From Patescibacteria group bacterium (GTDB lineage Bacteria; Patescibacteriota; Minisyncoccia; UBA6257; 02-FULL-45-10c), in the NCBI GenBank assembly GCA_018896875.1, contig JAHILT010000032.1, positions 1-60,897 on the forward strand: DNA of 60,897 nucleotides, given 5' to 3'. Below the pieces are notes generated by a model that saw only the letters and a list, made by a program, of their open reading frames with translations, searched no databases and was not told the DNA's origin. The position numbers and the translations under genes were made by a program. Of this stretch, positions 1 to 60,897 are shown in pieces; positions within the stretch are counted from its first letter, which is position 1; the number at the start of each line of letters is the position of its first letter.

Positions 1-2
1 CT

Positions 3-191
3 GGAGACGGTGATTTTTATTGTCTAGCGGATTATTTAGTCAAGAACGACAAACTTGAATGCATTCTGATTCCAAATCAAAATAAATACTCGGCGCTTCT
101 GAAGAAGATAAATAAAAATGACAAAAAGTATTTAAATTTCATAAGCAATCTGCGGTCAAAATTAGAGCTTAAAAAGAAAAAGGCCCCATAA
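3..191 (+). CDS. C-terminal fragment of a NYN/LabA-like (DUF88-type) protein; 5' end lies outside the window
   Basis: Frame 3 is open from the window edge to TAA at 189-191. Translation GDGDFYCLADYLVKNDKLECILIP resembles the (S)GDGDF..L motif near the end of NYN/LabA domains. Absent from the ORF track because it is truncated. Confidence 0.35.
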   Translation, partial: GDGDFYCLADYLVKNDKLECILIPNQNKYSALLKKINKNDKKYLNFISNLRSKLELKKKKAP

Positions 192-216
192 GGACGAAAC
201 CTTAGAGGGGCTTTTT
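183..216 (+). terminator. weak hairpin plus T-run after the truncated ORF
   Basis: GCCCC (183-187) pairs with GGGGC (207-211), followed by TTTTT. The loop is long (19 nt). Confidence 0.3.
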
Positions 217-340
217 CGTGGTGATCTTATTGGAAGATTAACATGATTTATATTTTTTCGTCAAATAAAAAGAGCTGTGGATAAGTTTATTTTTTTATAA
301 ACAACATTGCAGGTAAAAAATTATTATTTGTTGTATAATA

Positions 341-660
341 AAAAGATAGTAATACAATAGCAAAACAATAGTAATTAAAGAGTAACTAAAAAATAGTAAC
401 TCAATAGTAATTCAGTAGAAATTCAAAAGTTAGTAATACAATCGTAATTCGGTAGAAATTCAGTAGAAATTCAATCGTATTACAACAGAATTACAACCAA
501 ATTTCTATAGAATTACATTTTAAAAAATAATTACCATCGAATTTCCATTGAATTACCACAAAATTACGATTATTATCTAATTACTATTGAATTACTTCTC
601 AAAATAATTACTCTTTCCTAATAATTACTCTTTTTAAAATAATTACTATTGAATTACATT
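341..660. repeat. imperfect roughly 320-bp dyad made of short motif arrays (GTAAT/GTAAC on the left, ATTAC on the right)
   Basis: GTAAT/GTAAC at 349, 371, 382, 396, 407, 433, 444. ATTAC at 490, 512, 530, 552, 563, 580, 591, 607, 624, 642, 653. Arm segments are mutually complementary about a centre near 480, e.g. 444-461 with 501-517. Confidence 0.8.
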
Positions 661-664
661 TAGC

Positions 665-3511
665 ATGTACAAACTAAAAACAATACTTTTCAGCACTATC
701 ATTGTCTTAACGCTAATGATAAGTACCACATTCGCCTGGACCAACCCATCCGCCAATCCTCCCGACGGCTCGGGGACTTTGACGGCTTCTACTACGAACA
801 TTGGCATCGGGACGACGAATCCGGGGTATAAATTAGATGTTAATGGAACATTGCGTGTATCAAGTTCGGCAACTTTTAGTGGGGCCTTTTCAGTTGGTGC
901 TGGTCTTTATGTAGGAACTGGCGGAGGGGGAATGTATATAAATACAATAGGTGCAAGAAGTGCTGGGGATGGTTTTACCATTCAAGGTAGAAGAACAGCA
1001 GCGAGTGGATTGCCTAGTGTCCGTATTATATCCGAGACTGGACTTAATAATGATGATATAGCAGTTCAAATTGGTGGTAATGCACCAGTTATGAATATAA
1101 TGCAAGGCGGCAACGTCGGCATCGCTTCCACTACTCCCTGGGGACTTCTATCTGTCAATCCAAACGGGATTACTGGCCCGGCGTTTGTCGTTGGTTCTTC
1201 CACGGTTACCAATTTGATTGTTACTAATGGCGGCAACGTCGGCATCGGGACGACGGCTCCAGCAGAAAAATTAACCTTGCCTTATGGGAATAAAATTGGG
1301 TTCACATTTAGTGATGCTAATTTAAATGTTTATAATAGTATTGGAAAACCAGCTACCGGAAATAGTCCTCTTACTTTTTCTGCTACTTATGCTCCTCCTA
1401 CTGCTGATGATATTTTTGATTTTAGAAATAATCTTGGATCTGTTATGGTAATAGAACAAAGTGGAGAAGTCGGCATCGGGACGACGGATCCAGATGGGAA
1501 ATTAACAGTTAATACCGGCGAAATCAGGATTAAAAATGCTGATACGTATGGATTATCATTTGATTACAGTTCCTGGACGCAGAATGCTCGCATCTGGTTA
1601 TCTGACACATTCCAATTGAATCTCGCTGGGCACACAGGAATTCAGATGTTTAGTAATCATTTAAACGGCGTCTGGACTCCTCGGTTTGCGATTGACATGA
1701 GCGGCAATGTCAGCTTGGGAAACGGCAAACTGTATGTGAAGGAATCTACTGCCAACGTCGGCATCGCTTCCACTACTCCTTGGGGACTTCTATCCGTCAA
1801 TCCAAACGGAATTACCGGCCCGGCGTTTGTCGTTGGTTCTTCCACGGTTACCAATTTGATTGTTACTAATGGCGGAAACGTCGGCATCGGGACGTCGGCT
1901 CCGAATAAATTATTACACTTAAAAACCGCCAGCGGTAACGCGGAATTAGATATTCAAAGTGTTGATAGTCCATATTGGGGTATTTATCAAGATGACACTA
2001 CTGATGATTTGCGTTTTTGGAATGTTGATAACAGAATGACTATCACTGATGCCGGCAATGTTGGGATTGGGACTGTAAGTCCGACCTCTCTCCTTGAGAT
2101 AGTTGGAGATGCATCATTAGATAGTTTTTCAACTAATACTAATGCTTTGCCAGCTATTCGAGATTCACACTCTTCAATCGTTGCTAATGGTTATATTTAT
2201 GTAATTGGAGGATACGATGACAGCAGTGCTGTGTCTACCGTTTACTACGCCGAACTTAACAGCGATGGCTCAACTGGAACTTGGTCTACTAATGCCAATG
2301 CTTTGCCAGTCGCTCTATATGGTCACTCCTCAGTCGTTGCTAATGGTTATGTTTATGTAATTGGAGGAGCTAATGTATCCACTGTCTATTACGCCAAGCT
2401 TAATAGCGATGGCTCAACTGGAACTTGGTCTACTAATACTAATGCTTTGCCTACTACTCGATATGTTCATTCTTCAGTCGTTGCTAATGGTTATGTTTAT
2501 GTAATCGGAGGTTATGATGGTACTAATTATCAATCCACTGTTTATTATGCTGAACTTAACAGCGACGGCTCAACTGGAACTTGGTCTACTAATGCCAATG
2601 CTTTACCAGCTATTGGAGGTAATCGTCCCGCAACAGTTTCTAATGGTTATGTTTATGTAACTGGAGGATGGGACAAAACTAATGTTTTATCCACCGTCTA
2701 TTACGCCAAGCTTAATAGCGATGGCTCAACTGGAACTTGGTCTACTAATGCCAATGCTTTGCCAGCTGCTCGAAGTAATCACTCCTCAGTTGTTGCTAAT
2801 GGTTATGTCTATATAATTGGAGGGGGTGATACTGGCGGTTATAGATCCACTGTTTATTATGCTGAACTTAACAGCGACGGCTCAACTGGAACTTGGTCTA
2901 CTAATGCCAATGCTTTGCCGGGAATTAGAGTTAGACATTCTTCAGTTGTTGCTAATGGTTATGTTTATGTAATTGGAGGAAATGATAGTTTTAATAATCA
3001 ATCAACTGTTTATTATGCTTCCACCGCCCGAATAAAATTCAAGGGAAATCTTGATTTGCTTGGGTTAACATCGTCTTCTCTTACCGATTCTCCAGGTGAC
3101 ACAGGTTCTTCTATTTTCGCTGGAAATATTTTTAGTAATAATACCTTAGAAGTTGGTGGTAATGCTCAATTTTGGAATGGAGTGGGGATTAATGGCAATT
3201 TAACTGTTAATGATGGACTCTCTGTTTCTGGAACCGTAGATATGTTTGGTGCGTGGGAAAGTAAATCAGCTGACACTTCTTATTTAGCAGAGTCTGATGG
3301 ATTTGTAGTTATACACACACTAGATAGTACTTCTAGCATTCTAACTGACAGCGCAAATCCTCCAACTATTGTAAGGGCATGGGTTGCTGGCGTAGTAACA
3401 GGCAATAGACGAGGTTCTGGAACGGTTCCTGTAAGAAAAGGGGATTATTGGAAGGTTGTAACTAATACAGGAACAGCGGCTACGATTTTTTGGATACCGT
3501 TAGGGCAATAA
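665..3511 (+). CDS. large secreted repeat protein: signal peptide, GNVGIGT(T/S)xP tail-fibre-like motifs, six Kelch-type repeats, C-terminal globular domain
   Basis: 948-aa ORF with hydrophobic N-terminus (LTLMISTTFA/WTNP). GNVGIG/GEVGIG motif occurs at least 5 times. Six copies of STVYYA(E/K)LNSDGSTGTWSTNANALP...HSSVVANGYVYVIGG. Confidence 0.88.
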   Translation: MYKLKTILFSTIIVLTLMISTTFAWTNPSANPPDGSGTLTASTTNIGIGTTNPGYKLDVNGTLRVSSSATFSGAFSVGAGLYVGTGGGGMYINTIGARSAGDGFTIQGRRTAASGLPSVRIISETGLNNDDIAVQIGGNAPVMNIMQGGNVGIASTTPWGLLSVNPNGITGPAFVVGSSTVTNLIVTNGGNVGIGTTAPAEKLTLPYGNKIGFTFSDANLNVYNSIGKPATGNSPLTFSATYAPPTADDIFDFRNNLGSVMVIEQSGEVGIGTTDPDGKLTVNTGEIRIKNADTYGLSFDYSSWTQNARIWLSDTFQLNLAGHTGIQMFSNHLNGVWTPRFAIDMSGNVSLGNGKLYVKESTANVGIASTTPWGLLSVNPNGITGPAFVVGSSTVTNLIVTNGGNVGIGTSAPNKLLHLKTASGNAELDIQSVDSPYWGIYQDDTTDDLRFWNVDNRMTITDAGNVGIGTVSPTSLLEIVGDASLDSFSTNTNALPAIRDSHSSIVANGYIYVIGGYDDSSAVSTVYYAELNSDGSTGTWSTNANALPVALYGHSSVVANGYVYVIGGANVSTVYYAKLNSDGSTGTWSTNTNALPTTRYVHSSVVANGYVYVIGGYDGTNYQSTVYYAELNSDGSTGTWSTNANALPAIGGNRPATVSNGYVYVTGGWDKTNVLSTVYYAKLNSDGSTGTWSTNANALPAARSNHSSVVANGYVYIIGGGDTGGYRSTVYYAELNSDGSTGTWSTNANALPGIRVRHSSVVANGYVYVIGGNDSFNNQSTVYYASTARIKFKGNLDLLGLTSSSLTDSPGDTGSSIFAGNIFSNNTLEVGGNAQFWNGVGINGNLTVNDGLSVSGTVDMFGAWESKSADTSYLAESDGFVVIHTLDSTSSILTDSANPPTIVRAWVAGVVTGNRRGSGTVPVRKGDYWKVVTNTGTAATIFWIPLGQ
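1109..1260 (+). repeat. intragenic duplication, copy 1 (about 150 bp)
   Basis: Near-identical to 1751-1902 (7 substitutions counted by eye). Encodes GNVGIASTTPWGLLSVNPNGITGPAFVVGSSTVTNLIVTNGGNVGIGT. Confidence 0.9.
1751..1902 (+). repeat. intragenic duplication, copy 2
   Basis: Offset of 642 bp (214 codons, in frame) from copy 1. Confidence 0.9.
2123..3020 (+). repeat. six tandem Kelch-type repeats of about 50 aa (predicted six-bladed beta-propeller)
   Basis: ANGY(V/I)Y(V/I)(I/T)GG occurs 6 times with conserved STVYYA.LNSDGSTGTWS linkers. Units are highly similar at the DNA level. Confidence 0.8.
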
Positions 3512-3538
3512 TATTTGGAAGTCCGACTTCCAAATATT
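3510..3538. repeat. perfect palindrome AATATTTGGAAGTC-C-GACTTCCAAATATT at the gene end
   Basis: 13-bp arms overlapping the TAA stop. Shares the core GGAAGTC(C/G)GACTTCC with 3925-3945. No U-tract follows. Confidence 0.8.
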
Positions 3539-3620
3539 AAAAATCAATTGATTTTGATTTTCATTTTTGAGTGTGGTATATTTAACAAAGTAAATAATAA
3601 TTAATTTTTTATTACTTGGT

Positions 3621-3917
3621 ATGAAAAAGAAAATAAATAAAAAACAATCATCAATTCCTGAACGGCAGTTTGGAGTTATTTTAGAAAGTATGGATTCTAA
3701 ACTTAGTTCAGTTTTGGAAAGTCATCAAGCATTGGATGTTAAGATTGATAAAAACCATGAAGAATTTAGAGAATTTAGAAGTGAAGTTAATTATAAATTT
3801 GATGCGGTTTTTGATGAATTACATATCATTCGCAATGAGCTCAAAGAAAAAGTTGGACGGGATGAATTTATTCTTTTAGAAAAAAGAGTAATGGCTTTAG
3901 AAAAATCAAGAAAATAA
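3621..3917 (+). CDS. hypothetical small charged, coiled-coil-like protein
   Basis: 98-aa ORF rich in heptad-like K/E/L segments. No recognisable family. Bracketed by the two GGAAGTCSGACTTCC palindromes. Confidence 0.5.
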   Translation: MKKKINKKQSSIPERQFGVILESMDSKLSSVLESHQALDVKIDKNHEEFREFRSEVNYKFDAVFDELHIIRNELKEKVGRDEFILLEKRVMALEKSRK

Positions 3918-3924
3918 AATTATC

Positions 3925-3945
3925 TAAGGAAGTCGGACTTCCTTA
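3925..3945. repeat. palindrome TAAGGAAGTC-G-GACTTCCTTA between convergent genes
   Basis: Same core as 3510-3538 but in the complementary orientation (central G instead of C). Confidence 0.8.
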
Positions 3946-3947
3946 TA

Positions 3948-5384
3948 TTAAAATTTAAGTAATTTCTCTTTTTGGATTTTTAGCACGAGGAAGTAGATAG
4001 GGGCGGAAATAATTATGTTTAATATCAGCGGACAGCTGATATTTTTTAATAAATAAGTTGTGATAGCCATTACAATTCCAGCTAAAATCATTTTTTTGAT
4101 ATTAGGCAAAACAACAAAAGGATTTATTGTTTGCATTTTTGTCCAAATAAAACAATTGGAAGCAATTTGAGTAAAAATTGTAGAAATAGCTGCCCCAGTT
4201 ATTCCAAATTTAGGAATTAAAAGAATATTAAAAACGATATTGCCGATAGCTCCTATCATAGAAAAAGTGATAAAGTTTTTTTGTTGTTCATGAGCTAAAA
4301 TAGAATTACTTATTATTACTGATGGATAAATTATTAAAGTTGTAAACATTAAAATTTGGAAAGCGACAGCGCTAGATTGATATTGAGCTCCAAAAAGAAG
4401 GTTAATAATTTGATCTCCTAAAATTATTCCTCCTAATGCCATAGGAATAGCCACTAGAAATGAAACAGATACAGTTCTTTCTAAAAGTTTTTTAGCATTT
4501 ATTAAATTTTCTTTTATAGCTTTAGTAAGTGCGGGGAAAATGCTAATAGCGAACAGAGAGGCAAGAGTATAAAAAGCTTGTACTGGTTTTTGTGCAGCTG
4601 AATAAAAACCAACCTCTTCTGATGAACGCATCCAGCCAAGCATAATCAAATCCGTATTAAGCATTATTGCTCCTAAAAAACTTGCCAACGCAAAAGGTAA
4701 AGAAGATTTTAATATTGGTTTAATTAAAGAAAAATCAAATTCGCTGATAGATATTTTAAATCGGTTTTTAAGAGCAATAGCAATTGCGAGAAAACCAATA
4801 ACTATTCCTAATAAATATCCTAAAGCAAGGCTTTGGCTAGTTGGCGCTAATATTAAAAAGTAAATTCCGAAACCAGTAATACAAAGATTAGTAAGTATTT
4901 CATCAATTCCTTCATATTGCATTTTTTCTTTGGCTCGGCTTATGGTAAATCCAAAATTTCTAAGACTGTCGAAAAGAAGTATTAAGGCGATTAGCGGAAT
5001 AAGTGTTTTTGCTTCTGGGATATTAGAAAGATATGGAGCTCCAAAAACCAAAAACGACATTCCTATAGCTAATAGAATAAGTTTTATATAAAAAACAGTA
5101 GAAAAATATTTTTTAGAAGTTTCTGGGTTTTTGACTGATTCTCTAATAACGATAGCACTCATACCCATATCAGAGAGAATAATCATAAAGGCTACTATTC
5201 CCATTACATAAGAAAAAGCACCCCAACTGGATGGACCTAATATTCTAGCGGCGAAAACTATAAGCGCCATTCGTAAAAGTCGTCCAGAAATTTGTCCAAA
5301 AAATAACCAAAAAGTATTTTTGGCAATTGTTTGTTTTAGTCCTTCGTTTTTAAACAGAAGATTTTTAATTTTATTAATAGACAT
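3948..5384 (-). CDS. polysaccharide/oligosaccharide flippase (Wzx-like, MOP superfamily)
   Basis: 478 aa with many predicted TM segments; N-terminal KNTFWLFFGQISGRLLR-type motif typical of polysaccharide biosynthesis (PST) exporters. Clustered with an epimerase and a priming transferase. Confidence 0.8.
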   Translation of the reverse strand: MSINKIKNLLFKNEGLKQTIAKNTFWLFFGQISGRLLRMALIVFAARILGPSSWGAFSYVMGIVAFMIILSDMGMSAIVIRESVKNPETSKKYFSTVFYIKLILLAIGMSFLVFGAPYLSNIPEAKTLIPLIALILLFDSLRNFGFTISRAKEKMQYEGIDEILTNLCITGFGIYFLILAPTSQSLALGYLLGIVIGFLAIAIALKNRFKISISEFDFSLIKPILKSSLPFALASFLGAIMLNTDLIMLGWMRSSEEVGFYSAAQKPVQAFYTLASLFAISIFPALTKAIKENLINAKKLLERTVSVSFLVAIPMALGGIILGDQIINLLFGAQYQSSAVAFQILMFTTLIIYPSVIISNSILAHEQQKNFITFSMIGAIGNIVFNILLIPKFGITGAAISTIFTQIASNCFIWTKMQTINPFVVLPNIKKMILAGIVMAITTYLLKNISCPLILNIIISAPIYFLVLKIQKEKLLKF

Positions 5385-5428
5385 AATATAAATATAACAT
5401 TTTGTAAATGTATATTGTTATATAATTT

Positions 5429-6376
5429 ATGAAATATATTGTTACTGGTGGGGCGGGATTTATTGGTTCTCATATAGTTGATGCGTTAATCAAGAAGGGA
5501 TATAAGGTTTTAATAATTGATAATATGGTGACAGGGAAAAAAGAGAACATCAATCCTAAGGCTGAATTTTACAAATTAGACATTTTTAATGAAAATGATA
5601 TTGAATATTTATTCAAAGGTGTTGACGGAATTTTTCATACTGCGGCCTTGGCTAGGATTCAACCTTCATTTGAAGATCCAGATTTGTATTTTAAAGCTAA
5701 TACTGTTGGCACAAGAAATGTGTTAGTGTGTGCTAAAAAATATGGTGTTAAAAGAGTGGTTTATTCAGCCTCGTCCTCCGCTTATGGCGATACTGTGATT
5801 CCTACACTAGAAGACGAGAAGATAGTTTCGCAATCCTTACATCCTTATGGCTCTACAAAGAGAATGGGCGAAATGCTAATGTCTGATTTGGGAATTATGA
5901 CTGGTGGACCCGAGACAGTTTGCCTTAGGTATTTTAATGTTTATGGACCTAGACAAACTACCGAAACAGATGGCGCTTACCCAACTGTTATTGGGTTATT
6001 TTTAGGATTATTAAAAAAGAAAAAATCATTGACAATTGTACCAGACGGGCATCAACGTCGTGATTTTACTTGGGTTGGAGACGTGGTTAATGCTAATATT
6101 TTAGCGATGGAATCGAAAAAAGTTGGCAAGGCAGAAATTATAAATATTGGATCTGGAGAAAATTATTCTATTTGGAATATTGCTAGGTTGGTTTTGGAAT
6201 TGCCAGAAAAAACTTCAGAAAAAGAGTTACTTGAAAGTGGTAAGTGCGTATTTGCTCCGCAACGAAGAGGTGAGGTGCGTGAGACTTTAGCGAATATTTT
6301 CAAGGCTAAAAAATTTTTAGGATGGCAACCAAAAATGAAGTTTAAAAACGGTATTAAAGAGTTGTTGAAAAAGTAA
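5429..6376 (+). CDS. NAD-dependent epimerase/dehydratase (extended SDR, UDP-sugar 4-epimerase/decarboxylase-like)
   Basis: Rossmann motif TGGAGFIGSH at the N-terminus and catalytic YGSTK (YxxxK). Confidence 0.9.
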   Translation: MKYIVTGGAGFIGSHIVDALIKKGYKVLIIDNMVTGKKENINPKAEFYKLDIFNENDIEYLFKGVDGIFHTAALARIQPSFEDPDLYFKANTVGTRNVLVCAKKYGVKRVVYSASSSAYGDTVIPTLEDEKIVSQSLHPYGSTKRMGEMLMSDLGIMTGGPETVCLRYFNVYGPRQTTETDGAYPTVIGLFLGLLKKKKSLTIVPDGHQRRDFTWVGDVVNANILAMESKKVGKAEIINIGSGENYSIWNIARLVLELPEKTSEKELLESGKCVFAPQRRGEVRETLANIFKAKKFLGWQPKMKFKNGIKELLKK

Positions 6377-6409
6377 TATATAAATATTTTTTGTTTTACT
6401 TTTTTTTAT

Positions 6410-7747
6410 TTAGTTGTTAGTAAACAAAAACTTAATAGTTTTAAGCAAGATGCTTAAATCCAAAAAAGGAGAATTATTTTTAATGTAATAAATATCAAAT
6501 TGGGTTTTTTCGTATGCCTCTTCTACTGTGGCTCCGTAGCGAAAATTTATTTGCGCCCATCCAGTTATTCCAGGCTTAGTTAAATGACGCAATTCATAAT
6601 AAGGAATTTCTTTTTTTAATTCAGCTACAAACTCAGGCCTTTCTGGTCTTGGTCCTATAAAAGAAAGTTCACCTTTTAAAATATTGATTAGTTGTGGCAA
6701 TTCGTCTATATGAGATGTTCTTAAAAACTTTCCTATTTTAGTAGCGCGATTATCATTAAAATAATTTGCCCATTGTGGGCCGTTTTTTTCAGCGTCTATT
6801 TTCATAGTTCGGAATTTATATATAGTAAATTCTTTGCCGTTTTTACCAACTCTTTTTTGTTTGAATATAGCTGACCCTTTTGAAGATAATCTCACGACCA
6901 GAGTAATCAATAAGAGAAAAGGAGAAAGCGTAATTAACATTAATAGCGCTAAAATATATTCTAGTGGCGTAATTAAAATTTCATAAATTTTATGTTTTTT
7001 TGTGATGTTTTCTAAAAACCACACTTCTTCTAATTCGGTTAAAGGAACTTTTTTAAAAACTAATTCATAGAAATTAGCTAAGTCTATAACACCTATTCCT
7101 TCTAAAAGCATTTTATATATAAGACTAGAAGATTTGACGTCTTTCTTGATATACGAGGGAATAACTATAGTATTTATTTTATTTTCAGAAATTATTTGAT
7201 ATAAATCTTCAAGCTCTTTATCTTTTAGTCCATCTTTTATCCATGATTTTATTTCGTAACCTAACTGGTTATTGTTTTTTAGATAAGAAGTTATTTTTTG
7301 TATGATTTTGTTGTCTCCTATTAAAAGTATTTTATTTGCTGGATTACTTTTGCCAAGAATGATATTTACTGCTTGTCTATAAAAATATCCTATTCCGCTA
7401 AATATTATAAGGAAAATAAAAAGATTGGTTTTTGGAGCTACGTTAATATTAAGACTTAGGTAAAAGAAAATTGTTGCGGAGGTAGCGTTAAAAAGCATGG
7501 AATACCAGAATTTTTTATCAAAATCCAAATCGCTTTTGAGTGATTTAAAATCGTAAAGTCCAGCGATATAGAAAATTAAAATCCAAACAGCCAAAACTAT
7601 AGTAAAAGGTCCTACATGTGAATCAGTGAATTGTCCGTAAAATTCAGAACCATATCTTAGCCAAAGCGTTAGAAGTAGAGAAAGATAAAATATAGCGGTA
7701 TCGCCTAAGAAAATATTTATTTGTTTTATTTTTGAAAATGATTCCAT
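6410..7747 (-). CDS. polyprenyl-phosphate glycosyl-1-phosphate transferase (bacterial sugar transferase, WbaP/PglC-like)
   Basis: C-terminal domain with DELPQLINILKGELSFIGPRPERP. N-terminal TM segments and a central linker as in WbaP-type enzymes. Confidence 0.85.
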   Translation of the reverse strand: MESFSKIKQINIFLGDTAIFYLSLLLTLWLRYGSEFYGQFTDSHVGPFTIVLAVWILIFYIAGLYDFKSLKSDLDFDKKFWYSMLFNATSATIFFYLSLNINVAPKTNLFIFLIIFSGIGYFYRQAVNIILGKSNPANKILLIGDNKIIQKITSYLKNNNQLGYEIKSWIKDGLKDKELEDLYQIISENKINTIVIPSYIKKDVKSSSLIYKMLLEGIGVIDLANFYELVFKKVPLTELEEVWFLENITKKHKIYEILITPLEYILALLMLITLSPFLLLITLVVRLSSKGSAIFKQKRVGKNGKEFTIYKFRTMKIDAEKNGPQWANYFNDNRATKIGKFLRTSHIDELPQLINILKGELSFIGPRPERPEFVAELKKEIPYYELRHLTKPGITGWAQINFRYGATVEEAYEKTQFDIYYIKNNSPFLDLSILLKTIKFLFTNN

Positions 7748-7801
7748 GATAGTAAATGTAAAATGTTGGCAACTTCTAAATAAATATTTTTACAGAATTA
7801 A

Positions 7802-7985
7802 AACCTTGATTTTGACTAAGACCAAGGCTTGTTAACGAAAATGTATGAATATACTTTGAGGAAACATAACGAAGGGATTGGACAAAATCAAGGTTCTCTT
7901 TGAGTAAGAAAATTTTATTTAAGTTCTTCGTTGCTCCGCCTCGGCGTGGTAAAACCACGGCCTCGTTGTCGTGCCTAGAACTTAA
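7802..7985 (+). repeat. structured palindromic module, intergenic copy I (two inverted half-modules)
   Basis: Hairpin closed by AACCTTGATTTTG (7802-7814) / CAAAATCAAGGTT (7883-7895), containing a degenerate antisense core (7823-7876). Sense core 7919-7985 is homologous to 25325-25388 in the 23S. Confidence 0.7.
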
Positions 7986-8217
7986 TATAAAATTTTTCTT
8001 ATTAATTCGTGAAAACATTTGTTTAGAGGTTGCTTAATCAAATATCAAAATGACAATTCAAAATCCAAAATTGGATAATTTTAAAATTGATTTTGATTTG
8101 TATTCTATAGTATAGTATTATTATATAATTAAATTAAAATAAAGTCGTGGCAACAATAATTCAAAGTGTAAGTGTCTAAAATTTTACATTTTGATATTTA
8201 AATTTTAAATTTGAAAC

Positions 8218-8940
8218 ATGGATACCAATAATAACAATAATAAGAGCAATTATGTTTTATCGGCTAGTATTTTAATAGCGGCGGTTTTAATAGGCGGTTC
8301 GGTTATATATAGCAAGGGACTAGGTGTTTCTGGACAAGGCGAGGCGAACATAGGTTCAGTAATAGCTGGAAATCCTTTTGAGATACAAGAAAATGATATT
8401 GTTTTAGGAGAAGAGAATGCTCCGGTAACAGTTTTTATTTATTCTGATCCTTCTTGTCCATTTTGCGCTGCCGCAGCTGGAGGGAACGAAGAAGTTATGG
8501 ATTATCTTAAACAAGGAATGCCAGATTGGACACCTCCTATTCCAAATATAATTGATAATTATGTTGGCTCTGGTGATGTTAAATTAATTTATAGATATTT
8601 TCCAGGACATGGCAGTGGCAATGAAGCAATGGAAGTTTTGTATTGCTCTAATGAACAAGGCAAATTTTGGGAGCTTGATAAAATTTTAGCTAATAATCAA
8701 GAATCTTTGACAGATATTAATAAAATTAAAGAACTAGCTGTAAATATGGGAATTGATATTGATAAGATAGATAACTGTTTAGAGTTTGGAGAATATGATT
8801 CTAAAATGATTTATGATGCTGAAATGGGTAAAAAAGCAGGAGTTAATGGTACGCCAGCTTTCTTTGTTAATGAGACTCTTATAGAAGGAGCATATCCTTT
8901 TAGTGAATTTAAAACACTCATTGATTCAATGTTAAAATAA
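8218..8940 (+). CDS. membrane-anchored DsbA-family thiol:disulfide oxidoreductase
   Basis: N-terminal TM helix, thioredoxin-fold motif SCPFC, and C-terminal GVNGTPAFFVN typical of DsbA/thioredoxin_4 proteins. Confidence 0.8.
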   Translation: MDTNNNNNKSNYVLSASILIAAVLIGGSVIYSKGLGVSGQGEANIGSVIAGNPFEIQENDIVLGEENAPVTVFIYSDPSCPFCAAAAGGNEEVMDYLKQGMPDWTPPIPNIIDNYVGSGDVKLIYRYFPGHGSGNEAMEVLYCSNEQGKFWELDKILANNQESLTDINKIKELAVNMGIDIDKIDNCLEFGEYDSKMIYDAEMGKKAGVNGTPAFFVNETLIEGAYPFSEFKTLIDSMLK

Positions 8941-8948
8941 TTAATAAA

Positions 8949-9191
8949 ATGCAAAAAAAAGTTAAAATATATTCAACTCCTAGTTGTTTTTATTGTCAAA
9001 AAGCAAAAGAGTTTTTTAATAAAAATAATATTAATTACGAGGAGATTAATGTGTCCACTGATGAAAAGGGACGAGAGGAAATGATTAATAAAACTCACCA
9101 GATGGGTGTTCCTGTTATTGAGATTGGATCTGAGATAGTTATTGGTTTTGATAGAATGGTTCTAGAAGATCTTTTGGATTTAAAAAAATAA
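8949..9191 (+). CDS. glutaredoxin-like protein (NrdH/YruB type)
   Basis: 80 aa, KIYSTPSCFYCQKAKEFF with a CxxC motif and a GVPVI segment. Confidence 0.8.
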   Translation: MQKKVKIYSTPSCFYCQKAKEFFNKNNINYEEINVSTDEKGREEMINKTHQMGVPVIEIGSEIVIGFDRMVLEDLLDLKK

Positions 9192-9193
9192 AA

Positions 9194-10135
9194 ATGTACG
9201 ATCTTGTCATTATTGGTGGTGGCCCTGCAGGGATTTCTGCGGCTATTTACGCTTCTAGAAAAAAGATTAAATTTATTTTAATTACAGAAAGTTTTGGCGG
9301 ACAATCTTCTGTGGCTTCAGAAATTCAAAATTGGATAGGTACTAAATCTATCTCTGGTTTTGAATTGGCTAAAAAAATGGAAGAGCATTTAAGAGCGCAA
9401 GAGGATGTGGAAATTGAAGAAGGGTCATTAGTAGATAAAGTAGAGAAGATTGAAGGGCTAGCGTTGGGCTGGAAAGTTCATCTTCAGAATGGAAAAGATA
9501 TTGAAACAAAAACAATTTTAGTGGCTTCTGGAGGAAGAAGGAGAAGGCTAGATGTGGCTGGAGAAAAAGAGTTTGAAGGCAAAGGGGTGGTGTATTGTTC
9601 TACTTGCGATGCCCCGCTTTTTTCTAAAAAAGATGTAGCGATTGTTGGCGCTGGCAATGCTGCTTTAGGAGCCGTAAAAGATTTATTAAGTTATGCTAAT
9701 AAAATTTATCTCTTAATAAGAAGCGATAAGATTAAAGGAGATTCCATTCTTTTTGAAGATATCAAAAAAGACAAACGAGTAGAAATTTTAATGATGTCTG
9801 AAGTATCTGAAATTTTTGGCGAAGAATTTGTTGAAGGTTTAAAATATACAGATAAGGGAGAAAATCAAACTAAAGAATTAAAAATTTCTGGTGTTTTTGT
9901 AGAAATTGGATCTGTGCCAAATTCTGAATTTTTAGGCGACTTAGTAGATAAAAATAAATATAATGAAATTATTGTTGATTTTGGCACTCAAAAAACTTCT
10001 TGCGCTGGTATTTGGGCAGCTGGAGACGTGACTACTTTACCTTATAGGCAAAATAATATTTCGGCGGGAGATGGCATAAAAGCCTTATTAGATATTAATT
10101 TTAGTTTAAAAAATAAAACCCCCTCTCGTCCTTAA
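9194..10135 (+). CDS. trxB: thioredoxin-disulfide reductase family flavoprotein
   Basis: GGGPAG FAD motif, redox-active CSTCDA, GAGNAA NAD(P)H motif and C-terminal GIWAAGD. Confidence 0.85.
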   Translation: MYDLVIIGGGPAGISAAIYASRKKIKFILITESFGGQSSVASEIQNWIGTKSISGFELAKKMEEHLRAQEDVEIEEGSLVDKVEKIEGLALGWKVHLQNGKDIETKTILVASGGRRRRLDVAGEKEFEGKGVVYCSTCDAPLFSKKDVAIVGAGNAALGAVKDLLSYANKIYLLIRSDKIKGDSILFEDIKKDKRVEILMMSEVSEIFGEEFVEGLKYTDKGENQTKELKISGVFVEIGSVPNSEFLGDLVDKNKYNEIIVDFGTQKTSCAGIWAAGDVTTLPYRQNNISAGDGIKALLDINFSLKNKTPSRP

Positions 10136-10157
10136 AGAACGGAGGGGGTTGTTTCTG
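10119..10157 (+). terminator. intrinsic terminator overlapping the trxB stop
   Basis: CCCCCTC (10119-10125) pairs with GAGGGGG (10142-10148), followed by a T-rich tract. Confidence 0.6.
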
Positions 10158-10308
10158 TAAGAGTACTTCTTCGTAAGAGTACTTCTATACCTAGCCATGC
10201 TTAGCAAGAATTAATGTATGATTTTCTTTGCCACAACATGGGCATTTACCACGGTTTACTTCGGATTAGTTTTGCTGATTTCACTTCGATTAGTTACTAT
10301 TACTGTTA

Positions 10309-10590
10309 CTAGCAGGAGATTGTTATGTTTTTTTTTATCAAAACAGTTTGTGTTGTAGGAAATTCATATTTCATACACACCATTTTGATTTTATCGATAT
10401 ATTCTTTTTTAAAAGAATAATCGTCGGCAATTATTATTTCTATTTTTGGCCAAATTTGTTTTTCAGATTTGGATATAGAAATTACCCTTGCCTTGTCTAC
10501 GAACTCGAATGATTTAATGTCATCAATAATTTCTCGAGTTCCTGTTGATTCAATAATGGTTTTTTGATTAGCGTTGTTTCTGTCTTTCAT
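10309..10590 (-). CDS. hypothetical protein
   Basis: ORF 10309..10632. I prefer the ATG at 10590 (MKDRNN...), which is preceded by GGGAGGAG. No family recognised. Confidence 0.35.
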   Translation of the reverse strand: MKDRNNANQKTIIESTGTREIIDDIKSFEFVDKARVISISKSEKQIWPKIEIIIADDYSFKKEYIDKIKMVCMKYEFPTTQTVLIKKNITISC

Positions 10591-10665
10591 ATCTCCTCCC
10601 AGCATGATTATATTTTTTTTGTAAAAGGTCATTAATAGATGTTAATATAGTATATATTATAATAT

Positions 10666-10694
10666 TTGTCAACTCAGTGAATTTAAGATAAAAT
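10666..10694 (+). promoter_or_regulatory. sigma70-like promoter candidate
   Basis: TTGTCA, 17-nt spacer, TAAAAT; about 100 nt upstream of tRNA-Gln. Confidence 0.35.
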
Positions 10695-10792
10695 CAAAAA
10701 TATCAACCATTAATCATTTATTAATAGTTGTTAGTTGTTTGCTCTGGTGGTAAAATAAATAAAAAAATATCAGAGAACGCATCTAACACTAT

Positions 10793-10863
10793 TCCGAGAT
10801 CGTCTAATGGTAGGACGTCGCTCTCTGGAGGCGAAGATTGGGGTTCGACTCCCTGTCTCGGAA
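10793..10863 (+). tRNA. tRNA-Gln (anticodon CUG)
   Basis: Cloverleaf by hand: acceptor TCCGAGA/TCTCGGA (U1:A72), anticodon loop CTCTGGA, T-loop TTCGACT. No encoded CCA. Confidence 0.85.
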
Positions 10864-10895
10864 CAATTTATTTTAAATACGAAAAATAAATTAAA

Positions 10896-10992
10896 CCCCC
10901 GCACCTAATCAATTTGATAAATTATATTATAGAAAGTTTAAAAATTAATTAGGTGAGAGGGTAAATCTCCACACCTATACATAGGTGGGGGG
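10896..10992. repeat. two CCCCC(G/A)CACCTAAT-family hairpins
   Basis: CCCCCGCACCTAAT (10896-10909) pairs imperfectly with ATTAGGTGAGAGGG (10948-10961). A second hairpin lies at 10967-10992 (CCACACCTAT..ATAGGTGGGG). Confidence 0.6.
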
Positions 10993-11024
10993 TAAATATT
11001 ACTAAATAAAAAAATAAATTTATT

Positions 11025-11696
11025 ATGGATAATAATAATAATTCAGAAGTTAAAGAAAATTTAGAGTCACCAGATTGCTTTCTAAAATATCATCCAATAG
11101 TAGTTAAATTGAAAAAGATTTTTAATTTAAAAACAACAATTATAATCGCTTGTATTATTATAGTTGGTTCGTTTCTTTTTGCTTATAAAAATTTATTTAT
11201 CGTAGCGACAGTTGATGGTTATCCTATAAGTAGGCTTGCTATTATTAACAATCTTGAAGATAGGCTTGGCAAGGGCGTTTTGGAAGATTTTATCATTCAA
11301 AAAATTATTGACAAAGAGGCAGATAGAGAAGAAATCGTCGTAAGTGACGATGAAATTAATGCGGAAATAAAAAACATAGAGAATCAAATTGAAGCACAAG
11401 GAGGGACCTTAGACGAGGTGCTTTTACAAGAGAATATAACTCGTAGTATTTTTGCTGGGCAGATTTCTACTCAAAAGAAATTAGAGAAACTTCTTTTTGA
11501 TGATATACAAATTACTGATAGTGAGTTAGCGCAAGCTATTGAAGATAATAAAATTGAGATTCCAGAAGGAGAAGAAGAGAGCTATAGAGAACAAATAAAA
11601 ATACAACTTCAACAACAAAAATTAAATGTTGTAGCTGGTCAATTTATTGATTCTCTTCGAGCGCAGACATCCGTTCGTTATTTTATAAATTATTAG
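11025..11696 (+). CDS. membrane-anchored SurA-N-terminal-like chaperone domain protein
   Basis: N-terminal TM helix followed by an alpha-helical region (VATVDGYPISRLAIINNLEDRLG...) resembling SurA_N/PpiD-like proteins. No PPIase motif seen. Confidence 0.5.
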   Translation: MDNNNNSEVKENLESPDCFLKYHPIVVKLKKIFNLKTTIIIACIIIVGSFLFAYKNLFIVATVDGYPISRLAIINNLEDRLGKGVLEDFIIQKIIDKEADREEIVVSDDEINAEIKNIENQIEAQGGTLDEVLLQENITRSIFAGQISTQKKLEKLLFDDIQITDSELAQAIEDNKIEIPEGEEESYREQIKIQLQQQKLNVVAGQFIDSLRAQTSVRYFINY

Positions 11697-11808
11697 AAAG
11701 GTTTGCGATTAATTAATTAGTGTTTAGCACCTAGTTTTATCTTTTATCAATTTCTAAATTTTACATTGTCATTTTCCATTTTGAGATTTACATTTTACAT
11801 TTACTACT

Positions 11809-12573
11809 ATGGCTTATTTTAAAAATGAAGAAGTATTTAAAGAATCTTGCGGTTATGATGTTAATGGTATTTGGTATCCACGTGTTACAAAAATAATAGA
11901 CATCAAGTCCAAACCAGCACTTTATAAGTTTTATGGTGATTCTTCTAGTTATGAATCTGCTGTAAAAATGACAGAAAATTCTGCCGAAGAAGGAACCCTT
12001 ATACACGAAACAGTTGAAAAAATATTATTAGGAGAGAATGTAGAAGTTCCCGAAAAGATAAAGCCGTCTATAGACGCCTTTATAGATCTTCTTGAAAAAA
12101 CAGATATTCTTACTGAGAAAGGAATGACAGAAAGAAGAATAGCTCATCCAATTTACAAGTACGCTGGCACGATTGATGCTATGGCTTCAATTAATGGGAG
12201 GCTAGGAGTTTTAGATGTTAAAACTTCCCAATCAATTTATAGAGATTATAATCTTCAAACTTCAGCTTATATGGAAGCCTTGATAAGCGAAGTTCCAACA
12301 TTGGAAACGAGATGGATTTTAAGAATAGATCAGACTAAAAAATGTTTTCGTTGCGGAGCTACCTTAAGACCTAAGGGCGGAAGGAATAAGATTAGAAAAG
12401 GCATAGAGCCACTATGTATAAACGACGATCACGAATGGTCTGATTTAACTGGAGTAGCAGAGTTACAAGAATTTCCTTTTTGGAAAACAGATTTTCAAGC
12501 TTTCTTAGCGGCTAAAAAACTTTGGGAATGGGAAAATAGTTATTGGTTAAGGAAAATAGGATATTATAAATAG
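11809..12573 (+). CDS. PD-(D/E)XK nuclease superfamily protein (RecB/Cas4-like fold) with a Cys/His insertion
   Basis: GTLIHE..., then GTIDAM...LDVKTS (D...D/ExK) and QTSAY (QxxxY) motifs. A CFRC...C.....H cluster follows the core. Confidence 0.6.
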   Translation: MAYFKNEEVFKESCGYDVNGIWYPRVTKIIDIKSKPALYKFYGDSSSYESAVKMTENSAEEGTLIHETVEKILLGENVEVPEKIKPSIDAFIDLLEKTDILTEKGMTERRIAHPIYKYAGTIDAMASINGRLGVLDVKTSQSIYRDYNLQTSAYMEALISEVPTLETRWILRIDQTKKCFRCGATLRPKGGRNKIRKGIEPLCINDDHEWSDLTGVAELQEFPFWKTDFQAFLAAKKLWEWENSYWLRKIGYYK

Positions 12574-12574
12574 T

Positions 12575-12719
12575 AATTAGCGACTAGCAGTTAGTTGTTT
12601 TTCTGTCGTTTTTGTTATAAATTAAGAATAGAAAAAATAGTCACTAGCCATTAGTAATTAGTTGGGAAAAATATTTAAAATTTTCTTAAACTAATCCTGC
12701 TAACTTCTAGTCGCTAATT
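12575..12719. repeat. 145-bp hairpin element with 20-bp terminal inverted repeats (ATTAGCGACTAG family)
   Basis: AATTAGCGACTAGCAGTTAG (12575-12594) against CTAACTTCTAGTCGCTAATT (12700-12719), 19/20 complementary. Begins 2 nt after the TAG stop at 12571-12573. Confidence 0.75.
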
Positions 12720-12729
12720 CACTATTTTT

Positions 12730-12800
12730 GCCCTCATAGCTTAATGGTAAAGCAGTTGCCTCTTAAGCAATTGACCATGGTTCGATTCCATGTGGGGGCA
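12730..12800 (+). tRNA. tRNA-Lys (anticodon CUU)
   Basis: Acceptor GCCCTCA/TGGGGGC, anticodon loop CTCTTAA, T-loop TTCGATT. No CCA. Confidence 0.85.
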
Positions 12801-12919
12801 CAATTTTAATAGAATACTTATACACCAAAAGGCAACGGAGCTTGTTTTTTCTTTGTGGTAGAATTAAATTATTAAAGGTATAATTATATAGTCGCAATAA
12901 ATATAAAAAACATCATGGT

Positions 12920-13210
12920 ATGAATAAAAAAATAACAATATTAATTTTGATAGTATTAGTCATAGGGTTGGCTATGGGAGGGTATTATTTTTGGAAGAAT
13001 AGAGTGTCCGTTGAAACACCAGAGACAAAAGTTGTAAATGAATTACAAGAAGTAACCGAGTCTATTACAGAAAGCGTGGTTCAGGGTTCTACCATCCCTA
13101 GTCTAGGCGATACAACAAAAGTAACGAATCCTTTGGAAAACGTACAAGATACGAATCCATATAGCAATACCAATCCTTTTTCAGATATAAAGGTCAATCC
13201 GTTTGAATAG
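12920..13210 (+). CDS. small membrane-anchored or secreted hypothetical protein
   Basis: 96 aa with an N-terminal TM helix (ILILIVLVIGLAMGGYYFW) and a low-complexity tail. Confidence 0.45.
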   Translation: MNKKITILILIVLVIGLAMGGYYFWKNRVSVETPETKVVNELQEVTESITESVVQGSTIPSLGDTTKVTNPLENVQDTNPYSNTNPFSDIKVNPFE

Positions 13211-13289
13211 TATACGTATATGTAAAAAAATATAATTAAAAAACCTGTCTTTGTTAAAACTATGGCGGGTACAGTAAAAATATAAATAC

Positions 13290-15749
13290 ATGAATTATAA
13301 AAATATTTTAAGTTTTTCAATATTAGCTTCAGCCATAATAATCTCTGGCGTTGTGGCGAGTTCAGCGTTGGCGCAAATAAATCCTTTTGATATTCAATTT
13401 CCGATAGAAGAATTAGGTAATTGTACGAGCATGGAAAATTGCAAAATTTATTGCGATAAGTCGCAAAATTCCGATGCTTGTTTTGCTTATGCTGAGAAAA
13501 ACAACTTAATGCCTAAAGAAGAAATAGAGATGGCTAAAAAGTTTAAAGATGTGGGAATGATTGGACCGGGAGGATGCAAGGGACAGACTGAATGTGATAA
13601 GTATTGTGACAACTCAAATAATATAGAGGAGTGTATGGCTTTTGCAATAGAGAATGGAATGATGGATACGAAAAAACAAGAAGAATCTAAAAAAATTTTA
13701 GCAGCGATTAAGAGAGGTGTAAAAATGCCAGCTTGTAATGGACAGAAAGAATGTGACGCGTATTGTTCAAGCTCGGAACATATGGAAGAATGTATGAATT
13801 TTTCTATTGAGGCTGGGATAATGGATCCACAAAAACTGGAAGAATCAAAGAAGGTTTTGGCGGCAATTAAGCGAGGTGTAAAAATGCCAGCTTGTAATGG
13901 ACAGAAAGAATGTGACGCGTATTGTTCAAGCTCGGAACATATGGAAGAATGTATGATTTTTACGTTGGAAGCTGGGCTTATGCCTGATGAAGACAAAGAA
14001 GGTGCGTCAAAAATGCTTACTGCTTTAAAAAAAGGAGTTAATCCTCCAGCATGTCGTGGAGAAAAAGAGTGTGATATTTATTGTTCTCAAGAAGAACATG
14101 TTGATGAATGTGTTAATTTTGCAGAAGCTGCTGGCTTTATGACTAAAGAAGAAGCTGAGATGACACGCAAAACAAGAGGCAGGGGTCCTGGTGGATGCAC
14201 TAACCCAGAAGAATGCGATGTTTTTTGTAGTAATCCTGATAACCAAGAAATTTGTTTTGAATTTGGCAAGGAAAACGGCATGATTTCAGAAAAAGATTTG
14301 GGAAGAATGGATGACGGCAGACAGAGAATGAAAGAATCTTTAGCTCAGGCTCCAGCGGAAATTATAAATTGTCTTAGTTCTAGTTTGGGCATAGCTACAT
14401 TGGAAAAATTAAAAGCAGGGACAGGTATGCTTACTCCAAAAACGGGCGAGGCGATGGATAAGTGTTTCAGACAATTTGCTCCTCAAGGAATGATGCCGGA
14501 TAGACAAGGAGAACCAGGAATGATTGGGGGAGAGATGCCCGCTGATCTTAAAGATTGCATTAGAGACCAAATTGGCGAAGATGGCTTAAATAAAATTCAA
14601 ATAGGACAAATGAATGACCCAGCTTTAATGGAAAAAGCTAGTCCATGTTTTGAAAAATTTGGGCAACAAGATCAACAAGGACAACCTGAACAGATGGGGA
14701 TATTTAATAAAGTAAAAGATTTCGGAAACAATGTAATTGATAGATTTAAGCCTGATGAGAAAGGTGGACAAGATCAACAGGGTCAGCCTGGGCAAATGGG
14801 AATGCCTGATTTTGAAAATATGCCAGCCGAGTTAAAAAGTTGCCTCGAATTAACTTTAGGGGCAGATATTATTGTTAAATTTAAAAACCAAGAAGTTAGA
14901 AATGAAGATATGGAGTTATTAATGGAAAAAGCAAAACCATGTTTTGAAAAGTTTGCTCCGTCGATGGAAGGTTCTCAAATGGAATTTCCTCAAAAAATTC
15001 AGACAGAAACAAGAATGATGGAAGAAGAAAGAACGCAGATGCAGATGAAGATAGAATCAATGCCTTCGCAAGGGACAATAACGTCTCAAGAAATGATAAT
15101 GTCTCAAGAAATGATTGATTGTTTAAGGGCCGAAGTAGGAGAAGAATTAGCTAATAAGATTAAAAGTGGCGCTTTTGAGCTTACTGCTGAAACAGGAGAA
15201 AAAGCTAAAAAATGTTTTGAAAAATTTGATATACGAGTAGATACTCCTCAAATGGATATTAGACAACAAGATAATCAAATTGCTCCTACTCAGCAAATAG
15301 ATATGATGAAAAACGAGGTAATGGAGAAAGAAATGTATGAAAAGAAAATGATGGAAGGAACACAAACGGAAATGATGAAGAATGAAGTGATGGAAAGAGA
15401 GATAATTATGGAGAAAAAAGAGATGAATATGGAAGGAGTATACAAGGCACAGGATGGAGGTGTTAATTTTAATACCGCAGAAGAGAAGGAAATGTATGAA
15501 AGAAAAATGACGGAAGGAATGCAGGACGGGACTATGCCTTATCAATATTCACCAACAGAAACGCAACAATTTGACCCTAATGCTCAGCCAATGGATATGA
15601 TACAGGATGGGACTATGCCTCCTTTATATCCAAATTCAACGGATATGCAACAATTTGATCCTAGTATTGAACCGCAGATAGCTCCTCCAGCACCAAGTAG
15701 TTTTTTAGAAAGGCTTATGGGGAATGTTTTGGGAATTTTGAGTAGATAA
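13290..15749 (+). CDS. secreted modular cysteine-patterned protein with a Met/Gln/Glu-rich C-terminal half
   Basis: Signal peptide (ASSALA/QI). Six modules C-x5,6-C-x3-C-x8-C, each followed by (F/M)A.E.G(M/I)M. Four modules C-x32-34-CF(E/R)(K/Q)F. Then Met-rich repeats. Confidence 0.85.
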   Translation: MNYKNILSFSILASAIIISGVVASSALAQINPFDIQFPIEELGNCTSMENCKIYCDKSQNSDACFAYAEKNNLMPKEEIEMAKKFKDVGMIGPGGCKGQTECDKYCDNSNNIEECMAFAIENGMMDTKKQEESKKILAAIKRGVKMPACNGQKECDAYCSSSEHMEECMNFSIEAGIMDPQKLEESKKVLAAIKRGVKMPACNGQKECDAYCSSSEHMEECMIFTLEAGLMPDEDKEGASKMLTALKKGVNPPACRGEKECDIYCSQEEHVDECVNFAEAAGFMTKEEAEMTRKTRGRGPGGCTNPEECDVFCSNPDNQEICFEFGKENGMISEKDLGRMDDGRQRMKESLAQAPAEIINCLSSSLGIATLEKLKAGTGMLTPKTGEAMDKCFRQFAPQGMMPDRQGEPGMIGGEMPADLKDCIRDQIGEDGLNKIQIGQMNDPALMEKASPCFEKFGQQDQQGQPEQMGIFNKVKDFGNNVIDRFKPDEKGGQDQQGQPGQMGMPDFENMPAELKSCLELTLGADIIVKFKNQEVRNEDMELLMEKAKPCFEKFAPSMEGSQMEFPQKIQTETRMMEEERTQMQMKIESMPSQGTITSQEMIMSQEMIDCLRAEVGEELANKIKSGAFELTAETGEKAKKCFEKFDIRVDTPQMDIRQQDNQIAPTQQIDMMKNEVMEKEMYEKKMMEGTQTEMMKNEVMEREIIMEKKEMNMEGVYKAQDGGVNFNTAEEKEMYERKMTEGMQDGTMPYQYSPTETQQFDPNAQPMDMIQDGTMPPLYPNSTDMQQFDPSIEPQIAPPAPSSFLERLMGNVLGILSR
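13716..13797 (+). repeat. 82-bp exact intragenic duplication, copy 1
   Basis: Identical to 13875-13956 (offset 159 bp, 53 codons). Encodes GVKMPACNGQKECDAYCSSSEHMEECM. Confidence 0.9.
13875..13956 (+). repeat. 82-bp exact intragenic duplication, copy 2
   Basis: See 13716-13797. Confidence 0.9.
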
Positions 15750-15759
15750 GCGTGATATT

Positions 15760-15795
15760 AAAAAACACTGTAGCTTTATAGTTATAGTGTTTTTT
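15760..15795. terminator. A/T-flanked hairpin, possibly a bidirectional terminator
   Basis: AAAAAACACT (15760-15769) pairs with AGTGTTTTTT (15786-15795), between a + CDS and the - strand tRNA-Arg. Confidence 0.5.
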
Positions 15796-15801
15796 ATTTT
15801 G

Positions 15802-15873
15802 TGCCCCTGGAGAGAATCGAACTCCCATCGCCTGGTTCGAAGCCAGACATCCTATCCGTTGGAAGACAGGGGC
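15802..15873 (-). tRNA. tRNA-Arg (anticodon UCG)
   Basis: Reverse complement folds: acceptor GCCCCTG/CAGGGGC, anticodon loop CTTCGAA, T-arm GGGAG-TTCGATT-CTCTC. No CCA. Confidence 0.8.
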
Positions 15874-15935
15874 GTGAACTTTATTTTAGTTTATAATTTA
15901 CTATTTATACTTTATACTTAAATTATATTCTATAT

Positions 15936-17408
15936 ATGCCAAATATAAAAGAATTAGAAAAACCAGAAATTAAAAAAATATCACAAGCTTTATTAGAAGC
16001 CGGTTTTGAAGTTTGTTTGGTAGGTGGTTGTGTGAGAGATATTCTTTCAAACAAAGAACCAAAAGACTGGGATATAGCTACTAATGCTAAACCAGAAGAG
16101 ACTCAAAAAATTTTCTCGGATAGTGTTTATGAAAATTCTTTTGGTACAGTAGCAGTAAAAACAAGATCTGACGACCCTAAGTTTAAAATAATAGAAATTA
16201 CTACTTACCGTTCAGAAGGAAAATATACAGACAAAAGACATCCTGATGAAGTGAAATTTACTAAAACTATTAATGAGGATTTAGCACGAAGAGATTTTAC
16301 TATAAATGCTATAGCATTAAAAATGGATTTAGATAACCCATTTGAATTAATTGATCCTTTTAGAGGAACACAAGATATTGACAAGAAAATTATTAGAGCG
16401 GTTGGTAATCCGGACGAGCGTTTTAAAGAAGACGCTTTAAGATTAATGCGTGCTATTAGGTTTAGGGCTCAGCTTGATTTTAATATAGAGAAAGAAACCG
16501 AAGAATCTATAAAAAAACATGCCAGTCTTTTAGAGCTTGTTTCAAAAGAAAGAATACGTGATGAATTTTCTAAGATGTTAATGACTAATAAAGCAACCGA
16601 GGGGATAGAAAAGATGCAAGAACTTGGAATTTTAAAATACGTTATTCCTGAACTTGTGGAAGGTATTGGCGTTTCACAAAATAAGCATCATATTTTTACT
16701 GTTTTTGAACATAATTTAAAATCATTAGGTTATGCTGTTGCGAAAAATTTTATTTTAGAAATCAGATTAGCAGCTTTGCTTCACGATGTGGGCAAGGCGA
16801 AAAGCAAGAGAGGAGAGGGTGAAGATGCTACTTTCTACGGACATCAGGTTATTGGCGCTAGAATGGCAGAAAAAATTTTAGATAGACTACATTTTTCTAA
16901 GGTTATTATAAAAAAAGTCGTTTTGCTTATTCGTGAACATATGTTTGTTTACGACCCAGAAGCAGTTACTGACGCAGGCGCAAGACGTTTATTAAGAAGA
17001 GTTGGGAAAGAAAATATAGATGATTTATTTTTATTGCGTGAAGCGGATAGAATTGGCTCTGGTGTTCCGAAGGCTCAGCCTTATCGCTTAAGGCATTTGA
17101 AATTCAGAATTGAAAAAGTTAGTAAGGATCCTATTAGCGCTAAAATGTTACAAGTTGATGGAACTGATATAATGCGTGAGCTTAATATGAAGCCAAGCCC
17201 TAGGATAGGTTATATATTATCAGTTCTTCTTGAGGAAGTTTTAGATGATCCATCCTTAAACACTAAAGATTATTTAATAAATAAAATAAAACAATTAAAT
17301 AATTTGAAAGATGAACAATTAGCAGAAATGTCTAAATTTGCTAAAAAATCTGCTGACGAAGCACAGACAAAAACTGAAGAAGAAATTAAAAAGAAGTATT
17401 TCGTATAA
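15936..17408 (+). CDS. cca: CCA-adding tRNA nucleotidyltransferase with C-terminal HD domain
   Basis: GGCVRD...DWD head-domain motifs, RRDFTINA, and an HD region LLHDVGK. Confidence 0.9.
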   Translation: MPNIKELEKPEIKKISQALLEAGFEVCLVGGCVRDILSNKEPKDWDIATNAKPEETQKIFSDSVYENSFGTVAVKTRSDDPKFKIIEITTYRSEGKYTDKRHPDEVKFTKTINEDLARRDFTINAIALKMDLDNPFELIDPFRGTQDIDKKIIRAVGNPDERFKEDALRLMRAIRFRAQLDFNIEKETEESIKKHASLLELVSKERIRDEFSKMLMTNKATEGIEKMQELGILKYVIPELVEGIGVSQNKHHIFTVFEHNLKSLGYAVAKNFILEIRLAALLHDVGKAKSKRGEGEDATFYGHQVIGARMAEKILDRLHFSKVIIKKVVLLIREHMFVYDPEAVTDAGARRLLRRVGKENIDDLFLLREADRIGSGVPKAQPYRLRHLKFRIEKVSKDPISAKMLQVDGTDIMRELNMKPSPRIGYILSVLLEEVLDDPSLNTKDYLINKIKQLNNLKDEQLAEMSKFAKKSADEAQTKTEEEIKKKYFV

Positions 17409-17418
17409 ATATTTTGTA

Positions 17419-18171
17419 TTATACTGTGGTTTTTTTGTAGATTTCCATAAGATTTAATCCTGCAAAAAGTATTTCTATAAGTATCAAAGAATTTCCGATA
17501 GTTATTAAAACGGGAGTATTCAAGACTAATGCTAATAATAAAAATCCATAACCTAGTGCCCAAAAGAAAAATTGCAAGCGACCAATAACAGATGCTTGTA
17601 AATCGTCTAAAGAAAAATTTTCGATTAGCACTTTTGTTTCTTCATCAGATATTTTTTTAAGATAACGCAGTATAAAATCTTTTAAAGTTACCCATAAAAT
17701 TAAAAGTTGCAACGCCCAAATAACAATTATTATTTCTAAGCTTAAAAGACTGTAAGAATAAAGCAGATAAGTTGCCCATGCTACTAAAAACATATCTCTA
17801 ATGTGATCCAGCCACGTGCCTTTTATAGTGACATTATCGTTATTTCTAGCAGTAGGTCCGTCAATGGCGTCGCTAATGCCAGCTAAAGTTAAAATTATTA
17901 ATTGCCATTTGATATTATAATTTGAAAAATGCATCCATATACCGCCAAAAATAAGAACAAAGCCAACATAAGTTATGTGGTTAGCTGTTAGCCCAACTTT
18001 ATAAAATAAATTAGTAAGAGGCTTCATCAAAAAATCTCGCCAATTTTTTTCTAATGCTGTTAAATAATCATCTTTTCTTTTGATGACTATTTTTTTAATT
18101 TTTTGACGTCCTTCTCTGCCCTTTTCTTTAATTTTTTGTATACTTTCTTTGATTATGCGTTGTTTTTTCAT
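17419..18171 (-). CDS. CDP-alcohol phosphatidyltransferase family protein
   Basis: Signature DAIDGPTARNNDNVTIKGTWLDHIRD (D-x2-DG-x2-AR...G-x3-D-x3-D) in a multi-TM protein. Confidence 0.8.
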   Translation of the reverse strand: MKKQRIIKESIQKIKEKGREGRQKIKKIVIKRKDDYLTALEKNWRDFLMKPLTNLFYKVGLTANHITYVGFVLIFGGIWMHFSNYNIKWQLIILTLAGISDAIDGPTARNNDNVTIKGTWLDHIRDMFLVAWATYLLYSYSLLSLEIIIVIWALQLLILWVTLKDFILRYLKKISDEETKVLIENFSLDDLQASVIGRLQFFFWALGYGFLLLALVLNTPVLITIGNSLILIEILFAGLNLMEIYKKTTV

Positions 18172-18218
18172 ATAACTATATATTAGTATTATAACATTAC
18201 TAATGTTAACTTAATTAA

Positions 18219-19013
18219 ATGTATAAAAGAAAACAAAAAACTTCTTGGGGAGAATCAGCTGAGTGGTATTCTGATTTATTGGAAAATGAAAAAAAAACAT
18301 ATCAAAGAGACTTGATTCTTCCTAATCTTCTTCGTCTTATGGATATTAAAAAAGCAGATATGGTTTTAGATTTGGCTTGTGGTCAAGGATTTTTTAGTCG
18401 TGAATTTTCCAATGTTGGTGCGAATGTAATTGGTGTTGACGTTTCTAAGGAACTTATAAATTTAGCAGAAAAAATTGAAAAAAATTCTTTAATAAAATAT
18501 AAGGTTTCGTCAGCAGATAATTTAAATTTTATAGTAGAAGATAGTATTGATAAAATAGTTATTATTTTAGCCATTCAGAATATTGAAAATGTTTCAGGAG
18601 TTTTTAAAGAATGTAGGAGGGTATTAAAATCAAAGGGAAAATTATTTATAGTTATTAATCATCCGTCCTTTAGAGTGCCTAAACAAAGTAGTTGGGAATG
18701 GGACGCAGAAAAGAATATCCAATATAGAAGGATTGATGGATATCTTTCTGAGTCAAGAGTTAAAATTCAAATGCATCCTGGTGATAAGCCGAAAGAAAGC
18801 ACTACTTCTTTCCACAGGCCACTTCAGTTTTATTCTAAAGCTTTAAGAAAAAATAATTTTGCTATAACGAAACTTGAAGAATGGAATTCTACTAAAAAAA
18901 GTCAGCCTGGACCTAGAGCTAAGGCGGAGAACATAGCAAGAAAAGAAATTCCTATGTTTATGTTTTTAGAAGTAAGAACCTATCTTGATAATAATCCTCA
19001 AACGCGTTGCTAA
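18219..19013 (+). CDS. class I SAM-dependent methyltransferase
   Basis: Motif I VLDLACGQGFFS. The last roughly 12 codons are encoded by the left arm of the repeat at 18974-19010, so the native C-terminus is uncertain. Confidence 0.8.
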   Translation: MYKRKQKTSWGESAEWYSDLLENEKKTYQRDLILPNLLRLMDIKKADMVLDLACGQGFFSREFSNVGANVIGVDVSKELINLAEKIEKNSLIKYKVSSADNLNFIVEDSIDKIVIILAIQNIENVSGVFKECRRVLKSKGKLFIVINHPSFRVPKQSSWEWDAEKNIQYRRIDGYLSESRVKIQMHPGDKPKESTTSFHRPLQFYSKALRKNNFAITKLEEWNSTKKSQPGPRAKAENIARKEIPMFMFLEVRTYLDNNPQTRC

Positions 19014-19247
19014 GATAAGTTGAAAATTTCAAGGCTTGCTGACGAGCTAGTGGTGTATACCACAGCGAGGAAGCATAACACAGAAATTTTCAATCTTAGA
19101 TAGCAACCCTTCGGGATACTGCAAGTTTTGTTTATAACTGTGTCGCTCGTCGGAAATATAGCTAAAGCTATAAATTTCCTCCTCGCTCCTTGTTCTGGAC
19201 AAAGTTGGCAAGTATCGCGTTAGGAATTACTATTAAGATAGGTTCTT
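18974..19247 (-). repeat. structured palindromic module, intergenic copy III (core on the minus strand) inside a 37-nt inverted repeat
   Basis: Arms 18974-19010 and 19208-19247 (first 13 nt perfect). Core 19021-19092 (minus sense) is homologous to 25325-25388. Partner half-module at 19138-19192. Confidence 0.7.
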
Positions 19248-19265
19248 ATATAAGTTCTAGATAAA

Positions 19266-19700
19266 ATGAAAATAAAAATACAAAAAATAAATGAAGAAGC
19301 TATTATCCCTTTTTATGCCCATAAGGGCGATGCAGGTATGGATATTTTTTCTATTGAAGAAAAAATAATCAAACCAAAAGAAAGAGTATTAATTTCTACT
19401 GGATTAAAATTTGAGATTCCGATTGGATACGAAATGCAAATACGTCCTAAGTCTGGTCTAGCTTTAAACTATGGAATAACTGTTTTGAATACTCCTGGCA
19501 CGATAGATGCTGGATATAGAGGCGAACTAAAAGTTATTTTATTTAATTCTTCTAGAGAAGACTATCTTGTCAGCAAAGGAACTAAAGTTGCTCAAGCTAT
19601 TATCGCTAAAGTTGAAGAAGCCGAAATTGAGGAAGTTGAAGATATTTGTGAAAGCTCTAGAGGGGATGGTGGGTTTGGCTCTACGGGATTAGTTAAGTAA
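19266..19700 (+). CDS. dut: dUTP diphosphatase
   Basis: GDAGMD, GTIDAGYRGE and C-terminal RGDGGFGSTG motifs. Confidence 0.95.
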   Translation: MKIKIQKINEEAIIPFYAHKGDAGMDIFSIEEKIIKPKERVLISTGLKFEIPIGYEMQIRPKSGLALNYGITVLNTPGTIDAGYRGELKVILFNSSREDYLVSKGTKVAQAIIAKVEEAEIEEVEDICESSRGDGGFGSTGLVK

Positions 19701-19708
19701 TTTAATCA

Positions 19709-20392
19709 ATGAAAAATATTTTTGCTTTTTACAAACCAAAAGGAATTACTTCTAATGACGCTGTACAAAAAGTTAAGCGTCTTATAGGTATTAAAAAATT
19801 AAAAGTAGGACATGCCGGAACACTTGATCCTTTAGCCGAAGGAATTTTAGTAATTGCAGTTGGAAGAGAGGCAACAAAAAAAATAAGCGAAATAGTTAAA
19901 AAAGAAAAAGAATATATTGCGGAAATAACCTTAGGGCTTGAAAGCACAACGGATGATGCCGAAGGGGAAAAAACTAGGACCTATCCTGAACTTGTCGAAG
20001 GGTTTGAAAAACCAACAATTGAAAATATTAAAGATTCTTTTAAGGAATTTATTGGAAATATAAAACAAATTCCACCTATTTATAGTGCTATAAAAATTTC
20101 AGGGAAAGAGGCTTATAAATATGCTCGCAAAGGGCTGTTAGTAGAAATGAAGTCGCGTGAAGTAGAAATAAAAAATATAGAACTTTTGGAATATTTTTGG
20201 CCAGTATTAAAAATTAAAGTTTTAACTGGACCAGGAGTTTATATAAGGTCTTTAGCTAGAGACTTAGGAAGAAGTCTTAAGGTAGGAGGATATCTTTCTG
20301 GTTTAGAAAGAATAAGAATTGGTGATTATGTGAAAGAAGACGCTATTCCAATGGAAAAATTACCAGAATTTGTGTCTCACTTGGAGTTTTAA
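19709..20392 (+). CDS. truB: tRNA pseudouridine(55) synthase
   Basis: GHAGTLDPLAEGIL catalytic motif and IPPIYSAIK. Confidence 0.9.
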   Translation: MKNIFAFYKPKGITSNDAVQKVKRLIGIKKLKVGHAGTLDPLAEGILVIAVGREATKKISEIVKKEKEYIAEITLGLESTTDDAEGEKTRTYPELVEGFEKPTIENIKDSFKEFIGNIKQIPPIYSAIKISGKEAYKYARKGLLVEMKSREVEIKNIELLEYFWPVLKIKVLTGPGVYIRSLARDLGRSLKVGGYLSGLERIRIGDYVKEDAIPMEKLPEFVSHLEF

Positions 20393-20404
20393 TGTTTAAT
20401 TTTA

Positions 20405-20450
20405 CCCCCACACCTAATCTATTAAATTAATTAGGTGTGGGGGTTATAAT
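20405..20450 (+). terminator. intrinsic terminator (CCCCCACACCTAAT-family hairpin)
   Basis: CCCCCACACCTAAT (20405-20418) pairs perfectly with ATTAGGTGTGGGGG (20430-20443), followed by a T-rich tract. Confidence 0.65.
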
Positions 20451-20505
20451 TTTGGATTTTGTGGTAAAATTAAAGATAAGGTCGTTATTTATTTTAAAAA
20501 TATTT

Positions 20506-20718
20506 ATGATTAATAAATTAAAAACTTTAGATATTATTGCTTTGGTCTTTGTAATTATTGGTGGTTTAAATTGGGCATTTGTCGCTTTTAGTCCAAATTA
20601 TAATTTAGTTGAAATGCTTTTAGGCTCAATTCCAGCATTAGCGCAATTTATTTATTTATTAATAGGATTAGCCGCGATTTATTTAGCTGTTGTAATGTAC
20701 AAATTTGCTAGAAAATAA
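20506..20718 (+). CDS. DUF378-family small membrane protein
   Basis: ORF 20437..20718 starts inside the terminator hairpin; the ATG at 20506 gives MINKLKTLDIIALVFVIIGGLNWAFVAF, typical of DUF378. Confidence 0.6.
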   Translation: MINKLKTLDIIALVFVIIGGLNWAFVAFSPNYNLVEMLLGSIPALAQFIYLLIGLAAIYLAVVMYKFARK

Positions 20719-20743
20719 TTTAGTTAAATTTTTTCATTATAGA

Positions 20744-20962
20744 ATGAAGATCTCTGTAATAGTTAAAACAAATTCCAAAAAACTTGGCGTTGAAAAAATA
20801 GATGAATCTAATTTCGTTGTCCGAGTTAAAGAACTGCCCATAAAGGGAAGAGCGAACGAGGCTGTCAAAAATATTTTGGCTGAATATTTTAGTGTGGCAT
20901 CATGGCGTATTGAAATTATCGGAGGAGCTACATCTAATAAAAAATATATAATTATAAATTAG
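20744..20962 (+). CDS. DUF167 (YggU-like) family protein
   Basis: From the ATG at 20744: MKISVIVKTNSKK...ELPIKGRANEAV...LAEYF, as in YggU proteins. Confidence 0.6.
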   Translation: MKISVIVKTNSKKLGVEKIDESNFVVRVKELPIKGRANEAVKNILAEYFSVASWRIEIIGGATSNKKYIIIN

Positions 20963-20969
20963 CTTGTTT

Positions 20970-21995
20970 ATGTATAAAATCACTTCATTTATTATCGCAA
21001 AAATCAATAAGGTTAAAAAAGGTATAGAATTGCCGATGCCTTTGCCTACCAAGAGTGGCCCACATTATATGACAAAATCCATGCCTTCCCAGCTTGTTAT
21101 TGGACAGAAGAAAGCGATGGTAGCGAATCATGAAGTAGAGCTTGTTATAAAAAGCTATTCTTCTGATACGGTTATGATAGAAGGGAGCATAGAACTTGAA
21201 GACATATTTGCCGATAACGTGCTTCATCTAAAATCAGAGCTTTTGAATGCATGTTTTGAATATGGAGAAAAAAAAGGAGCGCAAACTGAGACAGGAGAGG
21301 AATTTACAGTTTATCAAGTTTCTGGTTATACAGGCAGTCCAGAATTATTTTTAAAAAAATATTCTAATAAAATTGCCAATCTTTTGAAATCCGAGAAATT
21401 AGAATTAGACGAGAAAGAAATTGAGTACACTTTTTCTTTTCAATTTAAATATGCTAAAGATGATTTAACGATTATAGATTGGGATGGAGCGTTTTTATTT
21501 GATCCCAAAGGAGATTTTGAGGAGTCTATCGATCTTTTTCAACTCGCTAGTTTTCAATTATTGCGTTATCGTATTTTAGATGAAGACTTAAGTGAAAGAA
21601 TCCAGAAGGCATATAAGCTTATACAACTTAATGAGCATAAGGGATTTTTTGCGAAGTTTAAAACCAAAGAAGTGTCCCAGGCTTTTAAAGAAATAATACG
21701 TATTCGTTCGCAATCCATCTCTCAATTTGAAGCCTTAGATAGAGATATTAAATTAATTGGAGATTGGTATTCTGCGAGGATTTATGACCTTCTTTCTAAA
21801 AAATTTAAATTGGATATTTGGGCCAATAATGTAAAAAGAAAATTAGATACGCTAGAAGATATTTATACGATTGTCTCGGAAAATCTTGGTATGTCCAAGA
21901 TACAGGTGGCGGAATTTGTTCAAATAGGAGTATTCTTTATTTTACAAATTGGTTGGTTCGTTCTTATAATTCTAGAGTTCTTTTATTTTACATAA
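20970..21995 (+). CDS. hypothetical protein with C-terminal TM anchor (possibly RMD1/DUF155-like)
   Basis: About 341 aa from the ATG at 20970. C-terminal helix FVQIGVFFILQIGWFVLIILEFFYF. The family assignment is tentative. Confidence 0.55.
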   Translation: MYKITSFIIAKINKVKKGIELPMPLPTKSGPHYMTKSMPSQLVIGQKKAMVANHEVELVIKSYSSDTVMIEGSIELEDIFADNVLHLKSELLNACFEYGEKKGAQTETGEEFTVYQVSGYTGSPELFLKKYSNKIANLLKSEKLELDEKEIEYTFSFQFKYAKDDLTIIDWDGAFLFDPKGDFEESIDLFQLASFQLLRYRILDEDLSERIQKAYKLIQLNEHKGFFAKFKTKEVSQAFKEIIRIRSQSISQFEALDRDIKLIGDWYSARIYDLLSKKFKLDIWANNVKRKLDTLEDIYTIVSENLGMSKIQVAEFVQIGVFFILQIGWFVLIILEFFYFT

Positions 21996-22073
21996 TATAT
22001 AAAATAAAAAAGAATTTAAGATATAGTGTAATTTTCCAATAAATCAGTTAAAATAATTTATTAATTATTTTAT

Positions 22074-22144
22074 GGGCCTATAGTCCAGTGGTAGAACACG
22101 GCATTCGCATTGCTGAGACGGCGGTTCGATTCCGCCTAGGTCCA
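22074..22144 (+). tRNA. tRNA-Ala (anticodon CGC)
   Basis: Acceptor GGGCCTA/TAGGTCC with the G3:U70 identity pair, anticodon loop TTCGCAT, T-loop TTCGATT. No CCA. Confidence 0.85.
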
Positions 22145-22231
22145 CTAGATTAAACAAAGAGGAATCTAGTTTCGATGGTTTAATTTATTTCTTTTTAAGA
22201 AAAGAGATGTGTTATAATTTTGATTATTAAA

Positions 22232-22747
22232 ATGTGCAAAAAAATATTAATTTATTTCTTTTTTATATTTGGTGTTAGTGTTTTTTTTGTAGAAAAAGTT
22301 TTTGCTATATGTCCTGTTTGTACGGTAGGAGTAGCTTCGGGATTAGGATTGTGTCGTTGGGTGGGAATTGCTGATTTAATTACGGGGCTTTGGATAGGCG
22401 GCTTAACAGTTTCTGTTATTATTTGGACGCTTGATTGGTTTAAAAAAAAGAAATTAAATTTTAAAGGCATTAAAATTTTAACAATAATAGGATACTATGC
22501 ATTAGTTGTTGTCCCCCTTTATTACACTGAAATTATTAGCAATTCTATAAGTGCTTTGTATTATTGTTTATCAGACAATTTATTAATAGGAATTATTATA
22601 GGTAGTGCAGGTTTTTATTTTGGTGCTAGTTGGTACAATTTTCTTAAAGAAAAAAATAATGGACATGCTTATTTCCCTTTTCAAAAAGTTGCTATGCCAA
22701 TCGGTATATTAATTATTTTAACGGTTATAATTTATTTATTTGTATAA
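22232..22747 (+). CDS. hypothetical multi-pass membrane protein
   Basis: ATG at 22232 within ORF 22220..22747. CPVC motif right after the first TM helix, then several further TM segments. Confidence 0.5.
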   Translation: MCKKILIYFFFIFGVSVFFVEKVFAICPVCTVGVASGLGLCRWVGIADLITGLWIGGLTVSVIIWTLDWFKKKKLNFKGIKILTIIGYYALVVVPLYYTEIISNSISALYYCLSDNLLIGIIIGSAGFYFGASWYNFLKEKNNGHAYFPFQKVAMPIGILIILTVIIYLFV

Positions 22748-22841
22748 TTTATTAGTTTTTTATTCTTTGTTATAATTAGAAGCAGATTTCAAGGTCGAAT
22801 GTTATATTAAATTATTATTAAGATAGATTTAAATTAAAACA

Positions 22842-23522
22842 ATGTTAATACAAACTTGGACAGAAGTTCTAGTTGGTTCCCTTCAAAGTTTATGGATTCA
22901 ATTAGTTGCTTTTTTGCCATCGTTAATAGGATCTTTAATCATCTTTATCATTGGATTAGTGGTTGCTTCTGGGGCTAGTTCTTTAATTGAGAAATTAGTC
23001 AAAGCGGTAAAGCTTGATAATTTTCTAAGAAGAGTCGGAATAGAAGAATATACCAAAAGAGCTAAGCTGGAACTTAATTCTGGATACTTACTAGGACAAG
23101 TAGCTTATTGGTTCTTGGTATTAGTATTCTTTTCTGCCGCTGCTGATGTTTTAAAGTTTTATGTTTTGTCTGGTTTCATTAGGGATATTTTAAATTATCT
23201 TCCAAGCTTAATAGTCGCTGTTTTGGTGATGGTTATTGCTTTAATTGCCGCTAATTTGGTTAAGAAGATTGTTAAGGCATCTGTGATGGGAGCTAGGATT
23301 GAAGCAGCTAAATTACTTGCTGCAATTTCATGGTGGATTATTGTAATTTTTGGAATATTAATATCCTTAAATCAATTAGGCGTTGCTGTGGCAATAATAA
23401 ATACTGTTATTACAGGCCTCATTGCTATGGGAGCTCTTGCTGGAGGTCTAGCATTTGGTCTTGGAGGCAAGGATCATGCTACTCGTCTTTTGCAAAAAAT
23501 AGAGGACGAAATCAAAGAATAA
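22842..23522 (+). CDS. membrane protein with repeated conserved TM-helix motifs (mechanosensitive-channel N-terminal-like)
   Basis: 226 aa with repeated amphipathic/TM segments (LPSLIGSLIIFIIGLVVA, LPSLIVAVLVMVIALIAA). Confidence 0.55.
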   Translation: MLIQTWTEVLVGSLQSLWIQLVAFLPSLIGSLIIFIIGLVVASGASSLIEKLVKAVKLDNFLRRVGIEEYTKRAKLELNSGYLLGQVAYWFLVLVFFSAAADVLKFYVLSGFIRDILNYLPSLIVAVLVMVIALIAANLVKKIVKASVMGARIEAAKLLAAISWWIIVIFGILISLNQLGVAVAIINTVITGLIAMGALAGGLAFGLGGKDHATRLLQKIEDEIKE

Positions 23523-23531
23523 AATTCTTTT

Positions 23532-23570
23532 AAAAAACTCTCTTTTATATCTTTATACAGAGAGTTTTTT
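23532..23570 (+). terminator. intrinsic terminator
   Basis: AAAAACTCTC pairs with GAGAGTTTTTT; the stem core is CTCTC (23538-23542) with GAGAG (23560-23564). Confidence 0.6.
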
Positions 23571-23584
23571 ATTGGGCAAAAGAT

Positions 23585-23612
23585 TTGACTTTTTTTTGGT
23601 CTTGTATATAAT
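23585..23612 (+). promoter_or_regulatory. sigma70-like promoter upstream of the 23S-5S operon
   Basis: TTGACT (23585-23590), 16-nt spacer, TATAAT (23607-23612). Confidence 0.55.
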
Positions 23613-23687
23613 TACCGATACTTGATGAATACTTATCTACATACTAAAATACTACGCGGATAGCTGAAATTTTTTGTTGTGTTTGAC

Positions 23688-23711
23688 AACCGCGTTGATT
23701 GCGGTTTTTTT
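23688..23711 (+). terminator. terminator-like hairpin inside the rRNA leader
   Basis: AACCGC-GTTGATT-GCGGTT followed by a T7 run, about 75 nt downstream of the promoter -10. Confidence 0.45.
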
Positions 23712-23958
23712 ATCTCTAGTAAATTTAAAATAAAATAAAGTAAATTGGTTATTCTCAAATCTTTCCATTTTTAATTAAATAGAAAAATTTGAGAGCGACT
23801 AACAGATTTGGTGGTTTAGCGGATAGTAATTTGATAAAGCGAATCTGGAAACAGACTAGCTATATAAGGCATATAATAATGCATCGCAATTTAGTCTTTT
23901 CGAGATGTATTATTAAGATTTCGTATGGGAATGAAATCGATTTCGTATTAAATTAATA

Positions 23959-23984
23959 TGGAATAAATTTTGACTTAAGAGGTC
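23959..23984 (+). other. 5' arm of the 23S processing stem
   Basis: TGGAATAAATTTTGACTTAAGAGGTC is complementary to 27838-27863 (GACCTCTTAAGTTAGAATTTATTCCA), with about 2 mismatches. Confidence 0.75.
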
Positions 23985-24228
23985 AGACGTTTCTTTATTG
24001 AAACGATAAATTAAGGGCGTATGGTGGATGCCTTGGCATCAAAAGGCGATGAAGGACGTGGTGTAGCTGCGATAAGCTTCGGGGAGGTGTTTAGCAACCT
24101 TTGATCCGGAGATTTCCGAATGGGGTAACCTAATTGCGTAAACCGCAATTGCTTTATTTCGTAAGAAATAGAGAGCGTATCCGCTGAAGTGAAACATCTC
24201 AGTAAGCGGGAGAATAAAAAACAATAGT

Positions 24229-24260
<32 letters not shown>

Positions 24261-24691
24261 GAGCCCAAACTTGAAGAGAAATTATTAAAATCCGAAATTT
24301 GTGATTCGAAATTAAATTTGATGATCTGTTCGGTCGTTTTAGTAGTCAATTTTTGAGGGTTGTAAGATAGAAACTTTTTCAAAATCATCGAATAGCGAAC
24401 AAAGTTTAGTTAGCTATTCGTTGATTTCGAGAGGAGAGTTACAAAATTAATTTTTAATTGAATCTGCTGGAAAGCGGAACCATAGAGAGTGATAGTCTCG
24501 TAAATAAAAAAAATTAATCTTTCTGTTTCTACCGGTTTATTAAATATCTTCGGATATTTAATAAAAAATCCGGCGAACCAGCAAGGAGAGCTAAATTAGT
24601 TTTTCTTGCTGGTTCTATCTTGAGTACTGCGAGGCCAATAAACCTTGCAGGAAGCAACGAGTACTAATCTCGTGAGGCTAAATACTTTTGA

Positions 24692-24732
<41 letters not shown>

Positions 24733-25171
24733 CAGCCCGGCGAGGGCGTTGAAATAGTACCTGAAACCATATGCTTACAAGGACTCGAAGCCTAAAATGT
24801 ATTCCGCACACAATTAATAACAAGCGGTTGTTTTTTGTGTGCGGAATATATGTGGGTAACGTGGTGCCTATTGAAGAATGAGCCAACGACTTTATGTAAA
24901 TGGCAGGCTAACCTGGTAGAAACGGGGGAGCCATAGGGAAACCGAGTGTTAATAGCGCGAACGTCTCGCAAGAGACAATGTCTTTTATGTAAGACCCGAA
25001 GCCAAGCGAGCTTGCCCTGGACAGGATGAGCCCTGACTAAACATCAGGAGGAGGTCCGAACTAGTAGATCGTGCAACATCTTTAGATGATCTGGGGTAAG
25101 AAGTGAAAAGCTAATCGAGCTTGGTGATAGCTGGTTCTCTCCGAAACAGTTTTTGGACTGGCGGCAACTCA

Positions 25172-25438
25172 GTGACCTTTGAATAAATCCAACGATTATT
25201 GGCCAGAAAGATTTTTTATTCTGGCTAGACGCAAGAAGTGATGTGTGTCTTTAGACACATGAGCGACGAGCAACAACGCTAGAATAAAAAAGATTCTGGC
25301 TCGCAGAGAAACTCAAAATTAAACGAGTTCTGCGTTGCTTCTCCTCAGCGTGGTATAAACCACAGCTTCGTCGTCGCGTCTTAAACTCATTTTAATTTAT
25401 GAGTTTCCAATATATCGCTGTATTTATTCAGAGGTCAC
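25172..25438 (+). repeat. roughly 250-nt helix-tip insertion in 23S domain II carrying the structured palindromic module
   Basis: Base stem GTGACCTTTGAATAAAT...ATTTATTCAGAGGTCAC just 5' of the conserved GGGGGTAGAGCACTG. Contains antisense half 25228-25279 and sense core 25325-25388. Confidence 0.8.
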
Positions 25439-27235
25439 GTAAGTTTTTTGGGGGTAGAGCACTGGATGGTTGACACAGGACGAAAGTCCGGTCGACCAAT
25501 CAAACTCCGAATACCAAAAAATATAGTTGCTAGTTAGACTGCGGGGGCAAAGCTCCGTGGTCGCAAGGGAAAAAGCCCAGATCGCCATCTAAGGTCCCCA
25601 AATTCTTGCTAAGTGTGAAAGGTAGTAATTAGCCATAGACAGATAGTAGGTTGGCTTAGAGGTAGCCATCCTTTAAAGAGTGTGTAACAACTCACTATTC
25701 GAATCCTTTTTTATTAAAGGATTGGTTAGTTGCGCCCAAAATTTACCGGGGCTAAGCAAGATACCGAAGATGCGAATTATCTTATTTTTAATAAGGTAGT
25801 GGTAGGAGAGCATTTCTATCTGCTGTGAAGCCGTACCCGTGAGGGGCGGTGGAGCGATGGGAAGAGAGAATGTTGGCATGAGTAATCCCAAATTGGGTGA
25901 GAAACCCAATCCCCGTAAATCCTAGGTTTCCGTGGCAATGGCAATCAACCACGGGTTAGGCGATCCTAAGGTCATGGCGAAAGCCGCAGCTGAAGGGAAA
26001 GATAGTTAATATTCTATCCCCTCTGGATAGTGCGATGGAGGGACGGAGGAAATAAGGTTGTGCGCCTTAATGGTTTGGCGTCACTGGTTTTAAGAAACGG
26101 CTTCTAGGCAAATCCGGAAGTCTGCTTTTAATAGCAAGTTTCGTAAATTGGAGTAAGGTTAAGTATTTACTTGACTAATACAATCGAATAGCCTCCCAAG
26201 AAAAACTTCTAAGGGTAATTTATTACTAAGCTATTTAGAGATCGTACCGTAAACCGACACAGGTGGATGAGGCGAGCAGCCTCAGGGGAACGAGTGAGTC
26301 TTCGTTAAGGAACTCGGCAAAAAAGCGGCCGTAAGTTCGCAATAAGGCCTGCCCTTCGTAAGAAGGGCCGCAGCTAAAGTATCTCTGGCGACTGTTTACC
26401 AAAAACACAGCTCCCTGCTAACTCGTAAGAGGATGTATAGGGGGTGACGCCTGACCGATGCGAGAAGGTTAACGGTGGGGGTGATATGCAGCAATGTGTA
26501 TTACTCACTACCCGAAGCCCTCGTCAATGTCGGCGGTAACTATAACCGTCCAAAGGTAGCGCAATTCCTTTTCAGGTAAGTTCTGAAGCGCATGAAAGGC
26601 GTAACGATCGGAGAACTGTCTCAACGAAGAGCTCGATGAAAATGCGATTCCCGTGAAGACGCGGGATACCTGCAGCAAGACGAAAAGACCCTAGGAGCTT
26701 TACTGTGTGTTGGTATTGATTTTAAGTATTTGATGCGTAGCGTATTGGGTAGGATTTGAAGTTTCACTTTCGGGTGGAATGGATCCGCCGATGAAACACC
26801 CATCTTCAAGTTTTTAAAGTCTAACCGATTAGGAATCTGGGATTTTCCCGGTAAGCCTAATTGAGACAGTGCCTGCTGGACAGTTTAAATGGGGCATTTT
26901 CCTCCTAAAGAGTAATGGAGGAGTTTATTAAGGTTGGCTTAGCCCGGATGGAAATCGGGCTGGACGCGTAAAGGCAAAAGCCAGCTTGACTGCAAGACTT
27001 ACAAGTCGCGCAGGCGCGAAAGCGGAACTTAGCGACCCGACAGCACTTTATAGAAAGGCTGGAGACAACGGATAAAAGTTACCCTAGGGACAACAGGCTA
27101 GTATCGTCCGAGAGTCCTTATCGACGACGATGCTCGGCACCTCGATGTCGGCTCGCCCTAGCGCGGGGCTGAAGAAGGTCCCAAGCGTATGGCTGTTCGC
27201 CATTTAAAAGGGCACGCGAGCTGGGTTCAAACCGT

Positions 27236-27491
27236 TGATGCGCTAATCATATAATATGATTAGATTGGCGTATGAACGGTTTGAGTCCGAGGAGCAAGAC
27301 ATCATTCACGGCGCTCATAAGAAGTAATTCTTATGAACCAAGTTAACTAATATCGGTGAAACCCTATAAGTGTGGGGTAATACCGAGGGAATTCTATTTT
27401 TATAGAAGCCCGTAGAGACTATACGTTAACCTCCTTATTAAAATAAGGATGAAGATATAGTCCAATGCACGTAGTAATACGTGGAAACATG
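27236..27491 (+). ncRNA. ORF-less group I intron candidate (256 nt) in the 23S
   Basis: Interrupts GGGTTCAAACCGT|CGTGAGACAGGTTGG. Follows a U and ends in G. Internal ACGGTTTG (27276-27283) complements the exon CAAACCGT (27228-27235). GNRA-capped hairpin at 27316-27335. Confidence 0.65.
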
Positions 27492-27837
27492 CGTGAGACA
27501 GGTTGGTCTCTACCTGCTGTAGGCGTTAGTCTGAAAAAGACTTATAAACACTTGAAGGAAGTCGATCCTAGTACGAGAGGACCGGATTGAACGAGCCTCT
27601 GGTCTACCAGCTTTGTTACCAAATGAAGCGCTGGGTAGCTATTGCTCGGAAGGGATAAGAGCTGAAAGCATCTAAGCACGAAGCCCCTCCAAAGACTATG
27701 TGTTAGGTCCGTAGAAGACTACTACGTTGATAGGCCACAAATGTACGCACAGTAATGTGTTTAGTTGAGTGGTACTAATAGACCGATTTTCTTTTATACA
27801 AGGTTTCATACCATTGAAGTTTTGTATAAGAGATTTT

Positions 27838-27863
27838 GACCTCTTAAGTTAGAATTTATTCCA
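27838..27863 (+). other. 3' arm of the 23S processing stem
   Basis: Complementary to 23959-23984. Confidence 0.75.
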
Positions 27864-27912
27864 AGGGATAATTCTATATTAATATATTATTAAAACCCCA
27901 CGAATTTTTTGT

Positions 27913-28034
27913 TTAGCTGGTATTTTATTTGAACGTGACCCACCTTTTCCCATTCCGAACAGAGAAGTGAAAGCGTTCAAAACTGATGATATTGCCCTAA
28001 TTTGTTGGGTGAGAAAGTAGGTTATGCCGGTTAT
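27913..28034 (+). rRNA. rrf: 5S rRNA
   Basis: CCCACCTTTTCCCATTCCGAACAGAGAAGTGAAAGCG core. Flanked by a 17-bp processing stem (27896-27912 with 28035-28051), then T6. Confidence 0.9.
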
Positions 28035-28103
28035 ACAAAAAATTTGTGGGGTTTTTTAATTTCCGAAAAAAACTTTTTTTGTTTATAATAAGACTAGAGA
28101 TAA

Positions 28104-28237
28104 ATCCCCCACATAACAAAGACTAATAAAATATAAATTTAGATATTACAAAAAAAATAATGAACAAGTCGCAAAAAAACAACTTAACAACATTGGCTAT
28201 AAAAGCTTTGCTTTTGGGTCTTTGTTATGTGGGGGAT
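28104..28237 (+). mobile_element. start-codon-abutting inverted-repeat element, copy 1 (134 bp)
   Basis: ATCCCCCACATAACAAAGAC (28104-28123) against GTCTTTGTTATGTGGGGGAT (28218-28237). The right arm overlaps the ATG at 28236. Confidence 0.6.
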
Positions 28238-28997
28238 GAAAAGGTTATTTAAACAATTTTTATATGGAGGAATAGTGCTTTTAATAATAAGCGCTATCCT
28301 TTTGATTATTTATTGGAATGATATTTTTATTGCTCCAACTTGCTTGGACAATATTCAAAATCAAAATGAAGAAGGAATTGACTGCGGGGCGGTTTGTGGA
28401 ATTTCTTGTGAAGAAAAATATTTAGAAGACTTGTCTTATTCTAATCTAAGTATTTTTAGGTTAGATGACCTCGTCTCTTTATATTTTGATTTAAAAAATC
28501 CTAATCCAAACTTTGGTTTAAGAAATTTTAAATACCAAATAGATCTCTATGGCTTTGCCAATAAACTTTTAAAATCAATTAAAGGAGAATCTTTTATTTA
28601 TCCAGAACAAACTAAAAAAATAGTTGAAATTAGTAAAGTCCTCGGGGAAGTAGAAAGCGCAAGAATATCCTTTTCTAATATTAATTGGGAATCTTCTTTA
28701 AATTTCCGTTCTATCAGCCTTGAAAACAAAAATATGAGAACTTATAAAGATGGCGATTCTTTTATAATAAGTGGTAAGATTAAAAATCTTAATAGTTTTA
28801 TTGTCCCAAGGGTAATAATAAATGGTTTTTTGATGGATAGCTCAAACAATATTCTTGGAGTAAGTAAGACAGATTTATTAAATCAATTAGACCCATTCGC
28901 CGAAAAAGAATACAGAGTTTTCATAGAGATTAATCCGGGATTTGAAAAAAGCGTTGATTTCTCCAAGTCTACAACTTCCATTTATTCTTTCTACTAA
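28236..28997 (+). CDS. membrane-anchored hypothetical protein with an N-terminal Cys-rich motif
   Basis: ORF 28227..28997; the MWGM extension comes from the repeat arm, so I prefer the ATG at 28236. TM helix followed by PTCLDNIQNQNEEGIDCGAVCGISC. Confidence 0.65.
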   Translation: MKRLFKQFLYGGIVLLIISAILLIIYWNDIFIAPTCLDNIQNQNEEGIDCGAVCGISCEEKYLEDLSYSNLSIFRLDDLVSLYFDLKNPNPNFGLRNFKYQIDLYGFANKLLKSIKGESFIYPEQTKKIVEISKVLGEVESARISFSNINWESSLNFRSISLENKNMRTYKDGDSFIISGKIKNLNSFIVPRVIINGFLMDSSNNILGVSKTDLLNQLDPFAEKEYRVFIEINPGFEKSVDFSKSTTSIYSFY

Positions 28998-30083
28998 ATG
29001 TCAGATTCTTTTTTAACTAGATTTAAAAATTTAGATTGGGTATTAAACACCTCTGTTTTTTTTATAATATTAACTGGATTAATTACTTTATTAAGTAGTG
29101 ATTTAAATCTTTTTTATAAACAGATTGCATGGGTTATTATAAGCGTCATTTTAATTTTATTTGTTTCGCAAATTAATTTTAGACCATTTGAACATCATCC
29201 TAGAATTATTTTTGCATTCTATTCTTTAATTATAATTTTATTAGTTTTAACCTATTTCATTGCGACTCCTATCCGTGGCGTGCGCGGTTGGATTTCATTT
29301 GGCTCAATTAAATTTCAAGTTTCTGAGTTTGCTAAACTAGCTCTTATAATTTTATTCTCTTTTTTCTGGGCTAGAGCTCATGTTGGCATTGGACGTATTA
29401 AAAATCTTTTCAAATCGTTTATCTTTTTTGCTATCCCAGCATTTTTAATCTTAATACAACCAGACCTTGGAACAGTAATAATACTTTTCGCAATTTGGTT
29501 TGGTTATCTTTTGGTTAGCGGTATAAAATGGAAACATTTAACAATAGCTTTCATTGCATTTTTGGTAGCATTTGCAATTATGTGGACAAGTTTTTTACAA
29601 CCCTATCAAAAAAACAGAATTATAGGACTCTTTAGCCCAGAAAGCGATCCTTTGGGTGTAAATTATAATGTTATTCAATCTAAAATTGCGATTGGCTCGG
29701 CTGGAATTTTAGGGAAAGGATTTGGACAAGGAACTCAAACTAAACTAGGATTTCTTCCAGAAGCTCAAACCGATTTCATACTAGCCGCATTTATTGAAGA
29801 GTGGGGAGTTTTAGGAGGCTTTTTGTTATTGTCAGCTTTTATGATTATGCTTTTTAGAATAATAAAGATTGGCATGGCGAGCGATAATAATTTTTCAAGA
29901 TTTTTTTGCCTTGGTTCAACCATAATGTTTTTATCTCATTTTATTTTAAATACAGGTTCTAATTTAGGACTTCTTCCTGTTATAGGCGTTTCCTTTCCAT
30001 TTTTAAGTTATGGAGGATCTAATTTATTGACCGGCGCTTTAGCCATAGGTATAATTCAGAGCATTGTTTTAAGAAACAAATAA
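28998..30083 (+). CDS. rodA: FtsW/RodA/SpoVE (SEDS) family peptidoglycan glycosyltransferase
   Basis: Ten-TM-like profile with QPDLGT and PEAQTDFILAAFIEEWG motifs. Confidence 0.9.
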   Translation: MSDSFLTRFKNLDWVLNTSVFFIILTGLITLLSSDLNLFYKQIAWVIISVILILFVSQINFRPFEHHPRIIFAFYSLIIILLVLTYFIATPIRGVRGWISFGSIKFQVSEFAKLALIILFSFFWARAHVGIGRIKNLFKSFIFFAIPAFLILIQPDLGTVIILFAIWFGYLLVSGIKWKHLTIAFIAFLVAFAIMWTSFLQPYQKNRIIGLFSPESDPLGVNYNVIQSKIAIGSAGILGKGFGQGTQTKLGFLPEAQTDFILAAFIEEWGVLGGFLLLSAFMIMLFRIIKIGMASDNNFSRFFCLGSTIMFLSHFILNTGSNLGLLPVIGVSFPFLSYGGSNLLTGALAIGIIQSIVLRNK

Positions 30084-30156
30084 TACTAAAACAATTTTAA
30101 ATTACAAATTTTAAATTTTAAATCAAAGAAGAATAAAAATAATTTTAGATTTTTTT

Positions 30157-30520
30157 CTGTCATCTCCGCTCCTTCTGTCATTCTCGCGGAAGCGGGAATC
30201 CAATTCTTTCTTATCCTCCTTATTCCCTCCTTTTAAAGGAGGGCCAGGGTGGATTTTCTCTTCTTCCTTCGTCGTAGGTTGTAAGTCATTTGTCGTAAGT
30301 CAATGCTTTATCAGCATTCCACCAAAACCCTCAAGCAATTTGGTAGATATAGCGACAATCCCTCTTCTTTCATCATCCCCAGAACCATCTTCTTAATCCA
30401 ACCCCTCTTTCTCCCTCTCTGTCATTCCCGTTTTCTTCTTTTATCCCCTCATTCTTTTTTCTTCGTCGTTAGTTGTTTGTCGTCGGTCGTTAGTCAGCAT
30501 GGCGGGAATCCAGTCTTTCT
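30157..30520. repeat. mosaic hairpin island A
   Basis: Modules GTCATTC(T/C)CGCGGA(A/G)GCGGGAATCC (30157-30210), TTATTCCCTCCTTTTAAAGGAGGG..GGGTGGATTTT (30219-30260) and CCACCAAAACCCTCAAGCAATTTGGT (30316-30352). A split copy lies at 30418-30520. Confidence 0.8.
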
Positions 30521-30540
30521 TAAATTTTACATTTACTACC

Positions 30541-31605
30541 ATGGATAACTTAAAAAATATTATTTTAACTAAAATAGGCTTAAAAAAAACCATAGTTTAT
30601 ATTCTATGTTCTATTTTAGTATTAAGCTTCATCTTTTTATCAGGGCGTTTTTTAGCCTTATTAAGGCCCGTTTCACAGATAAGCGATACAAAACAAATTG
30701 AAATAAACACAGGAGAAGGATTTATACAAATATCTGATAAATTAAAAAGAGTTGGAGTTATTCGTTCCAACGTAGCTTTTCGCATACTTTCTCTTTTATC
30801 TGGTTCAGCGCACAAATTAAAACCGGGAATATATTCTTTAGACACAAGCCAGCCGTCTCCTCAAATATTAAGGAACCTCATCACGGGATCCCTTGTCGTA
30901 AAAAAAGTAATAATCCAAGAAGGACTAACGCTTTTAGATATAGATAAAAAATTAAGCAAAGAAGGAGTTTTACCTCTAAATGCTTTGGCTAAGTTTGATT
31001 TTAAAAAATTTAATGATGATTATGAATTTTTACAAAACCTTGAAAGTTTAGAAGGATATTTATTTCCCGATACTTATAATTTTTTCGCCAACTCAAAACC
31101 AGAAGAAGTAGTAAAAAAATTCTTAGACAACTTTAATCAAAAAGCTTGGCCAATATTAAAAGATATTAGTTTAATCATCGAAGACGATACATACGAAGCA
31201 AATCAATTTATCAACATTGCGTCTTTGATTGAAAAAGAAATTTATTTTGACGAAGAAAGATCCATGGTTTCTGGAATTATCTATAACAGATTGAGAATAG
31301 GTATGCCTCTTCAAATTGACGCCACCGTATCTTACGCAAAATGCAAAGGATTTTTTTTCTATTGTGATAATCCAGTAATTTTAAAAAAAGAGACAGAATT
31401 ATCTTCGCCATTTAATACATATCTATTCCAAGGGCTACCTCCAACGCCGATAAGCAATCCAGGGCTATCTTCTATAAAAGCGGTTTTAAATCCAGAAAAA
31501 TCAGATTATTTGTATTATCTATCCGACCCCAAAACCAAAAAAACAATTTATAGCAAAACATTAGACGAACACAACACAAACAAGGCAAAATACATCGGTT
31601 ATTAA
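30541..31605 (+). CDS. mltG: endolytic murein transglycosylase MltG (YceG-like)
   Basis: LEGYLFPDTY and SGIIYNRL...PLQIDATV motifs. ATG at 30541 preferred, because the longer ORF (30499) starts inside a repeat hairpin. Confidence 0.9.
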   Translation: MDNLKNIILTKIGLKKTIVYILCSILVLSFIFLSGRFLALLRPVSQISDTKQIEINTGEGFIQISDKLKRVGVIRSNVAFRILSLLSGSAHKLKPGIYSLDTSQPSPQILRNLITGSLVVKKVIIQEGLTLLDIDKKLSKEGVLPLNALAKFDFKKFNDDYEFLQNLESLEGYLFPDTYNFFANSKPEEVVKKFLDNFNQKAWPILKDISLIIEDDTYEANQFINIASLIEKEIYFDEERSMVSGIIYNRLRIGMPLQIDATVSYAKCKGFFFYCDNPVILKKETELSSPFNTYLFQGLPPTPISNPGLSSIKAVLNPEKSDYLYYLSDPKTKKTIYSKTLDEHNTNKAKYIGY

Positions 31606-31637
31606 TTTTTATCCCCCTCTTCTTTCTTTAGTCTTTT

Positions 31638-31837
31638 TTATTCCCTCCTTTTAAAGGAGGGTTAGGGTGGATTTTCTTTCATCTCTGTCATTCCGCACTT
31701 GATGCGGAATCCAGTTCTTTCCCTATCAAAGGCCCCCCCCAATCTCTATATCCACCAAAACCCTCAAGCAATTTGGTGAATATAGCTGAACTCAGTCCTT
31801 TCCCTTACCATCTGCTCGTCCGTACCGAATCGGTACG
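31638..31837. repeat. mosaic hairpin island B
   Basis: TTATTCCCTCCTTTTAAAGGAGGGTTAGGGTGGATTTTC (31638-31676), GTCATTCCGCACTTGATGCGGAATCC (from 31687), the CCACCAAAACCC...TTTGGTG module (31751-31787) and palindrome CGTACCGA-A-TCGGTACG (31821-31837). Confidence 0.8.
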
Positions 31838-31898
31838 ATTCGGGCGGGGGACTATATAAAAATTCTTTCGGCATAAAAAAGATTTAATATTTTATTAG

Positions 31899-31927
31899 TT
31901 GACTGATTCAAAAAGTCTTTGTACAAT
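31899..31927 (+). promoter_or_regulatory. sigma70-like promoter candidate
   Basis: TTGACT (31899-31904), 17-nt spacer, TACAAT (31922-31927); upstream of 32005. Confidence 0.5.
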
Positions 31928-32004
31928 GTAATTATAGAATTAATATTAATAATAACCCTCCTTCCCTGGGCGGGCGGGCAAGCCCTAAACGGGCAAGTAA
32001 AAAT

Positions 32005-32448
32005 ATGAACGAAAAAATTAATACTCAGCCAGTAGCAGAAGATAAAATGGCCGAAAAAAATGAAAAAATTAAAACTCCGCAACAAATAGAAAGAGAGAGA
32101 AGAGAAGAAAAAAAGCAACTTCTTGAAGAACTAACCCAAAATGGCGGAGCATTAGAACACGCTTCCGAAAGATTACAAAACGACAAAGAAGTTGTTATGG
32201 AAGCAGTAAAACAAAAGGGTTGGATGTTAAAATATGCTTCTGAAGAATTACAAGATGATAAAGAAGTTGTTATGATAGCAGTTACGCAAAATGGTGAGGT
32301 ATTTAAATTTGCTTCCGAAAGATTACAAAACGACAAAGAAGTTGCTAAAGCAGCAGTTACGCAAAGAGGTTGGGTATTACAATACCTTCCAAAAGAACTA
32401 CAAAAAGATCCTGAAATAATTGCAGCATCCGAAGCATCAGAAAAATAA
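32005..32448 (+). CDS. DUF4116 repeat protein
   Basis: Repeats of LQ(N/D)DKEVV..AV.Q.GW.L(K/Q)YA(S)EEL typical of DUF4116. Confidence 0.7.
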   Translation: MNEKINTQPVAEDKMAEKNEKIKTPQQIERERREEKKQLLEELTQNGGALEHASERLQNDKEVVMEAVKQKGWMLKYASEELQDDKEVVMIAVTQNGEVFKFASERLQNDKEVAKAAVTQRGWVLQYLPKELQKDPEIIAASEASEK

Positions 32449-32465
32449 AAAAGCTATCATAAAAA

Positions 32466-32496
32466 AAGAAACAGTACTAATGCTGTTTCTTTTTTA
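32466..32496 (+). terminator. intrinsic terminator
   Basis: AAGAAACAG (32466-32474) pairs with CTGTTTCTT (32483-32491), followed by T-run. Confidence 0.75.
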
Positions 32497-32580
32497 ATCT
32501 TATTCCACTCCCAACGCCTCACTAACACCTCAACAACTGAGCCACTTGCCCGTACAGGGTTAAAAAATTTAAAAAATAAA

Positions 32581-32610
32581 CCCCCGCACCCAATTGTTGG
32601 GCGAGGGGGG
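32581..32610 (-). terminator. terminator candidate for the minus-strand gene (CCCCCGCACC-family hairpin)
   Basis: CCCCCGCACCCA-ATTG-TTGGGCGAGGGGGG (imperfect). On the minus strand it is followed by a T-rich run. Confidence 0.5.
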
Positions 32611-32652
32611 TAGGTTGTTTTTATATAACACCTTTTTAATTAGTTAAGTGTT

Positions 32653-33057
32653 TTAAATAAGAACATCGGTATCCTTGAATTCTCGCCATTCATCATCACA
32701 ACATACAATGATTTTTTCCCATTTCTTATCTTCAACATAACAAAGAGCATTTTCTTCATTTGGAAATTTGCGTTCAAATTCTGCTATTGTGTAAACTTTA
32801 TCACCATAGTAGAACATTGGAGACACATTAATTCTCTTGCTCTTAAGCCGTATTCTTTCTCCGCCGATATTAACGGTTCCAGGGATAATGTCGAAAAATC
32901 TAAGCCCATAAATACCTTTTGGTATTTTAATCATTGATGCATCGCGCATTCCAATCTTCTGTATCAAGTTATCTTTATAAAGATTCCATGGAAACATAAA
33001 TTCAATATACGTTTGTTTGGTAATTTTCATTTGCCACTTCCAATTTTTAAAGAACAT
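32653..33057 (-). CDS. hypothetical protein
   Basis: 135-aa ORF with no recognisable motif. Start uncertain (ATG at 33057 or at 33030, which is preceded by GGAAGTGG). Confidence 0.4.
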   Translation of the reverse strand: MFFKNWKWQMKITKQTYIEFMFPWNLYKDNLIQKIGMRDASMIKIPKGIYGLRFFDIIPGTVNIGGERIRLKSKRINVSPMFYYGDKVYTIAEFERKFPNEENALCYVEDKKWEKIIVCCDDEWREFKDTDVLI

Positions 33058-33124
33058 CACTTTAATACATTACATATTATTTTTAACAATTTGTCAAATA
33101 ATCGTATATACTTAATACAGGGGC

Positions 33125-33152
33125 TTGACAAATTTTGATTATCATATAAAAT
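33125..33152 (+). promoter_or_regulatory. sigma70-like promoter upstream of rpoB
   Basis: TTGACA (33125-33130), 16-nt spacer, TAAAAT (33147-33152). Confidence 0.5.
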
Positions 33153-33206
33153 ATATTATTAATAAACAACTTTTTAAATAGAGCGCAATAGGCTTTGGTT
33201 TTTTTT

Positions 33207-36200
33207 ATGCTTAAACTACCAACCAAAATATTTTCAAAACATTCAGGCGCATTTATTGAACAAGCAAATTTGATAGAAATTCAAACTAATTCTTATAAGT
33301 CCTTTATAGAAAAAGGGCTTAAAGAATTATTTAAAGAAGTCTTTCCGATAGAAAGTTATACAGGCAAGGACTTGGAATTACATTTCAAGGATTTTAGTTT
33401 TGATGAACCTAGGTACGATGAAGAGCATGCCAGATTTAAAGATTTAACTTATGAATCTACCTTAAGAGTTAATCTTAATTTAGTAAATAAAAAAGACAAA
33501 TATAAAAAAGAACAAGAAGTTTATTTCGGTGAGTTTCCTATGATGACTGATAAGGGAACATTCATTATTAATGGAGTTGAAAGAGTAGTGGTTTCTCAAT
33601 TAGTTAGATCACCAGGTGTTTATTTTACAGCTAATGTTTATAGAGGCAAAAAACTTTTTGGCGCTAAAGTCGTTCCTAATCGTGGAGCTTGGCTTGAATT
33701 TGAAACCGATCCAGACGGAGTTATCTCTATTAAGATTGATAGAAAAAGAAAAGCTCCTGCTACAGAGCTTTTGCGAATATTTGGACTAGAAACTAACGAA
33801 GAAATTTTAGAAACTTTTTCTAACGCAGATAATGGAGAGATTAAATATATTGAAACTACCCTAAAAAAAGATTCTGCTAAGAACATTAGTGATTCTTTCG
33901 TAGAAATTTACAAGCGAATTAGACCAGGAGATTTAGCTACTTCGGAAAATGCCAAAAGCTTGATTGAGGCTATGTTTTTCCGTTTTGATCGTTATGATCT
34001 TTCTCAAGTAGGAAGATTTAAAATTAATCAAAAGCTTAATCTTTCTAGTGAATCCAAAGTTCTAGAGCTTGAGGATATTATAAACATTGTTAAACATATT
34101 ATTGAATTAAATAATGAGCAAACTGCTGAGTCAGATGATATAGATCATTTGGGTAATCGTAGAATTCGTCCAGTAGGCGAACTTTTAGGAACTAAATTAA
34201 GAATAGGATTTGCGAGATTTAAGCGTATTGTTCAAGATAGAATGTCTACCTTAGAGACAGAGACATTAGCTCCTATTCAACTTGTTAATGCTAGGCCATT
34301 AGTCTCTGTAGTTAGAGAATTTTTCGCTTCTTCTCAACTTTCGCAGTTTATGGATCAAGTTAATCCTCTTACAGAAGTTGAACATAAACGTAGAATTTCA
34401 GCTATGGGCCCGGGAGGACTTACTAAAGAAAGAGCTGGCTTTGAAGTCCGTGATGTTCATAGGTCTCATTATGGAAGAATTTGTCCAATTGAAACTCCAG
34501 AAGGAGCAAATATTGGATTAGTGAATCATTTGGCTAACTATGCGCGTATTAATGAATTAGGTTTTCTAGAAACTCCTTACGCTATTGTCAAAAAAGGAAT
34601 TATCACCAAAGAAATAAAATGGTTTAATGCTATAGAAGAAGAGAAATATAAAATTGCTCATGGAGGAGTAGCTTTTGATACAAAAGGAAAAATAATAAAC
34701 AAGATGGTTGAAGCCAGAATTAATGGTGAACCGGGAATTTGCGAAAGAAATGATATTGATTTAATAGATATAGCTTCTAATCAACCTATTAGTGTTGCTG
34801 CTTCACTTATTCCTTTCTTAGAACACGACGATGCCAACCGTGCTCTTATGGGTTCTAACATGCAAAGACAAGCTGTTTCATCAATAAGGTCAGAGCCTCC
34901 TTATGTTGGCACAGGGATAGAAGAAAAAATAGCTAGAGATTCTGGGCATGTAATTATTGCCGAAGAGGCAGGAAAAATTATGGAAGTTGACGCTAGGAAT
35001 ATTGTTTTGAAAACTAAATCAGGAATTAAAAAATACACGCTTAATAAATTTAAAAAATCTAACCAGTTCACTTCTATTTCTCAAAAACCATTAGTTAGCA
35101 AAGGACAAACGGTTAAAAAAGGAGAAATCTTAACAGATAGCTCTTCTATGGATAATGGTGTTTTGGCATTGGGACAGAATTTGTTAGTAGCTTTTGTTTC
35201 TTGGCAGGGATCAAATTTTGAAGATGCTATTATTCTCTCTGAAAGAGTAGTTCAAGAAGATAGATTTACATCTATTCATATAGAAGACTTTCATTGTGAT
35301 GTTCGTGATACCAAGCTTGGACCTGAAATAACTACTCCAGACATTCCTAATGTTTCAGAAGAAAAACTTAAAAACTTAGACGAAGAAGGAATAATTAGAA
35401 TTGGTGCTGAAGTAAAATCAGGAGATATTTTGGTTGGAAAGATTTCTCCGAAAGGGGAAAGTGAATTAAGCTCAGAAGAAAGATTATTAAGAGCTATTTT
35501 TGGCGAAAAAGCTAGAGATGTCAAAGATACTTCATTAACAATGTCTCATGGTAAATCTGGACGAGTAGTTGGAATTAAAATATTTGATAGAGATAAAGGA
35601 GATAAATTGGAGCAAGGCATTATCAAGAGAATTCAAGTTGAAATTGCTCAATACAGAAAGGTTATGGCTGGCGATAAATTATCTGGTAGACATGGAAACA
35701 AAGGTGTTATTTCTACAATTAGACCAGTAGAAGATATGCCTTATTTAGCCGATGGTACTCCAGTTGATATTATTTTAAATCCGCTTGGTGTTGTTTCTCG
35801 TATGAACCTTGGACAAATACTTGAAACGCATTTAGGTTGGGCAGCAAAGAAGTTAGGTTACAGAGCTATTACTCCAGCTTTTTCTGGAGCTACTGATAGC
35901 CAGATTAAAGAAGAGCTTAAAAAAGCCGACATTCCAGAAAGCGGAAAAGTTACTTTGTATGATGGGCGTTCTGGCAAATCTTTTGATCGTGAAGTTACAG
36001 TAGGTATTATATATATGCTAAAACTTAACCATTTGGTTGAAGATAAGATTCACATGCGTTCTATAGGTCCTTACTCTTTAATTACCCAACAACCATTAGG
36101 AGGAAAGGCTCAATTCGGAGGACAAAGATTTGGAGAGATGGAAGTCTGGGCATTAGAAGGATATGGTGCTGCTAATACCTTGCAAGAAATATTGACCATT

Positions 36201-36359
36201 AAATCCGACGATGTTTTAGGAAGAGCTTCTGCTTATGAGTCAATTATAAAAGGAGAAAAAATTAAGAGTCCAAATATTCCAGCTTCATTTAAGGTTTTAT
36301 TAAGTGAATTAAAATCGCTAGGATTAAATGTTGAGCTTATTAATAATGAAAATGATTAA
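33207..36359 (+). CDS. rpoB: DNA-directed RNA polymerase subunit beta
   Basis: Full-length homology by eye (GTFIINGVERVVVSQL, NMQRQAV, GDKLSGRHGNKGV, QFGGQRFGEMEVWALE). ATG at 33207 within ORF 33195..36359. Confidence 0.97.
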   Translation: MLKLPTKIFSKHSGAFIEQANLIEIQTNSYKSFIEKGLKELFKEVFPIESYTGKDLELHFKDFSFDEPRYDEEHARFKDLTYESTLRVNLNLVNKKDKYKKEQEVYFGEFPMMTDKGTFIINGVERVVVSQLVRSPGVYFTANVYRGKKLFGAKVVPNRGAWLEFETDPDGVISIKIDRKRKAPATELLRIFGLETNEEILETFSNADNGEIKYIETTLKKDSAKNISDSFVEIYKRIRPGDLATSENAKSLIEAMFFRFDRYDLSQVGRFKINQKLNLSSESKVLELEDIINIVKHIIELNNEQTAESDDIDHLGNRRIRPVGELLGTKLRIGFARFKRIVQDRMSTLETETLAPIQLVNARPLVSVVREFFASSQLSQFMDQVNPLTEVEHKRRISAMGPGGLTKERAGFEVRDVHRSHYGRICPIETPEGANIGLVNHLANYARINELGFLETPYAIVKKGIITKEIKWFNAIEEEKYKIAHGGVAFDTKGKIINKMVEARINGEPGICERNDIDLIDIASNQPISVAASLIPFLEHDDANRALMGSNMQRQAVSSIRSEPPYVGTGIEEKIARDSGHVIIAEEAGKIMEVDARNIVLKTKSGIKKYTLNKFKKSNQFTSISQKPLVSKGQTVKKGEILTDSSSMDNGVLALGQNLLVAFVSWQGSNFEDAIILSERVVQEDRFTSIHIEDFHCDVRDTKLGPEITTPDIPNVSEEKLKNLDEEGIIRIGAEVKSGDILVGKISPKGESELSSEERLLRAIFGEKARDVKDTSLTMSHGKSGRVVGIKIFDRDKGDKLEQGIIKRIQVEIAQYRKVMAGDKLSGRHGNKGVISTIRPVEDMPYLADGTPVDIILNPLGVVSRMNLGQILETHLGWAAKKLGYRAITPAFSGATDSQIKEELKKADIPESGKVTLYDGRSGKSFDREVTVGIIYMLKLNHLVEDKIHMRSIGPYSLITQQPLGGKAQFGGQRFGEMEVWALEGYGAANTLQEILTIKSDDVLGRASAYESIIKGEKIKSPNIPASFKVLLSELKSLGLNVELINNEND

Positions 36360-36368
36360 AATATATGA

Positions 36369-36501
36369 ATCCCACACATAACAAAGACTGATAATATATA
36401 AATATTTAAATGTTATAAAATTAATGAATAAGTCGCAAAAAAATAATTTAACAATATTGATCACAAAAGCTTTGCTTTTGGGTCTTTGTTATGTGTGGGA
36501 T
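36369..36501 (+). mobile_element. start-codon-abutting inverted-repeat element, copy 2 (133 bp), between rpoB and rpoC
   Basis: ATCCCACACATAACAAAGAC (36369-36388) against GTCTTTGTTATGTGTGGGAT (36482-36501), perfect 20-bp arms. ATGAAT at 36365-36370 and again at 36500-36505. Confidence 0.65.
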
Positions 36502-45598: not shown

Positions 45599-47812
45599 CT
45601 ACTGTTTATGAGGATTGTGATTCAAACAAAGTTTATTCGAACATCTTTCTGGTATGGTTTTAGTTCCTTCCATCATTAATGCACCACAACCATGACAAAC
45701 TTTTCCAGTTGGACGAGACTTCATTATAAATTTACATTTAGGATAGTTAGAACAAGAAAAGAATGGACCAAACCTTCCTCTACGTTCTGTAATCTCTCCT
45801 TCTTTACACTCTATACACTTCACTCCTGTTTTTGCTTTAGCTTCTTCTTCAGGGCTTTTTTTAATGAATTTACATTTAGGATAATTATTACAATGGATAA
45901 ATTTACCAAAACGTCCTTCGCGTTCTACGAGCTCTCCATTATCACAATCTGGGCATGATTCCCCAGTTTTTTTCGGTCCTTCCATTATGGATCCGTCTGA
46001 TTTTCTTGCGCCAGTACAATCTGGAAATTTAGCACAGCTTAAAAATTTTCCAGTTTTAGATAATTTAATAACCATCGGCCCTTTGCAAGTAGGGCATTTA
46101 AATTTTTTATCAGCTTCTCCTAAATTAGTTATTTTTTCCATTTTTTCTTTTGATTTAATTTCTTTAGTAAACGGTCCATAAAAATCTTTTAACATTTCCT
46201 TATACTCTCTTTTCCCTTCGGCTATTTCGTCCAGTTTATTTTCCATATCTGCAGTAAAGGAATCATTGATGTATTTTGCAAAATTGTTTTCAAGGAAGGT
46301 ACTAACTACATCGCCAGTGTCAGTAGGATGAAGAGCCTTTCCTTCTTTCACTACATATCCACGATCAATAATAGTTTTAATAATAGAGGCGTAAGTACTT
46401 GGTCTTCCAATCTCACGTTTCTCTAACTCTTTTACTAGTCTAGCTTCCGTATAGCGACCAGGTGGTTCTGTTTGTTTGCATTCGCTATCAACATTTAATA
46501 ATTTTAACACTTCACCTTCAGATAATTTTGGTATTTGCACTTCTTCTCCTTGGGCATCTTTGTCCGCTACTAACCATCCCAAAAAAAGAGTAGAACTTCC
46601 TATAACAGAAAAATCAGGAATATCTTCTTCTTTATTTATATTAGCAGATACTTTTATTTTAAGTATTTTAGCGTCAGCCATTTGAGAAGAAACCGCTCTC
46701 TCCCAAATAAGTTTATATAACTTTTCTTGATCGCTTGCCCCATACACATCTTTGTGTGTGGGGTCAGTTGTCCCAGCCATTTTTTGGCTAACATTCGTTG
46801 GTCTAATTGCTTCATGTGCTTCCTGAGCACTTTTACTTTTGGTTTTGTACAAACGTGGCCTTAAGTATTCTATACCATAAACTTTTTCTATCTCTTTGTG
46901 AATTAAAGGCATAGCTTCCTTACTAATTGTTACACTATCAGTTCTCATATATGTAATAAGTCCTTGTTCATAAAGTTTTTGAGCAATAGACATTGTACGA
47001 GAAGGGGAATATCCGAGCCTGGAACTTGCTGTTTGTTGAAGAGTAGAAGTCGTAAATGGTGCACGAGGGAAACGATTTGTTTCGCTTTGTTTGACCTTCA
47101 ATATACTCCACGAGTTATCGCGTCCAGCTTTTAAAATACGATTAGCTTCTTTTTCGTTATCTATTTCTTTATCGCAAGCTAAAGTAATATTGTCCTTTTT
47201 TTCTGTTGTAAAACTTCCTGTTAATACCCAATATTTTTTTGGTACAAAAGCCCTAATATCACGCTCTCTTTCCATTATTATACGAAGAGCAGGAGATTGA
47301 ACTCGTCCAGCTGAAAGACCATAACGAACTTTTTTCCAGATAAGACCGCTTAAGTCGTAGCCAACAAGTCGATCTAAAACGCGGCGAGCCTCTTGAGCCT
47401 TTCGTAAATCTTGATTAATAGTCTGAGTGTTTTTTAATGCTTCTTTAACTGCGTTTTCAGTAATTTCATGAAAAACAATACGTTTGGGATTTTTTAAACC
47501 ACAAGCTTCTTTAATATGCCAAGCGATAGCTTCACCTTCTCGGTCGGGGTCCATCGCGAGTAGTACCTCTTCTGCTTTTTTTGAAAGCTCTTTTATTTTG
47601 GCAACAACTTTTTCCTTTCCTTTAGAAATTTCGTAATGAGGAGTAAATTCTTTATCAATATCAATAGCTTTTTTATTATTCTTAGGAAGGTCACGAATAT
47701 GGCCATAAGAAGACTCAACCATATATTGGTTTTTAAAAAACTTAGAAATAGTCTTAGCTTTAGTAGGACTTTCAACAATTATTAGTTTTTTAGTTTTTGC
47801 TTTTGTTGTCAT
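45599..47812 (-). CDS. topA: DNA topoisomerase I with C-terminal C4 zinc ribbons
   Basis: TOPRIM (LIIVESPTKAKTI, DPDREGEAI), active-site region (ITYMRTDS) and several CxxC...CxxC ribbons. ATG at 47812; the longer ORF extends into a repeat island. Confidence 0.95.
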   Translation of the reverse strand: MTTKAKTKKLIIVESPTKAKTISKFFKNQYMVESSYGHIRDLPKNNKKAIDIDKEFTPHYEISKGKEKVVAKIKELSKKAEEVLLAMDPDREGEAIAWHIKEACGLKNPKRIVFHEITENAVKEALKNTQTINQDLRKAQEARRVLDRLVGYDLSGLIWKKVRYGLSAGRVQSPALRIIMERERDIRAFVPKKYWVLTGSFTTEKKDNITLACDKEIDNEKEANRILKAGRDNSWSILKVKQSETNRFPRAPFTTSTLQQTASSRLGYSPSRTMSIAQKLYEQGLITYMRTDSVTISKEAMPLIHKEIEKVYGIEYLRPRLYKTKSKSAQEAHEAIRPTNVSQKMAGTTDPTHKDVYGASDQEKLYKLIWERAVSSQMADAKILKIKVSANINKEEDIPDFSVIGSSTLFLGWLVADKDAQGEEVQIPKLSEGEVLKLLNVDSECKQTEPPGRYTEARLVKELEKREIGRPSTYASIIKTIIDRGYVVKEGKALHPTDTGDVVSTFLENNFAKYINDSFTADMENKLDEIAEGKREYKEMLKDFYGPFTKEIKSKEKMEKITNLGEADKKFKCPTCKGPMVIKLSKTGKFLSCAKFPDCTGARKSDGSIMEGPKKTGESCPDCDNGELVEREGRFGKFIHCNNYPKCKFIKKSPEEEAKAKTGVKCIECKEGEITERRGRFGPFFSCSNYPKCKFIMKSRPTGKVCHGCGALMMEGTKTIPERCSNKLCLNHNPHKQ

Positions 47813-47890
47813 GGTAGTAAGTGTAAATTGTAAATTAAAAATTGTAAAATATTCCCTTCCATCCGTCCCCCTTTTATTCATCTTATCCCC

Positions 47891-48031
47891 GAGGTTCAAC
47901 CTCTCAATTATTAATTCTTATCTTATCTTCAGGAGGTTGAACCTCCAAACATTAAACCTTCTTATTCCCTCCTTTTAAAGGAGGGCTAGGGCATGCCCCC
48001 TTACTCATCCTTGAGTGTGGGGGTGGATTTT
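47891..48031. repeat. mosaic hairpin island C
   Basis: GAGGTTCAACCTC (47891-47903) pairs with GAGGTTGAACCTC (47933-47945). The long form of the TTATTCCCTCC...GGTGGATTTT module lies at 47961-48031. Confidence 0.8.
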
Positions 48032-48084
48032 AAATCTTTGTATTTTTACATATTTAAATACCTCCCTTTTTTTCTTCCTTTTAC

Positions 48085-48132
48085 TAATCCCTAGTCGCTA
48101 GTGGCTAGTACCTAATCCCTAGTGGCTAATCA
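48085..48132 (-). repeat. stop-dense CTAGTGGCTA/CTAGTCGCTA motif cluster directly after the dprA stop
   Basis: In the coding sense: TAG-TGATTAGCCACTAGGGATTAGGTACTAGCCACTAGCGACTAGGGATTAG. Confidence 0.7.
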
Positions 48133-49140
48133 CTATTTTAATATTCCTTTTATAGTTAAGAAAGTAATAATTTGATTAACTTTTTCTATTTGGATTTTAG
48201 AAATTTCTGAAATTTTATCAATAGAGGCAGGCCAACCTAATTGATTAATAATTTCTAGTATTTTTTTCTCATCCTCAGTCATTTTTTCAAGATTTTTTTG
48301 ATTTTTAGCCTCAACTTCAATCCCCATATCTTCTAAAACATCTTCGGCACATGTTATTAATCGCGCTCCATCTCTAATAAGTTTATGAGATCCATAATAA
48401 TTTGGGTTTATAGCTGGTCCAGGTACTACCAATATTTCACGGTCTTGCTCAAGAGCAAAACGAGCAGTAGCTAAAGCCCCCGATTTTTTAGGCGCTTCTA
48501 TAATTATAGTTGTTGAACTTAAAGCACTAATAATTCTATTTCTTTGAATAAAACTACAAGTAAATGGTCTGTAATTAATTGGGAACTCACTTATTAATCC
48601 TCCGCCAGTTTTAAGTATTTCTTTAGCAAGATTGCTGTTTTGCCGAGGATAAATATCTCCCAAACCAATAGGGAGAATAGCCACCGTATATCCATTCCCG
48701 TCTAACGCTCCTTGATGAGATGCCTCGTCCACACCTAAGGCTAACCCGCTTATGATTTGCAGATTATTTTCGGCAAGTTCTTTCGCAATTTGTTTTGCTA
48801 TGGTTTTTCCCTGAACACTAACTTTTCTCGTCCCCACAATTGATACTGATTTAAGGGAATGCAGGTTTCCTTTTATATAAATCGCGAATGGTGGCCATGG
48901 AATATTTTTAAGCATTTCAGGAAATTCAGCATCTTCTTTCAAAATCAATTTTATATCCAATGGCTTCAATTTTTCGTATTCTTTTTTTGGGTCTATCTCT
49001 GGAAAATCTTTTTGGATTTTTAACCATCCTTTTTTCCATGTAGGCGAGTCAAGATTTTTTATCTTACGATAATCTCCATTCAAAGCAACGTTTATGGCAT
49101 TATAATATTCTTTTTCTTTAATACTAGAAACAATAGTCAT
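48133..49140 (-). CDS. dprA: DNA-processing protein DprA
   Basis: Rossmann-like core SGLALGVDEASHQGAL and SGALATARFALEQDREI, with a C-terminal winged-helix-like tail. Confidence 0.9.
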   Translation of the reverse strand: MTIVSSIKEKEYYNAINVALNGDYRKIKNLDSPTWKKGWLKIQKDFPEIDPKKEYEKLKPLDIKLILKEDAEFPEMLKNIPWPPFAIYIKGNLHSLKSVSIVGTRKVSVQGKTIAKQIAKELAENNLQIISGLALGVDEASHQGALDGNGYTVAILPIGLGDIYPRQNSNLAKEILKTGGGLISEFPINYRPFTCSFIQRNRIISALSSTTIIIEAPKKSGALATARFALEQDREILVVPGPAINPNYYGSHKLIRDGARLITCAEDVLEDMGIEVEAKNQKNLEKMTEDEKKILEIINQLGWPASIDKISEISKIQIEKVNQIITFLTIKGILK

Positions 49141-49212
49141 TTTTTATTTATATGTTAAAATATATTATATATAATATATTGATATTAACATATAAGCTTA
49201 AGGCGATAACTT

Positions 49213-49731
49213 ATGAATATTTTTTATAAAAATTTATTAAGGCATAATATTTTTTACTTATTAGGTATTTTGGCATTGGCAGGTATATTATTTTTTTTAA
49301 AGGTAGATATAAAAAATTCTGTTTTAGAAATAACTCAAAAGCGTAATGCTTTGGCGGTGCGAACCAACTCATTAAGTTCAACTGCCGAGCTAGAAGCTGA
49401 CTTTAAACAAGCCAGTTCTTATTTTAGTCTATTAGATAATATATTACCTTCACGAGATAATTTATTGCTTTTTTCCAAAGAAATAGAAGACTTAGCCGTA
49501 AAGAATAAATTAGAATTTGGATTTACTTTTGGCGTAGAAACTTTAGCGAACGAAAAAGAACCAGGGAGTCTTTGTTTTAGAATGGTTTTAACTGGCAGTT
49601 ATGATAGTTTTGTAAGTTTTTTAAAAGACATAGAAACGAGCAGATATTTTATGAATTTTAATAATATAGATATTACAAAAAAAGGAGATGGATTTTCAGG
49701 TATTATTAATGGCACTGTGTTTTTTCGGTAA
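49213..49731 (+). CDS. hypothetical membrane-anchored protein, PilO-like architecture
   Basis: N-terminal TM helix, coiled-coil segment, then LTGSYDSFVSFLKDIE..RYF...NIDI resembling the PilO/GspM ferredoxin-like domain. Tentative. Confidence 0.45.
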   Translation: MNIFYKNLLRHNIFYLLGILALAGILFFLKVDIKNSVLEITQKRNALAVRTNSLSSTAELEADFKQASSYFSLLDNILPSRDNLLLFSKEIEDLAVKNKLEFGFTFGVETLANEKEPGSLCFRMVLTGSYDSFVSFLKDIETSRYFMNFNNIDITKKGDGFSGIINGTVFFR

Positions 49732-49908
49732 TAACAGTATGTGAATACACATAAAATAATACAAATTTACAAATGTTATACGAATACTACAAATAAAAGA
49801 GTTGAAGATTGGCAATTTGTATCATTCGTGTCCGTCTGCGGATTTGTAGATTAGTATTATATTTATTTATATGCGAATATAAATAAAATAAATAACGAAT
49901 AACAAAAA

Positions 49909-50139
49909 ATGAATTTAGAAAATATAAAGAAAAAATTTGAAAATAAGCAGAATTTGACTTTTTATATTTTAAGCACTTTAATGTTTGTATTGGTTTTTTT
50001 GTGCGCTTATTATTCAATAAGCTATTTAGCTATAAAAACGCATGAAGGGCTCAATGGAGATGACAATGTTAATACAACTTCTGTAAAGTTTGATATCGAA
50101 AAAATAGCAGAATTAAAAGAGAGAAAAATCCAAAATTAG
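49909..50139 (+). CDS. small single-TM hypothetical protein
   Basis: 76 aa with TM helix FYILSTLMFVLVFLCAYYSISYL. Confidence 0.35.
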   Translation: MNLENIKKKFENKQNLTFYILSTLMFVLVFLCAYYSISYLAIKTHEGLNGDDNVNTTSVKFDIEKIAELKERKIQN

Positions 50140-50144
50140 TTTAT

Positions 50145-50216
50145 GGGTGTGTAGTTCAGTGGTAGAACGCTGTCCTGATAAGACAGAGGTCGTAGGTTCG
50201 ATTCCTACCACACCCA
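50145..50216 (+). tRNA. tRNA-Ile (anticodon GAU)
   Basis: Acceptor GGGTGTG/CACACCC, anticodon loop CTGATAA, T-loop TTCGATT. No CCA. Confidence 0.9.
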
Positions 50217-50237
50217 CAGTACATAATCATAGGTCAT

Positions 50238-50309
50238 GCGCCCTTAGCTCAGTGGTAGAGCGTTTCATTGACATTGAAGAGGCCGCAGGTTCGATCCCTG
50301 CAGGGCGCA
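50238..50309 (+). tRNA. tRNA-Val (anticodon GAC)
   Basis: Acceptor GCGCCCT/AGGGCGC, anticodon loop TTGACAT, T-loop TTCGATC. No CCA. Confidence 0.9.
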
Positions 50310-50409
50310 CAAATAAAAAACACTAATCAATAAATGGTATACTTATCTTTATTCGTAGTCATTCGTTATTATTTGTATCATTCGTATATTGGTATATTTA
50401 ATTAATATC

Positions 50410-50979
50410 ATGCAAGAAAAACAAGAAAATAATTTAAAAGACCAAGAAATTTTATCTTTATCACAAGAAGACCCCGCATACTTCTCTTTTTTAGTTGATA
50501 AATATCAAACTCCTTTTTTAAGAGCTGCTCGGGGAATTACTAGAAGCATGGAAGAGGCAGAAGACATTGTTCAAGAGACTTTTGTAAAGATTTATAGATA
50601 CGCAAAAAATTTCGAAAAAAGACCAGGCGTTGAATTTAAAAGTTGGGCTTATAGGATATTGATTAATACATCTATAACTCATTATCAAAAATTAAAAAAA
50701 GAAAGAGGAAACATAGAGTACATGGATCCTGTTCTATATGACGACCCTGCTTTAATTGAACATAAAGACATTGCTTTAGAAAAAGATATACAAGAAGGAG
50801 TGGCTAAGGCTATTGATAAAATGCCACCACACTTAGGAAGAGTTTTGAGGCTTTTTTATTTTGATGATAGGTCATACAAAGAAATAGCAGAAGCAGAGAA
50901 TATATCAATGCCAACATTAAAAATGAGAATGTTTAGAGCCAAAAGAGTATTTAAAAAAATAGCAGACGAAAATATATAA
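50410..50979 (+). CDS. ECF-type RNA polymerase sigma factor
   Basis: Region 2 (AEDIVQETFVKIYR, SWAYRILINT) and region 4 (RLFYFDDRSYKEIAEAENISMPTLKMRMFRAK). ATG at 50410. Confidence 0.85.
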   Translation: MQEKQENNLKDQEILSLSQEDPAYFSFLVDKYQTPFLRAARGITRSMEEAEDIVQETFVKIYRYAKNFEKRPGVEFKSWAYRILINTSITHYQKLKKERGNIEYMDPVLYDDPALIEHKDIALEKDIQEGVAKAIDKMPPHLGRVLRLFYFDDRSYKEIAEAENISMPTLKMRMFRAKRVFKKIADENI

Positions 50980-50983
50980 AAAT

Positions 50984-51331
50984 ATGGACAATAATTTAAT
51001 TAAAAACAAAATCGCATGGAAGGTTTATATAGTTTGGCTCTTTAGAAGGATAATCCCTTTGCTTGTTTTGGAAATTATTTTATTAGTTCTAGGTTTTTAT
51101 TTTTTGGGGAAATTTGTTTTTGTCCAAAAAGTTTTTGAGAATGCATTTTTAAGTAGTGCTCAAAATCCAATTATTGTATTTCTATATATGTTCAATGCTT
51201 TTGCTTCCACTACTTTCTTAAAAAAAATAATTGTCTTAATTCTTCTATCTTTAGGTATTTTATGTATGAAAGATGTCGGCAGGGCATTAGTTTCTTATAT
51301 CTCTACCTTTAGAATAACGAAACAAGGATAG
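50984..51331 (+). CDS. small multi-TM protein, possible anti-sigma partner
   Basis: 115 aa starting 4 nt after the sigma-factor gene, with three hydrophobic segments. No anti-sigma motif recognised. Confidence 0.4.
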   Translation: MDNNLIKNKIAWKVYIVWLFRRIIPLLVLEIILLVLGFYFLGKFVFVQKVFENAFLSSAQNPIIVFLYMFNAFASTTFLKKIIVLILLSLGILCMKDVGRALVSYISTFRITKQG

Positions 51332-51694
51332 TAGTTAGCCACTAGCCATTAGAAGTGTAAAATTTAAAAATCAAAAATCAAAATGACAATGCAAAAATAT
51401 AAAATATAAGAATTAATTCAGAAACAGTAATCTCATTTTTTGTTCTAACTTTTGGATTTTTTATCCCCCTCCTTTAGGAGGGGTTAGGGGAGATTTTCCC
51501 CTCCGTCATTGCGAGGTTCGCCAGCAGGCGAACCGCGGCAATCTCTCTATCGTTTCCTTTTTTTCTGTCATCTCCGCTCCTTCTGTCATTCCCGCGGAGG
51601 CGGGAATCCAGTCTTTCCCATCTTTCTTATTCCCTCCTTTTAAAGGAGGGCTAGGGCATGCCCCCTTACTCATCCTTGAGTGTGGGGGTGGATT
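51332..51694. repeat. mosaic island D: roughly 140-bp AT-rich unit plus four GC-rich hairpin modules
   Basis: 51332-51470 is homologous to 55573-55705. 51505-51695 is nearly identical to 56610-56797 apart from an indel in the first hairpin. Confidence 0.85.
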
Positions 51695-51804
51695 TAAATT
51701 ATAAAGACAACGAAGGCGTCAGAATAATAACGAAACAAAAATAAGCTAACCCTTGTTTTATAAGTGAAATTAGGAAAGTTTCTTAATTAATTTATTCATG
51801 TTTG

Positions 51805-51840
51805 CCCCTTCATTCTAATACGAATAAGGGGTTGTTTTTT
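51805..51840 (+). terminator. intrinsic terminator-like hairpin
   Basis: CCCCTTCATTC...GAATAAGGGG followed by TTGTTTTTT. Confidence 0.55.
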
Positions 51841-51931
51841 AAGCAATTTTGCCCGACCCTCTTGTTTGACAAATATACATATTTGTGATATTTTATTCGT
51901 TAGTACATAAAAATAGAATACAGGAGGAGTT

Positions 51932-52300
51932 ATGATAAGATTTATGATGATGTTGTTTGTAACAGTATTCTTTTGTATGGCAATGACGAGTTGCTCTACT
52001 AAGAATGTTGTTGGCGAATTAATGTTTACGAGAACGCCTATAGACAACCAAATGGTGCTAGAGAAAAAAGTTCAGACTAAAAATTTGGACGAAAGAGCTC
52101 AGGCCCTACATAAAGAGTGTCAGTCTATAGAAGAGGAATATCAAGGTTATATAGAAATGATAAAGGATATGCCTCTTTCAAAGACCTTACTAGAGGGTGT
52201 TAGCGAAACTAGCGAACATATCGATAGTGTTCTTGAGAAAGAGAATTCTAAACACTTAGTCAAACAAAAGGATTACAAACAGGAACTTCTAGAGATATAG
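51932..52300 (+). CDS. putative lipoprotein
   Basis: AGGAGGAG SD 4 nt upstream. Signal peptide ending AMTSC (lipobox-like). Confidence 0.55.
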   Translation: MIRFMMMLFVTVFFCMAMTSCSTKNVVGELMFTRTPIDNQMVLEKKVQTKNLDERAQALHKECQSIEEEYQGYIEMIKDMPLSKTLLEGVSETSEHIDSVLEKENSKHLVKQKDYKQELLEI

Positions 52301-52372
52301 GAGAAAGACAAAAAAAATAAAAAAGGAGGGAATATAAAAAATAAGTTTTATTAATTGTACTTTAAACAATTA

Positions 52373-52397
52373 ATGCCCCGTAGAAATACGGGGCTTT
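52373..52397 (+). terminator. intrinsic terminator
   Basis: GCCCCGTA-GAAA-TACGGGGC followed by T5. Confidence 0.85.
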
Positions 52398-52619
52398 TTA
52401 TTATTTTTTAATATATTAGATTGATAATCTAACCTCCGCCGAAAAAAAGAAGTTGAGAATAAAATATCCTAATTTAGAGATTAGAGATTAATTATTTGAT
52501 TTTATTTGACAGACATTCTCCTTTACTAGAACGTTCCATCCTTTTTATGGACGAGTAATCCCTGAGCGGGGAAGCAAGCATCTTTTGTCTTAACCCCACG
52601 TTATTGCTATATTGATTAA

Positions 52620-53333
52620 ATGACCAGTCCCGAATTAATTTATAAACATAAAGATTTTTTAATCATAAACAAACCCGCAGGACTTTTGGTTCATAGGGCT
52701 GTTTTTAATAAAGTTGTTGAAAAAGAAGAAAAAACTCTTGTTGATTGGCTTGTTAAAAATTATCCAGAATTAAAAAAAATTGGAGAAGACACCGTCAACA
52801 GACCGGGTATTGTGCATAGGTTAGACAGAGAAACTTCTGGAATAATTTTAGTCCCACGTACTCAAGAAGCTTTTGAATATTTTAAGAAATTGTTTCAGAA
52901 ACATCTTATAAATAAAACTTATTTAGCCTTAGTATTTGGAAAGGCGGAAAATAAAAAAGGAATAATAAACAAACCCATTGGACTAAAAAGTGGAACGACT
53001 AGACATACTGTTAGACCAAGCAAAATGATGAAAGAAGCCATAACAGAATATGAAGTTGTTAAATATCTTCATATTAAAGGAGAGGATTTAACCTTAATCA
53101 AAGCTTCTCCAAAAACAGGAAGAACTCATCAAATTAGAGTTCACCTTGCTTCCATAAGACTTCCTATCGTAGGAGACAAGATGTACGGTAGAAAGCGAAA
53201 TCCTTTCCCAGAAATAAAAAGACAATTTTTACATGCTCAAACCATAGAATTCAAATGGAAAAAAAGCACTTGTTTTAAATTTGAAGCAGACCTACCAAAA
53301 GAAATTACTGCTTTTTTAAAGTTAGCTCAATAA
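52620..53333 (+). CDS. RluA-family pseudouridine synthase
   Basis: HRLDRETSGIILV catalytic motif and KTGRTHQIRVHL. Confidence 0.9.
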   Translation: MTSPELIYKHKDFLIINKPAGLLVHRAVFNKVVEKEEKTLVDWLVKNYPELKKIGEDTVNRPGIVHRLDRETSGIILVPRTQEAFEYFKKLFQKHLINKTYLALVFGKAENKKGIINKPIGLKSGTTRHTVRPSKMMKEAITEYEVVKYLHIKGEDLTLIKASPKTGRTHQIRVHLASIRLPIVGDKMYGRKRNPFPEIKRQFLHAQTIEFKWKKSTCFKFEADLPKEITAFLKLAQ

Positions 53334-55338
53334 CTTCTCTAGATTTTATTTGTTGTGTGCCGTAAGTAAACACAGAACCTCCCGATTCTTCCCATATATA
53401 TTCTATAGGAGTAGCAACTTCATATTCTAAAGATCCATAGTCTCCGGATTGTTTATCAAAAACAAAGGTGAATTTACTACCATCTTCTATTTTAATCCTT
53501 CCTATTTGTTCGTAGTTTAAAATAAGAGTTTTTGTTTCTCCTGCTGGAGTATTAATCCATGTGCCAACAAATTGTTTATCCTTTTCTTCTCCTCTCCAAA
53601 TTTTAGAATCTTCTACATAAAAAGAATTTTCTTCAATAGCCTTTAGGTCTTCATCAATTTTAAGACTAGGGTTATGCTCTAAATTTAAATAGTCATAAGG
53701 AGACGAATCGTTTCCATCAACAGATATTATTTCAGAAATTTTAGGAATTAATATTTTAGAATAATTTTTATTAGTTGCTGTATACCACCAATCTTTTTCG
53801 TTTTGTCCGCTATGAGTTCGTGTAATCGAAAGCTTGTTAACAATATTTCCGTCTTTTAGAATTTGGCTTTGGAGTTGTATTTGTTGGTTAATAAAAGCAT
53901 CGCTTTTCCCTCCGGCTACATTACTATTAACCACAGCTAAATAATCGCCATTGAAATTTTTAGGGATAGAAAATGATGTTCCGTCTAGTTTGAATTCTAA
54001 AAATATTTTTTGGATATCTTCATTCTCGGAAAACGCCATAATATCTTTTTGCTCAATACCTTTTTTTATATTTTCAATAAGTTCCAGCTTTTGGTCATCA
54101 TCTAAATCTTTTAATCTTTCTATAATTTTTGGGGCTAAAATAGTAAGAACTAGTTTTGGATTTTGTCCAGGAACATGATCACGTCCAGCTTCTACTTCGT
54201 ATTGAAGTTGCTCCAAGAAATTAGAACTATCAATAACTAAATCGTATTCAGGAATCTCAATAGGTCCAATAAGATTTAATATAAAACTTAAAACATGAGG
54301 ATTAATAGCTATCACATTTTCAAATTCATCGTTTGTTTTATTAAAGAGTTGTGAATTTTCTAAAAAGCAAGATACTTTTTGTGCCGAGTCAGGGAAGTCA
54401 AAAAACCAATTAGCATCTCTTGCTCCCCATATGTCTGTAATCGTACTAAGTTCTCTTGGCGGAGCCACTTCAATATCTAATTGTCGGTCAGAATTATATA
54501 TATCTTCAATTTTTATTTCTTTTATACTTCCATTATTCAAGGTGATATACCCGAAGCTTCCGATAAAACCACCAGCTGGACGTATCTCTGTAGCGTTCTG
54601 GAATAGTAATAATATTTTGACATCTTCTGGTGCTTCCAAGAGAGATACTAAAGCCTCAATCATTTCTTGTCCTTTATAAATGCTTAAATTAATATAAGGA
54701 TAATTTTTATCAAAAGCATCATATATTTCAACTAATCTTGGACTTAAATCTTTTAACTCTCTAGCTTGTTTTCTGAAATCTTCGGTCGTTTTTTCTAAAG
54801 AATAAAGATTGTCTTTGATACTGTTTAGTCTGTCTATTAATTCTCCTCCTTTTTGGTTAAAAATGAGTTGAATGGCGTTGTTTTTTAAGTAATCTATATC
54901 ACTTGCCACTTGTGTGATTTTATCGCTAATAATGGCAATATTTTTGAAAGCCCCAGGCACTTCTTCTAATGATTTATTAAATTGTCCAATCACAGAAAAC
55001 AACTCGGTTATTTTATATATTTTGATTTTTGATTCCAATTCTTTAATTTCTTGATTAATGGCCATCAAGGAATCTTTTAGTTGCCCAGTCTTTGTTTCTT
55101 TCAGGGCGTTTTTTATAATTTGAATATGTATGGATGTATACCGAAGAGATTCGGAAAGAGTATTTTTAATGCCAATAATAAAAAATGTTCCGACAATTAT
55201 ACCGATTAACAATCCGAAAACAACAACATATTTTATTATTTTATTTATATATTTTTTCCTCTTATTCCCTCCTTTTAAAGGAGGGCTAGGGTGGATTTTC
55301 TTTTCTTTATTCAAACAGTTTTTCTTTTCTTCTGCCAT
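53305..55338 (-). CDS. DUF4012 domain membrane-anchored protein
   Basis: LLLFQNATEIRPAGGFIGSFGY signature after one TM helix. The ORF runs to 55572, but 55339-55572 is repeat-derived; ATG at 55338 (MAEEKK) preferred. It still contains one hairpin module in frame. Confidence 0.8.
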   Translation of the reverse strand: MAEEKKNCLNKEKKIHPSPPLKGGNKRKKYINKIIKYVVVFGLLIGIIVGTFFIIGIKNTLSESLRYTSIHIQIIKNALKETKTGQLKDSLMAINQEIKELESKIKIYKITELFSVIGQFNKSLEEVPGAFKNIAIISDKITQVASDIDYLKNNAIQLIFNQKGGELIDRLNSIKDNLYSLEKTTEDFRKQARELKDLSPRLVEIYDAFDKNYPYINLSIYKGQEMIEALVSLLEAPEDVKILLLFQNATEIRPAGGFIGSFGYITLNNGSIKEIKIEDIYNSDRQLDIEVAPPRELSTITDIWGARDANWFFDFPDSAQKVSCFLENSQLFNKTNDEFENVIAINPHVLSFILNLIGPIEIPEYDLVIDSSNFLEQLQYEVEAGRDHVPGQNPKLVLTILAPKIIERLKDLDDDQKLELIENIKKGIEQKDIMAFSENEDIQKIFLEFKLDGTSFSIPKNFNGDYLAVVNSNVAGGKSDAFINQQIQLQSQILKDGNIVNKLSITRTHSGQNEKDWWYTATNKNYSKILIPKISEIISVDGNDSSPYDYLNLEHNPSLKIDEDLKAIEENSFYVEDSKIWRGEEKDKQFVGTWINTPAGETKTLILNYEQIGRIKIEDGSKFTFVFDKQSGDYGSLEYEVATPIEYIWEESGGSVFTYGTQQIKSREVIELTLKKQ

Positions 55339-55495
55339 CCCCGTTTTTTTCTTGTCATTCCGCACTTGATGCGGAATCCAGCCTTTCTTATTCTCTCCCT
55401 TTAGTCTTTTCTGCCCCCCTCCTTTAGGAGGGGTTAGGGGAGATTTTCTTTCTCCTTTTCTTCGTTGTTCGTTGTCTGTTGTCTGTTGTTTGTTA
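55261..55495. repeat. mosaic hairpin island E, lying inside the 5' part of the DUF4012 ORF
   Basis: Modules at 55261-55300 (TTATTCCCTCC...GGTGGATTTTC), 55354-55382 (GTCATTCCGCACTTGATGCGGAATCC), 55424-55448 (CCCCTCCTTTAGGAGGGG...) and 55460-55495 (GTTGT-rich). Confidence 0.85.
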
Positions 55496-55572
55496 CTTTT
55501 TATATCACAAAGAGATTTTTGTATGTTTTTTTTAGGGATATAGTCCATTAAAGTTATTTTATCAGAAAACAA

Positions 55573-55775
55573 AGAAATAGTTATTAGCCATTAAAAATGT
55601 AAAATGTAAATCTCAAAAATCAAAATGATAATGCAAAAATATAAAATATAAGAATTAACTCAGAAACAGTAATTTTATTTTTTGTTCTAACTTTTGGATT
55701 TTTTATTCCCCTCCTTTAGTTTCTCTTACCCCTCACTTTTTTCTTCAATCCTCCCCCTTCTATAAGGGGGAGGTA
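55573..55775. repeat. second copy of the roughly 140-bp AT-rich unit plus hairpins
   Basis: 55573-55705 is homologous to 51332-51470. Hairpin CCTCCCCCTT-CTAT-AAGGGGGAGG near 55749-55772. Confidence 0.8.
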
Positions 55776-55872
55776 GGTGGGGGAAGATTTCTATTCTTAT
55801 CTTTTTTATCCTCTCTAATATTTTAAAATTAGGTTATAATATAAATTATATAAAATTAAATTTCTAAACAAA

Positions 55873-56607
55873 ATGTTAAACATTGGAAAAAAAATTTCAA
55901 TTGGAGCTGTCTTAACCATTTTGGTCGCGCTTGGATATAGCGGATATACAATAATAAAAAAGACTGATTTAGAAAAATTAAAACAAGGTGATAATCTTGT
56001 GTACGAAGTAAAAAAAGTAATTGACGGAGACACAATAAAACTTGCCGATGGGGACATAGTTAGGCTTTTGGGAATAGACGCCCCAGAACAAGGAGCGTGT
56101 TTTTATGAAGAATCAACCAATGCTCTTAAAGACTTAATTGAGGGGAAAGAGGTTGAATTAAGAAAAGATATTAATGGACAGGATAAGTTCGGGAGATTAC
56201 TTAGGTATGTAATTTTACCTAACCCCGGTCCGTTAGAAGATGGTTTGCTTGTTGATGAATATATGGTGAAAGAAGGATATGCGATACCAATGTCTAATTC
56301 ACAAGATAAACTTTATTATGGTTTGCTTTTGGATAGTAGAGACAAAGCGATAATGGGTAACAAGGGGTTATGGGGCGAGTGTGATTATGATGTTCCAGGG
56401 CAGGTTCAAGATCACACAGAATCCTTAAACGAAGAATGTGTTATTAAAGGGAATGTTTCTATAGATAATTTTGGAAAGGTATATTTTTTACCAGAATGTA
56501 ATAATTACAAACAAGTAAAAATTGATTTAAGTCGAGGAGAACAATATTTTTGCACCGAAGCCGAAGCTATTAAGGCAGGATTTATAAAGGCAACATTTTG
56601 CCCATAG
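55873..56607 (+). CDS. membrane-anchored thermonuclease (SNase) family protein with a C-terminal Cys-containing domain
   Basis: VIDGDTIKL..G..VRLLGIDAPE and GRLLRYV SNase motifs. C-terminal IKGN.S...GKVY..P.C..Y......GE.YFC.EAEA..AGF segment. Confidence 0.85.
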   Translation: MLNIGKKISIGAVLTILVALGYSGYTIIKKTDLEKLKQGDNLVYEVKKVIDGDTIKLADGDIVRLLGIDAPEQGACFYEESTNALKDLIEGKEVELRKDINGQDKFGRLLRYVILPNPGPLEDGLLVDEYMVKEGYAIPMSNSQDKLYYGLLLDSRDKAIMGNKGLWGECDYDVPGQVQDHTESLNEECVIKGNVSIDNFGKVYFLPECNNYKQVKIDLSRGEQYFCTEAEAIKAGFIKATFCP

Positions 56608-56609
56608 AT

Positions 56610-56797
56610 TTTTTCTCTATCATTGCGCTTTGCCCGCGGCAATCTCTCTATCGTTTCCTTTTTTTCTGTCATCTCCGCTCCTTCTGTCATTCCCGCGGAG
56701 GCGGGAATCCAGTCTTCCCCATCTTTCTTATTCCCTCCTTTTAAAGGAGGGCTAGGGCATGCCCCCTTACTCATCCTTGAGTGTGGGGGTGGATTTT
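56610..56797. repeat. mosaic hairpin island F
   Basis: Same module order as 51505-51695 (CATTGCG...CGGCAATCTC; GTCATTCCCGCGGAGGCGGGAATCC; long TTATTCCCTCC...GGTGGATTTT). Confidence 0.85.
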
Positions 56798-56838
56798 CCC
56801 CTCTGTTATTTCCTTTTTTCTTCTTTTAATAATTTTCA

Positions 56839-56894
56839 CCCTGTTAAATAATTTCGCTTTCATCGAAATTACTGCGAAGCAGTATTTAACAGGG
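56839..56894 (+). other. compact Y-shaped (three-way) hairpin structure
   Basis: Outer stem CCCTGTTAAATA/TATTTAACAGGG encloses two abutting hairpins, ATTTCG-CTTTCA-TCGAAAT and TACTGC-GAA-GCAGTA. Confidence 0.5.
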
Positions 56895-57024
56895 TAGAAT
56901 TTAGAATTTGATTTATCATTTAAAATTTGTAATTTAAAATTACTTCCTAATTCCTAGTGTCTAAAATCATTTGACCAATATCAATTTATACATTAATATA
57001 TTAATTACTATTTACAATAAACTT

Positions 57025-57354
57025 ATGCCTATAAACAAAGAATTATTTAGTAAAATTAAATCAGGAGCGAATGTGAAGGTTTTTGAGAGAGTTAAAGAAG
57101 GAAATAAAGAGCGTATCGCTCAGTTCTCTGGTATGGTTATTGCCAGAAAACATGGTTCAGAAATTGGTGCTACTTTTACCGTCCGTACTACATTAGCTGG
57201 AGTGGGAGTAGAAAAAGTTTTTCCTTTACATTCTACTAAAATTCAAAAGATAGAGATTATAAGTTCTCCAAAAAAAGTTTCACGTTCAAAAATTTATTAC
57301 ATTAGAAATCTTTCTAAAAAACAGACTCGTCAGAAAGTTGGTTCTGCAGAATAA
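57025..57354 (+). CDS. rplS: 50S ribosomal protein L19
   Basis: G..VKV...V.EG.KERIQ.F.G.VIA.K..G....FTVR......GVE..FP.HS..I pattern. ATG at 57025. Confidence 0.92.
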   Translation: MPINKELFSKIKSGANVKVFERVKEGNKERIAQFSGMVIARKHGSEIGATFTVRTTLAGVGVEKVFPLHSTKIQKIEIISSPKKVSRSKIYYIRNLSKKQTRQKVGSAE

Positions 57355-57369
57355 GATTGCTTTCAAAGC

Positions 57370-57400
57370 TCCGCTAACTAATAAACTGGCGGATTTTTTT
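57370..57400 (+). terminator. intrinsic terminator candidate
   Basis: TCCGC (57370-57374) pairs with GCGGA (57389-57393), followed by T7. Short stem. Confidence 0.5.
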
Positions 57401-57439
57401 AAAATTTTCTATTATAATAAGAGTCATCAGTTAAACTTT

Positions 57440-57522
57440 GCCCAGGTGGTGAAATTGGTAAACACGCCACCTTGAGGTGGTGGTGCTGAAAGGCAATGGA
57501 GGTTCGAGTCCTCTCCTGGGCA
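57440..57522 (+). tRNA. tRNA-Leu (anticodon GAG), long variable arm
   Basis: Acceptor GCCCAGG/CCTGGGC, anticodon loop TTGAGGT, T-arm GGAGG-TTCGAGT-CCTCT. No CCA. Confidence 0.85.
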
Positions 57523-57602
57523 CATAACAAATGGAAAATGTAAGTAATCTGTTATAATTAAAAACGAGGTTAGTCTCCCTGTAATTAATAAATAATAATA
57601 AA

Positions 57603-57884
57603 ATGCTTTCACAATTACCCATTGATTTAAAAAAAGTTAAAAAAGAAGATATAGATAAAGAGATTTTAAGAGTCGGAATTATTGCTGAATATGACGCAGT
57701 GAGTCTTTATGAACAAATGGCATCTATAACCGAGAATGAAGACATGAAAAAGATTTTATTAGATATAGCCAAAGAAGAAAAAACACACGTTGGTGAATTT
57801 CAGGCATTGCTTTTGAAGATAGATAAAGAACAAGAAGAGGAATTAAAAAAAGGAGCAGAGGAAGTAGAAGAAAAATCAGAATAA
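57603..57884 (+). CDS. small ferritin-like / rubrerythrin-family (EncFtn-like) protein
   Basis: 93 aa, AEYDAVSLYEQMA...IAKEEKTHVGEF (E...ExxH di-iron-type ligand pattern). Confidence 0.55.
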   Translation: MLSQLPIDLKKVKKEDIDKEILRVGIIAEYDAVSLYEQMASITENEDMKKILLDIAKEEKTHVGEFQALLLKIDKEQEEELKKGAEEVEEKSE

Positions 57885-57963
57885 TTACTTAAAAAGCTCG
57901 CCGAATTTTTTCTGTTAAAGATTTGGCTTTTTACTGTAAGGATTGTTATTAATAAATATAAAT

Positions 57964-59673
57964 ATGAATATGAATAGTATTTTAAAACTTTTAACTATCG
58001 CGCTTCTTTTAACCATAGTAATAAGTGTTTTTTATATTTTTAGTGATAACAATAAAGATTTGAACATCAGTTTAATTGCTCCTGACGAAATAATGGTAGG
58101 GGTTCCTTTTGATTTAAAAGCGGAGTTTAGCAATCAATTAAATTCTGTTCTTAAAGATGCGTCTCTTATTATTACTCTTCCAGAAGGAGCAGTTTTTATT
58201 GGTAGTGAAGAAGGTAAAAAGGTGGAAAGCAAGGATTTAGGAGATATAGGAACAGGAAGTTTAATCTCGGAAAATTATAAGGTTGTTTTTTTGAATGGCT
58301 CTAATGAGAATTGTGAAATTGGAGTATTGGTTTCTTATTATTCGTCTTCTTCAAAATATGAAAAAGAAGAGAAGAAAAGCATTAAGATTTTAAATAATGG
58401 AATAAATATTACCTTTGATGCACCAGAGCAAGTTTTTAATGGAGAAGAATTTGAAATAAAAATTAATTATAAAAATGTTTCAGAATTAGATTTTTATGGC
58501 TTAGGACTAGACATTGAATATCCTGCTAATTTTACTTTTATTAGCTCAGACTATAAACCTGACACAGGAAATAATGTTTGGGATTTAGGGGATTTAAGGA
58601 GTGAGTCAGAAGGAGATTTTATTATAAAAGGCAGTGTTATTGGTCCCGATAATTCTCCTGTAGTTTTTAAATTTAGTTTAAAAATTGACTTAGGCAATAA
58701 AGAATATTATCTGAACTTAAATGATGTTGAATTAGTTATTTCTCCTTCTCCACTTTCTATTGCAATTCTTTTGAATAATGAACAAGAATACGTAGCTAAA
58801 ACAGAAGACACATTAAGATATGTAATTAGTTATGTAAACAATACTAATGTCCCATTAAAAAATTCAGTAGTTAGAGCTTATTTATCAGGAGAGCTTTTTG
58901 ATCTTACCTCGTTGGATTCCAAGTCCATCTTTAGAAGTTCTGACGATAGTTTAATATGGAATTCAAGCAATTCTCCAGAGCTTAATTACATTGCTCCTCG
59001 GAGTGCTGGTTTTGTTAGTTTCACCATAGATACAAAAGATAGATATCCAACACGAAGATTAGGAGATAAGGATTACTCATTAAATATTAGAGTTGAAATA
59101 GAATCGCCCACAGTTCCAGAATTTTTAGATGTTGATAAAACTTATAATACGTCTAAATTAGAAACCAAAGTATCAGGGAGTTTGTCGTTAGAAACCACAG
59201 CTTATTTTAGAGATGCACAATCTGGAATTTTAAATAGTGGCGCATTACCACCAAGAGTTGGAGAGCCAACTAATTTTACTATTCATTGGATTCTAAATAG
59301 TCTTGCTTCAGATTTTGCTAACATTGAAATTAAAGCTTTCTTAGAGGAAGGTGTTGAATTTACAGGGACAGCGAAAAGTAATTTTGGTAATATTCCTATT
59401 TTAAATGAAGAAACTAATGAAATTATTTGGGCTTTGGATAAATTGCCAGCTAACAAAGGATTTATTGACAGCCCAGCTGAAGCCATTTTTCAAATTAAAG
59501 CTATTCCATCTAGTGAACAGATAGCTAATTATATGAAGCTTATTGGTGAGACCAGTATGAAAGCTATTGACGCTTTTACTTCCGAAGAAATAGGATTAAA
59601 ATTGTCTCCAGTCACCACAGCATTACCCGATGACTTAACTATTGGACAACAAGGAGGAGTTGTACAACCATAG
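57964..59673 (+). CDS. secreted or membrane-anchored protein with repeated Ig-like (CARDB/DUF11-like) segments
   Basis: ATG at 57964, N-terminal TM/signal helix, beta-rich repeats (VGVPFDLKAEFSN, NGEEFEIKINYKN, TLRYVISYVNN). Confidence 0.65.
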   Translation: MNMNSILKLLTIALLLTIVISVFYIFSDNNKDLNISLIAPDEIMVGVPFDLKAEFSNQLNSVLKDASLIITLPEGAVFIGSEEGKKVESKDLGDIGTGSLISENYKVVFLNGSNENCEIGVLVSYYSSSSKYEKEEKKSIKILNNGINITFDAPEQVFNGEEFEIKINYKNVSELDFYGLGLDIEYPANFTFISSDYKPDTGNNVWDLGDLRSESEGDFIIKGSVIGPDNSPVVFKFSLKIDLGNKEYYLNLNDVELVISPSPLSIAILLNNEQEYVAKTEDTLRYVISYVNNTNVPLKNSVVRAYLSGELFDLTSLDSKSIFRSSDDSLIWNSSNSPELNYIAPRSAGFVSFTIDTKDRYPTRRLGDKDYSLNIRVEIESPTVPEFLDVDKTYNTSKLETKVSGSLSLETTAYFRDAQSGILNSGALPPRVGEPTNFTIHWILNSLASDFANIEIKAFLEEGVEFTGTAKSNFGNIPILNEETNEIIWALDKLPANKGFIDSPAEAIFQIKAIPSSEQIANYMKLIGETSMKAIDAFTSEEIGLKLSPVTTALPDDLTIGQQGGVVQP

Positions 59674-59740
59674 GATAGTGAATTAGCCACTAGAAACTAG
59701 GTAATTTAGTAAAAATTAGTATAAGAATTAAGATTTAAGA

Positions 59741-60897
59741 ATGACAAAAACAACAAAAAATATCAAAATTAATCCAGAAAGAATGAATAAAATTATTTCT
59801 TTATGCAAAAGAAGAGGCTTTGTTTTTCCTGGAAGCGAAATTTATGGTGGACTAGCTAATTCTTGGGACTATGGTTCCGTAGGAGTAGAACTTAAAAATA
59901 ATATTAAACAGCTTTGGTGGAAACGTTTTGTGCAGTCTCGTGACGACGTAGTAGGGATTGATGCTGCTTTAATTATGAATACAAAAGTCTGGGAGGCTAG
60001 TGGTCATTTAGATAATTTTAGCGACCCGCTCGTAGAGTGTAAAAAGTGCCATGATCGTTTTAAGCCAGACCAAGAAATTCCCGGATTTGTAATAGAATCA
60101 CAAGAATCAAAAAAGGATGAATCTAATTCCAAGCTTTTAGAAAAGCATAAATGTAAAAAGTGTGGTGCAGTTGGGGAATTTACCTCACCGAAACAATTCA
60201 ATCTAATGCTTAAAACTTTTTTAGGCCCTGCTGAGGAAGCTGCCAATATAGTATATTTTAGGCCAGAAACAGCTCAAGCAATGTTTGTAGATTTTAAAAA
60301 TGTTTTACAAACTACACGCAAAAAATTACCTTTTGGAATCGCACAAATTGGAAAAGCTTTTAGAAACGAAATAACTCCAGGTAATTTTATTTTTCGTACT
60401 CGTGAATTTGAACAAATGGAAATAGAATATTTCTTTAATCCAAAAGAGGATTGGAATAAATATTTTAATATATGGCAAAAAGAAATGGTTGAATGGATGA
60501 AAGAAATCGGTATTGATATTGATAAAGTTCATGAGCTTGAAGTATCAGAAGACGAGCGAGCGCATTATTCTAAGAGAACTATTGATTTTGAATATGAATT
60601 TCCATTCGGAACAAAAGAGCTTTACGGACTTGCCTATAGAACAGATTTTGACTTGAAGAACCACGCCGAATCAAGCAAGCAAGATTTAAATTATTTAGAC
60701 CCAGAAACAAACGAAAAGTTTATCCCTCACGTTATTGAACCAACATGGGGAGTAGACAGAACTGTTCTAGCTGTACTTTGCAGTTCTTATGACGATTCTA
60801 ACCCAGAACGCATAATTCTAAGGTTGCCTTACAAATTAGCTCCATACAAAGTGGCAGTTTTTCCTCTTCTCAAAAACAAACCAGAATTAGTTTCAAA
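59741..60897 (+). CDS. glyQS: glycine--tRNA ligase (dimeric GlyQS type), 3' end outside the window
   Basis: RRGFVFPGSEIYGGLANSWDYG and FRNEITPGNFIFRTREFEQMEIEYF class II motifs. Frame open to the window end, so absent from the ORF track. Confidence 0.93.
   Translation, partial: MTKTTKNIKINPERMNKIISLCKRRGFVFPGSEIYGGLANSWDYGSVGVELKNNIKQLWWKRFVQSRDDVVGIDAALIMNTKVWEASGHLDNFSDPLVECKKCHDRFKPDQEIPGFVIESQESKKDESNSKLLEKHKCKKCGAVGEFTSPKQFNLMLKTFLGPAEEAANIVYFRPETAQAMFVDFKNVLQTTRKKLPFGIAQIGKAFRNEITPGNFIFRTREFEQMEIEYFFNPKEDWNKYFNIWQKEMVEWMKEIGIDIDKVHELEVSEDERAHYSKRTIDFEYEFPFGTKELYGLAYRTDFDLKNHAESSKQDLNYLDPETNEKFIPHVIEPTWGVDRTVLAVLCSSYDDSNPERIILRLPYKLAPYKVAVFPLLKNKPELVS

Follow-up and report, generated by a model that had tools for sequence, protein, structure and literature searches.

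A 267-nt insertion in a Patescibacteria 23S rRNA gene belongs to a dispersed family of strongly folded palindromic repeats

What is the 267-nt insertion that interrupts the 23S rRNA gene of this Patescibacteria genome, and where does it come from? CPR bacteria are notable for their insertion-crowded rRNA genes, and the origin of intervening sequences (IVS) from mobile palindromic DNA is an old and unresolved idea. About half of CPR 23S insertions are neither introns nor ORF-bearing, and the ORF-less, non-intron rRNA insertions were left uncharacterised by Tsurumaki et al. 2024 (PMC11270868). Here, we describe one such insertion, hereafter element A, together with its relatives in the same stretch of DNA (the window, 60,897 nucleotides in all) and elsewhere.

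The host gene is 3797 nt long, compared with 2925 positions in the model that detects it, and a 5S gene lies downstream (Rfam). In the Rfam LSU alignment, 284 nt are skipped between model positions 864 and 879, spanning 14 model positions, and the boundaries of element A were reproduced by blastn against a related 23S without an insertion at the same place. Both results agree with the preliminary description, which had reported an insertion with a closing inverted repeat just 5' of a conserved 23S segment: the repeat is formed by GTGACCTTTGAATAAAT (25172-25188) and ATTTATTCAGAGGTCAC (25422-25438), directly 5' of GGGGGTAGAGCACTG, and the outer stem that it belongs to (P1) has 17 bp plus ~13 bp. 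The coordinates of this element and of the other features discussed are collected in Table 1. A group I intron match at 27293-27484 in the same gene is an insertion separate from element A.

Table 1. Features of the 23S rRNA gene and of the three repeat copies in the window.
Feature	Position	Strand	Support
23S rRNA gene hosting element A	24001-27797	+	Rfam RF02541, 2061 bits, model positions 1-2925
Element A (WA subfamily), 267-nt 23S insertion	25172-25438	+	blastn; nhmmer 174.6 bits
Element A outer stem P1, 5' strand	25172-25202	+	pairs with 25407-25438; sequence and fold
Element A outer stem P1, 3' strand	25407-25438	+	fold
Element A arm 1, degenerate inverted module	25216-25287	-	model R1, 26.1 bits, E 1.6e-4
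Element A central mini-hairpin CTC-GCA-GAG	25300-25308	+	position kept in all copies
Element A arm 2 core module	25321-25392	+	model R1, 82.7 bits, E 4.7e-21; covariation
Empty site 2 in window 23S (GGGTAATTTATTACTAAG)	26213-26230	+	E. coli ~1589; filled in L071 and L067
Element B (type II subfamily)	7768-8033	+	nhmmer 212 bits
Element B arm 2 core module	7917-7987	+	model R1, 80.9 bits
Element B arm 1, inverted module	7814-7883	-	model R1, 51.7 bits, E 5e-12
Element C (type I subfamily)	18974-19247	-	nhmmer 216 bits
Element C arm 2 core module	19021-19092	-	model R1, 83.8 bits
Element C arm 1, inverted module	19129-19201	+	model R1, 42.1 bits, E 3e-9

For site numbering, the window 23S was aligned to E. 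coli rrlH, which places element A at E. coli ~845-849. We take CAGUUUUUGGACUG to be the H37 hairpin (E. coli 822-835, numbered from the alignment), and GCAACU and UUUUUUGG to be two 5'-strand segments of lower H38; the partners of these two segments, AGUUGC and CCAAAAAA, are found downstream. Because the two H38 segments flank the insertion, element A branches from the internal loop between them and creates a three-way junction. Judged from this alignment, the element is thus a lateral branch on the 5' strand at the base of H38, rather than an extension of a helix tip as first described.

Element A is one of three copies in the window, or 3 per 61 kb. Element B lies between the divergent genes 6410-7747(-) and 8218-8940(+), and element C lies between a methyltransferase ORF (18219-19013, +) and a dUTPase gene (19266-19700, +), antisense to both. 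In the window, a whole-element profile HMM found loci A, B, and C and nothing else, and a degenerate pattern drawn from the three cores gave 0 matches in 100 window shuffles. The covariance model R1, built from 31 distinct cores and used on the window with filters off, recovered all three cores at 81-84 bits (E ~1e-21), so that the homology initially proposed for them holds. The only other R1 matches below E 0.1 were the reverse complements of the three upstream half-modules, which had been called antisense-like. The three copies share 43-52% identity with one another and belong to deeply diverged subfamilies; similarly old, diverged within-genome copies occur in a Harrisonbacteria MAG and at loci L062 and L063. 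Across genomes, the picture is different: coding DNA is only 65-78% identical between the genomes compared, yet within each subfamily the copies reach 76-91%. Element B, for example, is 91-92% identical to L072 and 86-88% to L062, and element C is 86% identical to L083.

Beyond the window, about 45 further copies were collected, all from CPR/Patescibacteria genomes and from groundwater or sediment metagenomes. One genome per GTDB species was scanned with the pattern, and 13 of the 61 loci recovered are true copies; these come from 9 GTDB species representatives, each of them a MAG of Patescibacteria/CPR (Harrisonbacteria, Paceibacterota, Parcubacteria, two labelled Saccharibacteria, and one unclassified). 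High-GC matches to the pattern in Nocardia, Kiloniellaceae, and others were rejected as homologues, being coding-sequence coincidences. A scan of metagenomes returned 31 loci, of which 30 were true copies, mostly from groundwater or sediment, and profile searches of the collected loci added copies that the pattern had overlooked. Carriage by phages was also considered and rejected, as the sole match on a viral contig is a high-GC chance match. The family is restricted to CPR/Patescibacteria as far as sampled. No copy has a match in Rfam, whether at gathering thresholds or at a relaxed E<=1-5, no described IVS class matches, and a literature search found no description of the element family. 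We thus regard these strongly folded, non-coding palindromic repeats of ~270 bases as previously undescribed.

Every full copy of this dyad-symmetric, non-coding element (~265-295 bp) follows the same four-helix plan, namely the outer stem P1, arm 1, a mini-hairpin, and arm 2. P1, present in every full copy, is a terminal inverted repeat of 17-30 bp that encloses both modules and whose terminal bases covary instead of being conserved in sequence. Arm 1 has a lower stem of 12-25 bp and, above it, a module whose strands are rich in purines (consensus CAAGGCGCGAGGAGGAAA ... UUUCCGACGAGCAACGAAG) and whose apical hairpin varies; read on the + strand, this module in element A is AGACGCAAGAAG, a hairpin, and GAGCGACGAGCAAC. 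A mini-hairpin of 3-4 bp (e.g., CCC-GAA-GGG, CUC-GCA-GAG, or CTC-TTT-GAG) separates the arms. Arm 2 has a lower stem and then the highly conserved core of ~72 nt, which runs from CUUCGUUGCUCCUCCUC through a 3-bp helix with a bulge and GUGGU-loop-ACCAC to CUCGUCGUCGCGCCUUG; in element A, the P3/P4 hairpin of this arm is AGCGTGGTATAAACCACAGCT at 25347-25367. Arm 1 repeats the ~72-nt module of arm 2 in inverted, degenerate form, and its reverse complement matches R1 in all three window copies. In most copies, the two purine tracts of arm 1 have changed places compared with a simple inverted repeat; in type II they have not.

To what extent this fold is conserved as structure was assessed by aligning 33 distinct full elements with MAFFT and comparing their RNAalifold consensus with 500 shuffles. 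The local fold, with its two arms, has 93.0% of cells paired compared with 68.7% in shuffles (0/500) and 357 double-change cells compared with 119 (0/500), with compensatory change in 35 of its 42 pairs; slid controls reach 35-42% paired. For the core alone, the values are 90% and 72% (0/500). The covarying 3-bp helix, the one-nucleotide bulge, the GUGGU/ACCAC stem, and the closing stems that differ in sequence yet pair, all of which had been noted in the three window copies, hold in 31-33 copies, and two copies found by profile carry compensatory variants of the GUGGU/ACCAC stem (GUGGA/UCCAC and GUGCC/GGCAC). Selection on nucleic-acid secondary structure, proposed in the preliminary description, is thereby strongly supported.

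The shared tracts beside this stem had been described as single-stranded, which is correct only in part. They do contain tandem mismatches, but these alternate with isolated C-G pairs at every third position that are covarying or invariant. In arm 1, the covarying C-G/G-C pairs 84:124, 87:121, and 90:118 are separated by tandem G.A/A.G mismatches, and in arm 2, tandem U.C/C.U mismatches lie between the equivalent C-G pairs, 21:54 and 24:51 (in A2). Owing to this three-base periodicity, either strand reads as P1, a purine-mismatch arm, the mini-hairpin, a pyrimidine-mismatch arm, and P1'. The preliminary description had also allowed for two hairpins or one extended duplex, and here it is the two-hairpin form that covaries. 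Between the modules, 80% of cells pair compared with 37-58% when slid, but 463 of 500 shuffles reach the observed pairing and 472 of 500 the observed double changes, which are fewer than in shuffles. We therefore rejected an extended duplex, as well as kissing or paranemic pairing, as a conserved structure; the complementarity exists because one module is an inverse duplication of the other, rather than because a helix is maintained.

Comparison of loci then addresses whether the element moves. At locus L071, which includes a complete 23S and 5S, and at locus L067, from an independent data set, a copy 88% identical to element A (L071 5867-6133, blastn) lies between window-23S coordinates 2218 and 2223, i.e., after E. 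coli 1589. Both are contiguous across the window's insertion site (empty site 1), and at the site filled in these relatives, the window has only a small hairpin, GTAAT-TT-ATTAC. The rRNA flanking the L071/L067 element is 82-93% identical to that of the window, so that the divergence of the element is on a par with that of the rRNA. The WA subfamily has a third copy (86% identity to element A, blastn) at a non-rRNA locus of the Harrisonbacteria MAG (L055 6742-6999). Filled and empty sites are likewise found between genes. Element B is absent from the orthologous, syntenic spacer of L046, and the rpoB-rpoC spacer of L062 is filled by a type II copy 87.5% identical to B, while the window's rpoB-rpoC spacer has an unrelated repeat and no type II copy; L062 has another copy where the window sequence differs. 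A type I copy in L031 lies in a region syntenic with that of C and is inverted relative to its flanks, and a type I copy in L046 lies beside tRNA-Gln, a locus other than C's. A recent duplication is seen in L069 and L090, which carry two 277-nt copies, 96% identical, 5.5 kb apart in the same genome. Altered copies occur as well: some are truncated (L010 2543-2697 and L055 3046-3205), one (L061/L088) has a flipped arm, and another (L070/L086) has a 30-nt hairpin nested inside its module. From these comparisons, the element is shown to relocate as a unit, within and between genomes and in either orientation, into intergenic spacers and 23S.

It could be objected that the three copies resemble each other by chance, or that mis-assembly placed an intergenic repeat in the rRNA gene, as repeats can break or mis-join metagenome assemblies and one Logan contig (L095) does end inside C. 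We give this objection practically no weight, given E-values of ~1e-21, rRNA that continues correctly on both sides of the insertion, and an alternative 23S placement recovered in two independent data sets (L067 and L071). Exact-protein look-ups for strain-level polymorphism yielded one short contig that ends inside C and nothing recorded for B's neighbour.

We consider it likely that the insertion is a copy of a family of non-autonomous, structure-dependent mobile palindromes, MITE- or REPIN-like in character and IVS-like when in 23S. The mobile, IVS-like element that the preliminary description had offered as one of two readings fits with the reciprocal empty sites in 23S, the filled and empty intergenic sites, the 96%-identical pair, and the truncated and rearranged copies. 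As expected of MITEs, the copies are small, non-coding, dispersed, and multicopy (3 in the window and about 45 elsewhere), are polymorphic in their insertion, and in every full copy end in the inverted repeat P1, the bases of which covary. Other observations fit a simple MITE poorly. The conserved part is internal and the termini covary; conservation is far stronger in one module than in its inverted partner, where a symmetric transposase-site model predicts otherwise; the copy number is modest; and neither a target-site duplication nor a common target was definable, the compared genomes being too diverged for exact junctions. The pattern of identity among subfamilies looks more like that of conserved paralogous genes than that of a recent MITE burst. 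No transposase, integrase, RT, or HUH gene was found among the 40 window ORFs, which are ordinary housekeeping genes, or among 108 neighbouring ORFs. The same 40 and 108 ORFs (61-kb window; fragments <=14.5 kb) held no cognate autonomous IS, no RAYT was seen in the window or in those fragments, and no neighbour family recurs among the 108 ORFs adjoining copies elsewhere.

The relation of the copies to transcription bears on the other reading in the preliminary description, an RNA module bound by a common factor. Among copies between co-directional genes, roughly 8-10 are co-directional and 9-10 antisense (~50:50), and many intergenic copies occupy the whole spacer, often touching stop or start codons. 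Nothing convincing as an own promoter or terminator was found flanking B or C. For element A, the fold has z = -10.5 when taken as sense RNA and z = -9.0 when taken as antisense DNA; across the family, the sense strand gives the lower MFE in 20 of 35 copies, the consensus energies are -24.5 (sense) and -31.6 (antisense), and the union of pairs from both strands has 64 G-T against 54 A-C, that is, no strand asymmetry. We accordingly rejected a strand-specific RNA, for which MFE, pair counts, and consensus folds give no consistent sense bias, and a cis-regulatory leader, as the copies are randomly oriented to their neighbours and stand in unrelated contexts. No conserved ORF was found in the element. 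Type II copies have a stop-free antisense frame of 79-89 codons, which was rejected as a conserved protein on the basis of substitutions of 457:548:591 by codon position and 220 synonymous compared with 845 non-synonymous codons. Taken together, the even orientation, the strand symmetry, and the missing private signals, conserved ORF, and nearby transposase favour a non-autonomous DNA element for which the folded form of either strand is what counts, and speak against both a strand-specific RNA gene and a cis-regulatory element.

A functional structured RNA family or protein-bound RNA domain would take the module as a binding platform, with paralogous subfamilies kept and the rRNA copy displaying or expressing the domain. 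We judge this rather unlikely, while acknowledging that much of the evidence above could be read in its favour: the covariation is very strong and the loops have invariant nucleotides, the subfamilies are conserved between genomes (76-91%) to a degree comparable to 23S (82-93%), and genomes have few copies, of distinct types. Arm 1 has tandem G.A motifs between C-G pairs, a classic docking site for proteins or RNA; owing to the dyad design, moreover, the same architecture of a purine- and then a pyrimidine-mismatch arm arises from either strand. Both 23S insertions (the window's and that of L071/L067) run in the sense direction, which hints weakly at a constraint at the RNA level. This reading is nevertheless disfavoured by the copies themselves, about half of which, when intergenic, are antisense to the operon in spacers so full that no room is left for signals of their own; B and C have no dedicated flanking promoter or terminator, no excess of G-U over A-C is seen, and truncated and rearranged copies persist. 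Ordinary RNA genes, furthermore, do not enter rpoB-rpoC spacers or switch sites in 23S. The diverged in-genome copies, the subfamily identity across genomes, the internal conservation, the unequal modules, and the missing target duplication still keep alive a functional-RNA reading, or one with selection on the element for its own propagation machinery, and our confidence in the mobile palindrome is, for this reason, moderate.

The tight placement of copies between genes, touching stop and start codons and including the rpoB-rpoC spacer, could instead mean that the host has domesticated them as an orientation-independent cassette for RNA processing or insulation, a long double-stranded hairpin providing RNase III sites or 3' end protection, with the rRNA copy being an ordinary excised IVS. 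Such a role has been proposed for REP/BIME, ERIC, and Correia elements, and an equally stable fold in either orientation and a closing stem of ~30 bp that, by analogy with IVS processing, would suit RNase III are in line with it. We find it improbable all the same, given that a mere processing hairpin needs neither invariant loops nor a conserved GUGGU hairpin, and that related genomes have no element at the same spacers.

If the insertion is indeed a mobile palindrome, it would be mobilised in trans by an enzyme encoded elsewhere than nearby, by analogy with REPIN/RAYT, IS200/IS605 ends, and attC, and this putative enzyme would recognise the folded module. Since the stems drift while pairing is kept as far as the termini, and the mismatch bubbles are invariant, the recognised or selected form is probably a folded single strand or cruciform, as in those three systems, and not a linear duplex site. 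Within the rRNA, element A would be co-transcribed in pre-23S and fold as a self-contained domain closed by the ~30-bp stem. This domain projects from the internal loop at the H38 base (in the relative, from a domain III hairpin tip), and the ribosome would thus tolerate it; as in a classical IVS, RNase III may cut it at the closing stem, or it may be retained as an expansion segment. A bolder proposal, possible but tentative, is that these repeats form a hitherto unrecognised, CPR-specific class of structure-defined mobile element whose module is the recognition site of a mobilising enzyme acting on folded single strands, or, in a variant, that an RNA intermediate integrates into rRNA; either way, they would be a general source of the unusually frequent CPR rRNA insertions and expansion segments. 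The candidate recognition module combines C-G pairs at every third position of a helix, tandem 2x2 mismatches between them (G.A on one strand, U.C on the other), and the GUGGU-loop cap.

Compared with known 23S IVS (Salmonella, Campylobacter, Leptospira, Coxiella, and others), element A is similar in that it adds an extra stem-loop domain to a 23S helix region, is present or absent in relatives (L071 is contiguous at the window's site), and has a long basal duplex, P1, that closes the insertion and is suited to RNase III; horizontal mobility is suspected for both. Classical 23S IVS sites are H25 and H45, whereas the sites here are E. coli ~845-849 (H38 base) in the window and after ~1589 (domain III) in L071, and no S23p ORF is present. 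Unlike those IVS, the family has members scattered through intergenic DNA as well and is found at two different 23S sites. Element A agrees with the CPR insertions in the category left uncharacterised by the 2024 survey (PMC11270868): its host is a CPR bacterium, it measures 100 bp or more, it is not an intron of group I or group II, and it has no ORF. Where that survey defined no sequence families or genome-wide relatives, one family is defined here, with its origin as a dispersed repeat. One CPR rRNA insertion is hereby tied to a dispersed genomic repeat family and caught at two 23S positions in related organisms, direct evidence that mobile palindromic DNA gives rise to at least some rRNA IVS or expansion segments. 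The covariation-supported fold of ~270 nt with its unusual periodic mismatches can also serve as a search model for a CPR census, making testable both the mobilising agent and whether CPR ribosomes carry or excise the element.

Similar to the REPINs and BIMEs of Proteobacteria, which depend on RAYT tyrosine (HUH) transposases, the element is non-coding and consists of two inverted hairpin units and a spacer. It resembles them too in being intergenic in either orientation, in compensatory change that keeps the structure, in encoding no transposase, and in long-lived lineages with mostly vertical inheritance. A REP unit is defined, however, as 20-40 nt long with GTAG or CGTC as an unpaired tag on one side (PMC3733652), whereas here the unit measures ~72 nt and stands on an additional stem of 12-25 bp, the element is ~270 nt, and there is no terminal GTAG/CGTC tag. 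Unlike in REPINs, the two units are very unequally conserved, a long terminal inverted repeat encloses them, the copy number is low, no RAYT was seen (in genome fragments only), and the host phylum is Patescibacteria.

The bacterial MITEs with structured transcripts (Correia elements of Neisseria, ERIC of enterobacteria, RUP/BOX of pneumococci, and Rickettsia palindromic elements) are likewise small, non-autonomous, and palindromic, with terminal inverted repeats, insertion polymorphism among relatives, and co-transcription with neighbours. In contrast to them, no target-site duplication or cognate IS was found here, the conserved part is internal while the termini covary, and the subfamilies are old and slowly evolving, without recent bursts. 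Rickettsia palindromic elements are tolerated inside genes, to which the presence of element A inside rRNA would be analogous. We would also like to note that, in L062, P1 of the type II copy supplies the final codons and the stop codon of rpoB.

The element, a palindromic repeat of about 270 nt, was found in several altered forms among loci from other CPR genomes and metagenomes. Arm 2, which carries the conserved core module, is flipped relative to the outer stem P1 and arm 1 in the copies of L061 and L088, while in those of L070 and L086 a 30-nt hairpin is nested in the module between GUUG and CUCCUCCUC. Truncated copies with a single arm left occur in L010 and L055. Additionally, L069 and L090 hold direct pairs of elements that are 96% identical and lie 5530 nt apart, with four or five ordinary-looking ORFs between the copies; most of the differences between paired copies fall in the outermost P1.

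Arm 1, the degenerate inverted module, carries purine tracts on both strands, GAGGAGG on the 5' strand and GACGAG on the 3' strand (full-element alignment A1, columns 84-94 and 113-124). In most subfamilies these tracts are swapped compared with the order expected had arm 2 simply been copied in inverted orientation, and no inversion or simple rearrangement explains the swapped order. Type II copies, the subfamily of window copy B, have the tracts in unswapped order. The antisense strand of type II elements also contains 79-89 codons without a stop, kept across copies only about 70% identical. We rejected this frame as a conserved protein because substitutions are distributed 457:548:591 by codon position and synonymous codons number 220 versus 845 non-synonymous.

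Rfam RF00028 (68.9 bits) also identifies a group I intron in the window's 23S gene, within an insertion located after E. coli position 2593. At the matching site L071, a relative with complete 23S and 5S genes, has an insertion of 739 nt, inside which there is presumably a homing-endonuclease ORF. The covariance model built from the element cores retrieved no matches in the five further insertions of the window 23S (after E. coli 288, 388, 414, 548, and 1114); the one after 548 sits at the classical H25 IVS site. The 5S rRNA gene is flanked on either side by a 32-nt inverted repeat, 84% complementary, which is probably a processing stem.

Positions of repeats, insertions, and variant element copies
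Feature	Source	Position	Details
Flipped arm 2	L061	181-470
Flipped arm 2	L088	5487-5775
Nested hairpin	L070	738-1056
Nested hairpin	L086	3623-3965
Single arm	L010	2543-2697
Single arm	L055	3046-3205
Direct pair	L069	3562-3838, 9092-9368
Direct pair	L090	4904-5240, 10438-10734
Type II antisense frame	window	7776-8018 (-)	also L072, L018, L062, L015, L041, L043, L085
23S insertion	window	24286-24450	165 nt, after 288
23S insertion	window	24561-24610	50 nt, after 388
23S insertion	window	24637-24666	30 nt, after 414
23S insertion	window	24800-24851	52 nt, after 548; 164 nt in L071
23S insertion	window	25706-25726	21 nt, after 1114
Intron-bearing insertion	window	27236-27491
Group I intron	window	27293-27484
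5S inverted repeat	window	27892-27923, 28024-28055
Second palindromic family	window	28104-28237	post-5S spacer
Second palindromic family	window	36369-36501	rpoB-rpoC spacer
Second palindromic family	window	40518-40725	S6-SSB spacer
CCCTCCTTTTAAAGGAGGG hairpin	window	30219, 31637, 47961, 51626, 55261, 56727	about 52 nt each
163-nt repeat	window	51533-51695, 56634-56796	99% identity
In-frame tandem repeat	window	2076-3143	156-nt units; Kelch-repeat protein ORF 665-3511
In-frame tandem repeat	window	13575-14051	159-nt units; 819-aa protein without Pfam match
In-frame tandem repeat	window	32127-32409	75-nt units; DUF4116 protein

The long tandem repeats listed within three ORFs of the window are in frame. 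A second palindromic intergenic family, unrelated to the element, has the form ATCCC(A/C)CACATAACAAAGAC ... GTCTTTGTTATGTG(T/G)GGGAT; the rpoB-rpoC spacer holds this repeat in the window versus a type II element in L062. A third family consists of the hairpin CCCTCCTTTTAAAGGAGGG followed by (C/T)TAGGG, part of which lies within the two copies of the 163-nt repeat; this family may represent a further element, either mobile or terminator-like in nature.

Follow-up and report, generated by a model that had tools for sequence, protein, structure and literature searches.

The 23S rRNA gene carried by the window, by which we mean the whole 60,897-nt stretch of Patescibacteria DNA analysed here, is interrupted by 256 nt, which raises the question of what kind of element this insert is, which of its segments would guide its removal and whether it is still removed from the rRNA. 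Our answer, to which we assign a probability of about 0.88, is that it is a group I intron, compact and devoid of an ORF, located after U2593 of the sole 23S gene of an ultra-small CPR bacterium from groundwater, that it belongs to an L2593 family of the CPR bacteria, and that it probably uses the segment at 27306-27315 as its guide.

The interrupted 23S sequence (...GCTGGGTTCAAACCGT, with ...GGGTTCAAACCGT adjoining the insert) ends at 27235, the insert occupies 27236-27491 on the plus strand, and the rRNA resumes with CGTGAGACAGGTTGG from 27492. The insert begins with TGATGCG and ends with AACATG; it is preceded by a U and its final base is G, so that the extent and terminal nucleotides given in an earlier note on this DNA are exact. 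A BLAST search of the 5' flank against the annotated E. coli 23S stops at 27235, which corresponds to 23S position 2593 (position 3388 of a reference locus in which the 23S gene is annotated at 796-3699). A MAFFT alignment with the same 23S likewise places a 256-nt insertion after position 2593, i.e. between U2593 and C2594, and the I-CreI-type site near 2593 named in that note is hence precisely located. Since the uninterrupted sites of relatives read ...ACCGT|CGTGAGACAG, the boundaries are unambiguous: the 5' exon ends with GGGUUCAAACCGU (27223-27235, plus strand; E. coli 2581-2593), in which U27235 is the splice-site nucleotide U2593, and the 3' exon starts with CGUGAGACAG (27492-27501, plus strand; E. 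coli C2594 onward), as is evident from the sequence and the MAFFT alignment.

The insertion site lies inside helix 93 of the peptidyl-transferase centre, and the assembly, which comprises 789,834 bp in 89 contigs, has one 23S gene. In these CPR genomes helix 93 (27228-27235 with 27492-27506) pairs ACCGU with CAGGUUGG, in place of the AACGU with CAGUUCGG of E. coli, a compensated change. The 23S match as a whole spans 24001-27797, i.e. 3797 nt against a model of 2925 positions. Leaving the intron aside, it has some 600 nucleotides more than the E. coli gene, among them insertions of 165 nt after position 278 (24276-24440), 50 after 391 (24564-24613), 30 after 414 (24637-24666), 52 after 540 (24792-24843), 215 after 821 (25147-25361) and 55 after 849 (25390-25444). 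As these six have no Rfam match, they resemble helix extensions or IVS-like elements and not introns.

The group I assignment of the 256-nt insert is supported by a covariance-model search of the kind proposed in the earlier note: in permissive cmscan runs on the rRNA region and on the insert alone, the Rfam model Intron_gpI (RF00028) matched 27293-27484 over its full length (1-253) with 68.9 bits against a gathering threshold of 50 (E 1e-17). A genome-wide search with RF00028 returned the same 68.9 bits. The Rfam scan of the whole window at default gathering settings reported the 23S but not the group I intron embedded in it; given that the permissive and genome-wide searches both gave 68.9 bits, we attribute this miss to a filter effect and not to the absence of the element, and standard annotation that uses the default filters can be expected to overlook this intron. 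The insert is also far more stably folded than shuffled versions of itself (single-sequence minimum free energy of -103.6 kcal/mol versus -62.4 ± 4.3; z = -9.55). It departs from the intervening sequences of the RNase III type both in having a multi-helix core with a pseudoknot that matches the group I covariance model and in being situated within helix 93 instead of at a helix tip. Matches to mir-H11 and mir-450 at 27223-27288 were dismissed as spurious, since they merely mirror a long exon-intron hairpin. Judged by its sequence and predicted fold, the insert is a genuine group I (self-splicing-type) intron lacking an endonuclease gene, and the description of a group I intron at L2593 in a CPR bacterium is borne out by the Rfam match, by same-site homologs and by covariation.

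The genome contains a second group I intron (contig C26:8434-8668, minus strand; RF00028, 69.6 bits). It is 215 nt long (1511-1725 of locus L001, minus strand) and is flanked by tRNA exons at 1726-1757 and 1471-1510, which it splits between U33 and G34. Its P1 has a canonical U.G pair (CCCU/GGGG). ARAGORN misses the interrupted gene, and in silico removal of the intron yields a clean tRNA-Phe(GAA) in the same program. Group I introns are known from bacterial tRNA-Leu, -fMet, -Ile and -Arg genes. A literature search, whose incomplete coverage makes it no evidence of novelty, returned nothing specific on a group I intron in tRNA-Phe of CPR bacteria.

To characterize the core of the 23S intron, we built a MAFFT alignment of 20 compact introns, each extended by 10 nt of exon at either end, predicted a consensus fold with RNAalifold, and counted pairs over a structure consisting of the RNAalifold helices along with P7 and the canonical P1. 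Standard pairs are found in 92.5% of the cells, as against 37-42% when the partners are slid by 1-3 columns. Compensatory changes are seen at 41 of the 77 pairs, distributed over the P1 extension, P2-P9 and P7; none of 500 shuffles reached any of the observed measures. Every core helix is at least 80% paired, including the P3-P9 core with its P3/P7 pseudoknot. These pair counts and compensatory changes indicate that a group I core is present and under structural selection. RNAalifold and the single-sequence fold recover the same helices, and both additionally show an unexpected pairing of UCACG with CGUGA of the 3' exon. A window-specific P2-like pairing, GAG(U)CCG/CGG(CG)CUC, finds no support among the homologs.

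The elements of the intron, all on the plus strand, are arranged as follows. Its 5' end forms a hairpin (27236-27275; 27236-47 with 27264-75) with compensatory changes at 10 of 12 pairs and a tip (27248-63) that differs in length between homologs; it extends the exon-intron helix and lies within the L1 region of the canonical P1. Downstream of the exon-binding segments, which are treated below, comes P2 (27316-27335), an 8-bp stem with a GUAA loop in which all eight pairs show compensatory changes; this is the GNRA-capped stem that had been picked out in the earlier note from the sequence of the window. The 5' strand of P3, GUUAAC (27342-27347), pairs with the 3' strand GUUAAC (27425-27430), as supported by RNAalifold, the pair counts (100% paired, two pairs compensatory) and the sequence. 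Between the two strands are P4 (27353-58/27381-86) and P5 (27362-66/27373-77) with J4/5 and J5/4 (together 27353-27386; one P5 pair is CG in 10 introns and UA in the other 10), P6 (GGG/CCC) with its P6a hairpin (27387-27411; P6a 27392-97/27402-07; six pairs compensatory), and the 5' strand of P7 (27415-27423), made up of G27415, a bulged A27416 and GACUAUA. The last pairs with 27456-27463, pseudoknotted with P3, through five pairs invariant in 20/20 and one compensatory pair. A single nucleotide, C27431, separates the P3 3' strand (27425-30) from the P8 hairpin, which begins at 27432 (27432-27449; five pairs compensatory), and P7.1/P7.2 are absent from this interval. J8/7 (UGAAGA) and the P7 3' strand follow as UAUAGUCC (27450-27463; Rfam alignment and pair counts), and then P9 (27468-27483), a 6-bp stem with a GUAA loop and five compensatory pairs. 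The last intron nucleotide, 27491, is the omega-G: a final G is found in 33 of 33 homologs that had been collected without any condition on their 3' end.

Two segments of the intron can pair with the end of the 5' exon. The more conspicuous one includes ACGGTTTG (27276-27283), which the earlier note had proposed as the P1/IGS strand while cautioning that the splice-site U would face an A instead of forming the canonical G.U wobble. This octamer is part of a 13-nt segment, ACGGUUUGAGUCC (27276-27288), that is fully complementary to exon 27223-27235 and covaries with exon variants across the 20 introns (CG:13/UA:7 at one pair and AU:13/GC:6 at another). A perfect complement of exon positions -12 to -5 is found upstream of the guide in 85 of the 101 introns listed, as against 7% for shuffled targets. 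The less conspicuous one is the segment at 27306-27315, in which UCACG (27306-27310), the complement of 3' exon CGUGA (27492-27496), is paired in 99% of the cells and invariant, and GCGCU (27311-27315; GCGGU in homologs) pairs with exon ACCGU according to the pair counts in 20 homologs. Here the P10 part lies directly 5' of the P1 part and P2 follows at once, an order that is apparent from the near-invariant UCACG|GCGG (27306-14); once the exons are joined, their sequence CCGU|CGUGA is complementary to the near-invariant UCACGGCGG at every position, with U·G as the splice-site pair. The canonical guide ACGGCG[GC] is present in 93 of the 101 introns listed (exactly TCACGGCGG in 63), and in 76 of those 93 a GNRA hairpin then comes after it. 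In the group I architecture, the P10 guide stands immediately 5' of the P1 guide, which runs into P2.

We hence asked whether ACGGUUUG (27276-27283) might itself be the catalytic guide, with the long exon-intron hairpin as P1 and a U-A pair replacing U.G at the splice site. The helix is real and covaries with the exon, the single-sequence fold favours it thermodynamically, and G stands opposite the U in 2 of the 20 aligned homologs. However, in a wider set of 95 introns, 73 have an A facing U(-1) (A27276 in the window) and only 12 a G, and at position -3 the helix often has a C·A mismatch (ACAG in 30 introns, ACGG in 22). Moreover, a guide at 27276-27283 would leave the near-invariant complement of the ligated exons unexplained, despite its U.G in 20/20 and its location immediately 5' of P2, and would put the P10 guide downstream of the P1 guide at a distance of 20-100 nt, which is not the group I arrangement. 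A divergent member of the family (L017) retains CACGGCGG while the other exon helix is absent. A P10 formed by 3' exon CGUG with UAUG (27271-74), adjacent to the guide of the earlier note, is not conserved in homologs. We accordingly regard this alternative as improbable. The helix noticed earlier is thus a genuine, exon-complementary and covarying one, but the splice-site U faces an A in it and the catalytic P1 is most likely a different helix; the missing wobble, which does hold for that helix, is supplied by the guide at 27306-27315.

On the preferred reading, then, 27306-15 would be the catalytic guide and 27276-88 an additional exon-binding element in the L1 region, roles that we read from conservation and complementarity in the alignment. 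As the pairs of the P1/P10 guide are invariant, the case for it is one of conservation and complementarity and not of covariation: the P1 pairs in the 20 homologs are U·G in 20/20, G-C in 20/20, C-G in 20/20, C-G in 19/20 and A-U in 17/20. In the window, P1 would comprise the G27311·U27235 wobble, C27312-G27234, G27313-C27233, a C27314·C27232 mismatch and U27315-A27231. The mismatch is specific to the window, with none other among the 101 introns listed. It is no assembly error, since DNA contigs of two studies carry C27314: the intron-bearing stretch is present in groundwater metagenomes, and the intron, C27314 included, is identical in them (runs X1 and X2, zero differences). The competing segment of the window, ACGG, is fully complementary to the exon end; given this perfect competitor and the mismatch, the catalytic pairing is locally disfavoured.

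Splicing would then proceed along the following lines. The guide UCACG|GCG(G)U, directly upstream of the GNRA-capped P2, is predicted to pair with both exons, forming P1 with the U2593.G27311 wobble and P10 with CGUGA. The P3-P9 core, with its P3/P7 pseudoknot, would bind the guanosine, and two transesterifications would join the exons and thereby re-form helix 93 of the peptidyl-transferase centre. The segment 27276-27288 would pair with exon positions -13 to -1 as a long hairpin, with A and not G opposite the splice-site U; most likely it tethers the 5' exon or else represents a non-reactive alternative conformation, which would have to trade 4-5 bp with the real guide for catalysis to begin. 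Both pairings appear to compete for exon positions -4 to -1. Alternatively, the distal -13 to -5 pairing could survive while P1 forms, the two stacking coaxially in a pseudoknot-like arrangement. That the base facing the U is so much more often A than G would, speculatively, suit a helix that should not be mistaken for the substrate. It is possible, though we hold it only tentatively, that 27276-27288 is a functional element undescribed for group I introns, a "decoy P1" in which the A opposite the U blocks recognition by the core while the helix holds on to 9-13 nt of the 5' exon, of which it passes the last 4-5 nt to the guide. A literature search, again incomplete in coverage and no evidence of novelty, returned nothing specific on a second exon-binding helix in group I introns.

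We examined the spread of this intron at several phylogenetic depths. BLAST searches with the intron recovered homologs in 18 other genomes among 100 relatives, and in 34 others among 400 genomes of the same order (35/401 with the window's own), spread over many families. Extraction between the conserved exon flanks yielded 33 distinct inserts at the exact site, 247-745 nt long and all ending in G, along with an uninterrupted site at four loci. In two genomes of the same genus (G004 and G002) with assembled 23S, whose exons are 92-93% identical to those of the window where comparable, the empty site equals the window's ligated exons. The 3' junction ATG|CGTGAGACAGGTTGG is carried by at least 120 named GTDB genomes, and the carriers among the matches listed are almost all Patescibacteria, Parcubacteria, Paceibacterota, Nomurabacteria, Kaiserbacteria and the like. 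The pooled CPR/Patescibacteria set comprises at least 101 distinct L2593 introns, those listed ranging from 213 to 1034 nt with a median of 368; six of the 101 are at most 256 nt and 17 at least 650 nt long. The insert had been called very small: at 256 nt it is certainly compact, but only relatively so, as six listed members are no larger and the smallest has 213 nt. Introns in the rRNA of CPR bacteria are indeed known, both from the 35 of 401 same-order genomes and from the catalogue of Tsurumaki et al. as given in their article (2024, J Bacteriol, PMC11270868). Across families, the introns are 76-88% and the exons 76-91% identical, with no clear incongruence; our claim extends to a presence/absence polymorphism of the L2593 intron and not to horizontal transfer. 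The G002 genome (contig C45, loci L059/L060), with its empty L2593, has an insertion of about 788 nt some 82 nt downstream, corresponding to about 27573 in the window. This lies close to E. coli position 2657, which the same article (PMC11270868) also lists as a site of LAGLIDADG_1 introns; with L2593 empty and this insertion present in G002, intron sites appear to be swapped between close relatives.

The longer members of the family account for the homing endonuclease that the site calls to mind. In keeping with its description as ORF-less in the earlier note, the 256-nt insert is free of open frames of 50 aa or longer, and no LAGLIDADG_1 domain (PF00961) was detected in the window's own genome. 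In a 745-nt relative, there is a LAGLIDADG_1 frame of 152 aa (E 1.2e-9), and in a 704-nt relative one of 115 aa that covers profile positions 31-95 only; an intron-encoded, single-motif LAGLIDADG endonuclease of the I-CreI family is seen in the relatives L048 and L046 and is lacking in the window's copy. The 152-aa protein matches chains of I-MsoI, I-CreI and I-CvuI over about 133 residues (I-CreI chains at E ~3e-21), the enzymes of chloroplast introns at the same L2593 site. Frames of at least 147 aa occur in 13 of 70 introns from named genomes among the matches listed, the majority being ORF-less. In the members that bear it, the ORF is flanked by the P6 5' strand and J6/7, i.e. it sits in the P6 loop, while the P6 loop of the window holds only the short P6a hairpin, which suggests that this copy either lost its endonuclease or never had one. 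The expression "I-CreI-type site" is thus apt at the level of the family, of which the window's copy is an endonuclease-less form.

As the only 23S gene is split within helix 93 of the peptidyl-transferase centre, the intron is expected to be removed, and CPR rRNA insertions are removed from transcripts according to the original CPR metagenome work as cited by Tsurumaki et al. (PMC11270868). In two groundwater metatranscriptomes, the exons are covered at very high depth and the intron at zero. RNA contigs that join 27235 directly to 27492 were found in runs X11 (depth 5, shorter side 22 nt) and X13 (depth 511, shorter side 19 nt); these joining contigs are short, with 19-22 nt on the shorter side, and their junction is conserved in intron-less relatives, so that they are not assignable to this organism. 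We infer that the window's intron is spliced. Runs X2-X4 had been considered to hold an intron-less allele on account of a share of about 0.60, which equals the exon fraction; this reading is wrong, since the intron is present in X2 contigs without a single difference. One DNA contig of run X1, which probably stems from the source sample, joins 27235 to 27486 (side 25) and shares only the last 6 bases of the intron; it most likely represents the L2593 intron of another CPR organism in that groundwater with the same 3' end and not an allele.

These data bear on two further possibilities. A group I-derived insert could have ceased to be spliced, being either kept in the mature 23S, as is reported of the L1931 intron of Simkania (Everett, 1999, as cited in PMC11270868), or cut out without ligation to give a fragmented 23S in the manner of an IVS. 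The P1 mismatch unique to the window's copy, the lack of organism specificity of the RNA contigs, and the tolerance of CPR ribosomes for many insertions, exemplified by the additional extra nucleotides in this very 23S, are all compatible with such a fate. Against it speak the intact core helices and junctions, purifying and compensatory selection across the family, the location of the site within helix 93 of the only 23S gene, and the exact ligated junction in RNA contigs from two studies, none of which covers the intron despite deep exon cover; we consider it very improbable. Rather less far-fetched, though still unlikely, is an intron that is spliced without being autonomous and needs help to do so efficiently, be it from a host or trans-acting protein or from the extra helix that tethers the exon. 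Group I introns of small size whose P2 and P9 carry GNRA caps, such as that of Azoarcus, commonly self-splice without protein, and most members of this family are ORF-less too, both of which weigh against a dependence of this kind. The C.C mismatch within a P1 of just 5 bp would favour it, as would the absence of a LAGLIDADG_1 gene from anywhere in the genome, given that LAGLIDADG proteins can be maturases according to Tsurumaki et al. (PMC11270868).

Thus, a spliced group I intron remains the preferred reading, and as such the window's intron is ordinary, being one more member of an L2593 kind that is common and catalogued in CPR bacteria: that its structure is intact, and that it lies in the peptidyl-transferase centre of a CPR bacterium having one rRNA operon only, confirms the catalogued picture. 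It also illustrates that the correct guide may differ from the obvious complementary stretch. The dual exon-binding design, encountered in the great majority of the introns listed, is the only feature of wider interest. If the proposed role of the second segment is true, this extended guide, matched to its host, could serve as a folding switch that keeps rRNA helix 93 from forming too early, or it could give an ORF-less intron target specificity for reverse splicing into the 23S without a homing endonuclease. Either function, as switch or as reverse-splicing guide, would help explain the persistence and spread of endonuclease-less rRNA introns in CPR bacteria.

Among known systems, the chloroplast L2593 introns, i.e. 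that of Chlamydomonas reinhardtii (Cr.LSU, with I-CreI) and those encoding I-MsoI and I-CvuI, interrupt the 23S at the same site. Their endonucleases have clear homologs in the ORF-bearing relatives described above, whose ORF sits in a peripheral loop (P6), a likeness that is drawn from the site and the endonuclease; unlike them, the window's copy has no ORF. The cyanobacterial L2593 introns of Synechococcus C9, S. lividus C1 and Thermosynechococcus elongatus are 744-748 nt long, all with a LAGLIDADG gene, and have an extension of about 65 nt comprising P7.1/P7.2 (Haugen et al., 2007, PMC1995217). They share with the window's copy a bacterial 23S, the same site, a short P5 and a short P2, whereas the latter is devoid of both P7.1/P7.2 and the ORF. 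The closest counterparts are the CPR insertions surveyed by Tsurumaki et al. (PMC11270868), whose article assigns 433 of 968 CPR 23S insertions to Rfam group I introns and lists 2593 among the recurrent LAGLIDADG_1 sites, together with 1917, 1931, 1952, 2604 and 2657. The main text of that article does not describe guide sequences or an extra exon-binding hairpin; otherwise, as far as its account goes, nothing essential differs. The insertions at 2593 reported there are of the same lineage, site and Rfam class and carry LAGLIDADG_1 genes in their longer copies, and both they and the L2593 family delineated here show a patchy spread unrelated to host phylogeny.
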